Below are positions 1-64,000 of a DNA stretch of 64,000 nt, piece after piece. The stretch is from positions 9,486,001 through 9,550,000 of the forward strand of contig NC_091474.1 in assembly GCF_036971445.1 (NCBI RefSeq), given 5' to 3'. Both the position numbers and the translations under genes were made by a program. Each line of letters opens with the position of its first letter. Positions within the stretch are counted from its first letter, which is position 1. This DNA is from Narcine bancroftii. Taxonomy: Eukaryota. The notes below the pieces were generated by a model. That model ran no database searches. It saw nothing but the letters and a program-made list of their open reading frames with translations, and was not told the origin of the DNA.

Positions 1-1375
1 TTGTATATAGATAGGTTTTAAAGGAGATAGACTGTGGGTTTTTTAGTTAGGTCACAGACAGATACAAACAATTAAAAATAAATACAAGAGCTTGGCTCAA
101 GCATGAAGGTCCAGGCTCCAATTACCTTTGCAAAAACTTTGAAGAAGGCCTATAGAGATGTCACAAGTAGGTGTTAATTGGACATGCTGTGGAGTAATGG
201 ATTATTCTTTTGGAAAGCAACAGATGAATGGACTCAGAAGATCGGGTCTGCATCTGAATGCAGTTTGCTGTTCTAAGAAGGTCATGTGGGTTTGCAAGCA
301 GAGAAAGACAAACAGGCTTTTCTGTGTATGTGAGGAGGGGGGGGGGAAATTCAGTTCTACAGTTCAGCAGCAGCAGCAGCTGGGACTAGAACAGGACAAG
401 ATGGCAAGCTTGTGGGAAAACCCATTTTGAAGACAGCTTGTGAGTTCTTAGTTCAGCCTAGTCAAAGCCCTTGTGGTCCATACAAGAGATGGCTGGCTGT
501 ATAATGGTTCACTTGAAATAAGGGAAACAAAAAGGAATTCTGTGGTGACCTGAAAGAAAGAGGTTATCATCTGGAAAACCCTGATGGGGCATGATTCTTT
601 GAAGTAGCTGATCAGAAGGAATCAGTCTGTGTCCAACAAGCAACAAATCTCTCTGAAAACCGACAAGAACCTTCCTGAATGGTAAGCATTGACCTGTAAG
701 CACCAGAGCCTAGTGAAGATTCACAAATGTTAAATTCTGCGCACAATATAAGAATTGCCTGATACCAGTGAGAAGTGAGATTGGACTGTGAACCAAATAA
801 TTTCTCTGAATTTATACACACACATTACATACACATGCGCTTAGAATTAGAAGGGGGTTAAGTTAATAGTTGGCCACCGTGACAGAGGTGCACCAAAGAA
901 AAGGTACAAGGACTGCCTAAAGAAATCTCTTGGTACCTGCCACATTGACCACCGCCAGTGGGCTGATAACGCCTCAAACCGTGCATCTTGGCGCCTCACA
1001 GTTTGGCGGGCAGCAGCCTCCTTTGAAGAAGACCGCAGAGCCCACCTCACTGACAAAAGGCAAAGGAGGAAAAACCCAACACCCAACCCCAACCAACCAA
1101 TTTTCCCTTGCAACCGCTGCAATCGTGTCTGCCTGTCCCGCATCGGACTGGTCAGCCACAAACGAGCCTGCAGCTGACGTGGACTTTTTACCCCCTCCAT
1201 AAATCTTCGTCCGCGAAGCCAAGCCAAAGAAAAGAAAAAAGAAGTTAATAGTACATTAAAGTTTGATCCTGTTTTCATGTTTAAAGATAATTAAAAGCAA
1301 CTTTTGTCTAAGTAACCATTTGTCTTGGTGAATTTCTATTGCTGCTGGGTTTGGGGGTCCTCTGGGCCCGTAACG
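1..1375. mobile_element. LTR-like segment (probable Gypsy LTR, cut off at the window start), interrupted by an RTE insertion
   Basis: Non-coding segment ending ...ggtcctctgggcccgtaac, a TGTTAC-type LTR terminus on the reverse strand. It abuts L1 endonuclease remnants at 1376. Family assignment is from pattern recognition only. Confidence 0.5.
871..1241 (+). mobile_element. 5'-truncated RTE LINE (3' end only)
   Basis: Near-identical to 3806-4169. Flanked by the 11-bp target-site duplication AAGTTAATAGT (860-870 and 1242-1252), with an A/G-rich tail. Confidence 0.95.
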
Positions 1376-1750
1376 CCAGTTAAAAAGTAGAGTGGTAAAA
1401 ACTGAATATTTGGAAGACTTATCAGATCATTCACCGTAAAATTTAACGGTTGCAATAATGGAAAAACAAGAAAGCGTGTATAGATGGCATCTCAATGTCA
1501 CACTGTTGAGTTTATTAAGAGACGATAGAACTATTTTGTGAAACTAATTTTTCTTCTACTAATAACAGCTTTCTAATATGGGAAACGCTTGAAGTTTACT
1601 TAAGAGGTCAAATTATTTCTTAAACAAAATTCTTGAGAGAATACGCTAGAATTGGATGGTTTGGGGAAAGATATAACAAAACTAGAAGAAGAATATCAAA
1701 GAACAGGGTTACAAGAAAAATAGTCTATTAGAGAATAAAAAAAGATACCA
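1376..1750 (+). mobile_element. Degraded L1/Tx1-clade LINE ORF2 (end of endonuclease), continued at about 6304
   Basis: Remnant motifs SDHSP (tcagatcattcaccg) and WETL..LRGQIIS. The reading resumes after the CR1 insertion with ..YEFGEQVHKLLAWQ. Confidence 0.7.
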
Positions 1751-1852
1751 GAGAATAGTGGTGGAAAATTGTTGGTCAAATTGGAGGCCTCCAAAGTGGA
1801 GTGCCTCAGGGATTGGTACTGGGTCCATTGTTATATAGTAATGATCTAGATC

Positions 1853-4169
1853 TAGACCCTCTGGGATCAGTTGAAGGCTACCATACTGCAATCCACTGAA
1901 GAGGTACTGGGCTTCTCCTCCAGGAAAAACAAGGACTGGTTTGACGAAAACAGCCAGGAAATCCAGGAGCTGCTGGCAAAGAAGCGAGCTGCCCACCAGG
2001 CTCACCTTACAAAGCCGTCCTGTCCAGAGAAGAAACAAGCCTTCCGTCGCGCATGCAGCCATCTTCAGCGCAAACTCCGGGAGATCCAAAATGAGTGGTG
2101 GACTAGCCTCGCCAAGCGAACCCAGCTCAGCGCGGACATTGGCGACTTCAGGGGTTTCTATGAGGCTCTAAAGGCTGTGTATGGCCCCTCACCCCGTCCA
2201 AAGTCCGCTGCGCAGCTCAGACGGCAAAGTCCTCCTCAGCGACAAGATCTCCATCCTCAACCAATGGTCAGAACACTTCCAATCTCTTTTCAGTGCCAAC
2301 CGCTCAGTCCAAGATTCCGCCCTGCTCCAGCTCCCTCAACAGCCCCTAAGGCTAGAGCTGGATGAGGTCCTCACCGAGGATGAGACATATAAGGCAATCA
2401 AACAACTGAAAAGTGGCAAAGCAGCAGGTATGGATGGAATCCCCCCAGAGGTCTGGAAGGCTGGCGGCAAAACTCTGCATGTCAAACTGCATGAGTTTTT
2501 CAAGCTTTGTTGGGACCAAGGAAAACTGCCTCAGGACCTTCGTGATGCCACCATCATCACCCTGTACAAAAACAAAGGCGAGAAATCAGACTGCTCAAAC
2601 TACAGGGGAATCACGCTGCTCTCCATTGCAGGCAAAATCTTCGCTAGGATTCTCCTAAATAGAATAATACCTAATGTCGCCGAGAATATTCTCCCAGAAT
2701 CACAGTGCGGCTTTCGCGCAAACAGAGGAACTACTGACATGGTCTTTGCCCTCAGACAGCTCCAAGAAAAGTGCAGAGAACAAAACAAAGGACTCTACAT
2801 CACCTTTGTTGACCTCACCAAAGCCTTCGACACCGTAAGCAGGAAAGGGCTTTGGCAAATACTAGAGCGCATCGGATGCCCCCCAAAGTTCCTCAACATG
2901 ATTATCCAACTGCACGAAAACCAACAAGGTCAGGTCAGATACAGCAATGAGCTCTCTGAACCCTTCTCCATTAACAATGGCGTGAAGCAAGGCTGTGTTC
3001 TCACACCAACCCTCTTTTCAATCTTCTTCAGCATTATGCTGAACCAAGCCATGAAAGACCTCAACAATGAAGACGCTGTTTACATCCGGTACCGCACGGA
3101 TGGCAGTCTCTTCAATCTGAGTCGCCTGCAAGCTCACACCAAGATACAAGAGAAACTTGTCCGTGAACTACTCTTTGCAGACGATGCCGCTTTAGTTGCC
3201 CATTCAGAGCCAGCTCTTCAGCGCTTGACGTACTGTTTTGCGGAAACTGCCAAAATGTTTGGCCTGGAAGTCAGCCTGAAGAAAACTGAGGTCCTCCATC
3301 AGCCAGCTCCCCACCACGACTACCAGCCCCCCCACATCTCCATCGGGCACACAAAACTCAAAACGGTCAACCAGTTTACCTATCTCGGCTGCACCATTTC
3401 ATCAGATGCAAGGATCGACAACGAGATAGACAACAGACTCGCCAAGGCAAAGAGCGCCTTTGGAAGACTACACAAAAGAGTCTGGAAAAACAACCAACTG
3501 AAAAACCTCACAAAGATAAGCGTATACAGAGCCGTTGTCATACCCACACTCCTGTTCGGCTCCGAATCATGGGTCCTCTACCGGCATCACCTACGGCTCC
3601 TAGAACGCTTCCACCAGCGTTGTCTCCGCTCCATCCTCAACATTCATTGGAGCGCTTTCATCCCTAACGTCGAAGTACTCGAGATGGCAGAGGTCGACAG
3701 CATCGAGTCCACGCTGCTGAAGATCCAGCTGCGCTGGGTGGGTCACGTCTCCAGAATGGAGGACCATCGCCTTCCCAAGATCGTGTTATATGGCGAGCTC
3801 TCCACTGGCCACCGTGACAGAGGTGCACCAAAGAAAAGGTACAAGGACTGCCTAAAGAAATCTCTTGGTGTCTGCCACATTGACCACCGCCAGTGGGCTG
3901 ATATCGCCTCAAACCGTGCATCTTGGCGCCTCACAGTTTGGCGGGCAGCAACCTCCTTTGAAGAAGAGCGCAGAGCCCACCTCACTGACAAAAGGCAAAG
4001 GAGGAAAAACCCAACACCCAACCCCAACCAACCAATTTTCCCCTGCAGCCGCTGCAACCGTGTCTGTCTGTCCCGCATCGGACTTGTCAGCCACAAACGA
4101 GCCTGCAGCTGACGTGGACATTTACCCCCTCCATAAATCTTCGTCTGCGAAGACAAGCCAAAGAAGAAG
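1853..4169 (+). mobile_element. RTE-clade LINE, 5'-truncated, young
   Basis: RT motifs NYRGITLLSIAGK, FVDLTKAFD, GVKQGCVL and LFADD, plus a C-terminal CCHC-type zinc finger (CSRCNRVCLSRIGLVSHKRAC). A frameshift near 2190 separates ORFs 1871 and 2181. (AAG)n tail. Confidence 0.95.
2181..4112 (+). CDS. RTE LINE reverse transcriptase ORF (partial, no endonuclease domain)
   Basis: 643-aa open frame with a complete RT domain and terminal zinc finger. The N-terminus is lost by truncation and frameshift. Confidence 0.85.
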   Translation: MAPHPVQSPLRSSDGKVLLSDKISILNQWSEHFQSLFSANRSVQDSALLQLPQQPLRLELDEVLTEDETYKAIKQLKSGKAAGMDGIPPEVWKAGGKTLHVKLHEFFKLCWDQGKLPQDLRDATIITLYKNKGEKSDCSNYRGITLLSIAGKIFARILLNRIIPNVAENILPESQCGFRANRGTTDMVFALRQLQEKCREQNKGLYITFVDLTKAFDTVSRKGLWQILERIGCPPKFLNMIIQLHENQQGQVRYSNELSEPFSINNGVKQGCVLTPTLFSIFFSIMLNQAMKDLNNEDAVYIRYRTDGSLFNLSRLQAHTKIQEKLVRELLFADDAALVAHSEPALQRLTYCFAETAKMFGLEVSLKKTEVLHQPAPHHDYQPPHISIGHTKLKTVNQFTYLGCTISSDARIDNEIDNRLAKAKSAFGRLHKRVWKNNQLKNLTKISVYRAVVIPTLLFGSESWVLYRHHLRLLERFHQRCLRSILNIHWSAFIPNVEVLEMAEVDSIESTLLKIQLRWVGHVSRMEDHRLPKIVLYGELSTGHRDRGAPKKRYKDCLKKSLGVCHIDHRQWADIASNRASWRLTVWRAATSFEEERRAHLTDKRQRRKNPTPNPNQPIFPCSRCNRVCLSRIGLVSHKRACS

Positions 4170-4173
4170 AGAT

Positions 4174-5397
4174 CAGGGGTGTCAAACTCAAATTCACGGA
4201 GGGCCAAAATTAAAAACTTGGACTAAGTCGAGGGCCGAACTAAATATTTATTGAAAATTTTCAACAACATCTGCATGTTTTCTCGTCTTTCAACATATGC
4301 AATGTTAAACTTTTTCTTATGAAAATAAATGTTTAATAATAGTTTTGGATAAACTCTTTCCAGAAGCATTAACAAATGAGAAATAAAATATTCAATAAAT
4401 AATATTTCTCTATAGAGGATTTGTCAAATGTTGCTAGTGTGCTGTCGAATAGTAAAATCTGAGGGCTATTGAGAATGTGGGAGAATAACATGATTCCTGA
4501 AACAATCAAATGGGTGACTGATTGTGGGCATGAACTCTAGCAGGGTTATTTGCCATGCCCTTTTTTCCATTGGTACAGATATCCTTTGATTTACACACTT
4601 TTCAAGTTTTATGCCTAATGAGCTTGTATCCAGGTGCAGGACCATTTTTAACCAGGAATATATTTATCACTGTGACATGAAACTATTGGAAGATCGTTTT
4701 ATCCTGAGATTAAAATTCATAATACTTACTCAGGCCTGTGTGCGGGAGGGCGGGGTTTGCGGGCGATCAGGTTGGACAACGACAGTGCGGGGGCATCGGC
4801 TCTCGCTGCAGGGCGGCATCCCGGCGGATCAGCAGCCCTGTCACCGTGAGTCGCGGGTCGGCCTGCGGCAGGGAGGGGGAGTGGGCAATGGTCCTGGCGA
4901 GGTCAGGCCCGAGGCCTCCGGTTCCAGGCGCTGGGAAGCGGCCTTGGCTTCCCCTGACACCGGCAAGCCGCGCTGCGGTGGGGGGGCGGGCGGGGGGACA
5001 CAACAGTGCGGGGGAATCTCGGCGGATCAGCGGCCCCGTCACCGTGAGTCGCGGGTCGGCCTGCGGCAGGGAGGGGGAGTGGGCAACGGTCCTGGCGAGG
5101 TCAGGCCCGAGGCCTCCGGTTCTGGGCGCTGAGAAGCGGCCTTGACTTCCCCTGACACCGGCCAGGCCCCAAAACCAGAGTCCACGGTGAGACCCTGCAA
5201 CGTAAACAGAGGAGGTGGGGGCGATTAGTGGGCTGACGCCAATGCATTCTGGGATTTATAGTATTAACTGTGCATGCACTATACTGGCGCGGCGGCCAGC
5301 GGGCCACCTCTAATACATTTTTTAAATGATCTTGCGGGCCAAATATAATTATATCACGGGCCAAATTTGGCCCGCGGGCCAGAGTTTGACATGTGTG
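4174..5397. mobile_element. Non-autonomous hAT (Charlie/Buster-type) element with GC-rich cargo
   Basis: Termini CAGGGGTGTCAAACTC and GAGTTTGACATGTGTG. 8-bp TSD ATCTAGAT (1844-1851 and 5398-5405). Both ends are shared with the copy at 53000-53620. Confidence 0.9.
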
Positions 5398-6303
5398 ATC
5401 TAGATGATAGGGTGGTAAATTGGATTAGTAAGTATGCAGATGATATGAAGATTGGTGGTGTTGTGGACAGTGAAGAAGGTTATTAAAGCTTGCAGTGGGA
5501 TATAGGATGGTTAGAAGAGTGGGCTGTAAGATGGCAGATGGAGTTTAATACTGATAAATGTGAGGTGCTACATTTTGGTAGGTTAGTCAGCAAAGGTCAT
5601 ACACGTTAAATGGTAGACAATTCAGGAGTGTAGTAGAACAAAGAGATTTAGGAATTCTGGTACATAATTCCCTGAAAGTTCAGTCACATGTAGTGAAGAA
5701 AGCATTTGGTATGTTGGCCTTCGTAAATCAGAGTATGAATACAGGAGTTGAGATGTCAGGTTGAAGTTGTACAAGGTCAAATTTGGAATATTGTGTGCAT
5801 ATTTTGTCACTGAATTATAGGAAAGATATTAACAAAATAAAGTGCAGAAGAGATTTACAGGGTTTCAGTTACAGGGAAAGGTTGAGCAGGCTGAAACTTT
5901 ATTCCTTGGAGCGTCGAAGATTGTGAGGTGATTTGATAGAAGGTATTTAAAATTGAGAAGGACAAATAGAGTCAATGTGAACAGGATTTTTCCATTGAGA
6001 GTGGGGGAGATTCAAACAAGAGGACGCAGATTGAGATTGAAGGGGAAAAGGTTTAGGGGAAACAAGAGGGGGAATTTCTTCACTCAGAGGGTGATGGGTG
6101 TGTGGAATGAGCTTTGGCCAAAGTGGTAGATGTGGGTTCGATTTTAATATTTAAGGAAAAGTTGCATAGGTATATGGACAAGAGTGGTGCAGAGAGAGGG
6201 TTATGAGCCAGGTACAGGTGAATGTGACTAGGTGGGAGAAGGGTTTGGCACAGACTAGAAGGGCCGAACTGGCCAGTTTCTGTGCTGTAATTCTTATGAT
6301 TAT

Positions 6304-9130
6304 AAAACTCATTACAATCATAGAATGGAAAAAAATATTAAAAACTAAACAAAATATTATGAATTTGGAGAACAGGTACACAAACTTCTAGCTTGGCAGG
6401 TAAAGGCAGAGGAGTTATCTAGAATTATAAAAACAGAGGCTGATATTATAACATAAAAGAAGAATAATATACAAAATTATATAAATCAGAATTATTAGTA
6501 GATGAAAATGAAATGGATGAATTTTTAGCAAATATTGAACTTCCAAAATTAGAGAATGGATTGATTTAGATGCCCATTTCACAAGAGAAGAAACTGAGAA
6601 AGCTTTGATAACTTTACAAACTAATGTCTTCGATGGAGGATGGGTTTCCTCCCAAGTTCTAAAGACAATTTAAAGATTTATTGATGACTCTTAAGATGGA
6701 TATATTGGACTAGGTGGTGAGGACCTAGACTCTCTTGGAATCTTTCCCAACTGCTATTATTACAATGCTACTGAAGAAAAGTAGAGGCCCATTAAAAACT
6801 TCATCACATAGACCTATATCACTTCTGAATGCTGATTATAAAATATTGGCAAAAGCACTAGCTAATAAATTGGGGCAATAACTACCACAATTAAAACATA
6901 CAGATCAGGTGGGATTTGTTAAAAGAAGACACTTCAAATAGTGTGGGTAGACTATTTAACAGAAAACATGGCAAAATCAAAGATGAATCTGAGTAAAACT
7001 CTCCCTCGATGCAGAAAAAGCATTCGACCATTTAGAATGTTTTTTTTTCTATTTAAGACACTGAAAAAAGGTGATTAGAGGCAGAAAATTTATAAATTGG
7101 ATTAAAAACTATCATAATCCAGAAGCCAAAATTATAACTACTAATTAGATGTCAACAGTTTTTCCTCAAATAAATCAAGTAGACAGGGGTGTCCTCTGTA
7201 CTGAGCGCTTTTTACCCCAGCGATTGAACCGCTGGCAGATATTATAAGGAGATCTGGGCTTCAAAGTTGGAAAGAAAGAACAAAATTAGCTTGCTTATTT
7301 GCTGATGGTGTGCTACTATATATGTCTGACCTGGCTGAGTCCTTGATAAAATTACAATCAACATTAGAAAAATATGGAAGAGTATCATAAAAATAAATAT
7401 AGATAAGAGTGAGAATGCCATTGACAAATTTGATGATGAAGGATATCAAAAGGTAGTAAATTTAAATGGAATTCAATATTTTGAAATAATTACAGATAAT
7501 AATTTACAGAACATATATAAATGTAATTATACTCCTCTTTTAGAAAAATAGAGAAATATTTACAGAAAAGGGAAGACTTGCCAATTAATGGAAAGAGTAA
7601 ATTGTATTAAAATGAATGTGATGCCAAGATGACAGTATCTTTTTCAATTGCTGCCTATTTCACTACCTAAACATTTCTTTAAAGTATTAAATAATTCTGT
7701 AAGGCAAATCCTATGGAATAACAAAGTGTTGATAATTTCATTGGGAAAACTAACATGGGATTATAAACTGGGAGAACTTAAGACTTCCGGATTTTAAAAA
7801 GTATTATTTATCAGCACAAGCTAGATTTTTTAATCATGCTTCTTTGAAGAAGACAAACCCCCTTCTTGGATCCCAATGGGATTGTATTCATTAAAAGAGG
7901 GGACAGTGAAGGACTTTATTCATGTGGAATGTTAATAACAAAAAAGACAGATAACCCCTATATTAATACATATGATTATAATATGGCAAGAAATAAATGA
8001 ATGTATGGGGGGGGGGGGAGAAAACAGGTATATCACTAAGAACACCATTATGTAATAATGTTGCTACCCATGAATCTGGGCAACAAAATATTGAATTCCT
8101 GGTATGACAAAGAAATAAGATTTTGATAATTGTTATGTGGAGAGTTCTCATGTCTTTTGAACAATTATGAAATTAATATGGAGTAGTTTATGGAACTTTC
8201 TTTTGTTTTCTCCAGCTAAGACCGTTCCGAAGAGAAAGATGGGGGCCAAATTTGGCTCCACCTGAAATTAGTGAAAATGGAATGAATGATTTTGCTGGGG
8301 ATATCACCTAAATTTATAACTATGCTCTCCCGAATGAAAGTGCTAACCCAGGTTTACAGAGATAAGAGAAGGGAGTCGGATCTTGGTGTTGAAATTATGG
8401 AAAGATATTGGTTTGATTAGTGTTTGGATAGCATGACATCAATTATAAATGCAAGATACGGATTAGTTTAATATAATTTCCTACGCCAATTATATCTTAT
8501 ATAGATCAAATTCTGAAATATCAGAGATGAGCTTTAGATGCGGAACAGAAATAGGAACTTTTTATTTGTTACGTGGTTGTATTTGAAGATGAGACCTTTT
8601 TTGGCAGGATATTATTGAAATATTAACAAGGATAACTTGGGTGGGCTTCACAAGTGACCTGGAGCTCTATCTTATGGGTAACTTTATTGAAATAAGCAAT
8701 AAATTAACTAAATTTCATTTGTTAAAATAGCCTTAGCAGTGGTTAAGAAATGTAATGCAATTACTTGGAAATCCAACTCCCCATTACATATAGCATGGTG
8801 GACTACTAAGATGAATAGTTGCATAACTCTGGAAAGAACAAATATGACATATTTGTTAAGATATGGCAGCTATATTTGGATCATAAAAGGGCCCAATTAT
8901 AAATAAAATTACAATAATAAAAAGGACAATAATAGATACTGCTATAGTATAAATACACACAACTTCACCATATAGAATTTTTTATGGTTGATATAAATGT
9001 GAGCCCTGATGGTGTGTGAACTTATATTACCAAAGGGTGGGGAGGGGAGGGGTTGTTTTGTTTTTTTGTAGCTGGATAGCGAGCTAATTAGGTATGTTTA
9101 CGGAAAATAAAATAATCACAAAAAATGTTA
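6304..9130 (+). mobile_element. Degraded L1/Tx1-clade LINE ORF2 and 3' UTR
   Basis: Remnants of RPISLLNADYKILAKAL, LDAEKAFD, RQGCPL and LFAD, with many stops and frameshifts. G-rich 3' UTR and A-rich end. Confidence 0.85.
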
Positions 9131-9209
9131 AAAGATTGACACCCCTGCTTTACACTGACAAGACACCTAACAAAGCATATGACAAATAAAATTGCAGAAT
9201 AATGAATTA

Positions 9210-9551
9210 CATTAAAAGTCCAAAAATTTAGATGCCAGAAATCAAAATCATCTGAGAATCTGGACTTTTAAAAACTCTTGAACTTTTTCAATTTTGCGGG
9301 CTTTTGTGCACCTGAGTGCATGCGCAAGTGCCACAGATGCACCGCGGCAATAAGTGACCACTTTATGTTTCTTTAGAACCGCTCATTTTGATAAATGAAG
9401 CATGCTGTATTTGCTGATGAATACACTATCAAAATGTACTTGTTCATCTCTTTTTTATTCCTCCTGAAATATAAACTTTAAAAATATTGTTCAAGAACTG
9501 GGAAAATCTGAAATCCAGTCCAACCTAATCTGGATTTTAGGACTTCTACTG
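9210..9551. mobile_element. Tc1/mariner-pogo (Tigger-like) MITE
   Basis: Imperfect TIRs (ca[t]taaaagtccaaaaat and attttaggacttctactg) flanked by TA. A related inverted partial copy lies at about 10150-10306. Confidence 0.55.
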
Positions 9552-10149
9552 TACATAAACCAGTGGCTGCATACATTGTTTAAAGGAGGCGATGAGAATT
9601 TATACACAATATAAACAAAAATTAGAATGCAAAGTCTACTGCACTGCAGGCCACAACAGAATGCAAAATATAGAGTGAAAGAATTCGCTGAGAATAGCAG
9701 GAGAACGTATTAAAAACTTTCAAAGCAAGGTGATGGTGGCAACAAAAAAAATTTCTGGCCTTTCACTAAGCAAAATATTTCTACAGTAATTCAGAAGACT
9801 GCCAATATGAGCTTTTCGATAGACATGAACACGTAAGAAATGCAGAAATATTGATCATGTGCTTCAAGATTTGATTTAGTTTGATTAGGTATCATGTTCA
9901 GTGCAGACATCGAGGGCGAAATGGCATATTCCTGTGCTGTACTCCATCGATTTCTAACAAACATTGGTGCTGAGGCACAAGGAAATGTTTTGGATAAATG
10001 TCTTCAGGTTCATTCAAAACAGTAGGTTTCAAGAGACAAAAAAATACAAGTGCCATAATCTTAAGCTTACTGTGAGAAGCTGAAGAGATTCAACAGGTCA
10101 GGCAACATTCATGGGGAGAAATAGACATCAACACTTCACAGCAGGACCA

Positions 10150-10306
10150 TTTTTCAAGAGCTGGAAAAGGGTTCATAAAAAGTTGGAAAAGGATATACAA
10201 TCCCCACATGCAGTACGCGCACATGCACAAAATCCAAGAGTTGTTGACAAGTCCAGATTCTTGGGTTGTCCAGATTTCTGGCATCTGGACTTTTAGACTT
10301 TTACTG
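10150..10306 (-). mobile_element. Partial second copy of the same pogo-like MITE
   Basis: The reverse complement of 10250-10308 matches 9208-9270. Confidence 0.5.
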
Positions 10307-10469
10307 TATTACAGTTAACCTAAAACAGCCTGGAGGTGCATCTGATTTGTAACCCTCCACCTGGGTTGCTGTCAGGAACTTTGGTCACCAATATTCTCTG
10401 CAAGTAGAGGCGCCATCCTCTTAACACATGCTTACACATAGTAAAGAATGATCCAACATTACAAGATGG

Positions 10470-11070
10470 AGATTAACTACTGAAGTGGGCAAAGAAGACC
10501 AGATGGAACTTAAATCGAGCAAGTGCAATTTTTAGCACTTTGACAAGTTAAATCAGGGCAGAACTTATCACAGTAAATGGGAAAGCCTCAAGATATAGAA
10601 GCTCCTTGAATGTTGTTCTAAGTTGGTGGGAAGGCAGTTGGAACACTTGCCTTCGTCAATCAGCACATTGATTACAGTAGTAATCAATGGTTCATCATGT
10701 TAAAGCTGTACAAGACACTGGTGAAACCATATGAAGTATTTTGTGCAGTTATGGTCACCCTGCTATCTGAAGGATATCATTAAGATGGAAAGAGTGCAGA
10801 AAATATTAAAAGGAGTGGACTGGTTAAGTTACAAGGAGTGGCTGGGACTTCCCCCCCCACCCGAAACAAGGAGCAAGTGACCTTATTGAGGAACACAAAA
10901 TCACAAGAGACACTGATAAGGTAAATGGTCAGTTGGTTTCCCAGATTAAGGGAGCCTAAATCAGGAAGCTGTACACTTATGGCAAGTATGGAAAGATTTT
11001 AAAGGGACTTTCAAGGTAATTTTTTCCCACATAGAGGGAATTGGGGACATGGTATGACCTGCCAGTGGAT
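10470..11070 (+). mobile_element. Old CR1 LINE 3' fragment
   Basis: Remnants of W...WQMEFN..KC, LYKTLV.P and VQLWSP, similar to 5520-6170. Confidence 0.65.
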
Positions 11071-11289
11071 CAACAAATCAACAATGGATTGTATTACATA
11101 ATCTTCCAATCAACGATGCTGCTTTGTTTGTAATTCTAATTCCATGACCAGTGCCCTTATGTTGGCAATAACACCAAATTGAAAATCAGCAGATTCTTCA
11201 TTTGCATCATATCATTGATCTGGCCTCACTCATTTCTGAAGTAGCAAAGGGAATGATAACTGTTGCACTGAATCTCAATGTCAATGTCG

Positions 11290-12160
11290 TGCAATGTACG
11301 ATAAACAGCAAACAAAAAAAAGCATTAATTCAGCTTGTTCAATGGTGATGCTGTCGGCAAAAAAATTAAATAGAACTAAATTTAGCTATGCAAGCAGGGA
11401 ATTTGCAGGCTTAAGGTGTCTGTGTTGATGGTCAGTAATGTTGCCAATTTACTCTTATTGGGGTCTCCCAAAGAGGAAGTCAGAATCCAGTTGCAAAAAG
11501 AGGAAGAGTGTACCAGATCCCCCAACTTGATCATTAGTTTTGCTCGTATGATAGTATTAAATGCTGTGGTGTAGTTAATGAACAGCTTGACGGAGGAGTT
11601 CTTATGGTCCAGATGACCTAATGCAAAGTACAAGGCCAGCAAGATGGCATCCTGTCAAGCTGCTTGACAGAAGTCAAACTGAAATGGATCCCAGGTCTTT
11701 CCTGAGGCAAGAGTTTATTTGTCTCATAACCAACCCCTCCCTCAAAGCACTTCATCATAATGGACACTGGTGCCACTGATTGGTTGCCATTGAGGCAGGT
11801 CACTGATTGGTTGCCATTGAGGCAGGTCACTGATTGGTTGCCATTGACGCAGGTCACTGATTGGTTACCATTGAGGCAGGTCACTGATTGGTTGCCATTG
11901 AGGCAGGTCACTGATTGGTTGCCATTGAGGCAGGTCACTGATTGGTTGCCATTGAGGCAGGTCACTGATTGGTTGCCATTGAGGCAGGTCACTGATTGGT
12001 TGCCATTGAGGCAGGTCACTGATTGGTTGCCATTGAGGCAGATCACCTTGTTTGCTCTTCTTGGGCAGCAATATGATAGATGTCCTTTTTAAGCAAGTGA
12101 GAACCTCAGCCTATAGCAGTGAGAGGCTGAAAATGCCTGCAAAAACCCCAGCCAGTTGTA
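11290..12160 (-). mobile_element. Rex1/Babar-like LINE RT remnant hosting a minisatellite
   Basis: Minus-strand remnants VTCLN..VA..IMMKCFE, LFINYTTAFNTII and CNWIL. Confidence 0.7.
11774..12043. repeat. Minisatellite, 10 x 27 bp (CACTGATTGGTTGCCATTGAGGCAGGT)
   Basis: Ten near-perfect tandem units, seen directly and as (VTDWLPLRQ)10 in the ORF track. Confidence 0.97.
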
Positions 12161-12484
12161 CAGTATCTTTGAAGAAAGAAACATTTAAAATGTTTCAGAT
12201 TGATCATACTTTATCTGATGAAACATCACAGCCATCAACCTGAAACACAATCTTTCTTTGTCCAAAAATGTGACCTGACCTTTTCGATTTCCAGCATTTT
12301 CATTTATAATTTAATATTTCCAACAGCTGAAGTTACTTTGCATTTTGATTAACTGATGACAAATTAAGCATCATTAAGAATGACCTCCACTTTTGGAGAG
12401 AAATACAACATTTCAAATGGCATTGGACCATGAAGCACATTTCAAAATATTAAGAATAGCTTATTAACCATTTTTCTTGTAGTG

Positions 12485-12725
12485 CAGTGGTTCTCAACCT
12501 CTTTCTTTCCACTCACATGCCACTTTAAGTATTCCCTATGCCATAGGTACTCTGTGATTAGTAAGGGATTGCTTAAGGTGGTATGTGGGTGGAAAGTGTT
12601 TGAAAATCACTGTCTCGATCATACCTAATTGACTCATTATGTGCACTGTTTCAGAACTCCAAAGGATATGGGCCAATGACAATTTTTCTCAAGCAAAATA
12701 TTTCAGTAACAATTGGGCCTAGAGC
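12485..12725. mobile_element. hAT MITE (CAGTGGTTCTCAACCT terminus) plus spacer, a partial copy of the composite element at 53916-55444
   Basis: A ~125-bp near-palindromic arm is followed by the same spacer (...caatgacaatttttctcaagcaaaatatttcagtaacaattgg) found at 54955-55057. Confidence 0.75.
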
Positions 12726-14539
12726 TAGGACTTTGCTCCAGAGAGAAAAGTCCTAGCACTGATCACCTTGCCTCATAAGACATCCTGGTAAATTTGCATA
12801 GCAACCTTGAGTGATATATGAATTTGGACCCCAAGGTCCCTCTGTTCTTCCATACTGTTAAGCATCCAATCATTAACCCTGTACTCAGCCTTCAAGTTTG
12901 TTCGTGTTGCTAAATCACACAATTAGGTCATAGTGCAAAGAGCTAGGGGATTAAAGAGGTAGACTGAACAAATGGAAACAGCGGGCTTGAGGGAGGTGGT
13001 TGTGAGACAAGAGCTTAAACTCAATGACACATGATGCTCACTCTCATTGAAAATGGTGAAGCTTCATGCAAATAGGAGATAAGTGAAATCAAGAGAAAGC
13101 ATTCAAAACATAGGCTGCCATAAAGTTGCTGTGTAAAAACAATTCTCATCAAGATATTCTTATTAGTAACAGAGAGTTCCAATTACTAACAATGATGGGC
13201 ATCATTAACCAGAAACTCAAACTCACCTGAGTCAGCCATACTTAACCTGCAGGAAGTCAAAGGCTGGCAAGTGACTCACCTTATTATTAGCTAAGTCACC
13301 AATGAGAAGCATGATGGAATATTCCCCTCTGCCTAGACTGGTGTAGTTCCAACAACTCTCCCAAAGCCTGTCATTACCTAGGGCAAAGACCCCACTTGAT
13401 CACTCCCATATCCACCACAAGTGTAGATACCACTGAACACTCTCTTGCTTTTTCAATATAATTCCCCATCTCATTCTGGTCTATGTTTTGGATTTCTTCT
13501 AACAAGCCACATACCAACCTTCAGATTCAACATGAATGATGTTCTGATTATTTCAGCCTTTCCCCCACCCCCACCCCCTCAGTTCACCATTTCCTAGTAC
13601 TGCATCAGGATACATCAGATGCAACTTACACTCTCTAGTGCACCACACACTCTCTAGATCTCACCATCTTTGCATCAAATTTCTCCTCGACGTCTAACCA
13701 TCATTGATATTTCCTTTTCTCTTTCTTTTCCCTCCCCATGGATGCTGCCTAACTTTATATCACTATTTCAAGAATTCCATGTTTAGATTTCAGATTCTTG
13801 CATCTGCAATTTTTGGCTTTACAATTTCACTGAGAACTCAGCAGCATCTGAACAAAATTAGTAGTACATAATAAGAAAGTGATGGGAATAATGAAAGATG
13901 TATTGAATTATTAAGCAAATTTGAACAAACACAACTATTTGAGAGAAATGATTGCACCCCGATCCCTCCAATTGCAAAATAAATTCCAAACATATCATCC
14001 AAGACAAAATTCATTGCAGTGACAAAAATATGAATCAACTCTCAGAGACAAACCTCAGATAATAGATCCTCACCATCACACACTACATTCAAAAGATTAC
14101 AATTTGCATTATCTTGGCTGAACCAAGAGGCCCACTCACTACTGAAATCCATGTTAAGCATTCACGTCAGGTGATCCATCCCTTCACAGGAAATCCAGGA
14201 ATTACCTCTGCAAGACCATAGAGATCCTCAGAGGAAAATTCGAACCTAGATCAATTCTCACAAGAACCTCATAGATACTCCATGTCTGCAGGAGGGCATG
14301 CATGCTATCACAAGCAAAATAGTAAAATGGAGCGAAATGAGACGATTCTTATAAACAAGCTTAATGTATTCCACGCTCTCTTCAAACAGGTCTGTAGGCC
14401 AGGAGGTCCCACCACAATGTCCTCAAGCACATCTGCACCCATGGTCACCATGGGTGTCTGATGTGTCTTCCTGCAGAAACCAACTGACCTAAGGGAGTTT
14501 CTGGATGTGTCCCAAGAAGTTGCGCAGACTAACTTGCAG

Positions 14540-14960
14540 AAGTATTTGTGAACTGGAAATGTTCTGCCAACACCTGTAAGAAACTGCAGAGAATTGTGAA
14601 CGCAACTCAGACCATTGCATGAATCTCCCTTTCCACCACCCAATGCCTCAGAAAAGCAGTCATCATACCAAAGGACTCATCCCATTCTGGCCACACATTC
14701 TTCCTTATTCGACTAGGAAAAATATTTAAGAATGAGAAATTGTGCACTACCAAATTCAAGGACAGTTGTTTTCCCACCATTATCAGACTACTGAACGAAC
14801 CTCACTTAAAATAATGTTGCCCTCACTCCAACCTTATCTTTCAATGTAACCTTACCCTCTGTAATGTGTTTTATTCTGTTGTACCTATGCATGGAGAGAC
14901 TTGCTGGAAAGCACAAACCTTTTCATTGTATCCCAGTACATGTGGCAATAAATACAACTT
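14540..14960 (+). mobile_element. Old Rex1/Babar-like LINE 3' fragment
   Basis: Remnants of KLQRIV, KDSSHSGH..F and FFPTIIRLLN. Confidence 0.55.
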
Positions 14961-15144
14961 ATAACTTTTCTGAACTTGTATCTGTGGTTCAACCACACAA
15001 AAAAGTATCAATAAACAAACTGCAAGACTATTTAGCCAATCCAGAGGGCAAAACAATTATGGGATGCATTAATGTAATTCCACACATTTCAACTGATATT
15101 ATAAATCCTTCATTAGAAAGAGAATGATAGCCATAAAAGACCAA

Positions 15145-15328
15145 CAAGCTGCTGTAATGGCAGCATTGCCTCTGGTGTGGACCCACAGAGAGCAGGGAGT
15201 GAAGTCTCAGTGCTCCCCCGTGGGGTCTAAATGCCCAAGCTGCTGTAATGGCAGCATTGCCTCTGGTGTGGACCCAAAGAGAGCAGGGAGTGAAGTCTCA
15301 GCGCTCCCCCGTGGGGTCTAAATGCCCA
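15145..15328. repeat. Tandem duplication, 2 x 91 bp
   Basis: caagctgctgtaatggcagc...ggggtctaaatgcc starts at 15145 and again at 15236, with about 2 mismatches. Confidence 0.9.
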
Positions 15329-16093
15329 GTCCAACTGCAGTCGGCTCTGTACTGGCTTTAAACAGCCTGTTAAACAGCTGAAGTGGTTTATTTTAAAGTC
15401 CCATGACCATGGGGCTTGGCCCAAGAAGGTGGGCACAAGGGGTTGCAGACTCTGCAGAAGCAGGACACTAGAAAACAGGGAGACCCCTGATTTTGAGAAA
15501 AGGAAACAGAGGAGACAATCCATATGGCAGTGACCTTGGCAGCAGACCAGTGAGAAGGGCTCGGAGCCTGAAGAACACACATGAGCCAGGCTGTAGTGAC
15601 TCAAGACAAGGAACTTACAAAGAACTTGGGCTGCTAGTGACTGCAATCAAAGGACTCAGAGCAGGTTGGGAACTGCTGGAGACTGGCTGAAGGGGTACCA
15701 GCAACTGGAACCAGAATATGAGAGGGCACTGGAGGCCTCTGAGTGTGTCAGAGATGTGCATCTGGAGTTCGGGTTGCTGATGGTTTGGACTGGAGGCAAA
15801 GCCATGAACATTCAGTGACACTGGGGAATGGGGCAGAGGGTGTCTCCTTTTTGCTTCTCTGGCTCTAAGAAATGATGGGCAATTTTTGCTGATAACGAAT
15901 CTTTGTCAGCCTGCCAGATGTCTGAAGGAAATTCCATGCAATATCACATTTTCAATTTTATCACAGGACTACAAAATTAATATTGAATCCAAGTCCCTCA
16001 AAGCTGGAGAGGTAAACAGCCATTGTTTTTGGCTGAAAATTTGATTTGATAACAGCCCATAAAAATATATTGTTGACTTGGGCTTTTGCTTAC

Positions 16094-17045
16094 CTGTCCC
16101 ATCACGACTATTGTATGGCCATCCACCAACCGTAAGCATTGATGGCGTTGGGGAGCTCGCTCTGCTGTCCACTTCAACATGCTGTGTAATATGGCGCACT
16201 GTTTGCTTATTTTTGCGATTCTTTTTCCGGCCAGGCAACTGCCACACCTCAGGGACCTGATCAGAAAATGCACTCTGTGCTGAAGTGTTACTTTTTCCAA
16301 GGTGGGCTTCTCTCAATTCAGAACCTCCATAATGTGAGGGAGATATCTGTTCCTCCTTGACTCGAAATGAATTGTAACCAATGTCACTTGACCAGAGTGA
16401 TTGTGAAGAGATGTCATCATGACTGTCAGTTTTCTGCTCATGTTCCTCTTTGCTGTAGCTACTCCCACCATCATGACAACTTGCAATCGCTGAATCTCCA
16501 GAAGAATTTGCTGGACTTGTCCGTCGTCTTTCCAACCAAGGAGAATTACTCCTGCCCACTGCTACTGGTGTTACAATATCAATGCTGCTGCTTGAGGGGG
16601 CTCCCATATCATACTCCATAATGTCGTCTGACGGCTCAGTCTTTATACTGATATCTAAAGCTGCCTTGATAAAACTATGACATGCCTGAACTATGTCTGT
16701 CATCTGCAAATAGCTTGCAGCTGACATTACCTCAATGACATTCTTGCTTGTCAATGCTAGGTGCGCAGAGTACATAAAATCTATGATTACTTTGAAACCT
16801 TGTGCAGTGACGATGTCCAAATGAGTCACAGTAGCCTGATCTGAAGACATCTTCTGCACCTGACAGTACAAAGTCTTGAAGTAGCGGCTACTGCCAAGCA
16901 GGACATTTTTATGCGCCTTGAAGATTTTTCCCTCCACAATAATGCACACATCACAAAGGATGCCATGCTGTCGCTGTTCATTTAATTCCCTTAACAAGTG
17001 GCGGTAGTGTGATGGGATTTCCATATCATCTTTTCGATTGTCCAT
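16094..17045 (-). CDS. ZBTB46: ZBTB46 (zinc finger and BTB domain-containing 46), first coding exon: BTB domain and linker
   Basis: MDNRKDDMEIPSHYRHLLRELNEQRQHGILCDVCIIVEGKIFKAHKNVLLGSSRYFKTLYCQVQK...SPANSSGDSAIASCHDGGSSY closely matches vertebrate ZBTB46 as I recall it. Acceptor ttttcttcgctttaatag| places the exon start at 17073. Donor CAG|gtaagc lies at 16094/16093 (phase 1, 952 coding nt). Confidence 0.95.
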
Positions 17046-20000
17046 TGAAAGATATTGTTGTTGCTTTTGAATTCTATTAAAGCGAAGAAAAAAATCAGTT
17101 TCATAAATAAAAATATGGCTTTGCCTACAAGACATCTTCCTGATAATAGCATTCTATTCCAACATTTACAAAGTCAACTCATTGTTATTTAATGGTTCAG
17201 ATCATGGATAATCAAAGCAAAATAGGATATTTCATCACAAATAAAGACAGTGCTCAAAACAGACACAGTGTGTGCAAGCAGACAAAGTGTTACTATTCAG
17301 GTTATAGGCCTCATTTTTTTCTGCAAAGGGGTTGCTTAACCTACATTTTTCCTCTCTGATGTAGAATGCATCACATTATAACCAAGCAATGGAGCTTGCT
17401 AATTTTTTTTTTCCTTAAACTCCCATCATACCCCACATTAATATTTGTGAAGTCAAGGCGGGAAGTTGCAATTAGAAAACAACAGAATCCTTCAATAAAA
17501 TCCAAATACAGCTCAATTTGAAATATTTTTAGCATAAGTGGAATAAAATAACAAGTTAATGATTAGTTTTCTCCCAACATTTTAAAAGATTTCAAAGAAA
17601 TACATCTTAGGTTTCCTTCATTGTTCAATCACAGCAGATAAATGGTTTTTGTGAAATTAATCCATTTAGATCACTTTTTTTATTATACAGATTCTTTTCA
17701 CATGGAGATGAAATTTTAGAATTTTCTACCACCAGCAAAGAATGCTGAGCAATTTGATAAATTCAGCCTTGAAATTGCTTTCAAGACTAGGGGAGAAAGT
17801 GGAGTTGAACCCAGTGATCAGATTATTGTATGATAGAGCAGGCTCAACGTGGTGTATGGTCAACTTCTGCTTCCAATTTGTGCTCCAACTACATTATAGA
17901 AAAACACAGCTGTTTATATGATTATAATAATATTTCTATTTTATTGCACTTGCTTTCAATATCAATCACATTTTCTCTGAAATGACACAATAATAAAGCT
18001 TTGGCAATCTTTTAATTTTAATTGTCTCTGGGTATTTCTTACCATAACCATCAAGTGAATCAACCAAGTTGATTGCCAAACTCAAAAATCACAGACCTGA
18101 AACATCAATTATTTTTTTCCACAAATATTGCCCAATTTTGCTGCACGTGCCAGCATTTTCTCCCTGATTTCCAGCATGTTCAGTCCTCATGGACCCCCCC
18201 CCCGCCCCTTTCTTCATGATTGATCTCAACAACAAAATAACTGAAGATTAGGCCACTAGAACCGATCATGCTTGCTCCATTCCATAATCCAAAAGTTAAC
18301 TTTTGACCATTTCATCACAGTTCCAAAATCCTTTTATCACAGGTGGGTGCTTTAACCATATAACTGTTTACGGCGTGGAAACAGGCCATGTCTGCCCTTC
18401 AAATCCATGCCGATTCACTTGCCAATGCCCCGGGGCAGTTAGTCCCAACAGTGTTTACATAGGATGGCGGTCACTTCCGTGAGGCCTTGGCAGGCTGCAG
18501 GAGTCTTCGTGGAGTGCCCAGCGATGGGGGTCTGTGTGGCAGCTTTGGTGCTTTGGAAAAAAAAATCTATTCTTTCCATAGGCATAAATGTTTTTATGCT
18601 AAATCCATGATTCCCAGTTCAAGAAGTACTGGACTGAAGGAGCAGACCATCATCTATCCTTTAAACTGCCTCCAGAAATTTCAGACATTTTATTTGAACA
18701 CAGATTCTCTATTGTGTCCCAAAGAAATGGATCTCCATGTAAATGTACTTTATTTAACATGTTTGAATATGCTTGATTTTGTTCAATGATGATGAAATGT
18801 TTCCTTGTTGACACATCTTCCATACAAAAACCAGACATTCAATTAATAACTAATAATTTGCAATGATTATAATGTAATCTTATTTTGCTTACTGTCTTTC
18901 TTTCTCCCGCTGTCCTTCCCCTTCGTCAATGTAGTGCCAGTTTCTTCCCATTTTGTCCCCAGGATTGTTCACAATTTCCCAGTTGTTTGAAATGATGAGG
19001 AATCCTACCTAGAAGCAAATCATAAATGTTCCATTATTGTACAAGAACATAACTTTTAAAATGCTATTAGTGCCAAGAATTAATAATTTCAGCTGAGAGT
19101 TACTTTTCAAATTGTGTCTAAATTGATCATTGATTTTTTTTTGTGAATTCTTAAAAATAACTAACCATTATTTGTCACTTCTCATTTGTATGTTACTCTT
19201 TTCTCCTGCTCTGAACAGAGGACGATCATGATTGCTCAATAAAAAAAATAAGAATTATGAGAGAATAAACTAGGATAAACACATGCAAAACAGAAGAATC
19301 TAACGTTATTTACTGCTCGCATCTTCACAAAAGGAAACCTATCCCTCAATAAAAGTCTAATAAATACAAATAATGCTTTATTTACAATCAGATCTACTCT
19401 GCTTACAATGGACAACATTTGAAAAAAAAATAAAGATGCAAGAAAGTTTTACTTGTAAACCTTAAAAGTTTTCTGAAAAAAAAAATGACAAATTGTGGGG
19501 AAATTAAGGCGTAAAAACAAATCAAATGTGCTCCAAATTCAAAATCTTGGAATTTATGATTTTTAAAAAGATATTATTGGTCAGGCCAGTACTTAATCTC
19601 CATTCACAATTCTCCCAAAAGGAAACTGATGACAATTTCTTAAACCATCACAGTTTTTGCAGGGCAAGTACAGCACTGGTTGATAACATCTCGACCCAAT
19701 GACAATGAAAAAGTGTCGCAGCACAATGTCAAAGAAATCCAAGTAACAATGGTTATGACTGGCAACTTGCAGTTCATGGCTATGTGCAGAAAAAGGTGGT
19801 TTCAATGCACTTAACCTAATATAAAATTTGTTCACTAGTATAAATTCAGGTTCCTAACAATAAATTTGAAGGAACCGGTTAACTTGAAAGTAAACTCAAA
19901 ATGCATTTCAATTCACTTATCCAAAGGCAATAAATCAGTCCTACTCTCTAACTAATCTCATGTTACTTTATTTTCTCACAAATATGGCCACAAATTAATA

Positions 20001-20391
20001 ACATACAAAATTACCTTCTACATTATTGCTGCATGTAAGATCATTTTACAATGAGGGATTTCTAAAGTGTGGAAAACTATGCCATTAGAAGAAATTCAGC
20101 AATCAATTTGACATGATGCTTATATACCTTCATTTGGTTGTGTCCATAAGGAACCTATTGTTGCAAATGACTTTCTAATCATTGGGAAGGAAAAACAAAA
20201 GACCAGACTCAATTTTTACCCCAGATTCCTAAACTTTTCTTGAATATTTTAAATTGTTCAAGCATTAAATATACATTGGCTTAATTACTGACAAACTCGA
20301 ATACTTTTTGAAACCAAATATATTCACTAACATAGCACTTATGTGGTACTGACAGTTGGCTCAGCATTGGGTACAATTTAACCAGCTGTCA

Positions 20392-20892
20392 AGATTATTC
20401 CTCTGACCATTGCAAGCTGGTCTTATTCTTTGAAAGCCATTTAGATAGTGAAAGGTCTCAATGGTGAGATTGGATGTTACTCAATGAAACTGCCAGTGGG
20501 AGAGCTGTGACAGGTAAGTATGGTTTTTGTGTGGAATTGAGCAGTGCGTGGAGGCAGTTTACCAAAGTCAGAGATTTCCTGGCTTTTCATTCTTAGACAT
20601 CATGTATGAGGTCAACTCCAAATTGAAATGCCAACATTGGTGAATCGCCTCCTGCCTCAGTGATGATCAATGAACATAATATTCATAGTGTAGTCTCACC
20701 ACAACAGCTTCAGCATCATCTGTTCTGACTTCCATTCCACTCTTTAACTGCATATCATCACATTCTATTTAGTCTGTTCATTCTTGTTCTGCAATAACTA
20801 GATGTTGAGCACCATATCAATTAAAACATTTTACAAATTGATCCTTTGCTAGCTTGACAAGAACACAAGAATCTTTGCACTTCCTTCTTTAT
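20392..20892. repeat. Source copy of a 501-bp local direct duplication
   Basis: Matches 21648-22148, with 2 mismatches seen. Confidence 0.95.
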
Positions 20893-21094
20893 CAATTTCA
20901 CCTTCACCCCACCCCCCCTCACATATTCAATTCATAACATTTAAAAAAACACAGCTAAGATTTATTTGAAGTGCCAGTGTACACATTTAACACTAATGGC
21001 ATACAGAACAACTCTGATTCTCCAAAATCTGATTCTCCAAAATCCTCGGTTATCCAAATTTTTTTTTAAGTTGGATAAACGCGGATCTGAAACA

Positions 21095-21647
21095 AATCTC
21101 CCTCTGTGACTCCCTGAAACACTTCTCCCTTCCCACCAACCACCACCTTGGCACCTACAACCACAGGAGCTGTAGCACCTGTGCCCACACAATCTCCCTC
21201 ACCATTATTTTCCCCAAACAGTCCTCCCAAGTAAATCCAAAGGGGTCACCAACTGCTTCCAGTGCTCCCATTGTTGTATCCACTGAATTGGAGAGACTGG
21301 ATGCAGATTGGGAGATTCCTTCATTGAGTACCTCAGCTCCATCCACTGCAACAGAAGGGATCTCCCAGTGGTCATCCATTTCAATTCCCCACCCCATTCC
21401 CTTGCTGACACACCCATCCATGGGCTCATGCACTGCCAGATAAGATTACCTGCAAATTGGAGGAACAACAACTCAAATTCCATCTGGACACCCTCCAACC
21501 AGATAGCACAAACAGACTTCTCTGGTTTCTGTTAGGGCCAACCCTTCTCCCTCCCCCCTCCAATCTTACCCATACATCTCCTTCATCTAGCTTTGCGTCT
21601 TTCTCTTCCCTTTTCCCTGTCTCCTTTCCCCAAGCTCTGCTGCATTC
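21095..21647 (+). mobile_element. Penelope-like (GIY-YIG) element remnant, resuming at 22192-22362
   Basis: Remnants IGETGCRLGDSFIEYL, HFNSPPHS and KLEEQQLKFHL.TLQP, typical of PLE endonucleases. Confidence 0.7.
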
Positions 21648-22148
21648 AGATTATTCCTCTGACCATTGCAAGCTGGTCTTATTCTTTGAAAGCCATTTAG
21701 ATAGTGAAAGGTCTCAATGGTGAGATTGGATGTTACTCAATGAAACTGCCAGTGGGAGAGCTGAGACAGGTAAGTATGGTTTTTGTGTGGAATTGAGCAG
21801 TGCGTGGAGGCAGTTTACCAAAGTCAGAGATTTCCTGGCTTTTCATTCTTAGACATCATGTATGAGGTCAACTCCAAATTGAAATGCCAACATTGGTGAA
21901 TCGCCTCCTGCCTCAGTGATGATCAATGAACATAATATTCATAGTGTAGTCTCACCACAACAGCTTCAGCATCATCTGTTCTGACTTCCATTCCACTCTT
22001 TAACTGCATATCATCACATTCTATTTAGTCTGTTCATTCTTGTTCTGCAATAACTAGATGTTGAGCACCATATCAATTAAAACATTTTACAAATTGATCC
22101 TTTGCTAGCTTGACAAGAACACAAGCATCTTTGCACTTCCTTCTTTAT
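21648..22148. repeat. Inserted copy of 20392-20892
   Basis: Direct sequence match. It interrupts the Penelope-like element. Confidence 0.95.
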
Positions 22149-22168
22149 TAGGGTTAGGGTTAGGGTTA
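22148..22168 (+). repeat. Short interstitial telomeric repeat (TTAGGG)3TTA
   Basis: ttagggttagggttagggtta sits exactly at the end of the duplicated segment. Confidence 0.9.
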
Positions 22169-22369
22169 AGCATCAGGTAAAGCATTTATCCTTCTTCCAA
22201 TCAATTCTCACATTTCCTCTTTTCTGTCCTCTTATCGATATCCAATTACTACCTTTTGTCTGTTGGTCTGTACTCTTCCCCCTGCTCTTTCTTCCCTTCA
22301 TCCCATCATTTTAATTCAGGGGCCTGCCTGCTTTGTACTCATACTTTAAAGAAGGGCTCAGGCAACTTC

Positions 22370-23112
22370 AGCAAAGAGGAAGCACACAGAAGTGAGATAG
22401 ATCAGCCAGTTGAGTGGTGTCACAACAATAATCTTACATTCAACATTAGCAAAACTAAGGAATTAATTGTGGATTTCAGGAAGGGGAAAATCAGGAGAAC
22501 GTGAACCAATCCTCATCAAGGGGTCAACAGTGGAGAGGGTAAAGTACTTCAAATTTCTTGGTATGTCAACATCTCTGAAGATCTATCCTGGGGCCAATGC
22601 AATCATAAAGGCGGCTCACCAGCAGCTAGATTTCATTAGGAGCCTTGCTAATTTCTACAGGTGGAGAGCATTTTGACTGGTTGCATCTCTGTCTGGTATG
22701 AGATGCCAATGCACACAACAATATAAGACTACAGAGGGTTGCAATGTCAGCCAGTGCCATCGTGGGCATTAGTCTTCACTCCATTAAGATGTCTCAAGAA
22801 AGTAGCCTTAAAGTACCCTCACCATCAAGGCCATGCTCTTTTCTCACAGCTAGCATCAGGCAGGAAGTACAGGAGCCTGAAGATGCACACCCAATGTTAC
22901 CAAAACAACTTCTTCCCCTCCACCATCAGATTTCCGAGCAGACAATGAACCTATAGACATGACCTCACTTTTTTTTCCTCTTTTTTGCTCCATTTTTAAA
23001 TATTGTATTTATGGAACAGTAATTTATTGCAATTTTGCACCTGTAATGCACAATCCTGCTGCTGCAAAACAACAAATTTTGTAACACGTTCATGACAATA
23101 AACTCGATTCTG
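22370..23112 (+). mobile_element. Rex1/Babar-like LINE 3' fragment
   Basis: Remnants of WCHNNNLTFNISKTKELIVDFRK, VERVKYFKFLG and HALFSQLASGRKYRS. Ends in aataaactcgattctga. Confidence 0.75.
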
Positions 23113-25310
23113 ATGTACATCTACCTCCTGTGGACAATGCGAGACCTGCTAAGTTCCTCCAGCATTTGTGTTTTTATTTTCTGCTCATGGATAATCCGTT
23201 AATCTACTATATGCATTCCTGATTTCAAAGCAGACATCAGTACAACTCTCTCCTCCCCACACCCCACCCTCATTCTTAACCAATCACTACTACTTAATTT
23301 GCTAGCCAATATTTAATGTATACCTGTTTGAAAAGTTAGAAATCAAGAAATAACATACTAGCTTAAGGGGAAAAATTCTCTTCAAGGATGATGATGGCCA
23401 TGTAAATTGCAATGCCTTTGAGAATGTAATAAAGTAAATGATGTCCTAATAGAATGGGAAGATTTTGAAGAGAAAATCAATGGTCTAACTGGAACAATAG
23501 TGTTTTCAAATGTTTCAAGTTCATTAGTACATGAGTATGATATCACAAGTTTGGTAGAATAAAAGAAAAATTTTCATTAATGTTGTGTACTTGAGCAAGC
23601 AAAGATTTCTGCCCAAAATAAACAATGCAGTTCTACATCCAACTGGCTAGTTGGAACTGCTAAATGAATAAAATATCAAATGTGGACTTCAACATCATTT
23701 CTCACACTAATTCAAACCTCCAGTTTCATGAATTCCACACATTTCCTAAATCCAAAAGATAACTTGATGTTTAATATAAAATGTCACAACAAATCAGAGC
23801 ATGCAGGATGAAGATATTTGACAAGAGTTAGCACCAAAATTTACAACACCTCATATTAATTTCACGTTACTTGCATCCTCTTCTCAGCACTATAAAGATA
23901 TCAAGAATTGAACAGGACATGTGGAATGGGTAGCTATGTGAAGCTAATCACAAAGTACAAGACCAGACATGATCTTAACGGATGATGGCCTCGTGCTTCT
24001 TTCTCAATGCCTCCATTGTTCCATAGGCAAGTGTTCCTTTACAAGCTGATAGACAGGGCTTCCTATAATTTGCCCAGAAAAACAGATCAACAAGCCTTTC
24101 CCACACCCCCACCCAACAAGCAGGGAGGAGAGTTATCTTATCCTCAATTAAAGCAAATATGTCCAACCCTTGATGCTACACAATATTGCATCAGGTAAAG
24201 CATTTATCCACTGAGTTACCGGGACATGTACCTTTAACAAAATATTTTGTAGATTACAGCAAGAATCTAAAGAGAACTGGTTAAGGCATACATCAAACCA
24301 AAAGAATAGTTTTCAGCTAAAATAAAAGAGCTTCATCATCTGCCAGTAATTCAGAACCTCTGAAATGTAGATCATGATGAATTAATCCCAAATTAATTCT
24401 GTAAAATCCACAATGTTATCACAACTTCTGAAAATACTATATCAGAAGCTATATGCACAGCAAAGTTTGAAGCCTAAAATGGTCAGTGCCATTTTTGTAT
24501 TAAATTGTACTTGAGTATAAAAGTATGAGAGTTTATAAATCCTATATTTAAAAAAAGCAACATTACTTCATGCTTTTTAGTTATAATTGCCTTTGGGAAT
24601 GAGATGACGTGAGGAAAAAGAGATGAAAGAAACAGAAAGGAAAAAAGAGACCAGACTTATCCTTTTAAGTAAAAAAAATGGTAACATGTTAAATGTAAAG
24701 TGAATATCAATAGAATGAGGCTACGTTTCAGTATTTTTTTTTTTTAAAAACCTCTTCACAGTACTGTTGAAATAACAATCTGGTGTACACCATTTTGGCT
24801 TGTGTTCAACAGTCACTTTTTGCAGGGTTTTGAAATATTCCTAGTGCATCGAGATCCCTGTATGAACCACTAACTCAAAAAGTGGAGGGGAAAAGGAGTT
24901 CAACAAGGATCAAACTAGGAAAAACTTGTGCTTTAGGTTCAAATCAATTAATTGTTATTAAATATCATCTTTTAGAGAAAATATCAGAAATTGATCAAAT
25001 ATATCTGCTAAAATGTGCACTGGCTTAACAAGAATTTGTAAAGTGATTCAAGTTATATTTGCTGGTTCCAACCACCTGAAATGTTCAATGTACAGAAAGT
25101 ACACAAAAACCTATCAACCTTGTTATACAGTATACTTTCCTGAAGTAACCGAACAGTTTAGTATAACCTATTACAATATTTCAATACTATGCAAATATTA
25201 AGTTGTTGTAAAAATTGGGATTTTCAACTTTGTAGCTATAGATCTAGCTTCACATTCGGTTTATCATACAAAAATGAAAACCTGTTAAGAAGATGGTCAG
25301 AACAGCATGA

Positions 25311-25651
25311 TACACTTGTGTCCCACTAAATCAGCCTTTAAGCGTCCCAGGAATGGGGGTTTGTCCTTTCACACTAGACCACTCCTAAATGGGACACTGA
25401 ACGCTTTCACACTTGTAAGGGTTTATCCCAGCATTTGGTCTGTTCTACCTTTAATAGGAAGTGCCTGCAATGCAATTGCCCATTTCACACTTGCCTGATC
25501 TCAATGCCAGCGTCTGCAGATGCTAGGAATTGTACTAGGGGTTGTGACCGGCAATCCCAGGCATGAGATGCAGATTTTGCTTTCACACTTGCCACTTTAA
25601 AGGGTGATTGGCATTCAAATCCTGGGATCACTGGCAAGTGTGAAAGGGGCT
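25311..25651. mobile_element. PIF/Harbinger-like MITE remnant
   Basis: Right terminus caagtgtgaaaggggct and four internal tttcacact motifs. The left TIR is degraded. Confidence 0.4.
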
Positions 25652-25862
25652 TTAGACTATGCATACCATTTGCATCATATAACTCCCAGAGTTATTGTAT
25701 GAGAAAGCACTCACTTTATCTACTGAATTCGATGCATCTTTCAAAAATGTTATTAAACAATCAACTAGATGTTAATTTCTACAGTCACATCTTAAATACC
25801 ACAATATATTGAAACAATAATTTCTGCTCAAGATAGGGCCACAAACAGAAAAATACAAGGGC

Positions 25863-26344
25863 TCGAGACGGCAGAGGTCGACAGCATCGAGTCCACGCTG
25901 CTGAAGATCCAGCTGCGCTGGATGGGTCACGTTTCCAGAATGGAGGACCATCGCCTTCCCAAGATCGTGTTATATGGCGAGCTCTCCACTGGCCACCGTG
26001 ACAGAGGTGCACCAAAGAAAAGGTACAAGGACTGCCTAAAGAAATCTCTTGGTGCCTGCCACATTGACCACCGCCAGTGGGCTGATAACGCCTCAAACCG
26101 TGCATCTTGGCGCCTCACAGTTTGGCGGGCAGCAACCTCCTTTGAAGAAGACCGCAGAGCCCACCTCACTGACAAAAGGCAAAGGAGGAAAAACCCAACA
26201 CCCAACCCCAACCCACCAATTTTCCCCTGCAACCATGTCTGCCTGTCCCACATCGGACTTGTCAGCCACAAACGAGCCTGCAGCTGACGAGGACTTTTTA
26301 CCCCCTCCATAAATCTTCGTCTGCGAAGCCAAGCCAAAGAAAAG
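25863..26344 (+). mobile_element. 5'-truncated RTE LINE
   Basis: Near-identical to 3679-4165, with a 9-bp deletion in the zinc-finger region. TSD ACAAGGGC (25855-25862 and 26345-26352). Confidence 0.93.
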
Positions 26345-26739
26345 ACAAGGGCCAAACAATATTGATCCTGGGAGCTTTCCACAGTTACTCTGTAAGAAAA
26401 ACCAAATATTTTTAAACCAAAAAACCCCAGCCCCATCGAAAATTAATTTTCTTTAAAAATAACTATCCAACACTACGGAACAGTTTAACTGTTGTCATTG
26501 ATGTAATCACATATTACACTCAAAATTTCTATATCTGCTGCTCTTAAATTTATTTGAAATTAATAAAACTGTTTAAAATTCTCATTCAAAAAGATTTTCA
26601 AAATAAAAAGAGCAGGAGAAAAGATCAAGAAAGGGACATAGACTCCAACAATCCTCCACAACTCTGAATACAGTTCATGGCACAAGTGTACACCTTAATG
26701 ATTATAATGCAATGTGTAGATAAGCTATTAAATATAGGC

Positions 26740-28020
26740 TATTAAAGTTAACAGATTCCTTGCAAATCAAACAAACACACTTCCCCTGGACTTCTGTGGG
26801 GAAAAAATATTCATTTTTCCCCAATGTGTCTGAAATTTTCAATACTCTCTTGCTATTTCCCATCTTTTCAGTTTCACCATGTTTAATCAACTGAGGCAAA
26901 CTTTTTTTTTGAATATTTTATTTAAAATTTTTTAACCAAACATGCATTCAAACACATTTCAAAATATAGATGTAATAATGTATTTAATATCAAATACATG
27001 ATAATACCCCAATACCACCCTCCTCCTACAATCCCCCCTCCCCCTACAGTCCCAAGAAATGATCCAAGAAAAAAGTATAGAATTGTGTTAAGATAGAAAA
27101 AAAGATAAAGAATAAGTAGAATAAGAATGCACTGATGAAAGTTAAATCCCATCTTTTCTAAAATTCAAATCTATTTCATCGTTAATGGGGTTCCACGCAA
27201 GTCTTAAATGCAAAGAACATTTAGAAATCTAAAAAAATTTTAAAGTTTAATCCTATTTTTGTAGATACAGGTGACAAATTTGTAAAAATATTATATTTTT
27301 TTCCTTAAATTATATGTAATTTTCTCAAGAGGAAAACAACTGTTCATTTCCACATTCCATCATTCCAAACTCAGGTGGAAATCAGACTTACAAGCAACTA
27401 CAATACATTTTCTGGCCATTGCTAATCCAATTTTAACAAATTCTATCTGGTATTTGGTTACCAGTAATTTCAATTTAGGTCTTATTCCTATCAAGTTCCC
27501 TCAAAAATAATTCTGGATTTTGTGGAAATTGGACTCCTGTAATTTGTTCTAAAAAAAATTCCTAACTCCAGCTAGAAATGTCTTACTTCATCACAAGACC
27601 ATGTTGAATGTAAAAGTTCCCACCTCTAAAACATTGATCTGATAAATCCGATTTCAATTTATTTAGTTTTTGTGGCATGAAATATAACTGATGTAAAAAA
27701 AATTATATTGTACCAGACTATATCTTACATTTATTGTATTAGTCTCAACATAAATCAGCCCAATTCTTCTCATGTATTATCACATTTATCTGACTCCTGA
27801 GATAAACTTTTTCATCAATGAGCAACAGTTGATCTCGTAGTTGTTTAAAATGGCAGTGACATCTAGTGTTGAAACCAAAATGCTATGTACACACCATGCA
27901 ATTTATTGTTAGAGACTATATGCTGATGGGCCATGTTCCATCTTTAAAATTCACCCTGGGCAATTTAAAAATGGACCACAGGCTACAGTTGTCCCAGAGG
28001 CTGTAGTTTGGCCACTCTTG
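26740..28020 (-). mobile_element. hAT-Charlie-type transposon 5' remnant interrupted by an L1
   Basis: Minus-strand terminus caagagtggccaaactacagcc at 28020. Transposase N-terminal motif EYFF..VQGKCVCLICKESV at about 26745-26815. Confidence 0.6.
26901..27800 (-). mobile_element. L1-clade LINE 3' fragment
   Basis: Poly-T tail at 26902, C-rich UTR and a degraded ORF2 C-terminus similar to 8400-8880 and 40230-40975. Confidence 0.7.
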
Positions 28021-28744
28021 GCTTAAATTGTATTCTTACAAAGGAAACAATCACAAGTGGGATTAAACATGATGTTTCAGCATATCAAATGATTCATCAC
28101 CAGATTTAAAATTTACTTTTGGAAAAGTTTGATAAATTTAACTGCTCATTTTTCACAATATCCTCCTCAAGTATTTATTTAGAAATATTTCTGCAGGGGA
28201 ATGCAATGTAACCCAAAAAATTAATGCATTACCTCAACAGAAAGCCAAGAATTAATTATTTTAATGTGGATCATTATTTGCTCAATGGTATTTTGGTATT
28301 TATTTTGCTCTTAATTTAAGTATCTATACAAGACAAAACACAATAAATGGATGTTAAACTTAACTTTACCTTAAACTCATTCATTTTTTTAAAAAGTAGA
28401 GAGAGGGAGATGTATAAATAAACAAGATGCAAGTAAAGCTCATTCTCCTTTTAAGAAAGATACCAAACATCAAATAAAGTTTAATTCAGGAGACAACGAT
28501 TCAATACTGCTCAAAGCAATACTTGAAAAAATATTTTCCTTCAGCCAAGGCCAAAAACAAAAAAAAAAATGACTGCTTTGCACCAAGAAACAAATGGAAT
28601 GTTTGGATTATTTTACCTTCTCACTCTTTGGCAGTAGTCACCTGAAATATTTAATTGTACATAGCCAATAAATTGAATGATAAAATGCAAAGATCACTAT
28701 CTCGTGAGTTTATGCAGATATTTTAAGTGATTGTTTTATTTTAG

Positions 28745-29355
28745 AATTAGAGAATATAGAAGACTACAGCACAGTACAGGCCCTTTGGCCCTCAATGCTG
28801 TGCCAACCCACATATTCCTTCCTGAAAAAATGTACTAAACTCTCCCTACCCCATAACCCTCTATTTTTCTTTTATTCATGTGCCTGTCTTAAGAGACTTT
28901 TAAATGCCCCTAATGCTTCAGCCTCCACCACCATCCCTGGCAAGGAATTCCAGGCACCCACAACTCTCTGCAGAAAACTTTCCCCTGATGTCTCCCCTAA
29001 ACTTCCCTCCCTTCACTTTGTACACACGTCCCCTGGTGTTTGCTCTTCCTGTCCTAAGAAATAGGTGCTGGATATCCAGCCGATCTATGCCTCTCATAAT
29101 CTCATAGACCTCTACCAAGTCTCCTCTCATCCTTCTACACACCAAAGACAAAAGTCCCTGTTCTACTAACCTTGCCACACAAGACTTGTTTTCCAATCCA
29201 GGCAACATCCTGGTAAATCTCCTCTGCAACTCTCCATAGCTTCTACATCCTTCCTATAAGGAGGTGACTAGAAATGAACACAAACCCTTACGTGTAGTCT
29301 TACCAGAGATTTGTAGAGTTGCAACATGACCTCTACTCTAAACTCAATCCACCTA
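28745..29355 (-). mobile_element. CR1 LINE 3' fragment
   Basis: QRRFTRMLPGL..RRMRGDLVEVYEIMRGIDR in ORF 28918-29229, with a CR1-type 3' UTR. Confidence 0.85.
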
Positions 29356-29934
29356 TTATTATATACAAAACTCTAAAATGTTTCTGTTCAAATAAACAGC
29401 ATCTGGCAATTCAAAACCTTACTCAAAGCAAAGTTCAAGGAAAAGGTCTTCAAAGCATCACCACAATCAACCTTGATTAAAACTGAATAGGGTACTAACT
29501 TTGTGATTCTAATCATGTTAGTTTCCTCCCACTACTCCACCCATTCTGAACAGGAAATTTAGAGTGAGAAACACCCACGCACACAATTCATTAAAATTTT
29601 TATTACAACATTCCCAGTTGGAAAATAATTACAGCTTTTTTTTCAGATCCCACCGCTTTTCTCCTCGGTATAATTTGTAGTACTTCTGATATCTCAGGAT
29701 TACCAAAAGTTGAAAATTTTCAGGAATTTACTGACTTTATTATGAAGCCCTTCAAGCTAACTGCACAGAGAATTAGAAACCAACTTTGCCACATCTATCA
29801 AATTATTGGTGGTGTGAGTATCTCTAATACAAAATAATCTGACACAAATCTCAGTAGTTATTTTTGAAGTTATTCCAAGCCAAAACAGAGCTTTTGTTAT
29901 AAAATACGAAAATCTCCCCACACCGTGGTTGAAG

Positions 29935-30036
29935 TGAAAACGCAAAGCTGGAGAAACTCAACAGGTCAAGCAGTGTCCTTTAAATGGCAACAGTAAAAAT
30001 ACAAAACCGACATTTCGGGCTTGTGCCCTTCATCAC
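29935..30036 (-). mobile_element. Penelope-derived terminal repeat fragment with a hammerhead-like core
   Basis: ctggagaaactcaacaggtc family motif. The minus strand reads TGATGA-A-GGGC-ACAA-GCCC-GAAA. Confidence 0.55.
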
Positions 30037-30039
30037 GAT

Positions 30040-32090
30040 GAGTGGGCTAAGCACGCATCCTTGGGGTGCGTCTATGTCAGTGAGGAGGAGACATGGTTTC
30101 CAATTCGTACTGACTGTGGTCTTCTGATGAGAAAGTCAAGGATCCCATTGCAGAGGGGGGGGGGGGGGGGGTACAGAGGCCTAGAATTTATAGCCAGCAC
30201 TGAGGAAATAATGGTATTCAAGGCCAAGCTGTAGTTAATGAAGAGCAGAGCAGCCGTAGGCACAAATTGCTGTTTTCGAAGTAATCCAGAGCTGAGTATA
30301 GAGTCAGAAATATTGCATCTGCTGTGGAGCAATTGTGACAATAGGTGAATTGCAATAAGTCCAGATCTTCACTTAGGTACCTATTAATTCTGACCATGAC
30401 CAGCCTCTAAAAGCATTTCATCACAGTAGAAGTTAATGCTACTGGGCAGTAGTCACTGAGGCAGCTTTTCTTGGGTACCAGGATGATTTTGATGCCCTTT
30501 TGAAGCCAGAGGGAACCTCTGACTGCCTCAATGAGAGGTTGAAAATGTCCTTGAACACTCGTTTAGTTGGTTGGAGCAAATTTTCAGTACCCTGGCAGGT
30601 GTTGTCAGGGTCTGATGCCTTGCAAGGGGTCACCCTCCTGAATGTTCTCACGTCGCCTTCAGAGATAGATATCACAGGGTCCTCGGCCTTTTCAGGGATA
30701 CTAGTAGGTGCTGTTTGGTTCTTTTCAAAACTGCATAGAAGGTGTTCAGCTCATCGAAGCTGTGAAGCATCACAGCCACCTATAGTGTTCACCCTTGCTT
30801 TGTAGGCTGTAATGTTCTGCACTCCCTGCCATAGCTGGCATGTATCTGTCTCAAGCTTCTCCAGAATTGTCACTTTGCCTCAGAGATGGGCTTTCGCAGG
30901 TCGTACCTGGACCTCTTGAAAAGATCCTGATTCCTGACCTTAAACACCCTTGTTCTTGCCCTCAGCAGGTTGCAAATTCTCTGATTCATCCAGGGCTTCA
31001 GGTTGGGCAACACCCAGTATTTATGCATGGGCACACTTTCATCTATGCAGGTCAGTGGCATCTGTTGCATATTCATTCTAGTCTATGGACGAGTTTCTGA
31101 ATATATTTCAGTCCACCGATTCAAAGCAATCTTGCAGAGGCTCCTCCGCCTCCCTCGATCATACTTCCATTGTCTTCATGACTGGTGCTGTGGTCTTAAG
31201 TCTCTGCTTGTACGCCGGGAGCAGAAGTACAGCCAGGTGATTAGACTTACCAAAATGTGCTTATGGTATGACAGTATGCGTTGTTTATGGTTATGTAGCA
31301 GTGGTCAAGTGTGTTGGTTCTCCTGGTCTCGCATGTGATCTGTTGGTCGTAGTTTGTCAGAGAGTTCTTCAGGTTGGCCTGATTGAAGTCTCCCATTATG
31401 ATCAAGAAGGCATCAGGATGTTCTTTAACCAGGGCTGCATTAGGGCTCAGCCCCTCCAATGCCAGCCTGACGTTAGTCTGGGACGAATGTACACTGCGAC
31501 CAGGATGAAGGTGGTGAATTCCCTCGGCAGGTAGAATGGGAAACACTTGATCACCAGATGTTCCAGGTCAGGGAGCAGGACTGGAACGTGACTGTCACGA
31601 CTGTGTACCATAATGAATTGATGATGGCACAAACACCATCTCCCTTGTTTTCCAAACACTGGTGTTCAATCAGCACGGTGGAAAGTGTGGCCCTTGGGCT
31701 GTTGTGCCATGTCCGGAATGTCCACATATAGCCATATTTCTGTAAAGCACATCACGCAGCTCTCTCTAATGTTGAGGTCTGTTTGTTCTCCAAGGACTGT
31801 ACATTGGCCAGGAGGATGGTAGGGAGTGGAAGCCTCAGGTTTTGGTGTCTCAGCATGACCTGTAGAGGCCCCCACCGCATCCACATGGTTGGGTCTACTT
31901 TACCTGGCCCCTGGGTCCTCTGCTGGTAGTTCCTGTGGTGTTTAAATGGTCTGTGCACTGTCCCTTTAAATCCCCCACAATGTTGAAATGCATTGAGCGT
32001 CTGCTATCTGCAACTCCTACAAAGTTTAAAATGGCCCGATCACTGGCTGTTTAAAACTCCCACAGTGTTGAGGGGCAGTCTTTCATTGCT
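30040..32090 (-). mobile_element. Rex1/Babar-like LINE (endonuclease plus RT N-terminus), degraded
   Basis: Motifs LPTILLANVQSLENK, CFTEIWL, IMGDFNQANL, TLDHCY, KPWMN, FKDIFNLSL and [13 protein letters not shown]. Confidence 0.85.
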
Positions 32091-34142
32091 TACGTCATAA
32101 AACAAAGTGTAAGCCCAAGATCTCTCCTCCGTCAAAATCCTCATTATAACTACACTTTGATAAAGGTTTTGATCATTTTCTCCAAACACCACTTTCCATT
32201 TTTTTCAGCACACACTATTCTACCCTTGCTTGATAAAGTTTCTGTGAAATATTTTGAACACAACAAAAATTTGGAACACAGCACATATTTATAAAACAAT
32301 GCAAAACATCCAGGATCCTCAAAGACATAGTTTATGTCCTAGGAAAATGAATCAATGCAAATTTATGGAATGGGAGGGGGAGGAACTGAAAAGACAGATA
32401 CAAGTGAGTTTCAACACTGTTCCTCTAAAAAACATGCAGAATGCATTTGTTCAAATACTCTGCATTCCAAACATATTTCTTCTTCCTCCTATCTAGGGTA
32501 CATAACTGGACCATAATTCTCAGAATATATGAAAAAAATTGTTAGCCAACTATGTTCCCCAGACCAGATAAATAATCTCAAAAATATTATCTGCTCTTAA
32601 ATTAAAATGTGCAGATTTACACAAGGTTTTGCATTATTTTAAATATTGGCACCAATGCATTGCATTTCTTTTCAAAAAGTACTAGGAGCATAGCTCAAGG
32701 ACCTTTTGTGGCCTCTCAAGATCCCAGACCTCTTGTGGCTTCACCATCTGGTACATTTGTCGATTCCAACAAACCAAACAGGACTTGAAATATTAAAAAA
32801 AAGTTAAGCATTTAAAATTGAGAAAAACAATGAGCAAATTAGCTGAATATTTGATTCATTTATTTGGTATTACTCTTGGAATGATAAAAACATGTTTTTT
32901 GTCAATTGCTTTTGCATTCTGAATCTAATCATTCATGTTATAACAATCTTACCAAGCATGGAATACAAACACAAAACACTAAATATTAATTTGTCAAAAT
33001 GCATTTGTGCAAAAAGAAACAGATGACCATTCAGATAACCTGATATCAGAACTTGGAAACATTTATGAACCAAAGATATTTCATGTTGCTTGTGGGTGGG
33101 TTGTAATGAGAACAAAGAGAATGTCAATGAGAGGGTGAAAATAAAAACAGAGCAAATAACTGTCTGAAAAAGGATAGTGAAGGCTTGTTAATTATAGTCA
33201 ATCTGACTGGAGAGGAGTAAGAACAGAGAGAAAAAGAATAATGTTCCATTCAGTCCACAAAGGTAAACTTCAGTCTTCCACTTAAAATTTCCATACTGAT
33301 CCCACTCTTACCTTGTTCCAAATTACCCAATTCCATCTTGCAATCATTTTTCAATGCGAGTTCAGTTCATATCCAACCAGTGATTTCATATTTTAAAACA
33401 GTGAACTCCAGTCCTCCTCCCCTCCATCAAAGTGAACCTGCCACAATTTACTCTTTCTAAACCTCAAGTTACTTTAGAAACATCAAAACCTCTCAATCCC
33501 TCTTCTTCAAAAAAAGCAACACCCCAGCTGCACTAATCTACTATTGTTTTATTGATTCAGATCAGAAGAATTATTCCTGCAAATCTTTTCTGGATCCTCT
33601 CTAATACCATCAATTTCTTTCTATACAATACTGTTAGGGTCGTGCCCCATGGAGAATACCATTAATAATTTTCCTCCAATCTGAAAATCACTGAACAAAA
33701 GACTCCAGCTATGGTTGGACCAATGTTTTATTAAGGCTCAGCATGACTTGCCTGCATTTGTATCTAATGCCTCAACTGATGAAGCTCAATTTTGTGCCCA
33801 ATTTATGATCCACTTTCACATCCTACATTGCTAGTTTTGACTGTGTATTTACATAACCTCAGATTCTCTGCTCCTGTACCCTTTTAATGGTTTGCATGTC
33901 GCCTCTCTTCATTCCTCCTACCAAAATGTATTGATCCACCCATCTCTGCATTACACTATTCAGCCCTTCCAACAGCCTCTTCCCATCTGGCTGCAATTTG
34001 TCACTCATTATTAATACCATCAAGTTTGGTGTAATCCTTAAATTCAGAAATTGTTCCCATCCCCAAGTCCATCAGACATTCTATGGCCCCTTTAGGATTT
34101 TGCTCAAAATTTATGCATCCCCTTCCCTGTGAAGCTGTCATT

Positions 34143-34428
34143 TAGTTGGTTTCTTCCATACCTCTCTCCTACAGAACACATAAAAAACAAAAAATTTTTT
34201 TTTTAAATTTCAGTCTGTGGTCCCCCTCCAATATGCTATAGTTCCCATTGAGAATGGCTAAATTCTAGTTCATTAGAAATCAAAAGCAGCGATCAATAAA
34301 ATTGAAAGAGTGCATCGAAGATTTACTGGAATGTTGCTACGACGAACTGAATCACAGGGAAAGATTGCTGGAGGAACTCAGCTGGTCTCATAGTATCCAT
34401 AAGTGGTAAAGATATAAAACCGATGCTT
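34143..34428. repeat. Source copy of a ~285-bp local duplication (second copy 35552-35837)
   Basis: tagttggtttcttccatacctctctcctacaga... through ...gtatccataagtggtaaagatata appears twice. Confidence 0.9.
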
Positions 34429-35023
34429 TGGGCCAAAGCCTTTTTTTTAAAAGAACGAGTAAAAACAGGCAGATGCCAGAATTAAAATGTTGGGAGAAGG
34501 GAAGAATTGAGAAGAAGAAGACTACAGACCAACAGACAAAATGTGTTAATTGGATATGGATGGGACACAGGAGAGAGGAAAGGGGAGAATTAACTGGGGA
34601 AGGGGAGGGGGGGGGAGGGTGTTTTTGGCTATGTGGAAGCCGAGACCTCCAGTTTCCATTAGCACCAACCCCCCATCGTTCCCTAGGTCTCCTTTCTCTC
34701 TCACCCCTCCTTTTCCCTGACTCCTTTGCCCCAGCTATGTTTCCAGAGAGCCAAAAAAAAACATCCCCAATCAATTCTCCCCTTTCCTCTTTCCCATCCA
34801 TAATCCAATTAACAGCTTTCCCGTGTTTGACTGTACTCTTCCCTCTGCCCATTCCCCCACCTTTCTACAGCCTTTAATTCAAGCACCTGCTTGCTTTTTA
34901 TTCATACCTTGCAGAAGGGCTCAGGCCCAAAACATTGGTTACTTATCTTTACCTCATATGGAACTGTGAGACCTGCTGAGTTTTTAGTACAATCACAGCA
35001 TCTGCAGACTTTAGTGTTTCACT
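34367..35023. mobile_element. Penelope-derived non-autonomous element with an inverted arrangement, inserted in a CR1
   Basis: The left part is the reverse complement of the right part. ACAGGGAAAG flanks both sides (34354-34363 and 35024-35033). The CR1 continues at 35034-35400. Confidence 0.7.
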
Positions 35024-35551
35024 ACAGGGAAAGGCTAAACAGGTTAGGACTTTATTCCCTGGAGTGTTGAAAACTGAGGGGAGATTTGATAGAGGTATAC
35101 AAAATTATGACAAGTATAGAGCAAATGCAAATGGCCTTTTTCCACTGAGGTTAGTGAGATACAAACCAGAGATTAAGGGTGAAAAGAGAGAAGTTTGGGG
35201 GAAATATTCAGGGGTATTTTTTCACAGTGATGGAAGTCTGAAACAAGCTGCTAGCTGAAGTGGTGAATGTGGGCTCAATTTTAACATTTAAATATTTGGA
35301 TTGAAACATGGATGGGAGGGGTATAGAGGTCAATTGAACATGGCAAAAAAATAGTTCGTCAAAGACTAGAAGGGCAGAAGACCCCGTTTTCTGTGGTTCT
35401 AACTGCCCCAACACTGTCCATGGGAATGCCATTAATAATTTTCCTCCAATCTAAAAATCATTAATCACGTGTAATCAACATCTATCTATTTTATCCCATG
35501 TACTTCAACTCTGTTGATAAGCCCATAATACAGCACATTATTTAAATTCTT

Positions 35552-35837
35552 CTAGTTGGTTTCTTCCATACCTCTCTCCTACAGACCACATAAAAACAAA
35601 AAATATTTCTTTTATTTCAGTCTGTGGTCCTCCTCCAATATGCTATAGTTCCCATTGAGAATGGCTAAATTCTAGTTCATTAGAAATCAAAAGCAGCGAT
35701 CAATAAAATTGAAAGAGTGCCTCGAAGATTTACTGGGATGTTGCTACAACTTGAACTGAATCACAGGGAAAGATTGTTGGAGGAACTCAGCTGGTCTCAC
35801 AGTATCCATAAGTGGTAAAGATATAGAACCAACGCTT
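35552..35837. repeat. Second copy of 34143-34428
   Basis: Direct match, including the CR1/Penelope junction. Confidence 0.9.
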
Positions 35838-37347
35838 CACACCCAATGTCGGTATCTGCTACTTCATCAAATTGGTTCAATGCAATTTGCCCTCATCCAA
35901 AGAGACTTATGAGCAGTAACTAATAATTTCCTCCTGTTCTTCACCCAAAATCTCAATCTGTGCTATTTCTAAAAATTATCATGGCCTCAATTTTACTTTG
36001 GCTGCATTTTCTTCCCTTGTGAATACGAATGTAAAGTGCTCGTTTAGTACCTCCACATGCCTTCGGTATCCATGTGCAAGTTCCCAACTTTGTGTTTAAT
36101 GGACCCTATTCCCTGGTGCACCATTTTACTGTTTATACATCACTTGGTTTCAGACTTTTGCTATGCAAGTACTAGTTTGTTTAGTTCCCTGTCTGGCTCT
36201 TAATTACTTTAAAAATAATCACGTGCACTTAACTTCCTTAAAATTCTAAATGGCACGATTGTACAAATGCAACAAACAAGTTCAACAAAATGCAGTGATA
36301 TAATGATTACAAATGTAATTGAATGTTCTTGTCAAATGTTAACATTGAACATTTTTTCACAAATTAGTTTTGAATGCATTTTAACCTGGCATGACAAAGT
36401 TGAAATTTGTTCTACATGTTGTAAAAACAAAATCAAACCAATTCTTCTATAATAGCCTTGGATCAGAATGACTTTATACCTTCTACAAAGTAATATTTGT
36501 AATTTTCATGCAAAACATTAACTGTGAAACAACATGTATTACTAATCATTTAAGGGCAACAGAAGGTAAATGTTTAAAATGGGAAAGCCCTTTCTGTTTG
36601 AACTGAAAACTCCAACCAGGAAGTGGTAGATTTCAACTACCTCGACAATTCTGAATGAGTTGACACACATGAACTGCTGGAACATACTTATGCCAAGAGA
36701 ATGGAGGATGTGGGCAAACAACACCCCAGTAATGGCTGGTAGTCAATTATTCAGATTTTCCAACCAAAGTGGAAACCCCCCACCCCCGTTACAAGATGGA
36801 TGTGTGCTTTACAGAAGAATTTAAATTACGCAGCTCGATTAACAACAAAATTGCACAAGTCACATATTGTTGATTTGTTTCTGGTTCCAACAAAATATAC
36901 ACCCAACTCAAAATTTGTGCTTTAAGTTGACTTCACATTTGGTCGTTTTGCTTATTATACCAACTCAATGGGATCAGCCTACCTGCATCGGGTTTGTAGG
37001 TTAAAAGCCACCCAGTTTGTCAATTTAACTTACAAAGTTCGATGCAAGTGTAGAATTAAAATCGTGGAATAATTTGGGTTAGTGACAGATTTGTGTGTGT
37101 AATTCACTGGGGAAACAATAGTGAAGTGAACGCCTATACATTTAAATATTTTTTTTTAAAAAACAAGATTCATTTGATAATAATGAGACCCGATTTAGGA
37201 TCCCTCCGTTCAGTGTAAATATTTAAGCATCTGGAGTACAATCCAAATCACTTATTTATCAGTAGCAAAACGGAAGTAGCACATGGGCGAAATCAAGTAC
37301 ACTGCCTTAGTTAATAAAGAACTCTGTCAAATCTGACAACGAAAAGA

Positions 37348-37521
37348 GAGAACAAAGTGTATTTTAAAGATTTAAAGTGAATTAGAATTCAGTACAATGA
37401 CGAGATACAGAACTCAATTAAAAATAAGATGGCATTCTGCAACAGGACCAGATATTTCAGATGTTTTGCCCGTTGAAATCGGGATAATCCTCAACCGATA
37501 ACAGGTCTCTCAGAACAAAGT
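37348..37521 (+). repeat. Left arm of the inverted repeat flanking the ZBTB46 promoter
   Basis: Reverse complement of 39399-39546, apart from two short indels and a few substitutions. Confidence 0.93.
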
Positions 37522-38590
37522 CAGGCTTTGGGGGGGGGGGGGGGTGTGGGGGACACAATAATGGGCCAGGCCGCGGCCTTACCCCGCACCGCGCTCTCCA
37601 TGTACTTTCCAAGCCCGACTGCAACTCTAGGCAGAGCCCGGGGTTGGGGGGGGGGGGGAAAGCCGGCGGGGTGGTGGGGGGTAGGGGGATGGGGACTTGA
37701 CTCCATCTCCACCGAGGCCAAGGGACGATTCAAGCCGAAAGACGGGCGTTGACGCAGCAGGAATCGGCGTCCGGCCTCGCTCCCCACCCCATCCCACCCC
37801 CCCCCACCCCAGTTTCCCGGCCACGCGGGGGGTAGAGGGGGTTACACTCAGTCCATCTTTAAACCCCTTGCACCCACCGCCGCCGACCAACGGCCGGAAG
37901 GATCGAAAACACCACAGAAAATACCGGAGTGCCCCATAAACAAAGTAGCTCAGAGGCAGGGGAGAGGGGGGGAGAGAGAGAGGGGGGGGGTGGGGAGAGA
38001 GAGGAAACGGACAGGCGCCGCCCGCCAGTCACTCACCGATTAACCCATGTATGTGTGGAGCAGCGGATCGGGGCCCCGAGACCAGTGCACAAGAGGGGGG
38101 GGGGCGAGGTGGGGGGGGGGGGGGGGAGAGAAGAAGAGACGATCCCGAGAAGCCGCCGCCTCCTCCTCCTCCTCCTCGCAGCCTGAGTGAGTAACCAGGA
38201 ACCTGCTCTGGCCGCGAGCGGAAACGGCAGCCTGGAATTGTGGGTAAGGAATAGACCCACCCCTGGCTGCTCGATGAACCCGGGGCGCGCTGCGGAGCCG
38301 GCGAGGTGCGAACGGACGCGCAGCGCCCGGCCCGCTCTTCGGGAGCCCGCCACGCGCGACTGGCACGGCCCCGAGCGCGACTGGCACGGCCCCGAGCGCA
38401 AGCTGCGCCGCATCGTGCACCACACGCGTGTTTTTGAAGTCTCTGCCATTCAGGGGTCGACCCCAGTAGGTCGGGTTCGTCACTGCCCTGAGCAACTGCA
38501 CGCCGTGGGCCAGCTGATGTCGAAACCACCGCCCAGTGTATTCCCACACTAAAACGACTCACCGGCTACATGCATAAGAGCAGCCGTTTA
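37522..38590 (-). promoter_or_regulatory. ZBTB46: CpG island: probable ZBTB46 promoter and non-coding exon 1
   Basis: The only large CpG-rich non-repeat block, about 21 kb upstream of the coding exon on the same strand. It has G-tracts, a (GAG)n(GCG)n leader, and minus-strand donors TCG|GTGAGT (38037/38036) and CCG|GTGAGT (38563/38562). Confidence 0.8.
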
Positions 38591-38675
38591 GACTTTCGAA
38601 ACATGCAGTGCGATGCACATGCCAACATCGAGAGAATTCATTAACGGTGGGATCTGACGGATTTGATCCACAGAA

Positions 38676-39213
38676 GCAACGCACATCATCTAGTCTTGAC
38701 AGCCCCAGTGCTTAACTACTTCACTGGCACTTAACCGACCCTGCTTGCAACTTGTGCAACGCACATCATCTAGACTGGACAGCCCCAGTACTTCACTGGC
38801 ACTTACCCGACCCTGCTTGCAACTTGTGCAACGCACATCATCTAGACTTGACAGCCCCAGTGCTTAACTACTTCACTGGCACTTAACCGACCCTGCTTGC
38901 AACTTGTGCAACGCACATCATCTGGACTTGACAGCCCCAGTACTTCACTGGCACTTAACCGACCCTGCTTGCAACTTGTGCAACGCACATCATCTGGACT
39001 TGACAGCCCCAGTGCTTAACTACTTCACTGGCACTTAACCGACCCTGCTTGCAACTTGTGCAACGCACATCATCTGGACTTGACAGCCCCAGTACTTCAC
39101 TGGCACCTAACCGACCCTGCTTGCAACTTGTGCAACGCACATCATCTAGACTTGACAGCCCCAGTGCTTAACTACTTCACTGGGACTTAACTGACCCTGC
39201 TTGCAACTTGTGC
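38676..39213. repeat. Minisatellite of 7 units alternating 80 and 72 bp (152-bp higher-order period), followed by (TA)n
   Basis: gcacatcatc recurs at 38681, 38761, 38833, 38913, 38985, 39065 and 39137. Confidence 0.95.
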
Positions 39214-39398
39214 CCGTGCATATATATATATATATATGCAAGAAGTGTCCTTAATTACATTGTCTGGTTTTGAATAAGCAGATGTTGGAATATTCTTGAT
39301 AAACAAGGAGTGGAAGTATGCCAGAGTGGACAAGAATGTGCAACTGAGCTGACAGTCTGCCGTGATCTTCTTAAATTACACAAGAGGCCAACTAACCA

Positions 39399-39546
39399 AC
39401 TTTGTTCTGAGAGACCTGTTATCGGTTGAGGATTATCCCGATTTCAACGGGCAAAACATCTGGTCCTGTTGCAGAATGCCATCTTATTTTTAATTAAGTT
39501 TTGTATCTCGTCATTGTACAGAATTCTTTAAATACACTTTGTTCTC
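39399..39546 (-). repeat. Right arm of the inverted repeat flanking the ZBTB46 promoter
   Basis: actttgttctgagagacctgttatcggttgaggattatcccgatttcaacgggcaaaacatc... is the reverse complement of the left arm. Confidence 0.93.
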
Positions 39547-40229
39547 AATTTTTGCTCCTAACTTGTACGATCATTTGGACAGATATAAACTTCCTGAAAG
39601 ACCTTGGGTGCTTTATGAATTCAAAAGTAAAAGCGTCGTCCTGTCCACGAAAGCACACACTCTCACACACTGCGACCTGGGTCCACTTTATGAACTTAGA
39701 ATTAAGAAAATATATTCACTGTTGCCGAGACCAACAGATCATCTGGGAATGATCACCCATCTCCAAAGGAATTTATAAAATGGGAGAGTACAGAGAAAGC
39801 AAATACTTTGCTTTACGTCTTCCGAATATTTTGAGACCAGAATATGGAAAGCAAAACAAATCTATTCAAGGAAGGAAGGAAGAAAAGAGAGGAAAAAAAT
39901 AGGGAATTGCTTTCTAGCTATCCTTACAAATCTTGTCAAGTATATTGGCCTTAATGATCAGGGGTGTGATCATAGAATACTTCTTAAAAATTACAATATT
40001 GTTGGCAGAGTGACAGTGATCGTCACAGATGTGTGAAAGGGGAATGTTTAATTTTTTGATGCTATAACAATTATGAGGTGAATCTTTTTTTAAAAAAAGG
40101 AGGGCCTTTGACTTGGAACATGAACTCTGTTTCTCTTCCCACAGATGCAGCATGACCTGCTGAGTATTTCCAACATTTTCAGTTGAGGATGCATTTGGAT
40201 TTACAATTTTCATTTAGGAGCCACACCTG

Positions 40230-40973
40230 ATTTAAGTAAATCCAGAATTAAATGGGAAGATTTTTCTTTTGATATATCTCAGGAGGAATGGGAAGTTATG
40301 TGTTGAGATAGTGTGACTAAATTACTTAAATGCAAGATAATAGTTTAGTTAACTATAATTTTTTACATCAGTTAGACTTGATTCCTTAGAAGTTAAGAAG
40401 GTATGGTTTTAGTAATTCAGATTTATATTTTAGGTGTGGAACATTTGTACACGCAGTTTGGTCTTGTGATAAGGTTCAACCATTTTGGAAAAAAAATCTT
40501 TTTGGAAGAATTATTTAAGATTAAATTACCATTGGATCCATTAATTTTTTTGGTTGGGTTACTCTGTACTTTTAGTTACTGGTTTAGGGTTGGCCAAGTT
40601 TCAGATGGCGTTTGTTCATTTAGCATTAGTGGTAGCACGGAAATGTATTGCAATTACATGGAGAGATAATGTGGAATTCAATCTTGCCCGCTGGCATAAT
40701 GAGTTGAGATCCTGTATTTATATGGAGGAAATAACATATAATTTGCATAATAATTATTTTTTTTTGTTCAGATGTGGTGACCTTATTTGAAATTTATGGG
40801 TTTGGAAATATCTTAATTTTTTTTATTGTAAGTTTGACAGATCACACAGCATATGTAATTAACTGATATGTTTTTTTGCTCTCCTTGAGGGGTCTGTTGT
40901 GGGTGGGGGGGGAGGGTGGTTTTGTTTATTTTTGTTTGTTTTTTTAAATTATAAATAAAGTTTTTAAAAAAAG
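40230..40973 (+). mobile_element. L1-clade LINE 3' fragment
   Basis: ALVVARKCIAITW..WHNELRSC remnant, G-rich UTR, AATAAA and A tail. Confidence 0.75.
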
Positions 40974-42074
40974 GGAACCACACCTGACATGAGGACCACA
41001 CCTGACATGAGGACCAAACAGTAGGTATGAAGGGATTCACAAAAGAAAGCAAGGAATAAATGGGGCATTTTTGAGCTGGTGTGGTAGATAACCTTTGGGA
41101 AAAATATTTGGGTTTAATTATTTACAATCCAAATCATTGATTTAAATGAAACAGCCAATGCAAAAAAATAAATCATCATTACTTGTCAGAGATAGGAACA
41201 CAGACTAGATAACAAAAAAATGGTACTGTGAAAATGAAATTGAAATGGAAGATCAGTCATGAACTCGATGACAGCGTGACGTGAATTCTTGGACATAAGC
41301 AGCGGGCTCCAGAGAGCCTTAAAAGCTGCAGCACGAAACTTGAAGTAAATTAGTTACATTTAAAGAGCACACAGCTGCTGTCTCAGTTCTTCTCGCGCTC
41401 GTGCACACACTACCAGAATAACTTAAATAGTGCTGGCAATGACATTAAGAATGAAATGACATACAGTGTCAACCCTTTCATGGATGTAACAACTTCTACA
41501 CAACTTTCAGATTGTAGGTTTCAGCTTTTAAGTTACAGCTACTTTATTTTATCTCGTCAATACAAGATAAACATACAAGCTCTTTGGACCTAATTTGGAG
41601 CCATGGATTCAGCCACACTCTGGTCTCCCCTGATGTCCCTAATCCAGACCCTGAACCTGGCCACACAGCATCTATTGATGTTTCATTACTTGCCAATACA
41701 ATGCATTGAACACAATTTACATCTTGACAAACAGGATTCCAAAGGAGAGGGTTCTGGAGGAACTGTTCACGTACATGATATTAATAACATGTGGCCAACC
41801 TCAAGTTCACAGAGGGGAATAGCAAGTCTGCAGAAATATAAGACTTATTGCATCCCATTTCGGTGTTTGTAGAAAAATAAATTTGAATGTGATCTGCAAA
41901 AGTACACAGGCACACCAGAGAGCCCGTATAAGCCCGTATAAACAAGCTGGAAAAATACATTGAGCTTGAATGGGTAAGTATGAGTATGACGGGTGGAATA
42001 TAACCTGAATGAATTCTTTTGGTTGAGAATAGGGAAAAGTGGAAGATTTTGACCCAGGTTCAAATCTGCCACTG

Positions 42075-42545
42075 TCTGAACAGGAGTTGGCCATATGGTC
42101 TGCAGAGCCTGCTCTGCCATTCATCAAGTTCATGACTGATCTTCTATTTCAATTTCATTTTCTTCTCACCAACCCCATATCACTCAATCCCCTTCATATC
42201 CAGAATTCTGTTTTGAATTAATTCAGAGACTGATTCTCCGCTCTCCTCCATGGCAATAAATCACAGATTCACTGGCCTTCGTATGAAGAAATTTCTCCTC
42301 ATTTCATTCTGAATTGACCTATTCCTTAAAATATGATCCATGATTTTAGACTCCCCAGCAAAGACAAACATCCTCCCTGTATCAAGTACTTTCTCTCTCT
42401 CTCTTCTGAATTTTGGAGAATTCTGAGTATAATCATCTGTGGGTAACCTTGCTATCTTTGGAACTAGTACAGTGTATGCATTGTTGCACTCCATCTGAGG
42501 CAATCATATCACTTTTTTAGGTAATGAGACCAAAACTGTACACAT
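42075..42545 (-). mobile_element. Old CR1 3' fragment
   Basis: EMRRNFF.R.PVNL remnant and a CR1-type 3' UTR. Confidence 0.55.
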
Positions 42546-43329
42546 TAATTCAATGGTTCCCCATTATAGGTGTAACTGAATTTGAAGAGGGATTCCCCAG
42601 ACTTTTCCAATAGAGTCAAAGGCTATGTAAAGTGGACTATGCTGTTCATTAAAGAGGGATTCCCCAGCCTTTCCAACAGTCAAAGGCAAAGTGGACTGTG
42701 CTGCCCATGGATTTTTCTTGGTTTCCAGATGATGGAGATTATGATCCTGCCTCTCTGCCTCGGATGAGTTCTTAATTCTTGGATAAGCGAAGTATAGATG
42801 TTCGGGCCCAAGATGATATTTAGGGTACTCAAAAACCCACACATCATTGTTGTGCCTTCTCCATTCATTGAATATTCTTTCAATCCCAGGTTTTCTGCTC
42901 AACTTCTGACTTGAAGTGTTATTTTTGTGGAAATTCAATCCAGGAATGCCATGGATTTAAGGTTATTTATTTCCAAAATGTTCTGATCATTATTATCCAA
43001 CCACTTTGGTTTCTTTTTGTTAGAAAATAATCTTTTTACTGTTAACAAATATATAACACCTCAGGGCAGCCCATAAAAAAATGGGCACTTTATTTTTCAA
43101 TAGGACTGGTTGTTCGTGAGACGCTACCGAGAAAAGTTTGTTTTGGGGGGAATCTTGAGATGTTTTGGGGACAGTTTGAAGGAGATAGTCACATAAATTA
43201 GGCAGTATTCAATTCTGCAGCCTGTCATGTTGCAGTCACTCAAGGACATACTTTGGCCATGGTTATTGCAATAGATATGCTGGAGGAACTCAGCAGGTCT
43301 CGCAGCATCCATATGAGGTAAAGATATAT

Positions 43330-46300
43330 TGTAGCAGCGGCTACACTACTAACTGAAGGATTGCACAACCAGACAGGTTGAGTTCAATGAGCAAAAATTG
43401 ATTTATTGCAGGCTGCCAGGCTGGTCTTATACTCCCAACCCGGACCTGGCTGAGAACTGTGCTGGGGGGCCCTGACATCACCGGGGCGTCATGTGGGTCC
43501 CCAAGCTTGGGCGTCTGAACCTGGTGCCGAGGTCGGGAGTAAATTGCCCCGACAGTGCCATTTTGGCTGGCTGCCCCACCGCGTGCGTGACAAGCGGGGC
43601 CGGTTTGCCTGCCTAATGGCGTACCACCACATAGCACCCCCCACCTGCCCAGAACCGGCGCCAATGTCCTTTTGCCAGACGGCCTCGCTTCATGGGTTGG
43701 GCCACACTATTACTGGTTCAGTGTGGTCGAGGTGGGCTGGCTTTAACCTGTCCACTGTAAACAGTTCCCTCTTACCACTGGTGTCCAGTGTGAAAGTGGA
43801 TCCTGAACGCTGGAAGACTTTGTACGGCCCTTCGTATGGTCTTTGTAGAGGTGCTGTGGATGGGCCCCGCCTGATCAAAATGTACAGCTTGCTGGGGACG
43901 CAGGAGGCCATGTGCCATGTCTGGGCAGTGGTGGGGGTGTGAAGGAGTCCAACTGGGCCCGGAGATGGTGAAGTAGACCGTGTGGTAACTGCTGGGGGTT
44001 GTGCAGTGCATTGACGACCTCACCGGGTAGGGCACCATAGACCAGCTTGGCTGATTATGCCTATAGGTCCTCTTTGGGTGTCAAGCGGATGCCCAGGAGC
44101 ACCCAAAGCAGCTCGAACACCCAGTCAGGGCCGGTGAGGTGGACCATAAGTACCGACTTAAGGTGGCGTTGCAATCGCTCGACTAGCCTATTGGCCTGTG
44201 GGTGATAGGCCATGGTGTGATGTGGCTCAATCCCTAGCCTGTTGGCGAGTTGTGCCCAGAGCACAGAGGTGAACTGGGCACCCCGATCACTGGTGAGGTG
44301 GTTTGGGACACCGACCGGGCAACCCAACCGTTCAAAAGCGCTTGGGAGTAGGCGTCTGTGGAGGCATCTGGCATCGTGATTGCCTCGGGCCAACAAGTAG
44401 TGTGATCTACCACTGTGAAAAAGTAACGGTTACCTCGGGAAACGGGCAAGGGTCCGACGATGTCCACATGTATGTAGCTGAACCGTTCGCGGACATGTTC
44501 GAAATCTTATACGGGCTCTCTGGTGTGCCTGTGTACTTTGGAAAGCTGGCAATGGGTGCAGGTTCTGGCCCAGTCTGCAATCTGCTTCCGAAGCCCATGC
44601 CAGATGAAACGTTCTGCCATCATACGGACCGTGGACCTGATGGAAGGGTGGGAAAGGTCATGGATATGGTGGAAGGCTTGCCTGCACCACTGCTGGGGAA
44701 CCACAGGTTGCCGGGTGCCCATGGAGACATCGCACAGGAGAGTGCCCTCACCATGAGGAGTCGGGAGGTCCTGGAACCGCAGGCCCATGACAGCAGTCCT
44801 GAAGGCCCGCGTCTCATCGTCGGACTCCTGGTCCTGGGTGAGCTGGTCAAAGTCGAGGACGGGTGTCAGCGTGCAAATGGCCGGTCGTGAGAGTGTGTCG
44901 GTGACCACGTTGTCTTTCCCCGCCTTGTGCTGAATGTCGGCGGTGAACTCTGACACAAAGGAGAGGTGAGACTGGTGGCGGGCCAACCAGGGATCTCTTG
45001 CCATAGCGAGCGCCTGAATGAGGGGTTTATGGTCGGTAAAAATGGTGAAAGGCCTCCCATCCAAGAAATAGCGGAAATGACACACCGCAGGTACATGCCA
45101 AGCAACTCATGATCAAAAGCGTTATACTTGCGTTCTGGTGAGCGAAGAAGTCAGCTGAAGAATGCCAGTGGTTTCCACTGTCTGTTCACCTGCTGCTCCA
45201 GGATGGCGCCGACGGCTGTGGCAGAGGCATTGACGGAAAACGCCATATGCAGGTCGGTTCGTGGGTGGACAAGCAGGGTAGCCTTCACGAGGGCATCTTT
45301 TGTGGCTTCGAATGCCCTGCTGGCCTCTGGAGTCCAGGTGAGTGTCTTGTTTCCATACGTTCAGTTCTCCGTCGAATTGGCTGCACGGAGGGGAGGTCCT
45401 CGAGGCCGGTTCTGGGACTCGATGGCTGTGGTCAGGGTGACGCTGATCTGGGCCCCGGTGTCGACAAGAAAGCATAGGCCTCTGACTGAGTCCTGCAGGT
45501 AGAGAAGACTGTGTTCTTGGCCAGCTGCCGCAGCCATTAACAGCAGCCGGCCTGCTCATTTCCCTGAAACGAGCAGTGCTGATGACACTTCCAAGCCTTG
45601 GCTCCCCAGTGTTGGTGGAAGAAGCAGAGACCTGAAGTGGATGACTTGCTTCTGGCTATGCTCTTTGAGACCCCTGCAGGAGCCGGGTGTTCCAGTGCAG
45701 CACTAGAGGAAGGCTTGGTGTGGTCATGCCCATGACTTGTAACCTGCTAGACTGCTGAGCCCTCTCGGAATCGTTCGAGCCATAGCTCCTGAGCCTTTTA
45801 AGTGACCTTCCTAGGGTCGACAAAGCTCTCCTGGGACAGTAACGGCCGGATGTCTTCAGGCAGATGATCGAGGAAGGTGCGCTCGAAGAGTGGGCAATTG
45901 GTGTGATCACCCATGAGCGCGAGCATCTCATCCATCAACTCAGTTGGAGTTCTGTCCCCTAAAGCATTGAGGCGCAGCATCCGAGCGGCCCGCTGGCACC
46001 TGGAGAGGCCAAGGAAGCTGGTGAGAAACCGCTTGATGGTCCTGTACTTATCTTCCATGGGTGGGTGCTGAACGAGGTGCAGCACTCGTTTGGCAGTAGC
46101 CTGGTCCAGGGCAGCGACCACATGGTAAAACTTGGTCGAATCCAATGAAATTTAGTAGAGGTGAAATTGAGCCTCTGCGTGGCTGAACCAGGTCTCCGAC
46201 TCCTGAACCCAGAAGTCAGGAAGCTTGATGGCTATAGCGTTGATCAAAGGGTCATTCATGTTGGGTTCAAAGACGTTTGAACCTGTCGGGGTCACCAATT

Positions 46301-46599
46301 GTAGTGGCGGCTACACTACTAACTGAAGGATCGCACAACCAGACGGGTTGAGTTCAGTGAGCAAAAACTGATTTATTGCAGGCTGCCTGGCTGGTCGTAT
46401 ACTCTCAGCCTGGACCTGGCTGTGAACTGCGCTGGGGGGCCCGATATCACTGAGGCGTCACGTGGGTCCCCAAGCGTGGGCTTCTGAGTACGGTGCCGAG
46501 TTTGGGAGGAAACCCCCCAACGGCGCCATTTTGGCCGGCTGCCCCGTCACATGCATGACAAGTGGGGCCAATTCGCCTGCCTAATGGCGTTCCGCCACA
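43330..46599 (-). mobile_element. Gypsy LTR retrotransposon, decayed, with the RT domain deleted
   Basis: TG..CA LTRs at 43330-43631 and 46300-46599, and a 4-bp TSD ATAT. The PBS TGGTGACCCCGAC is complementary to the tRNA-Trp 3' end, and the PPT is at 43632-43645. Remnants of gag, protease (FLVDTGA), RNase H (FTIFTDHKPL) and integrase (DIVGPLP, SDRGAQF, YHPQAN, GPY). Confidence 0.93.
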
Positions 46600-46603
46600 A
46601 TAT

Positions 46604-47225
46604 AAACAATGTTTCGAGCCTGGGGCCCTTCTTCAAAGGCAGACGGCTGAATTAAAACAATGGGGAGAAGGGAAGAATGACCAACAGACAGATTAGTCTA
46701 CCACTATCAACTCGGCTCTCACCCACATATCCTCCATTACCTGCTCATCTGTCTTGGTCCTCCTATCCCCACACACAACATGGACAGGATTCCCCTTGCC
46801 CTCACCTACCATCCCACCAATCGCCACATCCAATGTATCACCCATCTTTCACTGTCTCCTTTCCTCTAGCTCTTTCTCTCTCTCTCTCTCTCTTCCCTTT
46901 CCCTCGGTCTCCTTTCCCCCATCTCTGCTTCTGCAGAGCCAAAAACAACCCCTCACCAGTCAATTCTCACCTTTCCATTCTCCTGTGTCTCATTCATATC
47001 CAATCACCCACCTTTCGTCTGTTGCTGCTCCCCATGCTCATTCGTCCCTTCTCACAGCCTTTTAATTGAGGTGCCTGTCTGCTTTTCACTCATACCTTGA
47101 AAAATAGCTGAAGCCTGAAACGTTGGTTTTTATCTTTACCTCTGATGGACGCTGCGAGACCTGCTGAGTTCCTCCAGTACTTCTGTGTTTTTACCACAAT
47201 CACAGCATCTGCAGACTTTCATGTT
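46604..47225. mobile_element. Penelope-derived element hosting the Gypsy insertion (left part 43277-43329)
   Basis: gctggaggaactcagcaggtctcgcagcatcc at 43279 continues after the Gypsy. An inverted copy lies at 47090-47222. Confidence 0.7.
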
Positions 47226-47326
47226 TGGCTCGTTGGTTAATTGCCATGAAATCCTACTAGTGTCTGAGGTGCAAAAGCAATTTAGCTTCAATTTCTGCTA
47301 AACTTTATGATGATATCCAGCAATAG

Positions 47327-47556
47327 TTTGCGAGACCCTGCTGTGCTCGGGAGTTATCGCCCAGCCTGCACCGAGAGGCTAAAAAAGGAAAGGCAAAAAA
47401 GATAGGCACCAAGGACAAGATGAGACACCATGGCAAGATGGCAGTGATGACTACCTGGAGAACTGACGACTCGTTTGACACTTCTTCCTCAGAGAGTGTA
47501 AGCGGAACAACTAGTGACGAGGCGAGCACCTGCGGGACGTCGCAGCTGCATGGTCC
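47327..47556 (+). repeat. Isolated 230-bp copy of the Gypsy gag-protease linker (49039-49268)
   Basis: Direct match with 2 mismatches seen. Confidence 0.93.
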
Positions 47557-48799
47557 AGAACAAAACTATTGTCAGTGAAAAGCAGTGTCACAGAAGTTTG
47601 TGCCATTGCTCCAACACTTTCCTCAATCTTGCTACATCTTCAATTCACCAGTACAGATGGTATTTTCAGATATAGACCTCAGAACTGTCACAAAACACGG
47701 TGTACCAGGCATCAGTGATCCTTGTCCTTCTTACTATATGTTCCTTTGAGCTGGATTACCTGAAGCAAGATATTCACATAAATATCACCAATAAAATCCT
47801 TAAAATTCACTGAAAGCATTGTTCAGTCATATGAATGTCCTTTTCTGAGCCAACTTACTCAGTAGCAAAGTCCTAATAACACACAGTTACGTTGGTAAGG
47901 CTTGCACAACCAACTAACAGACTCTCACGTTCCCAAAACAGATTTTCAATTTCTGTCGTGGAAAAAAAAGTAGACAGACAGAAGAAAATGTTCTCCTCCA
48001 AAATGTGCTCAAAGCCTCCTTGATAATGGCAATATCCCCATTAACTCCTTGAAATCTTTGAGGTGTCTAATCATTCAAAGTGGAGAGGAACATACGGGAT
48101 GGAATTGACAACCTTGGGCCCATGTAACAGGAGCACACAGAGGACAAGATTAAGTGACAGATGGAGCAGACCACCTCAAAAACTACTCTCCTGACCATCC
48201 CATCCACCATCTCCCTCATCTGTGCATTAATCTCCAGTTCCCACATTAATCACATAAGCTACTTTCAACCCATAGAATGGATGTCAGTTGCCCTTGATAC
48301 TAAGGAGAGTCAAAGAGGAAGATTTAACTGAAATAAACTATCTCACTCCTCCAATCAAATCTTCTCATCATAAAGGACAAGTGGAGCACACTTGGCCTTA
48401 AATGAAGGATTAAATGCAACCTTTACAATTTATAAAGGGAACAGTGGGAATAGCAACTTAAAAAATAATTCAGTTCATAAGAGAATCATTTGTTCAAGCA
48501 ATGTTCTTCATGAAGGAGAGATATATATTTATGGAGGCAGTTCAATAGAGATTCATTAGGTTGATTTCTGGAATGACCTTTGTCTCAGGAGGAACAAATG
48601 ACTAGGTTGAACATACAAGAACCTACAGGAAAATCCAAGCAGAAGACCACCTGACCCCTAAACCCTACCCAGCCATTTAGTTGTCCCCGGCTTCAAATCC
48701 TCTTCTGCATCAGACTCACATGGCCACCATTTTTCCAATCTGACGAACATTTATCATCTGCTTCCTTAAACGAATTGATACACAACCTCCACTGCAGAC

Positions 48800-51700
48800 A
48801 AAGTCCCTCAGAGTAGCAATGCAGAGTGCTAAAGTGCTAGGGGACAAGGTGGGTCAAAGTGCTGAAGCTACTCCATCAAAGTCTGCTTCCCGCGATGATG
48901 ACCCACTGCTGAGCGTACCAACCAAGCAGCCGCGAAGGAATCGCTTCAGGAAGTGCTACTTCTGTGGGCAGACACTGCATTCGTGCACACTGTGCCCTGC
49001 CCAACGAGCTGTCAGTGGCATGTGTAGAAAGGGAGCATTTTGCGAGACCCTGCTGTGCTCGGGAGTTATCGCCCAGCCTGCACCGAGAGGCTAAAAAAGG
49101 AAAGGCAAAAAAGATAGGCACCAAGGACAAGATGAGACACCATGGCAAGATGGCAGTGATGACTACCTGGAGAACCGACGACTCGTTTGACACTTCTTCC
49201 TCAGAGACTGTAAGCGGAACAACTAGTGACGAGGCGAGCACCTGCGGGACGTCGCAGCTGCATGGTCCCATCCTGGCATCTATCACCCTCAATCAAGACA
49301 AACCCCATGGGCTGAAACATTGCCATGGGAAAGCTGTTGACTGTTTATTTGATTCTGGGAGTGCTGACAGCTATATCCACCCAGTGACAGCAAACTCTTT
49401 GCGGATTAAACTGTACCCTTTAAAGTGCAGAATTTCTATGGCATGTTACGGATTCAAGAAAGAAATTGCAAACTGCTGTAGAGTAATGTTAAATGTACAA
49501 GGAACCATGACCTTGCCTCGCCCAGTGTGTAGTTAACAAGGAACCAAGAATCGAGTACTGCCCGATTTATGCGCTCAGATGTTGTTGGGGTTAGATTTCC
49601 AATGCCAAATGAAGAGCATAGTACTGGCATTTAATGGGCCACTACTTTCAATTGAGACAATTTGTGGGCTATCAACTCTTAAAATTAAACCGCCACACCT
49701 TTTTGCCAATTTAACCCCAGACTGTAAACTTATAGCCACAAAAAATAGACACTATTGTAAAGCGGATAGAGAATATATTAAGAACAATTGAACCAAGCTC
49801 AAACCCTTGGCGTGCCCAAGTTGTCATTGCCAAAAATGGGGAAAAATTGGATGGTTGTAAACTATAGCCAGACTGTGAACAGATTTACTCAGTTAGATGC
49901 ATATTCCCTACCTCGCATCTTTGACATGATGAATCAAATTGCCCAATACAAAATATGCTCCACAATAGATTTAAAGTCAGCCTACCGTTAAGTACCTGTA
50001 TTCAAAAAGGAAAGACAGTTTGAAGCAAATGGTAGGCTGTATCAGTTTAGAAGAGTTCTGTTTGGCATTACCAGTGGAGTATCTGTTTTCCAGAGGGAAA
50101 TGGATAGGTTGATGGACACACATGACTTACAGACCTCCTTTCCCTACTTGGACAATGTCACCATATGTTGTAAAACCCTGGAGGATCATGATTGTGACTT
50201 GAATAAATTCCTTCAGATGGCCAAAGATCTAAACTTAACCTTTAACAAAGACAAGTGTGTGTATCACACGAAGCGCCTGGCTATATTGGGCTATGTTATC
50301 AAAAGGGGTGAAATCAGCCCCAACCCTGAAAGAATGAGTCCTCTCATGGAACTGCCTCCTCCAACCACAAAGAAGTCTCTCAAACGCTGTCTAGGCTTCT
50401 TCTCTTATTATGCACAGTGGGTGCCTAACTACGCAGACAAGGCCCGACCACTTTTTAAAACTTCTGTTTTTCGATGTCAGAGGAACCCCACAAAGCTTTT
50501 GAGAACATCAAATTAGACATTGCCAAAGCTTCAATGTCTCCTATTGACGAGGATTTGCCCTTCCAAGATGCCTCTGATTGTCCTCTCGCTGCCATACTAG
50601 ACTAAGCTGGTAGACCTGTAGTCTTTTCTCTCACAGACATTACAAGGGCAGGAACTGAGGCATTCCTCCAGTGAAAAAAAAGGATAGGCTATAATTCGTT
50701 ACTGGAGACACTATTTAGCAGGGAAAAGATTCACATTGCTGACAGGTCAGAAGTTAGTAGCTTACATGTTCAACACAAAATTAAAAATGATAAAATCACA
50801 CACTGGAGATCAAACTCTCTACATAATTATGATATCCTCTACCACCCAGGGAAGCTGAACAATCCTCCTGACACTCTATCTCACACGACTTGCGCGAGCA
50901 ATACAATCAGATCGCTTGAAAGAACTTCATGATGTTACGAGAATGTATCATTATGTGAAGTCTTTCAACTTGCTGTATTTGCTCGAAGATGTAAGGCAAA
51001 TGACTAAGGAATGTGTAGTCTGGGCAGAGTGCAAACCACAGTTCTATAAGCCTTCCAAGGCCAACCTTATTAAATCCACCAGACCTTTTGAGCGCCTCAA
51101 TGTCGATTTCAAAGAACCACTACCATCTAATAATAAAAATGACTACTTCCTTGACATTATAGACAAATTCTCATGTTTTCCTTTCGCTGTTCCCTGTGCC
51201 GATGTGTCAGCTTCAACAGTCATTTGCTCCCTTGATAAAATCTTCAGCATTTTTTGGTTATCCTGACTTTATTCATAGTGATAGAGGATCTGCCTTTATG
51301 AGCACTGAGTTAAGACAAGCCCTTCTGGCAAAAGGTATTGCTACTAGCCATACCACTATTTATAATCCATGTGGTAATGGGCAAGTGGAGCGGAATAATG
51401 CCACTATTTGGAAAACTATCACTCTTGCACTGAAATCTAAAGGTTACCCCACTAGCCGCTGGCAATATGTATTGCCAGGAGTGCTACACTCAATTTGCTC
51501 CTTACTATGCACAGCTACTAACGAAAGCCCCCACCAACATATTTTTACTTTTTCCAGAAAATCAAAAACTGGGTTGACTTTGCCAGCCTGGCTATCTAAA
51601 TTGGGACAGGTTTTGCTGAGAAAACACGCTAGACACAGTAAATCTGATCCACTCGTGGAAAGAGTGCAGCTACTCCATGCAAATCCAAGCTATGCTTATA

Positions 51701-52531
51701 TTATGCATCCAGATGGAAGAGAAGACACCGTTTCCCTACGTGACCTTGCCTCGCCTGATGTGCAGTTAACTAACTCCTTTTCTCAAACCACTAACGTGTC
51801 CCAACCATCTTCTAGTCACATACAATCTTTCCTCAATGAATCGATCAATCTAACAATCTCTCGCAAGATTCTATGTCAGCCCAGGAAATATCACCACAGC
51901 ATGAACATGTCCTACCTACCCCTGAACCTCAACCTCTAGCCACAGCTGGGAATGAACACCCAAAGTCTCAATTCCACCCCAACAGCCTTCACCTGTTCCA
52001 CTCCGAGGTTCAACCTGCATTTCCAAGGCCCTACAGAGATTATAATACACAAAATTTTCTTAATCCAATAGTGACCCTGACAACTGAATTGTTATTCTTT
52101 TTTCATTTTATGTCCTGATTCTGTGGAATTTTCTTCCAATTAATACTTAATGTTTACTCATGTTATCATTTTTATGGAATTTCTTTCCAATTAGTGCTAA
52201 ATATATTTATGCTTTTGACCAACACACTTTGCTACTGCATGTTTCTAAAATTTAAATGGAGCTTTGCAGCCATTTTATGTTCCAGTCAGTATTTTTGAAC
52301 TTAGCCAAATTCTGGATTGCGGGGGGAGGGGGGGTGGAATGGGGTGAATGTCCTATTACTGAATGTCACTCACATCGATGTACTTGTGTAATGGCTACTG
52401 CTGTAGGAGTGTCTGCCGAGCTGGTATAACAGATGGTGCTCAGTGTCCCACTGGCCAGATGAAGATAGCATTGAGTCTGTTAATAAAAGCCAAGTATTAT
52501 TCCATTGTCTGAACTCTTATTGATGCCATAT
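48800..52531 (+). mobile_element. Gypsy LTR retrotransposon, decayed and lacking the 5' LTR
   Basis: Gag zinc knuckle CYFCG..H....C, protease LFDSGS, RT (DAYSLP, IDLKSAY, YLDN), RNase H and integrase (HSDRGSAF, NGQVER). Purine tract at 52321-52348, then a probable 3' LTR (~52349-52531) with AATAAA. Confidence 0.88.
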
Positions 52532-52999
52532 ATTGTGAAGATATCCCCTTATTCACAATTTAACCACTCATGGCAACATTTTCACATCTGTCTTATTATG
52601 CATTGGTATATGTTTCAATAAGATCACAAATGGTATACTGACTGGAGTTTGAAAGAATGAGAAATTATCCAATTAAAGCAGATGCTCTAAAATTCTGAGA
52701 TGGGTGGGAGGGTGGGGTGGGGGTGGTGGCTAACAGGATAAATGATGTGACAATTTTTATCTTTCATGGGAAAACCTAGAGCTTGGAATCATAATGATGA
52801 GGGAGGAAGCTCTTTCAGGGATTCACGAATCCCTGGAATTGTCTACTTCAGAGAAACGTGAAGGCTGGATAACTCAAGATGTTCAAGACAGATGCAGTGG
52901 AAGTATTATGGGAATTCGACAGGAAATCACATTCGAGACTAAGTCCAGATCCACCTTTGATCTTAGTAAGTGGCAGAGAAGGCCCCATAAGCTCTAGGG

Positions 53000-53620
53000 C
53001 AGGGGTGTCCAACTCCAATTCACCGAGGGCCAAAATTAAAAACTTCGACTAAGTCGTGGGCCAAATTTATTGAAAATTTTCAACAACATCTGCATGTTTT
53101 CTTTTCTTTCAACATATGTAATGTTAAACTTTTTCTTATTAAAATAAATGTTTGACAATAGTTTTGGTTAAACTCTTTCCAGAAGAAGCATTAACAAATG
53201 AGAAATAAAATATTCAATAAATAATATTTCTCTATAGCCCTTAAGCTCCTTTTAAATGTATTTTTTTTCAAAAGCCTACAAGTCAAAAAAAAAACAACTT
53301 GCTTCAATGACAAACAGGTTTGTCTTTTAAAATGATGAACATATCATTTTTCGTAAGGGGTTTATTACGTGTGAGTTAGGCGACAGGTCGCAGGTGCTAA
53401 TGAAAGTAAACAGAGGAGGTGGGGGAGATTAGCGGGCTGAGGGGCCAGCGCCAACGCATTTGCAAAGCATTCTGGGATTTGTAGTATTAGCTGTGCATGC
53501 GCTATACTGGCGCGGCGGCCAGCGGGCCAGCTCTAATAAATTTTTGATATGATCTTGCGGGCCAAATATAATTACATCACGGGCCAAATTTGGCCCGCGG
53601 GCCTGAGTTTGACATGTGTG
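53000..53620. mobile_element. Non-autonomous hAT (Charlie/Buster-type) element
   Basis: Same termini as 4174-5397. Perfect 8-bp TSD CTCTAGGG (52992-52999 and 53621-53628). Confidence 0.93.
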
Positions 53621-54047
53621 CTCTAGGGGTTGCACCTGCTCTTGTTTTGAAACTTATGAAATTCTAGCATAGCAAATATTCAATCCAAGTAAGGCAAGCA
53701 ACAGATTATAGGCAACTGAAGTCCATTCAAGATTTTTTTGACAGGCTGTATATTACTATTTAGAAACAGGGTTGTAAATTTAAGGAATGAAATTTGCAAA
53801 GATATAAATGAAGATAATAAATAAATCACAGATGAATTTGGACTAGTTTAGTGTAAAATGAATGTCTATGAATCAGAATCCTCTTTCATTTCTCACACAA
53901 TTATTTCCATGAAAGCAGTAGTTCTCAACCTTTTTCTTTCCACTCACATACCACTTTAAGTATTCCATGTGCCATAGGTGCTCTGTGATTAGTAAGGGAT
54001 TGCTTCAGGTGGTATGTGGGTGGAAATAAAAAGGTTGAAAACCACCG

Positions 54048-54945
54048 GAGAAATATGAAATGCCAAATAATACTCTTTTTGCCTATTATCAAGTTATTAT
54101 TAGATGATTTTGGACACACTTTAAGATTACCAAGACAGTTGAGTATTGAGATTTTACTTATGAAAGGGATTAAAAAAATTTATTTCTAAATGTATAAATT
54201 ATTGCAAAATAAGATGCCGAAGTTGGATATTCATAAATAGAGATTAAAATGGGAATCTGATTTGAGTATTGTAATTAACCATATGTAAGGATGGTATGAT
54301 GAAGATGATTAATATTAGATATAATTTTTTACATCAATTATATTTAACTCCTCAGAAGTTAAAGAGATATAATTTGATTTCTTCAGATTTATGTTTTCGA
54401 TGTTCTAAAGATCTAGGTACGTTTATACATTCAATTTGGTTTTGTGATAAAGTTATGGTTTTTTGGATACGACTTAAGGAACTTCTAGAGAAGTTAAAAA
54501 GCTGAGTTTAGGTTTGAGATTGCGTTTTTAACACTAGCAATGGCTGTAGCATGGAAATGTGTGGCTATTATTTGGAAAGATGAGATTGATTTAGGATTAC
54601 AGAGATGGCATACAGAGTTGAGGTAATGCATTCCATTAAAAAAATAGTGTATAATTTACAAGACAATTATCTTTTTTTTTCTAAAATGTGGAGCCCTTAT
54701 TTGGATTATATGGGGTTAAAATGTTGAATTCCCTGGTGCCTGCTGTAATAGTGAGGCTTCGATCCATGGCAACTTGATGTATAATTTTGTTTATTGATTT
54801 TAATCTCCATAATTTTTCATACTTTGGGGTCTATCGGAAGGAGAAAGCGGTGGGATTTGGGGGGATGGAGGGTGGGAGGAGGGGGGAAGGGGATGAGGGT
54901 ATTTGTATTGTAATTGAAATTTTTAAATAAAGTATTAAAAAAGAA
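54048..54945 (+). mobile_element. L1-clade LINE 3' fragment
   Basis: YNFLHQLYLTPQKL..CFRCSKDLGTFIHSIWFC (L1 CCHC domain), G-rich UTR and A tail. Confidence 0.8.
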
Positions 54946-55158
54946 AGCTACTGTTTTAATCATACTTAATTAACTTGTTATGTGCACGGTTCCATAACTC
55001 AAAAGGAAATGGACCAATGACAATTTTTCTCAAGCAAAATATTTCAGTAACAATTGGTTCTCAGCCTTCCATTCCCACTCACATGGCACCTTAAGCAATC
55101 CCTTACTAATCACAGAGCACTGATGGCATAGGGATTACTTAAAGTGGTATATGAGTGG

Positions 55159-55410
55159 CATCTTGGCACCTCACAGTTTGGCGGGCAGCAACCTCCTTTG
55201 AAGAAGACCGCAGAGCCCACCTCACTGACAAAAGGCAAAGGAGGAAAAACCCAACACCCAACCCCAACCCACCAATTTTCCCCTGCAACCGCTGCAACCG
55301 TGTCTGCCTGTCCTGCATCGGACTTGTCAGCCACAAACGTGCCTGCAGCTGACGTGGACATTTACCCCCTCCATAAATCTTCGTCCGCGAAGCCAAGCCA
55401 AAGAAGAAAG
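55159..55410 (+). mobile_element. 5'-truncated RTE LINE
   Basis: Near-identical to 3919-4168. 10-bp TSD ATATGAGTGG (55149-55158 and 55411-55420). Confidence 0.95.
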
Positions 55411-56459
55411 ATATGAGTGGAAAGAAAAAGGTTGAGAACCACTGCATTTAAGTGAGCAAGAAAGATCATTTAAAAATGTCTCCAAAATATCCTTCCAAAA
55501 TTCCTGAAAAATAATATGGTCTCCATTTAAGCTGAAAATTATGACTTAATATTTAGGCAGTTTATAAACTGGCATAAAGTCTTTACTTTCTCCTCTGTCA
55601 TATACAGTGCTAATCAGATGAATAGTATTTTGGTGGATGAAACGCAGAAATGATGCAAAAGAATAAGGAAATATAGATGTGGTGATTCTTTGATGCAAAA
55701 TTACACTTGAATTTCCTTGGGAGATGAAACATGACACAACTTCATTCTTGTGAATTCTACCCTTGAAAGGATTTTTAAAATAATGCGCATTTCCTTCCAT
55801 ATGATTTGTAAACTATCTCAGACAAAATGAAACAAGCTACTTTTTCTATTTCTCTCTTGGCACACTGAACCAATCTCCTTATGTTACCTCCATCTTTGAC
55901 CTTGAACTTGCATTTTTCTCTCGCTTCTTTCTCTTTTCCCCTCATATTTTTTCCAGACTCAAGCATTATCCTTGAGATTACTCCGCGTTCTCTCAGTCGT
56001 ATTCCTTCAAATCTGCTGATCCATCAAACCTTTTCCGCCTGCATGTTACTTGATACTCAGACACTGGCATCTGCTGCCAACACTCCCTAAAAAAGTTATC
56101 TTGCCTGCCCTATTCTTATCAGACACTGCCCCTCCTTAAACATTCCTTCCCTTCCACAAAGTTCATGAAGTAAAATAACTCCAATTTTATATTTACCTTA
56201 CAAGAAACTTGTTTGAATTTTACAAGTGAGGTTTCTACTCCATCAGATTACTGAAATGGTCCTTAAATAATTGCACCTACTCCAATTGTGGAAATGTAAC
56301 TTCATCTACCTGAATAGCTGACCACAATGTATTCATCGAAAATCTCTCAGTTGTTCAGTTCAGCCTGGTTCCACTCTTATCATTACAGGCAGAAAATCAG
56401 TAGCATTTGTTTATTTTTGCCTGCACAACTATCCTAGGAATTACCTAAGAATCTTACCA

Positions 56460-57167
56460 TCTTATATATATATATATATATTTGTGCATGTATGACAGTT
56501 TGTTTGTATGTTATCCATGCAAATCAACATGGAGCACTCTAGAAATGTCCAAGGAGGTTCAGTAGAGATAATATTTGATGCTGAATATCATGACCACATT
56601 GAATTTAACCTTTAAGGTCATATGAAGTTCAAAAAATAAAATTGAATGCACCAAGGACACTTCAGTTAGTAACAGTGCTTAGCATCAATATACATTTAGA
56701 ATAAAAACTGGCCAAACCCAGTTCAATATGGACCCAAAAAAGCAAAGCAACATTGGCAGAAGCTCTTCACAAGCCTGAAGAATTAGACAAAGAGAAAGCA
56801 AGAGACTGCAGAGGAACATTAGTCTCACCTCACTGTTGATGCTTCCAGACATGGAAGGAGCAGGCAGCATTAAACAGAACAGCAGCGATACTCCTGTCTC
56901 AATGCTCAGGCCTCCAAACAAACGAGGAGCAGGCAGCAGGAAACAGAACAATCGTGATACGTCTGCCTCAGTGCTCAGGCCTCCAGACATGCAAGGAGCA
57001 GGCAGCATGAAACAGAACAGCAGCAATATGCCTGTCTCAGTGCTCAGGCATCCAGACAGGCAAGGGGCAATTTATGCAGAATTACTATTTAGTTCTTTGC
57101 ATCTTTTGTTTCATCCATGTAGTCAACAACTGTTTTATTTCCCAGGCAACACCAGGTATCCTGCTAG
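56460..57167 (+). mobile_element. Non-autonomous Helitron
   Basis: 5' end A|TC followed by (TA)n. 3' end CCAGGCAACACCAGGTATCCTGCTAG|T, a CpG-decayed hairpin plus CTAG. Inserted in an A|T dinucleotide with no TSD. Internal MDPKKQSNIGRSS-like pseudo-ORF. Confidence 0.7.
56843..57069 (+). repeat. Degenerate 69-bp (23-codon) tandem repeat, about 3.3 copies, inside the Helitron
   Basis: PDMEGAGSIKQNSSDTPVSMLR / PNKRGAGSRKQNNRDTSASVLR / PDMQGAGSMKQNSSNMPVSVLR in ORF 56836. Confidence 0.85.
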
Positions 57168-58139
57168 TTCTTTAATATTTCTCATGTCTATCCTTCCCTT
57201 GACAGCATCATCTGAAAATATATTGCTACTTTCCACACATATACAGCCATGTCATCTCCAATTTTGATTCTTACAATGTATTTCATGATTCATATTGTTC
57301 ATTTAACATCCCATCCTGGATGAACATCAATTATAATCCATTGAATATTGCAAACTCCTAAACTATCAGTACTGGTCGCTGAAAAAAAAAGTTTACTTCC
57401 CATCTACACTGTGGTTCTATTTGTTAGCTGATAGAAAATAAACCAGACTACTTGATCAGATCACATCACTGTGTTCTTTAGACAACACTTTGCACCTTGC
57501 TCCAGCCTTACCTCAGCCAATGTGTGACTGAAACTCATCAATTTTTATGACCTTTGACTATTTGTTTGAATATATTCCTAACCATGTCCTCTTATTTTTA
57601 TCTTCTGTAAATTTAAGGTCATGTAAATAACCTTCTGCCCATATCCTAATTTACATTGTTAATGTTTCCCTCTCTGATTTCTCTTTCTTATCAATAACTC
57701 AATTAGAAATTTTTCAAATCTTTTGCTGTTTTCTCTCCTAAGCTCTTTAATCCTCCAAGATATTTCCAATCACCTAATTTTGGACATTTGATGATCCTTG
57801 AATTTTATTCATTTAACATTGGTGCATAAGAACAAAAGAGAACAAGAAAATAGGAGCGGATTGAGGTCATTCAATATGATCATGTTGATTTGCTCCAGGC
57901 AATCAGTGCCAGTTCTGGAGCAAAGAATTCTGGACTTTCACCACCTTTTGTAAAAAGAAATTGTTAAGCCCTTCACTTTAAGTGGACTGCTCCCTTTATC
58001 TTGTAATGATGCTCCCTTTATTTGAGACTCTCCAACTGGTTTACCACTTACCTCCTGACTTCTTGCTGCACCTACCTGCTAACATTCTGTTATTGATAGA
58101 CCTAAATCTCTTCAGTGTCAGTGCAGTGCAATAACTCAG

Positions 58140-58562
58140 AAAAAGGAGGTGTAAGGCTCTCCTTCCATCCATTAGCCTTCAGGTCACCCTTGGGCAAAGT
58201 TCAGTACCTGTTTAGCCTCCCAGTCAGGGTCACGTGAAGCCATGGATTGCAGATGGTGGATGGTTTTTACAAGCAGGCTCTACAAATTGGAACTTATGGT
58301 TGTAAAACTAAAAATGCTGGGCAGATCAATGGCCAAGGTTACCCGTCCAGAATGGACAATGCAACTGAAGAAGGCAATGGGAAACCACACCAGTACTTTT
58401 CCGTTGTATACTCATGAACTCACCATCGACTACGCTCAAAGGAGGAGCCTTCACCAAAAGAGAATGGGGAGGCAACAACCACAACTCAAAGGGTCAGAGA
58501 ACATGAAGGATGGAGAGACATGATCGCCCATGCCGAACGGCAAGGCACCTGAATGATGATGA
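58140..58562 (+). mobile_element. Bipartite RTE-derived non-autonomous retroposon
   Basis: An RTE 5'-UTR motif (gaagaaggcaatgggaaaccacaccagtac, Bov-A-like) is joined to an RTE 3' end (WRDMIAH..RQGT*) with a (TGA)n tail. Confidence 0.65.
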
Positions 58563-60349
58563 GATCTCTCAGGGCTTCACTCATTTGCATTTTTAATCAA
58601 CATTTTGATAGTAGTCTGCTCCTTTATTCAGCTGTAAGAGCCCTTTCCTCACTGTAATCCTCACTTTCCACTTTTAAAATATTTCTTAAACCCCCCGAAT
58701 TGACTATGCCTTTTGTCATCTGCCAATTTTTTTCTTTTTGCCTCAATAACCAATTTTGATTGATAAAGGTTCCGTATGTTATGATGGTCATTGTTCATGC
58801 TGGTGACGTTGGGGAATTCTAAGGGTTGAGATAAAAGAGGAATCTACTGTATATGAACAGAAGTCATGGTGGTGGTGATGAGAAAGGAAAATATTAGAGT
58901 CCCCTGGTTCAGGATCCCATCAATAGACAATATTTGAGCTGCAAGTGTCTTTTAAATATTTCAAATTCCCCTTCACCATCATATTCCACCCAAAAGTATA
59001 CATGTAATTGATAGAAATTGAATATTTGAAGACACAAAGAGAAGGAGAGAGAAAAAAATCGAAATCAAATGAGACAGATAAGCAAAATACTGACTGCTCT
59101 CACAGACCGTGGCCATTGCCAGCCTCTCCCTAATGTTGTTCCAACACTTAACATACTTAAGTACATTTAGCCCAGATTTCTAACTTTGGAGTCTGAGCTC
59201 TGGCTAGCTCATCCTAAACTCTGCTTCATTTTAATTTGAACCTTATTGAAACTTTTGAGAAATCCCATACAATTTGAGTCCCACAACCTGATTCTGCCTG
59301 CTCTCCATTTTACCAAGTAGGATATGAAGCTGAAAAGTGGGAAATGAATCATCCATTAGTTTATCGCTTCATATAATTTTTCATGACTTCATTGCTGTAT
59401 TTTATAGACCTATTTGTGGCATTTGGCATTTTTTGGCATTTTACTCAATGTTCCTGCATCTATGCACAATTCTATTGATTTCTTTTAACTCCCACTTTGA
59501 CTATATATTTTAAATAAACCTCCTATGTTTGTTGTGAGTCCCATTTATATTTGTGAAATTTATTTCAAATGGTTGTTAATTTGATTCTTAATGACCCCAA
59601 ATCTTCTGCAAATCTATGGATTTTTAAATCTTATTTTTTAAATTTGCCTGATTAAGTTCTTATTAACTCTAATTTCTACTGAAATCTTATCTGATTATAT
59701 ATTTTCTCAACTCACCAACAACACTTTTTTTCTTCTTTGCAACTTGCTATCTGAAATGTTTCCACACATATATATGTTTCCATTTTAACCATAAATGCAC
59801 TAATGCAAATTCTTGCCAATTCACAATTCTGGAATCTCCATACCATTTCCATTCCCACACTTATCTACACTCTATCTGTTTGGAGGGAGAATGCAGATCA
59901 GAAAAAAACCATCAACTTGAATTAAATATTTTATATTTTCTGTAAAAAAATTGATTAATCTCAATCAATTTTGCATCGAGGATTACCAAATTTCCAATCT
60001 GAAAAGGCAGGCCAAAATTTATGGATCCAACCAAATGCTTTTAGGTGCAGTCTTAACATTATGTAGGTGAAGACTTGTTCCAGATTTGGGAATTTGGAAA
60101 AAAGATGATTGATTGGTTTTTATTCATTGACAATTATATTGCATTATCATTTGTGAGAGAAGTGTTACTCTGGACATCAGTAGAACTCCATGTTGTCAGA
60201 TTGTATCATGAGTTCTTAATTTACCTGACCAACAATATCTCAAATAGTTCATCACTTGCTCAACATTGTAATTTCAGATCATATTTAAAACCTGAACTAA
60301 CATTTGAAGGATGGCATGTTGTCTTGTACCTCCATAAACTGGATTCAGA

Positions 60350-60625
60350 TACTGATCTTGGGTGGAGACTATGCAACATTTACATGTTTTTCCTGTGACT
60401 ACATACTCTGGCTTCCTCATATAGTCCTAATATGTGTGGGTAGGTTAAATGGTTTCACTAAATTACCCCTTAGTTTAGGTCAGTGACAAAAATAATCAAA
60501 AGGATATTGATGGGCATGTGAGAGTAAGCAAATTGGAAGGATGAAGAATGGGACTGATGGGATTGTTTTGTTGGGAATCAAGATGGACCTGAGAGGCTAA
60601 AGGGCCTCTTTGTATGCAGTAGTAA
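60350..60625 (+). mobile_element. Old SINE (HE1/V-SINE-like) remnant
   Basis: actctggcttcctcat...taggttaaatggtt..taaattaccccttagt core with a CR1-like tail. Confidence 0.45.
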
Positions 60626-61389
60626 GTAAACGAACCAATACATTTCTGTTTTTGTTGTAAGATCACTACCACTGGGATTAAAGTTACATTTGAATAGGAA
60701 ATGTAATCGAGTTAGAATCATCTCAGCGACTGATGAAATTATTTCATAACTTTCAAAGACTGAGAAGGAACGGGGCACCTTCATATTTATTTATACAATC
60801 AATGCCTTTATTGGGTTTTAAGATGTTTTTAATTGGTTTTATGTTTGGCTAGAAAAGATGAATATGCATTTAAAGAAAGCATTTATTTGAGGGTTGTCCA
60901 GTTTAACTTCAAATGACCTTTCATGTTAATTACAAATCAAATAGGAATTACTTAACCAAAAAACCAAGCGCCTTGTCCTTAACCAATTTGTCCATTGATG
61001 AAAATTTCTTCTAAACTCAAATTATAAAATAGCACATTCCTGTCATTCCTATCTTCCCAAGTATTACATTTTTATTGCAGAATTCCTGATCCATCACAAC
61101 TACTGCTCATCGAAAGACTTAAGTATTTTATGCAAGTATCCATCTTAATGTGTTACATCTTGTAAAATAATGAAACATTTGTGTGTTATGATTCTCTGGT
61201 CTCTCAACTTTCAGTTGTGTAAAAAAGGGTAAGATGGCATCTGTCTAGAATGGTTCTCACAAACTACAAAGTAGTAAGTGTATCTCCATATATAACAAAG
61301 AAGGGAGAGAAACAACTGGGAACTTTTGACAATTAGACTGATTTCTTAAGTAGGGAAATAAAGAAGTGGCAAAAAAGGAAAATAATAGC

Positions 61390-63085
61390 AATCATCAACA
61401 TGGATTAATGACAGGAAAATCATTTCAGACAAATCTGTCAACATTTTTTGAGGTTATAACCAGCAGAATACCTCAGTACAAAGCAGTGCATGTGTAGTAT
61501 TTGGCCATGAAGGACATGATTTTTTTTTAATGGTGAACAGGAATTGAGAATTATTTAACAGATAGAAAACAGAAAGAATAAATGGGTCATTTTGGGATTG
61601 GAATGCTGTGATCAGTGGGATGCTGCAGGAATTGGCACTAGGGTTGGAGCTCAGTAGTTTAGGTGAGCAGGCCAAGGAATGCAAATGGAATGTAACTCAG
61701 ACAAGTTCAAGGTGCTGCACTTGTTAAAACAGGCAGAATTTACAAGGGGAATGATAGAACCCTGTAGAGTGTTAAAGAATAAAGAGATTTGGGGGTACAA
61801 CCACATAGTTACATGAATTGAGATGCAGGTAGACACAATTGTGAAGAAGACACTTGGCATGCTTGCCTTCATTGGGCAGGGCATTAAATGCAGAAGCAGA
61901 CAGACATGTTACAATGTACAGAATATTGGCGACACTGCAGTTGGAGCATTTTTTGTAATTTTAATCTGTTTTAATATATCTACAGGAAATATAATATTAA
62001 ACTGGAAATAATGGAGAAAAAATTCATGAGAATCTTGAATTACAAGAAGAAATTGAATAGGCTAGGACCTTTCTCCACAGCATCAGAGACTTATTGGTTT
62101 ATAAAATCATGAGGGGCATAGGGAAGATAAATAGGCAGAATTTTTTTCCAGGGTAGGGGAATTTAAAACTGAAGAGCATAGATTTAAGGAGAGAGGAGAA
62201 AGATTTAAAAAGGATCTGAGGGGTATCTTCTTCACACAGAGGGTGGTCGGTATATGAAATAAGCTGCCAGAAGAAGTGGTAGAAGCAGAAGCAATTGTAA
62301 TGTTTATAAGACATTTTGACTGTTACTTGGAGAAGAAACATTCAGAGTGAACACAGTCAAATGGCACAATGGAAGAAAATAATTTGAATAGTGAAGAATA
62401 TTTTAAGTGGTGAGAGATTGAAAGTTATTGGTGGTATGATGATCTTGGGGTCCTTTTACGTAATTCACTGAAAAATAGTATGCATAATCAAAAAGCATTT
62501 GATAAAGCAAAGGATACATTGGCTTTTTGTGCAAGAGGAGTTGAGTGCAAAAGTAGAAACAGCCTGCTCCAATAATATGGAAACGAGGTAAGATTGGATT
62601 TGGAATATTGCACACAGGTTTGGGTTTTTGCAACCCAATGATAAAGGGTGTACAGTGAAACTTTAACAGATTGATTCCAAAGATGACAGGGTGAGTAAGT
62701 TGACTAGACATGTAGTGTAGAAAGATTAGAGGTTATTCCACTGACATGTCTAAAAGGGCTTGACAGGGTAGATATCGGAATCATGTTTCCTTTGGCTGGG
62801 AGGTCTAGAAACATAAGTCATAGTCTCAAAATAACGTATTCAAGATACTAGTGAGAAGAAATCTCTTCACCCAGGTTGTAGTGAATCTTTGGAAATTTTG
62901 ACTGCAGTGGGCTTTGGAGGCTAGGAAAGTGGATACATTCAAGAGAAGGATCAGCACTTAGATAGTATGGAATATAGAGATGATGTAGGAAGATAATGGT
63001 AAAAAGTAAAAGATCAACATCATTTTTTTCCAATGATGGAACAGAAATCAGAGGGTGAATGATTCACCCCTGCTTCTATTTTTTG
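61390..63085 (+). mobile_element. Old CR1 LINE fragments (two tandem remnants)
   Basis: Remnants of VDTIVKK..GMLAFI, GVPQG-like and FFTQRVV motifs. Confidence 0.65.
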
Positions 63086-63194
63086 AATTCCTAGGATGCA
63101 CCATTTTCAGTGTCAAGCAGCTGAAGAACAAATAGCTCATTGTGATGGGATTTGTTGAAGAAAGAAATATCAGCCTGTAATGTGATAGCATTCC

Positions 63195-64000
63195 TGTTCA
63201 CGCTACTGACTCACAACTGCGTTGCCAGATCCAGCTCCAACCATGTCATCAAGTTTGTAGATGATGCAACAGTAGTTGGCCTCACTATAGAGAATAGGCT
63301 GAAAATCTTGTGATATGGTGCAAAAGTAACAACCTGAGTCTCATCATGGACAAGACAAAGGAGATGGTCATGGACTCTAGGAGGACTAGGAACAACCACC
63401 CTCCACTACATATCAACAATTCTGTAATGGAGAGAGTGGAGAGCATCAAGTTCCTTGGAGTATACTTAACTAGTGACCTATTGTGGATACACAACTTTTC
63501 CTCACTTGTCAGGAAGGCGCAACAGTGACTGCACTTCCTGAGAAGACTGAAGCACGCAAGGCTACGGGCCACCATTATGTCAACCTTCTATGAAAGCTAG
63601 ATTGAGAGAGAACTGACCAGCTCCACCAGTGTAGTACAGTTGCTGCAGAGAAATGGATCGCTGGTCAATCCAGAGGACCCATAAGAGTGGCAGACAGGAT
63701 CACTGGAATCTCCCTCCCCCCAATGGACATGATCTACTGGGATCATTGTCTGAAGATGACACACAAAATCATTGAGAAACTTTTCACCCTTCGCACAGCA
63801 TCTTTCAGCTGCTCCCAATGGGAAAGATTCAGGAGTATCAGAGCAGCACCACCAGGCTGAGGAACAGCTTCTTCCCACAGGGAGTAAAAATGCTGAATGA
63901 CTAAAGGAACTGTTCACATTAACCCTTTGAGACTCTCATATTTATGAAACAATATTTATTTATTTTTATGAATAATTGTCATGCATATGTATTTTTTTGT
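63195..64000 (+). mobile_element. Rex1/Babar-like LINE 3' portion
   Basis: Motifs KFVDDATVVGL, NNLSLIMDKTKEMVMD, VESIKFLG and LRNSFFP. Confidence 0.8.

Follow-up and report, generated by a model that had tools for sequence, protein, structure and literature searches.

The insert at 21648-22191 of the window (the whole stretch of DNA analysed here, 64 kb long) is, with a probability of about 0.75, what remains of one germline double-strand break that was patched by local copying, with a middle part likely written by telomerase. It comprises 544 nt in three abutting pieces with no element sequence between them, and it interrupts a repeat within a ZBTB46-like gene on the minus strand, the host gene named in the original prediction; relative to the first coding exon the site is upstream, on the side of a CpG-rich stretch at 38-39 kb. 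The features concerned are as follows, in window coordinates.

15969..17153, minus strand: ZBTB46-like BTB coding exon with its ATG at 17045; the intron upstream of it holds the insertion
20392..20892, plus strand: donor 1, unique intronic DNA, template for the 501-nt copy, 1256 nt upstream
21241..21647, plus strand: left part of the host repeat, a decayed GIY-YIG-like endonuclease end and a pyrimidine-rich tail; may begin near 21098
21648..22148, plus strand: copy of donor 1, 501 nt, direct orientation, 2 mismatches
22148..22169, plus strand: short interstitial telomeric tract that reads (TTAGGG)3TTA and then A; at either end it fits a DNA copy of the template region of the telomerase RNA (TERC)
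22170..22191, plus strand: copy of donor 2, 22 nt, exact, direct orientation
22192..22363, plus strand: host repeat resumes, with ~5-20 nt of the element missing at the site and no target-site duplication
24188..24209, plus strand: donor 2, 2018 nt downstream, 22-nt exact match
24279..24289, plus strand: candidate hidden third template, an 11-mer equal to the joint 22164-22173 plus one extra G

The three pieces had been recognised in the original prediction. Alignment confirmed the coordinates of the copy of 20392-20892 at 21648-22148, whose two mismatches fall at donor positions 20508 and 20870 (501 nt compared); in the whole 3.33-Gb genome the 501-mer has only two matches, the copy and donor 1. 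The predicted (TTAGGG)3 at 22148-22168 is present and extends as (TTAGGG)3TTA, that is, 3.5 repeats of TTAGGG, with its first T common to the 501-nt copy; it is the sole TTAGGGTTAGGG tract in the 64-kb window, and shuffled versions of the window contained 0.25 such tracts on average, with none of 100 shuffles reaching two, and the tract itself surpassed every one of the 100. The following A22169 is a single base that directly matches neither of its neighbours. Exact matching upheld the identity of 22170-22191 with 24188-24209, the only two places in the genome where this 22-mer occurs; both donors are unique and lie no more than 2.1 kb from the insert. At the joint between the telomeric tract and the 22-mer no direct microhomology was found; the 11-mer at 24279-24289, which follows donor 2 at a distance of ~70 nt, might have served as a hidden site of priming, a match noticed post hoc whose chance within 100 nt is ~0.002-0.012 before multiple testing. 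Since the copy diverges from donor 1 by 0.4% (95% interval 0.05-1.4%) and the best paralogues of the host repeat are 74-85% identical to the window copy, the insert is much younger than the repeat that hosts it.

The host repeat is old and very abundant, and a GIY-YIG-like motif can be made out in its broken reading frames. That an element is interrupted by the insert and then resumes, as had been claimed, is borne out by paralogous copies, in which the host repeat runs on across the insertion site; the family name given with this claim, Penelope-like, is plausible from the sequence, with a Pfam match that stays sub-threshold. The window piece of the repeat had no match in Pfam, and one of three host-repeat paralogues matched Pfam GIY-YIG below the cut-off (E = 0.028); Atlas matches of the host repeat (0.97) were to clusters with 12-15% GIY-YIG. 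Penelope-like is a presumptive name that goes by the motif; the copy is a 3' fragment. The tail of the host repeat is split by a fragment at 22364-23121, which we assume to be LINE-like, and resumes at 23122-23178. Far to the left, the window also contains an open non-LTR reverse-transcriptase frame of 646 aa at 2172-4112, presumably RTE-like, with 3' fragments of 95-96% identity elsewhere in the window.

The paralogues also define what was lost and shared at the insertion site. In 19 of 29 scorable paralogues the spacer between the two anchors measures 13-32 nt (median 22), of which the window keeps 7; hence ~5-20 nt were lost and no target-site duplication was formed. The first base of the insert, A, is also the next base of the element in 19/19 paralogues (AGA in 3/19), and its final CC matches the element in 12/19 (ATCC at that offset in 0/19), so that the last CC of the 22-nt copy is likely to be common to the element; these microhomologies, and the size of the deletion, are judged from paralogues only, at 75-85% identity. 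No poly(A) was found at the insert. The possibility that the 22-mer or TTAGGG belonged to the element was ruled out; the original prediction had named it as a refuting condition. The 22-mer has two sites in the genome, and in 0 of the 58 paralogue loci fetched does a TTAGGG dimer form a common component of the element. One of these 58 loci, L045, has an unrelated (CCCTAA)2 junction and represents the one other case that came up when a hotspot of telomeric inserts at this position of the element was considered; its (CCCTAA)2 (oriented ~1440-1500) sits at an inversion junction, at the motif that also marks the end of the window insert.

The TERC gene of this genome was located as the one match among 30 scored of 6974 candidates.

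G000:C21:109885195-109885666, minus strand: TERC (L123), Rfam RF00024, 154 bits

Its template region is unusual, with UUUAACCCUAAU vs. CUAACCCUAAU in the Rfam consensus; a DNA copy of this RNA reads AAACCGCATA-TTAGGGTTA-AAGGG, which gives the flank form GCATA. The last bases of the 501-nt copy, TAT, match TERC by 3 nt and a plain telomere repeat by 1 nt; the three bases correspond to a match to the TERC template plus one base beyond the template. At the opposite end of the tract, the extra A22169 matches the unusual 5' edge of TERC (UUUAACCC; UUU); since A is not enriched after clean tract ends (14/34, p = 0.36), this base is compatible with the TERC 5' edge and not diagnostic, and its use as proof of template read-through was dropped. 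Between 21501 and 22300 of the window no TERC match of at least 14 nt was found, i.e., no distal TERC fragment at the locus. The predicted telomerase origin of the tract is supported by the TERC sequence of this very genome and by the genome-wide flank pattern described below; the match at the site itself covers only 3 nt, the genome-wide pattern is strong, and together they make it likely that telomerase wrote the window tract. The unusual template region may also explain the TTAAGGG variant repeats, the main variant among the loci compared (28 in 8/60 loci; TTACGGG 0, TTATGGG 0). A telomeric tract of more than 1225 nt, located ~1 Mb into the contig and headed by the flank of present TERC (L124; G000:C1, ~1026390 and below), contains no TTAAGGG in 1225 nt and is possibly a healed end or a fusion.

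The exact form of the window tract, with no G before or after, was found at 53 sites in the genome (one duplicated locus pair being counted twice) and at none for the reversed-pattern control. After 11 of the 53 sites with telomere-like sequence just upstream had been set aside, the base preceding the tract, for which the search pattern itself excluded G, was A in 36 of the 42 clean sites (expected 37%, p = 1e-10); the next base out was C in 21/36, and the one beyond it A in 18/25. This bias follows the sequence just outside the TERC template. Genome-wide, GCA-N-ATTAGGGTTAG occurs with C at 171 sites, T at 45, A at 6 and G at 2; as 25 of the T-form (GCATA) sites are dispersed and 20 lie in tandem arrays or small contigs, the imprint amounts to 171 GCACA and 25 dispersed GCATA sites vs. 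8 sites with control bases. From the 171 C-form sites counted, 100 were listed and 30 inspected, and these had unrelated flanks save for one pair; loci L093-L153 and L214-L233 belong to the ~200 dispersed TERC-flank inserts. The longer form AACCGCA-N-ATTAGGG occurs 15 times with C, 11 times with T (including the TERC gene), once with G and once as the control. Paralogues were present among the fetched DNA for 18 of 62 TERC-flank sites; at all 17 non-telomeric sites the full flank was absent from the empty paralogues, with only its first few bases in common, which indicates that the TERC flank was written in together with the insert.

The present TERC gives GCATA, one base different from the commoner scar form GCACA. 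It appears reasonably probable that the GCACA form records an older TERC allele, a reading that is preferred because the telomere-type arrays seen carry the T form; the alternatives are editing of the RNA, an allele missing from the assembly, or partial decay of C to T. No further TERC copy carrying the C form was found, either among the 30 scored of 6974 candidates or in the loci compared for the longer flank form and for tract length. The idea that GCATA tracts are longer, and thus younger, than GCACA tracts was abandoned: tract lengths do not separate the two forms (23 vs. 39 sites, Mann-Whitney p = 0.64, not significant), and tracts of at least 30 nt account for 5/23 GCATA vs. 2/39 GCACA sites (Fisher p = 0.09). 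Two arrays were seen in their own right. Seven tandem units of ~44 bp lie inside a telomere-variant array (L234 1490-1800; G000:C132 ~123640-123950), each with a TERC-flank copy of ~19 nt before TTAGGG, and the units show a 32-nt, 97% match to the present TERC; a GCATA-form array with a 16-bp period occupies C28:9032-9158.

The proposed enrichment of short TTAGGG tracts at local duplications did not materialise: local copies were found beside the tract at 3 of 59 other loci, vs. 2.4% of 12,000 control positions (p = 0.17), in a set of 60 loci composed of the 53 exact-form sites and 7 hand-picked GCATA sites. One of the three, L209, is merely a neighbouring repeat copy, and the other two are tandem-type duplications: at L202 the telomere tract re-annealed to upstream DNA through GGTT, with a 130-bp duplication as the result, and at L169 a 93-bp duplication surrounds the telomeric insert; in both, the bases at the 5' joint are in TERC register, and the 3' joint shows telomere microhomology. 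Copies on both sides of the tract were seen at the window site only (1/60 loci). Short head-to-head tracts in which TTAGGG is directly followed by CCCTAA repeats occur at L170, L173 and L094, suggesting telomerase extension of both broken ends. The window contains a second local direct duplication (47327-47556 and 49039-49268, 230 bp, 99.1%, 1.7 kb apart), which could be another repair-mediated duplication.

From the abutting foreign pieces, the unique nearby donors, and the lack of target-site duplication and poly(A), we infer a single repair event, with steps and enzymes in the following order. The left 3' end would have annealed 1.26 kb upstream through 1-3 nt of microhomology and been extended by a 501-nt copy; once released, this end in TAT would pair with TERC at the 3' edge of the template and one base beyond, and telomerase would add 3.5 repeats, possibly with one extra A from the UUU at the TERC 5' edge. 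The template for the 22 nt would lie 2 kb downstream and be copied by the right end, primed on ~2 nt, or else by the same strand; the ends would finally be joined with a loss of ~5-20 nt. Two-ended repair, in which each broken end copies its own arm, and serial copying by a single strand fit equally well; the telomere/22-mer joint, being free of direct microhomology, favours two ends joined bluntly. The original prediction of one event switching between templates is thereby retained as regards the repair scar and the local templating of both copies, whereas serial switching of a single strand is matched by the two-ended version. Against this reading as a whole count the restriction to one sample, the mere 3 nt of the TERC match at the site, the lack of enrichment of A after clean tract ends and of TTAGGG inserts next to local copies, the same microhomology-free joint, and the GTTAGGG in the element at 21531-21537, ~110 nt upstream of the break.

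It is unlikely that the pieces arrived in successive events, i.e., that a telomeric insert came first and that the 501-nt or the 22-nt copy was taken up when this insert, or DNA next to it, broke later. This genome has many short telomeric inserts, as the 53 sites of the exact form attest, and at L169 a second telomeric insert has re-used an older one 112 nt away; yet the window tract follows on from the TAT of the donor itself, in register with TERC, as if it had been primed on the new copy, and all three pieces are near-perfect, which is consistent with one age.

Distinctly unlikely is a patch made of RNA copies throughout, in which one top-strand 3' end would have jumped from nascent ZBTB46 pre-mRNA to TERC and back to pre-mRNA; RNA-derived patches at breaks are described in the accessible part of PMC5110952. 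With a minus-strand gene, the two intronic copies, which read on the plus strand, are oriented as cDNA would be, although direct orientation is equally expected from DNA copying; the TERC evidence points to an RNA source for the middle piece, but no splice junction or poly(A) marks the insert as RNA, and its size and distances match DNA-templated duplications. In vivo, TERT is not known to reverse-transcribe other RNAs over hundreds of bases, and this counts further against an all-RNA patch.

That the TTAGGG tract was not made by telomerase, and represents captured or copied telomeric DNA or slippage on the GTTAGGG at 21531-21537, is highly improbable. The window holds 18 TTAGGG hexamers (both strands counted), one of them ~110 nt left of the break, and telomere insertion through microhomology, with no part played by telomerase, has been proposed for ALT tumours (10.1101/157560); telomeric DNA, however, predicts a G before TTAGGG, and the base is A here and in 36/42 clean sites of a search whose pattern excluded G, whereas slippage would need three 1-nt realignments. 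Genome-wide, this explanation is weakened by the GCACA and GCATA counts and by the empty paralogues, since the non-repeat TERC flank, found at ~200 sites and written in according to the paralogues, would not be supplied by plain telomeric DNA.

The chance of an assembly artefact, by false duplication or a chimeric join, is negligible: the reads come from a single sample only, but independent de Bruijn contigs hold both junctions, with a depth equal to that of the flanks, and show 2x depth over the duplicated segment, and the two copies differ at 2 sites. These contigs are Logan contigs from four public runs, all of one sample, and they carry the junctions as predicted. A contig of 175-185 nt spans the right-hand junctions (22096-22270/80), and a 75-nt contig spans the left junction with 45 + 30 letters, one short of the 31-letter bridging rule. 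Depth in this one sample is 0.87-1.14x flank at both junctions and 1.95-2.0x flank over the duplicated segment, which argues against misassembly and for homozygosity. The insert is real and apparently homozygous; the sample is probably the assembled individual, and so lends no independent population support. The empty allele was not seen in the contigs of the four runs, and joints in them that resemble it are most likely paralogous repeats.

The window locus suggests that a strand just made during repair is open to telomerase while the repair is still under way, and that such a break may nevertheless end up closed instead of capped. The genome-wide TERC imprint matters more than this single locus. 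The origin of short interstitial telomeric sequences (short ITS), by telomerase or from captured telomeric DNA, has been debated on the strength of 1-4 bases in register, which either route can give; the TERC imprint makes this question directly testable, and the same TERC-flank test is applicable to any assembled vertebrate genome. If the older-allele reading of GCACA is true, the difference between the two forms sorts scars into older and younger strata and exposes a past change in TERC; germ-line telomerase would then often have primed outside its template, and hundreds of scars would form a fossil record of an earlier TERC.

In the features compared, both copies fit repair-mediated duplications, including two-donor chimeras; a two-donor copy falls into an already published class. 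The accessible part of that study gives a distance peak of ~1.2 kb, a maximum of 619 bp and 20 two-donor chimeras (PMC2671141), and its chimeric model lets each broken end copy its own arm before joining (Pace 2009; PMC2671141). As in these duplications, a transposon is interrupted by unique nearby sequence, with host halves that are contiguous within ~30 nt in paralogues; each piece has a single donor within 5 kb and more than 50 bp off (1256 and 2018 nt here); the copy is shorter than 619 bp, the two donors here being 3.3 kb apart; and the site combines deletion and filler, lack of poly(A), and microhomologies of 1-3 nt on the left and ~2 nt on the right, as judged from paralogues, where the class has 2-9 nt. 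Unlike in these duplications, the filler is of telomerase type (the main text of PMC2671141 mentions TTAGGG 0 times), and the 22-nt second copy is below their 50-bp cut-off.

Short ITS, in the accessible parts of the relevant papers, are one-step insertions of a few exact repeats with deletion, added sequence or complex duplications, and the bases at the break are in register; in mouse, 8/14 TERC-ITS loci have template-adjacent TERC bases (PMC2246262, PMC7215372, PMC8537989). The window tract shares with telomerase-inserted short ITS its exact TTAGGG repeats, absent from the pre-insertion sequence as seen in paralogues, and the priming-end bases in TERC register, which number only 3 nt here; it differs in that the added flanking sequence is traced to unique local donors on both sides, and in that the priming end would itself have been newly copied DNA. 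Since TERC-ITS contain a distal TERC fragment of 25-98 nt (PMC8537989, accessible part) and none of at least 14 nt matched here, the window insert is not a TERC-ITS; unlike in the TERC-ITS papers, the template-adjacent imprint extends to ~200 dispersed sites, in two forms that differ by one base.

Class 2 templated sequence insertions, among which the accessible text of PMC5110952 includes three experimental inserts with telomere repeats, likewise patch a break without target-site duplication or poly(A); their donors, in contrast, are distant and argued to be RNA, whereas the donors here lie within 2.1 kb (PMC5110952). For telomerase at induced breaks in human cells, a short product without shelterin was predicted to be end-joined into an interstitial insert (10.1101/2022.10.31.514589); that system is experimental, with a clean Cas9 end, and its accessible text describes no flanking templated copies. 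In open-licence main text, no report was found in which telomeric filler separates copies from two local donors, or in which a TERC-flank imprint occurs in two forms across a genome. Without evident function, the window insert joins two known scar types, the repair-mediated duplication from local donors and the telomerase-inserted short ITS.

What the first reader, a model, noticed from the sequence alone, without database searches (positions are those of the whole stretch)
37348..39546. Long inverted repeat exactly bracketing the ZBTB46 promoter, exon 1 and minisatellite
Seen: 37348-37521 and 39399-39546 are reverse complements, with about 60 bp of perfect match at the inner ends, two short indels and a few substitutions. 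The left arm ends precisely where the G-rich CpG island begins. The 1.88-kb interval holds the whole promoter, both candidate first-exon donors and the 80/72 array. The arm shows no TIR, TSD or tail and occurs nowhere else in the window. Inference: either an inverted templated duplication made at the fragile island edge, or the scar or substrate of a promoter inversion. Recombination between the arms would flip the promoter away from the gene, and a transcript spanning both arms could form dsRNA.
Basis: partly seen in the sequence, partly recalled or inferred. Interest (0 to 1): 0.72.

Follow-up and report, generated by a model that had tools for sequence, protein, structure and literature searches.

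The report
Repair-made inverted duplicate beside ZBTB46 promoter
A 174-base piece of DNA next to the likely ZBTB46 promoter was copied backwards into a spot 1.9 kb away, likely while a DNA break was being repaired; the stretch between the copies keeps the same orientation as in a related species, so this is an ordinary repair scar rather than evidence of a gene switch.

Summary
The inverted repeat is real: 37348-37521 against 39399-39546, with 64 bp identical, gaps of 17 and 9 bp and 3 substitutions. Only these two copies were found in the 3.3-Gb genome. Contigs of two related species run from the left flank into the island with the left-arm sequence. One contig of one relative crosses the right-arm site without the arm, joining 39403 to 39553. 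So the left arm is the old donor, the right arm is a younger insertion, and the 1.88-kb interval has not been inverted. Single donor, 1.9 kb distance, 148 bp, empty site, short junction homology and no poly-A tail match the repair-mediated duplications of Pace et al. 2009 (median 147 bp, donor within 5 kb). Eleven further close pairs, four of them inverted, lie in 1.06 Mb of the same contig, so some promoters will be bracketed by chance. A low-frequency or polymorphic flip could not be tested with contigs; 64 bp of identity is a weak recombination substrate. Verdict: new member of a known kind, low interest.

The parts
37348..37521 (+). Left arm: the ancestral donor sequence, in the likely first intron of ZBTB46
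   Evidence: Organism C contig is collinear 37176-37628 and lacks the right arm's deletions; organism D contig is collinear 36945-37307, then 160 other letters, then 37465-37544
39399..39546 (-). Right arm: younger inverted copy (148 bp; 143 bp, 39404-39546, if ACTTT is counted as target), with 17- and 9-bp deletions
   Evidence: empty site in organism D; present in an X5 contig with 0 differences
39398..39403 (+). Inner junction AACTTT; up to 5 bases (ACTTT) shared by target and donor
   Evidence: Sequence; organism D aligns up to 39403
39547..39552 (+). Outer junction AATTTT; 5 of 6 match to 39398-39403, read as an imperfect target-site duplication or as the ancestral target itself
   Evidence: Sequence; organism D resumes at 39553
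37349..37358 (+). 10-bp direct repeat AGAACAAAGT at the outer end of the donor
   Evidence: 123 of 200000 random 174-base segments share such a word
37512..37521 (+). 10-bp direct repeat AGAACAAAGT at the inner end of the donor
37401..38800 (.). CpG island with G-runs, likely the ZBTB46 promoter
   Evidence: the next gene on the + strand has its own island and first exon
38030..38087 (-). Block conserved in organism D that holds a minus-strand splice donor (last exon base 38037); candidate end of ZBTB46 exon 1
   Evidence: record 22; donor scan; splicing not shown
38676..39213 (.). Minisatellite of alternating 72- and 80-base units (152 x 3.5), found only at this locus
16094..17073 (-). ZBTB46 first coding exon (BTB domain; ATG at 17045), 20 kb from the island

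Best explanation
The right arm is a younger, inverted copy of the left arm, inserted at a site that is empty in a related species, most likely by repair of a DNA break that used nearby DNA as template (a repair-mediated duplication). Shown: two copies only; left copy and both interval junctions collinear with relatives; insertion with no net loss at the target. Inferred: a break near 39398-39403 in the germ line; its 3' end paired through 1-5 bases (up to ACTTT) with the donor 1.9 kb away, copied about 150-170 bases, and rejoined the other end, leaving a 5-of-6 target duplication or a near-blunt join. The 17- and 9-bp deletions lie between short direct repeats and likely arose by slippage, perhaps during the copying. 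The pair is likely neutral and brackets the promoter by position, not by function.
For: Copy number 2. Organism C, one contig 37176-37628, has none of the 15-, 2- and 9-base deletions, matches the left arm at 37410 and 37415 and the right arm at 37391. Organism D also keeps the 9-base segment (loose end). Empty site: a D contig aligns 39250-39403 and its next 30 letters match 39553-39582 at 24 of 30, the best ungapped match in the window (next best 21 of 30). Pace et al. 2009 (PMC2671141): 824 of 1136 duplicons had the donor within 5 kb, median 147 bp; of 39 proximal junctions examined none had a poly-A/T tail, 3 were microhomology+TSD and 2 microhomology only. Background: 12 of 44 candidate clusters in 1,064,000 bases passed as close two-copy pairs, 5 inverted (this one included) and 7 direct. 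Of 3 others checked genome-wide, 2 had exactly 2 matches and 1 matched full length only at its local partner.
Against: The empty site rests on one contig of one run, of which 30 loose letters were shown; the base at 39400 in D was not shown, so the junction cannot be resolved to the base. The 10-bp repeat at both ends of the copied unit is not explained: 123 of 200000 random segments and 0 of the other 11 pairs have one. All differences fall in the outer 84 of 148 bases (chance 0.03-0.18 by how events are counted, post hoc), which could hint at gene conversion between the inner ends. The pathway (strand annealing, replication template switch or polymerase theta) cannot be told from sequence. 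Neutrality was not tested. The background sample is uneven: 10 pairs in 664 kb around the locus, 2 in 400 kb elsewhere.
Confidence: 0.88

Rival explanations
1. The arms are the scar of a fixed 1.9-kb inversion made at a staggered break, which turned the promoter round.
For: Inverted copies that bracket a segment are the geometry such inversions leave (recalled from Drosophila work, not read here).
Against: Left flank, left arm and island start lie in one collinear contig in C (37176-37628) and in D (36945-37544). The minisatellite-side flank joins the right flank directly in D. Both junctions are ancestral.
Confidence: 0.02
2. The duplication arose by repair but now serves as a substrate: recombination between the arms flips the promoter in some cells or alleles and cuts ZBTB46 off from its first exon.
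For: Arms are 1.9 kb apart with 64 bp identical. Pace et al. name inversion of the intervening DNA as a possible result of such duplications. Gu et al. 2008 cite recombination through matches under 50 bp between alpha-globin repeats 5 kb apart (PMC2583991, passages). Clustering of differences in the outer part is weakly compatible with exchange.
Against: The same review reports a 20-fold drop when perfect homology falls from 232 to 134 bp, and 300-500 bp as the human meiotic range. The arms have kept 3 substitutions and 26 gap bases, so they are not homogenised. The assembled orientation is the ancestral one. No recombinase site or dedicated enzyme was seen.
Confidence: 0.06
3. The arm is a small mobile element (MITE, SINE or LTR piece) inserted twice, and the 10-bp end repeat is its target duplication.
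For: A 10-bp direct repeat borders the left arm.
Against: Two copies in 3.3 Gb. No Rfam family on either arm among the 8 weak matches in 36000-41000. No terminal inverted repeat or tail in the sequence. The 10-mers were carried into the new copy, which a transposon would not do with its old target duplication.
Confidence: 0.02
4. The second arm is an assembly artefact.
For: None beyond the G-runs and minisatellite nearby.
Against: The arms differ by 26 gap bases and 3 substitutions. An X5 contig spans both right junctions with 0 differences (may be the same animal). An X1 contig matches 36000-37445 exactly (source sample, not independent).
Confidence: 0.01

Closest known systems
Repair-mediated duplications (RDs), Pace, Sen, Batzer, Feschotte 2009, PMC2671141 (read: abstract, introduction, results, most of the discussion; parts 1-5 of 8)
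   Same: One donor elsewhere in the genome, within 5 kb; length 148 bp against a median of 147; empty orthologous site; short junction homology or target duplication; no poly-A tail. An inverted example (ACSBG2 exon) is described there.
   Different: They looked only inside transposons and not in cartilaginous fishes. This copy carries 26 bp of internal deletions and a 10-bp repeat at both donor ends. The paper gives no count of inverted against direct cases.
'Doublets' of Thomas et al. (known here only through the passage in PMC2671141)
   Same: Short local two-copy duplications proposed to come from imperfect break repair.
   Different: Those surveys dealt with near-identical pairs under 100 bp; this one is longer and has diverged.
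Templated insertions by MMBIR or polymerase theta (PMC8421209, PMC7165422; search listing and start of abstract only)
   Same: Copying from a nearby template primed by microhomology.
   Different: Not distinguishable from strand annealing here; that polymerase theta insertions are usually shorter and nearer is recalled, not read.
Inversions by non-allelic recombination between inverted repeats (PMC2583991, passages)
   Same: Inverted repeats flank a segment.
   Different: Perfect homology is 64 bp, below the usual efficient length, and no inverted allele was seen or testable.

Membership tests
Repair-mediated duplication (Pace et al. 2009) | Insertion of at least 50 bp found at one other place in the genome | tested here: met
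   148 bp; 2 matches in G000
Repair-mediated duplication (Pace et al. 2009) | Donor on the same chromosome, more than 50 bp and less than 5 kb away | tested here: met
   1877 bp
Repair-mediated duplication (Pace et al. 2009) | Empty orthologous site in an outgroup, donor present | tested here: met
   Organism D joins 39403 to 39553 (one contig); donor collinear in C and D
Repair-mediated duplication (Pace et al. 2009) | Junction marks: microhomology 2-9 nt, small deletion, filler or target duplication | tested here: inconclusive
   ACTTT homology plus a 5-of-6 target duplication, or a near-blunt join with 1-2 shared bases; depends on the ancestral base at 39400, not shown
Repair-mediated duplication (Pace et al. 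2009) | No poly-A/T tail of a retrocopy | tested here: met
   The 5 T at 39549-39553 border the arm but at least 4 T stand in the empty site of D, so they belong to the target
Repair-mediated duplication (Pace et al. 2009) | Made by synthesis-dependent strand annealing | not testable with these tools
   Pathway is inferred from junctions, here as in the paper
Staggered-break inversion scar | Segment between the copies inverted against the outgroup | tested here: not met
   Both junctions collinear in D, left junction also in C
Invertible promoter switch / recurrent inversion | Both orientations present among molecules | not testable with these tools
   All 24 listed runs are contigs built on 31-letter words, shorter than the 64-bp identity
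Mobile element (MITE, SINE, LTR piece) | Dispersed copies and terminal structures | tested here: not met
   2 copies; no terminal inverted repeat; no Rfam match on the arms

The most novel reading that the evidence does not exclude
A chance repair duplication has turned the ZBTB46 promoter of this species into an invertible cassette: recombination in the 64-bp identical inner ends flips the promoter in some cells or alleles and uncouples it from the gene, or an RNA that starts upstream reads through both arms and folds into a long hairpin.
Probability: 0.07. Interest if true: 0.7.

Novelty: new member of a known kind. Interest (0 to 1): 0.15.

Why it matters
Little as it stands. It is a clean, polarised example of a repair-mediated duplication in a lineage that the original survey did not cover, and the scan suggests these scars are frequent here (12 close pairs in 1.06 Mb, not all verified). 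It would matter if inverted molecules were found, because a vertebrate promoter that flips between short inverted repeats would be a DNA-level switch on a transcription factor gene (its role in dendritic cells is recalled).

Tried and rejected
Inverted-allele test: not possible. An X1 contig starts at 37416, lacks the 9 bases like the right arm and runs on into the island (record 4). That looks like an inverted or converted molecule, but both arms share more than 31 letters on each side of the 9-base gap, so bubble removal in the contig graph gives the same picture; not counted as evidence. Lack of cover, no evidence either way: organism C had no contig across the right-arm site (its flank contig starts at 39579); X9 laid 0 records; X5 showed no left-arm version and no depth at 37170-37259 or 37890-38069; the tool filters human-like contigs, so the ZBTB46 exon 1-exon 2 joint may be hidden. 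No RNA holder was on record as RNA; X5 is a guess. Rfam: 8 matches at E up to 1, all far below gathering scores, none on the arms. Idea that the island is shared with the next protein gene: rejected, the TPD52-family gene has its own island and first exon about 28 kb further on. A circle excised between the 10-bp repeats was considered and rejected: it would not give two full repeats plus 6 further donor bases in the copy. An all-against-all BLAST timed out and was replaced by a k-mer scan. The + strand ORF list was not scanned. Earlier findings: 0 by place, 0 by words. Paper searches for this locus (ZBTB46+shark+promoter; repair-mediated duplication+inverted+promoter) listed nothing on it; listings only. 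Supplements of PMC2671141 were not read and may give orientation counts.

Full report
Observation. The repeat finder gives two pieces of one inverted pair, 37384-37457/39454-39527 (95%) and 37458-37521/39399-39462 (64 nt, 100%, 1877 nt apart). The alignment extends it to 37348-37521 against 39399-39546, with gaps of 17 and 9 bases and 3 substitutions. The whole-genome search scored 2 of 2 candidates, both here, and a 22-base pattern with 1 mismatch hit only these two places. The minisatellite is also single-locus. The gene is ZBTB46 by the best Atlas cluster (score 0.97, automatic name) and a BTB domain; its first coding exon lies at 17073-16094 on the minus strand.

Is the island the ZBTB46 promoter? 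Likely, by inference. A sliding scan found islands at 37401-38800, 44001-45500 (among retroelement-like frames) and 65601-66300 in window-extended coordinates. The last holds an ATG-plus-donor first exon of a + strand TPD52-family gene (the name TPD52L2 and its human synteny with ZBTB46 are recalled). That leaves 37.4-38.8 kb for ZBTB46. A block with a minus-strand donor at 38037 is conserved in organism D; other minus-strand donors score as well (38563, 38807). No spliced read was seen.

Which arm is old? I laid 5 of the 24 listed runs, 4 per call. On 36000-38670, one contig of organism C aligns 37176-37628, through the whole left arm into the island, without the 15-, 2- and 9-base deletions of the right arm. 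It agrees with the left arm at 37410 and 37415 and with the right arm at 37391, so two substitutions arose in the right arm and one in the left. One contig of organism D aligns 36945-37307, has 160 other letters in place of 157, and aligns again at 37465-37544, across the inner end of the arm into the island. On 39241-40085, another D contig aligns 39250-39403 and leaves with 95 loose letters. The 30 shown match 39553-39582 at 24 of 30, the best ungapped match on either strand of the window (next 21). D therefore has the empty site, with no net loss of target. This rests on one contig. C had no contig across the site and X9 was blank.

Consequence. Left flank, left arm and island are in ancestral order, and so are the minisatellite side and the right flank. 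The interval was not inverted. The right arm is an insertion copied from the left arm. With 3 substitutions in 148 bases against 13 in about 154 between C and the right arm, it is much younger than the split from C (rough estimate).

Junctions. The sequence reads AACTTT-insert-AATTTT-TGCTCC, and D reads through to TGCTCC. If the ancestor had AACTTT, there are 5 bases of entry homology (ACTTT) and a 5-of-6 target duplication. If it had AATTTT, the join is nearly blunt with 1-2 shared bases. The base was not shown. The 9-base deletion lies between two CAGAT (37449, 37458), and the 17-base one among repeats of TTTAAAG and GAATT, as slippage would leave. Two or three deletions beside two substitutions suggest that they arose in the copying (inference). 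The copied unit begins and ends at a 10-mer that resembles the target. Only 123 of 200000 random segments and 0 of 11 other pairs show this. It fits release of the new strand where the priming motif recurs, but I could not derive the outer junction from it; it stays unexplained.

How common? In 1,064,000 bases of contig C15, a scan for clusters of 14-mers seen exactly twice gave 44 candidates. 32 were dropped for further hits in the sample or a gap under 50. 12 remained: 5 inverted (this one included) and 7 direct. Some direct pairs may be parts of retroelements. I checked 3 of the other 11 genome-wide: a 107-bp inverted pair and a 501-bp direct pair had 2 matches each; a 143-bp inverted pair 37 kb away, 2518 bp apart, matched full length only at its partner but overlaps a dispersed repeat (40 of 229 candidates scored). 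The four other inverted spacers cover 0.39% of the sample, and 0.1% of positions would allow a 1.4-kb island wholly inside. For about 20,000 promoters (assumed) that is some tens by chance. The estimate rests on 1-4 pairs and an uneven sample.

Comparison. Pace et al. 2009 (PMC2671141; parts 1-5 of 8 read; term search) define repair-mediated duplications by a single donor within 5 kb, median 147 bp, empty outgroup site, and microhomology, deletion, filler or target duplication without a poly-A tail. This case meets four tested features; the junction class is inconclusive and the pathway untestable.

The switch. It could not be tested, since all runs are contigs on 31-letter words. An X1 contig with the right-arm deletion runs into the island, but graph bubble removal explains it equally. 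Gu et al. 2008 (PMC2583991, passages) report a 20-fold fall in recombination from 232 to 134 bp of perfect match, yet also events through matches under 50 bp at 5 kb. So rare flips are possible and frequent ones unlikely. All differences lie outside the inner 64 bases, with chance 0.03-0.18, a weak hint at most.

RNA. In X5, guessed to be RNA, one contig covers 38186-38670 and another spans 39241-40085 unbroken, so the right arm is likely transcribed. Strand is unknown. A divergent + strand RNA would carry the arm in the same sense as ZBTB46 pre-mRNA and could not pair with it; + strand AATAAA at 40954, 41055 and 41167 would suit such an RNA. A minus-strand RNA from upstream would hold both arms and could fold (predicted duplex -241 kcal/mol). 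I think the first more likely; neither is shown.

Verdict. A real, lineage-specific inverted repair duplication beside a promoter that has not been turned round. New member of a known kind; interest 0.15.

Noticed in passing
window 20392-20892 and 21648-22148; telomeric repeat at 22148-22165: A 501-bp direct duplication (499 of 501 identical, 755 bp apart, 2 matches in the genome) in the likely first intron of ZBTB46; the second copy ends in three TTAGGG units. It looks like a very young repair duplication with telomeric filler.
   Followed up: partly
L008 612-754 and 3273-3421: A second inverted pair of the same geometry (143 bp, 92%, 2518 bp apart), 37 kb from the finding, partly made of a dispersed repeat.
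   Followed up: partly
L098 5614-5720 (G000:C15:150115614 and 150116634): A 107-bp inverted pair, 97% alike, about 0.9 kb apart, 2 matches in the genome.
   Followed up: partly
window about 38140-40180: Unspliced contigs of run X5 (RNA by guess) cover the far half of the island, the minisatellite side and the right arm; candidate divergent non-coding RNA. 38188-38234 is conserved in both relatives.
   Followed up: partly
window 41899-41932 / 44506-44539 and 41230-41271 / 42121-42162: Two shorter local inverted pairs (34 nt 100%, 2573 nt apart, one arm in a retroelement-like frame; 42 nt 95%, 849 nt apart).
   Followed up: no
window 37530-37544: The 15-G run at the island edge is 6 G in organism C and a broken G/T run in organism D, so it is a fast-changing tract (loose ends).
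   Followed up: no
L007 about 1962; L008 4076-4237; L015 7133-7699; L024 2529-2981: Gene order beyond the island: a + strand TPD52-family gene with its own island, then a Hairy-orange gene, then a tyrosine kinase on the minus strand.
   Followed up: partly
window 47327-47556 / 49039-49268: A 230-bp direct pair, 228 identical, 1482 bp apart, beside retroelement-like frames.
   Followed up: no
window 38571: Both X1 and X5 contigs read C where the assembly has T; an allele or an assembly base error.
   Followed up: no
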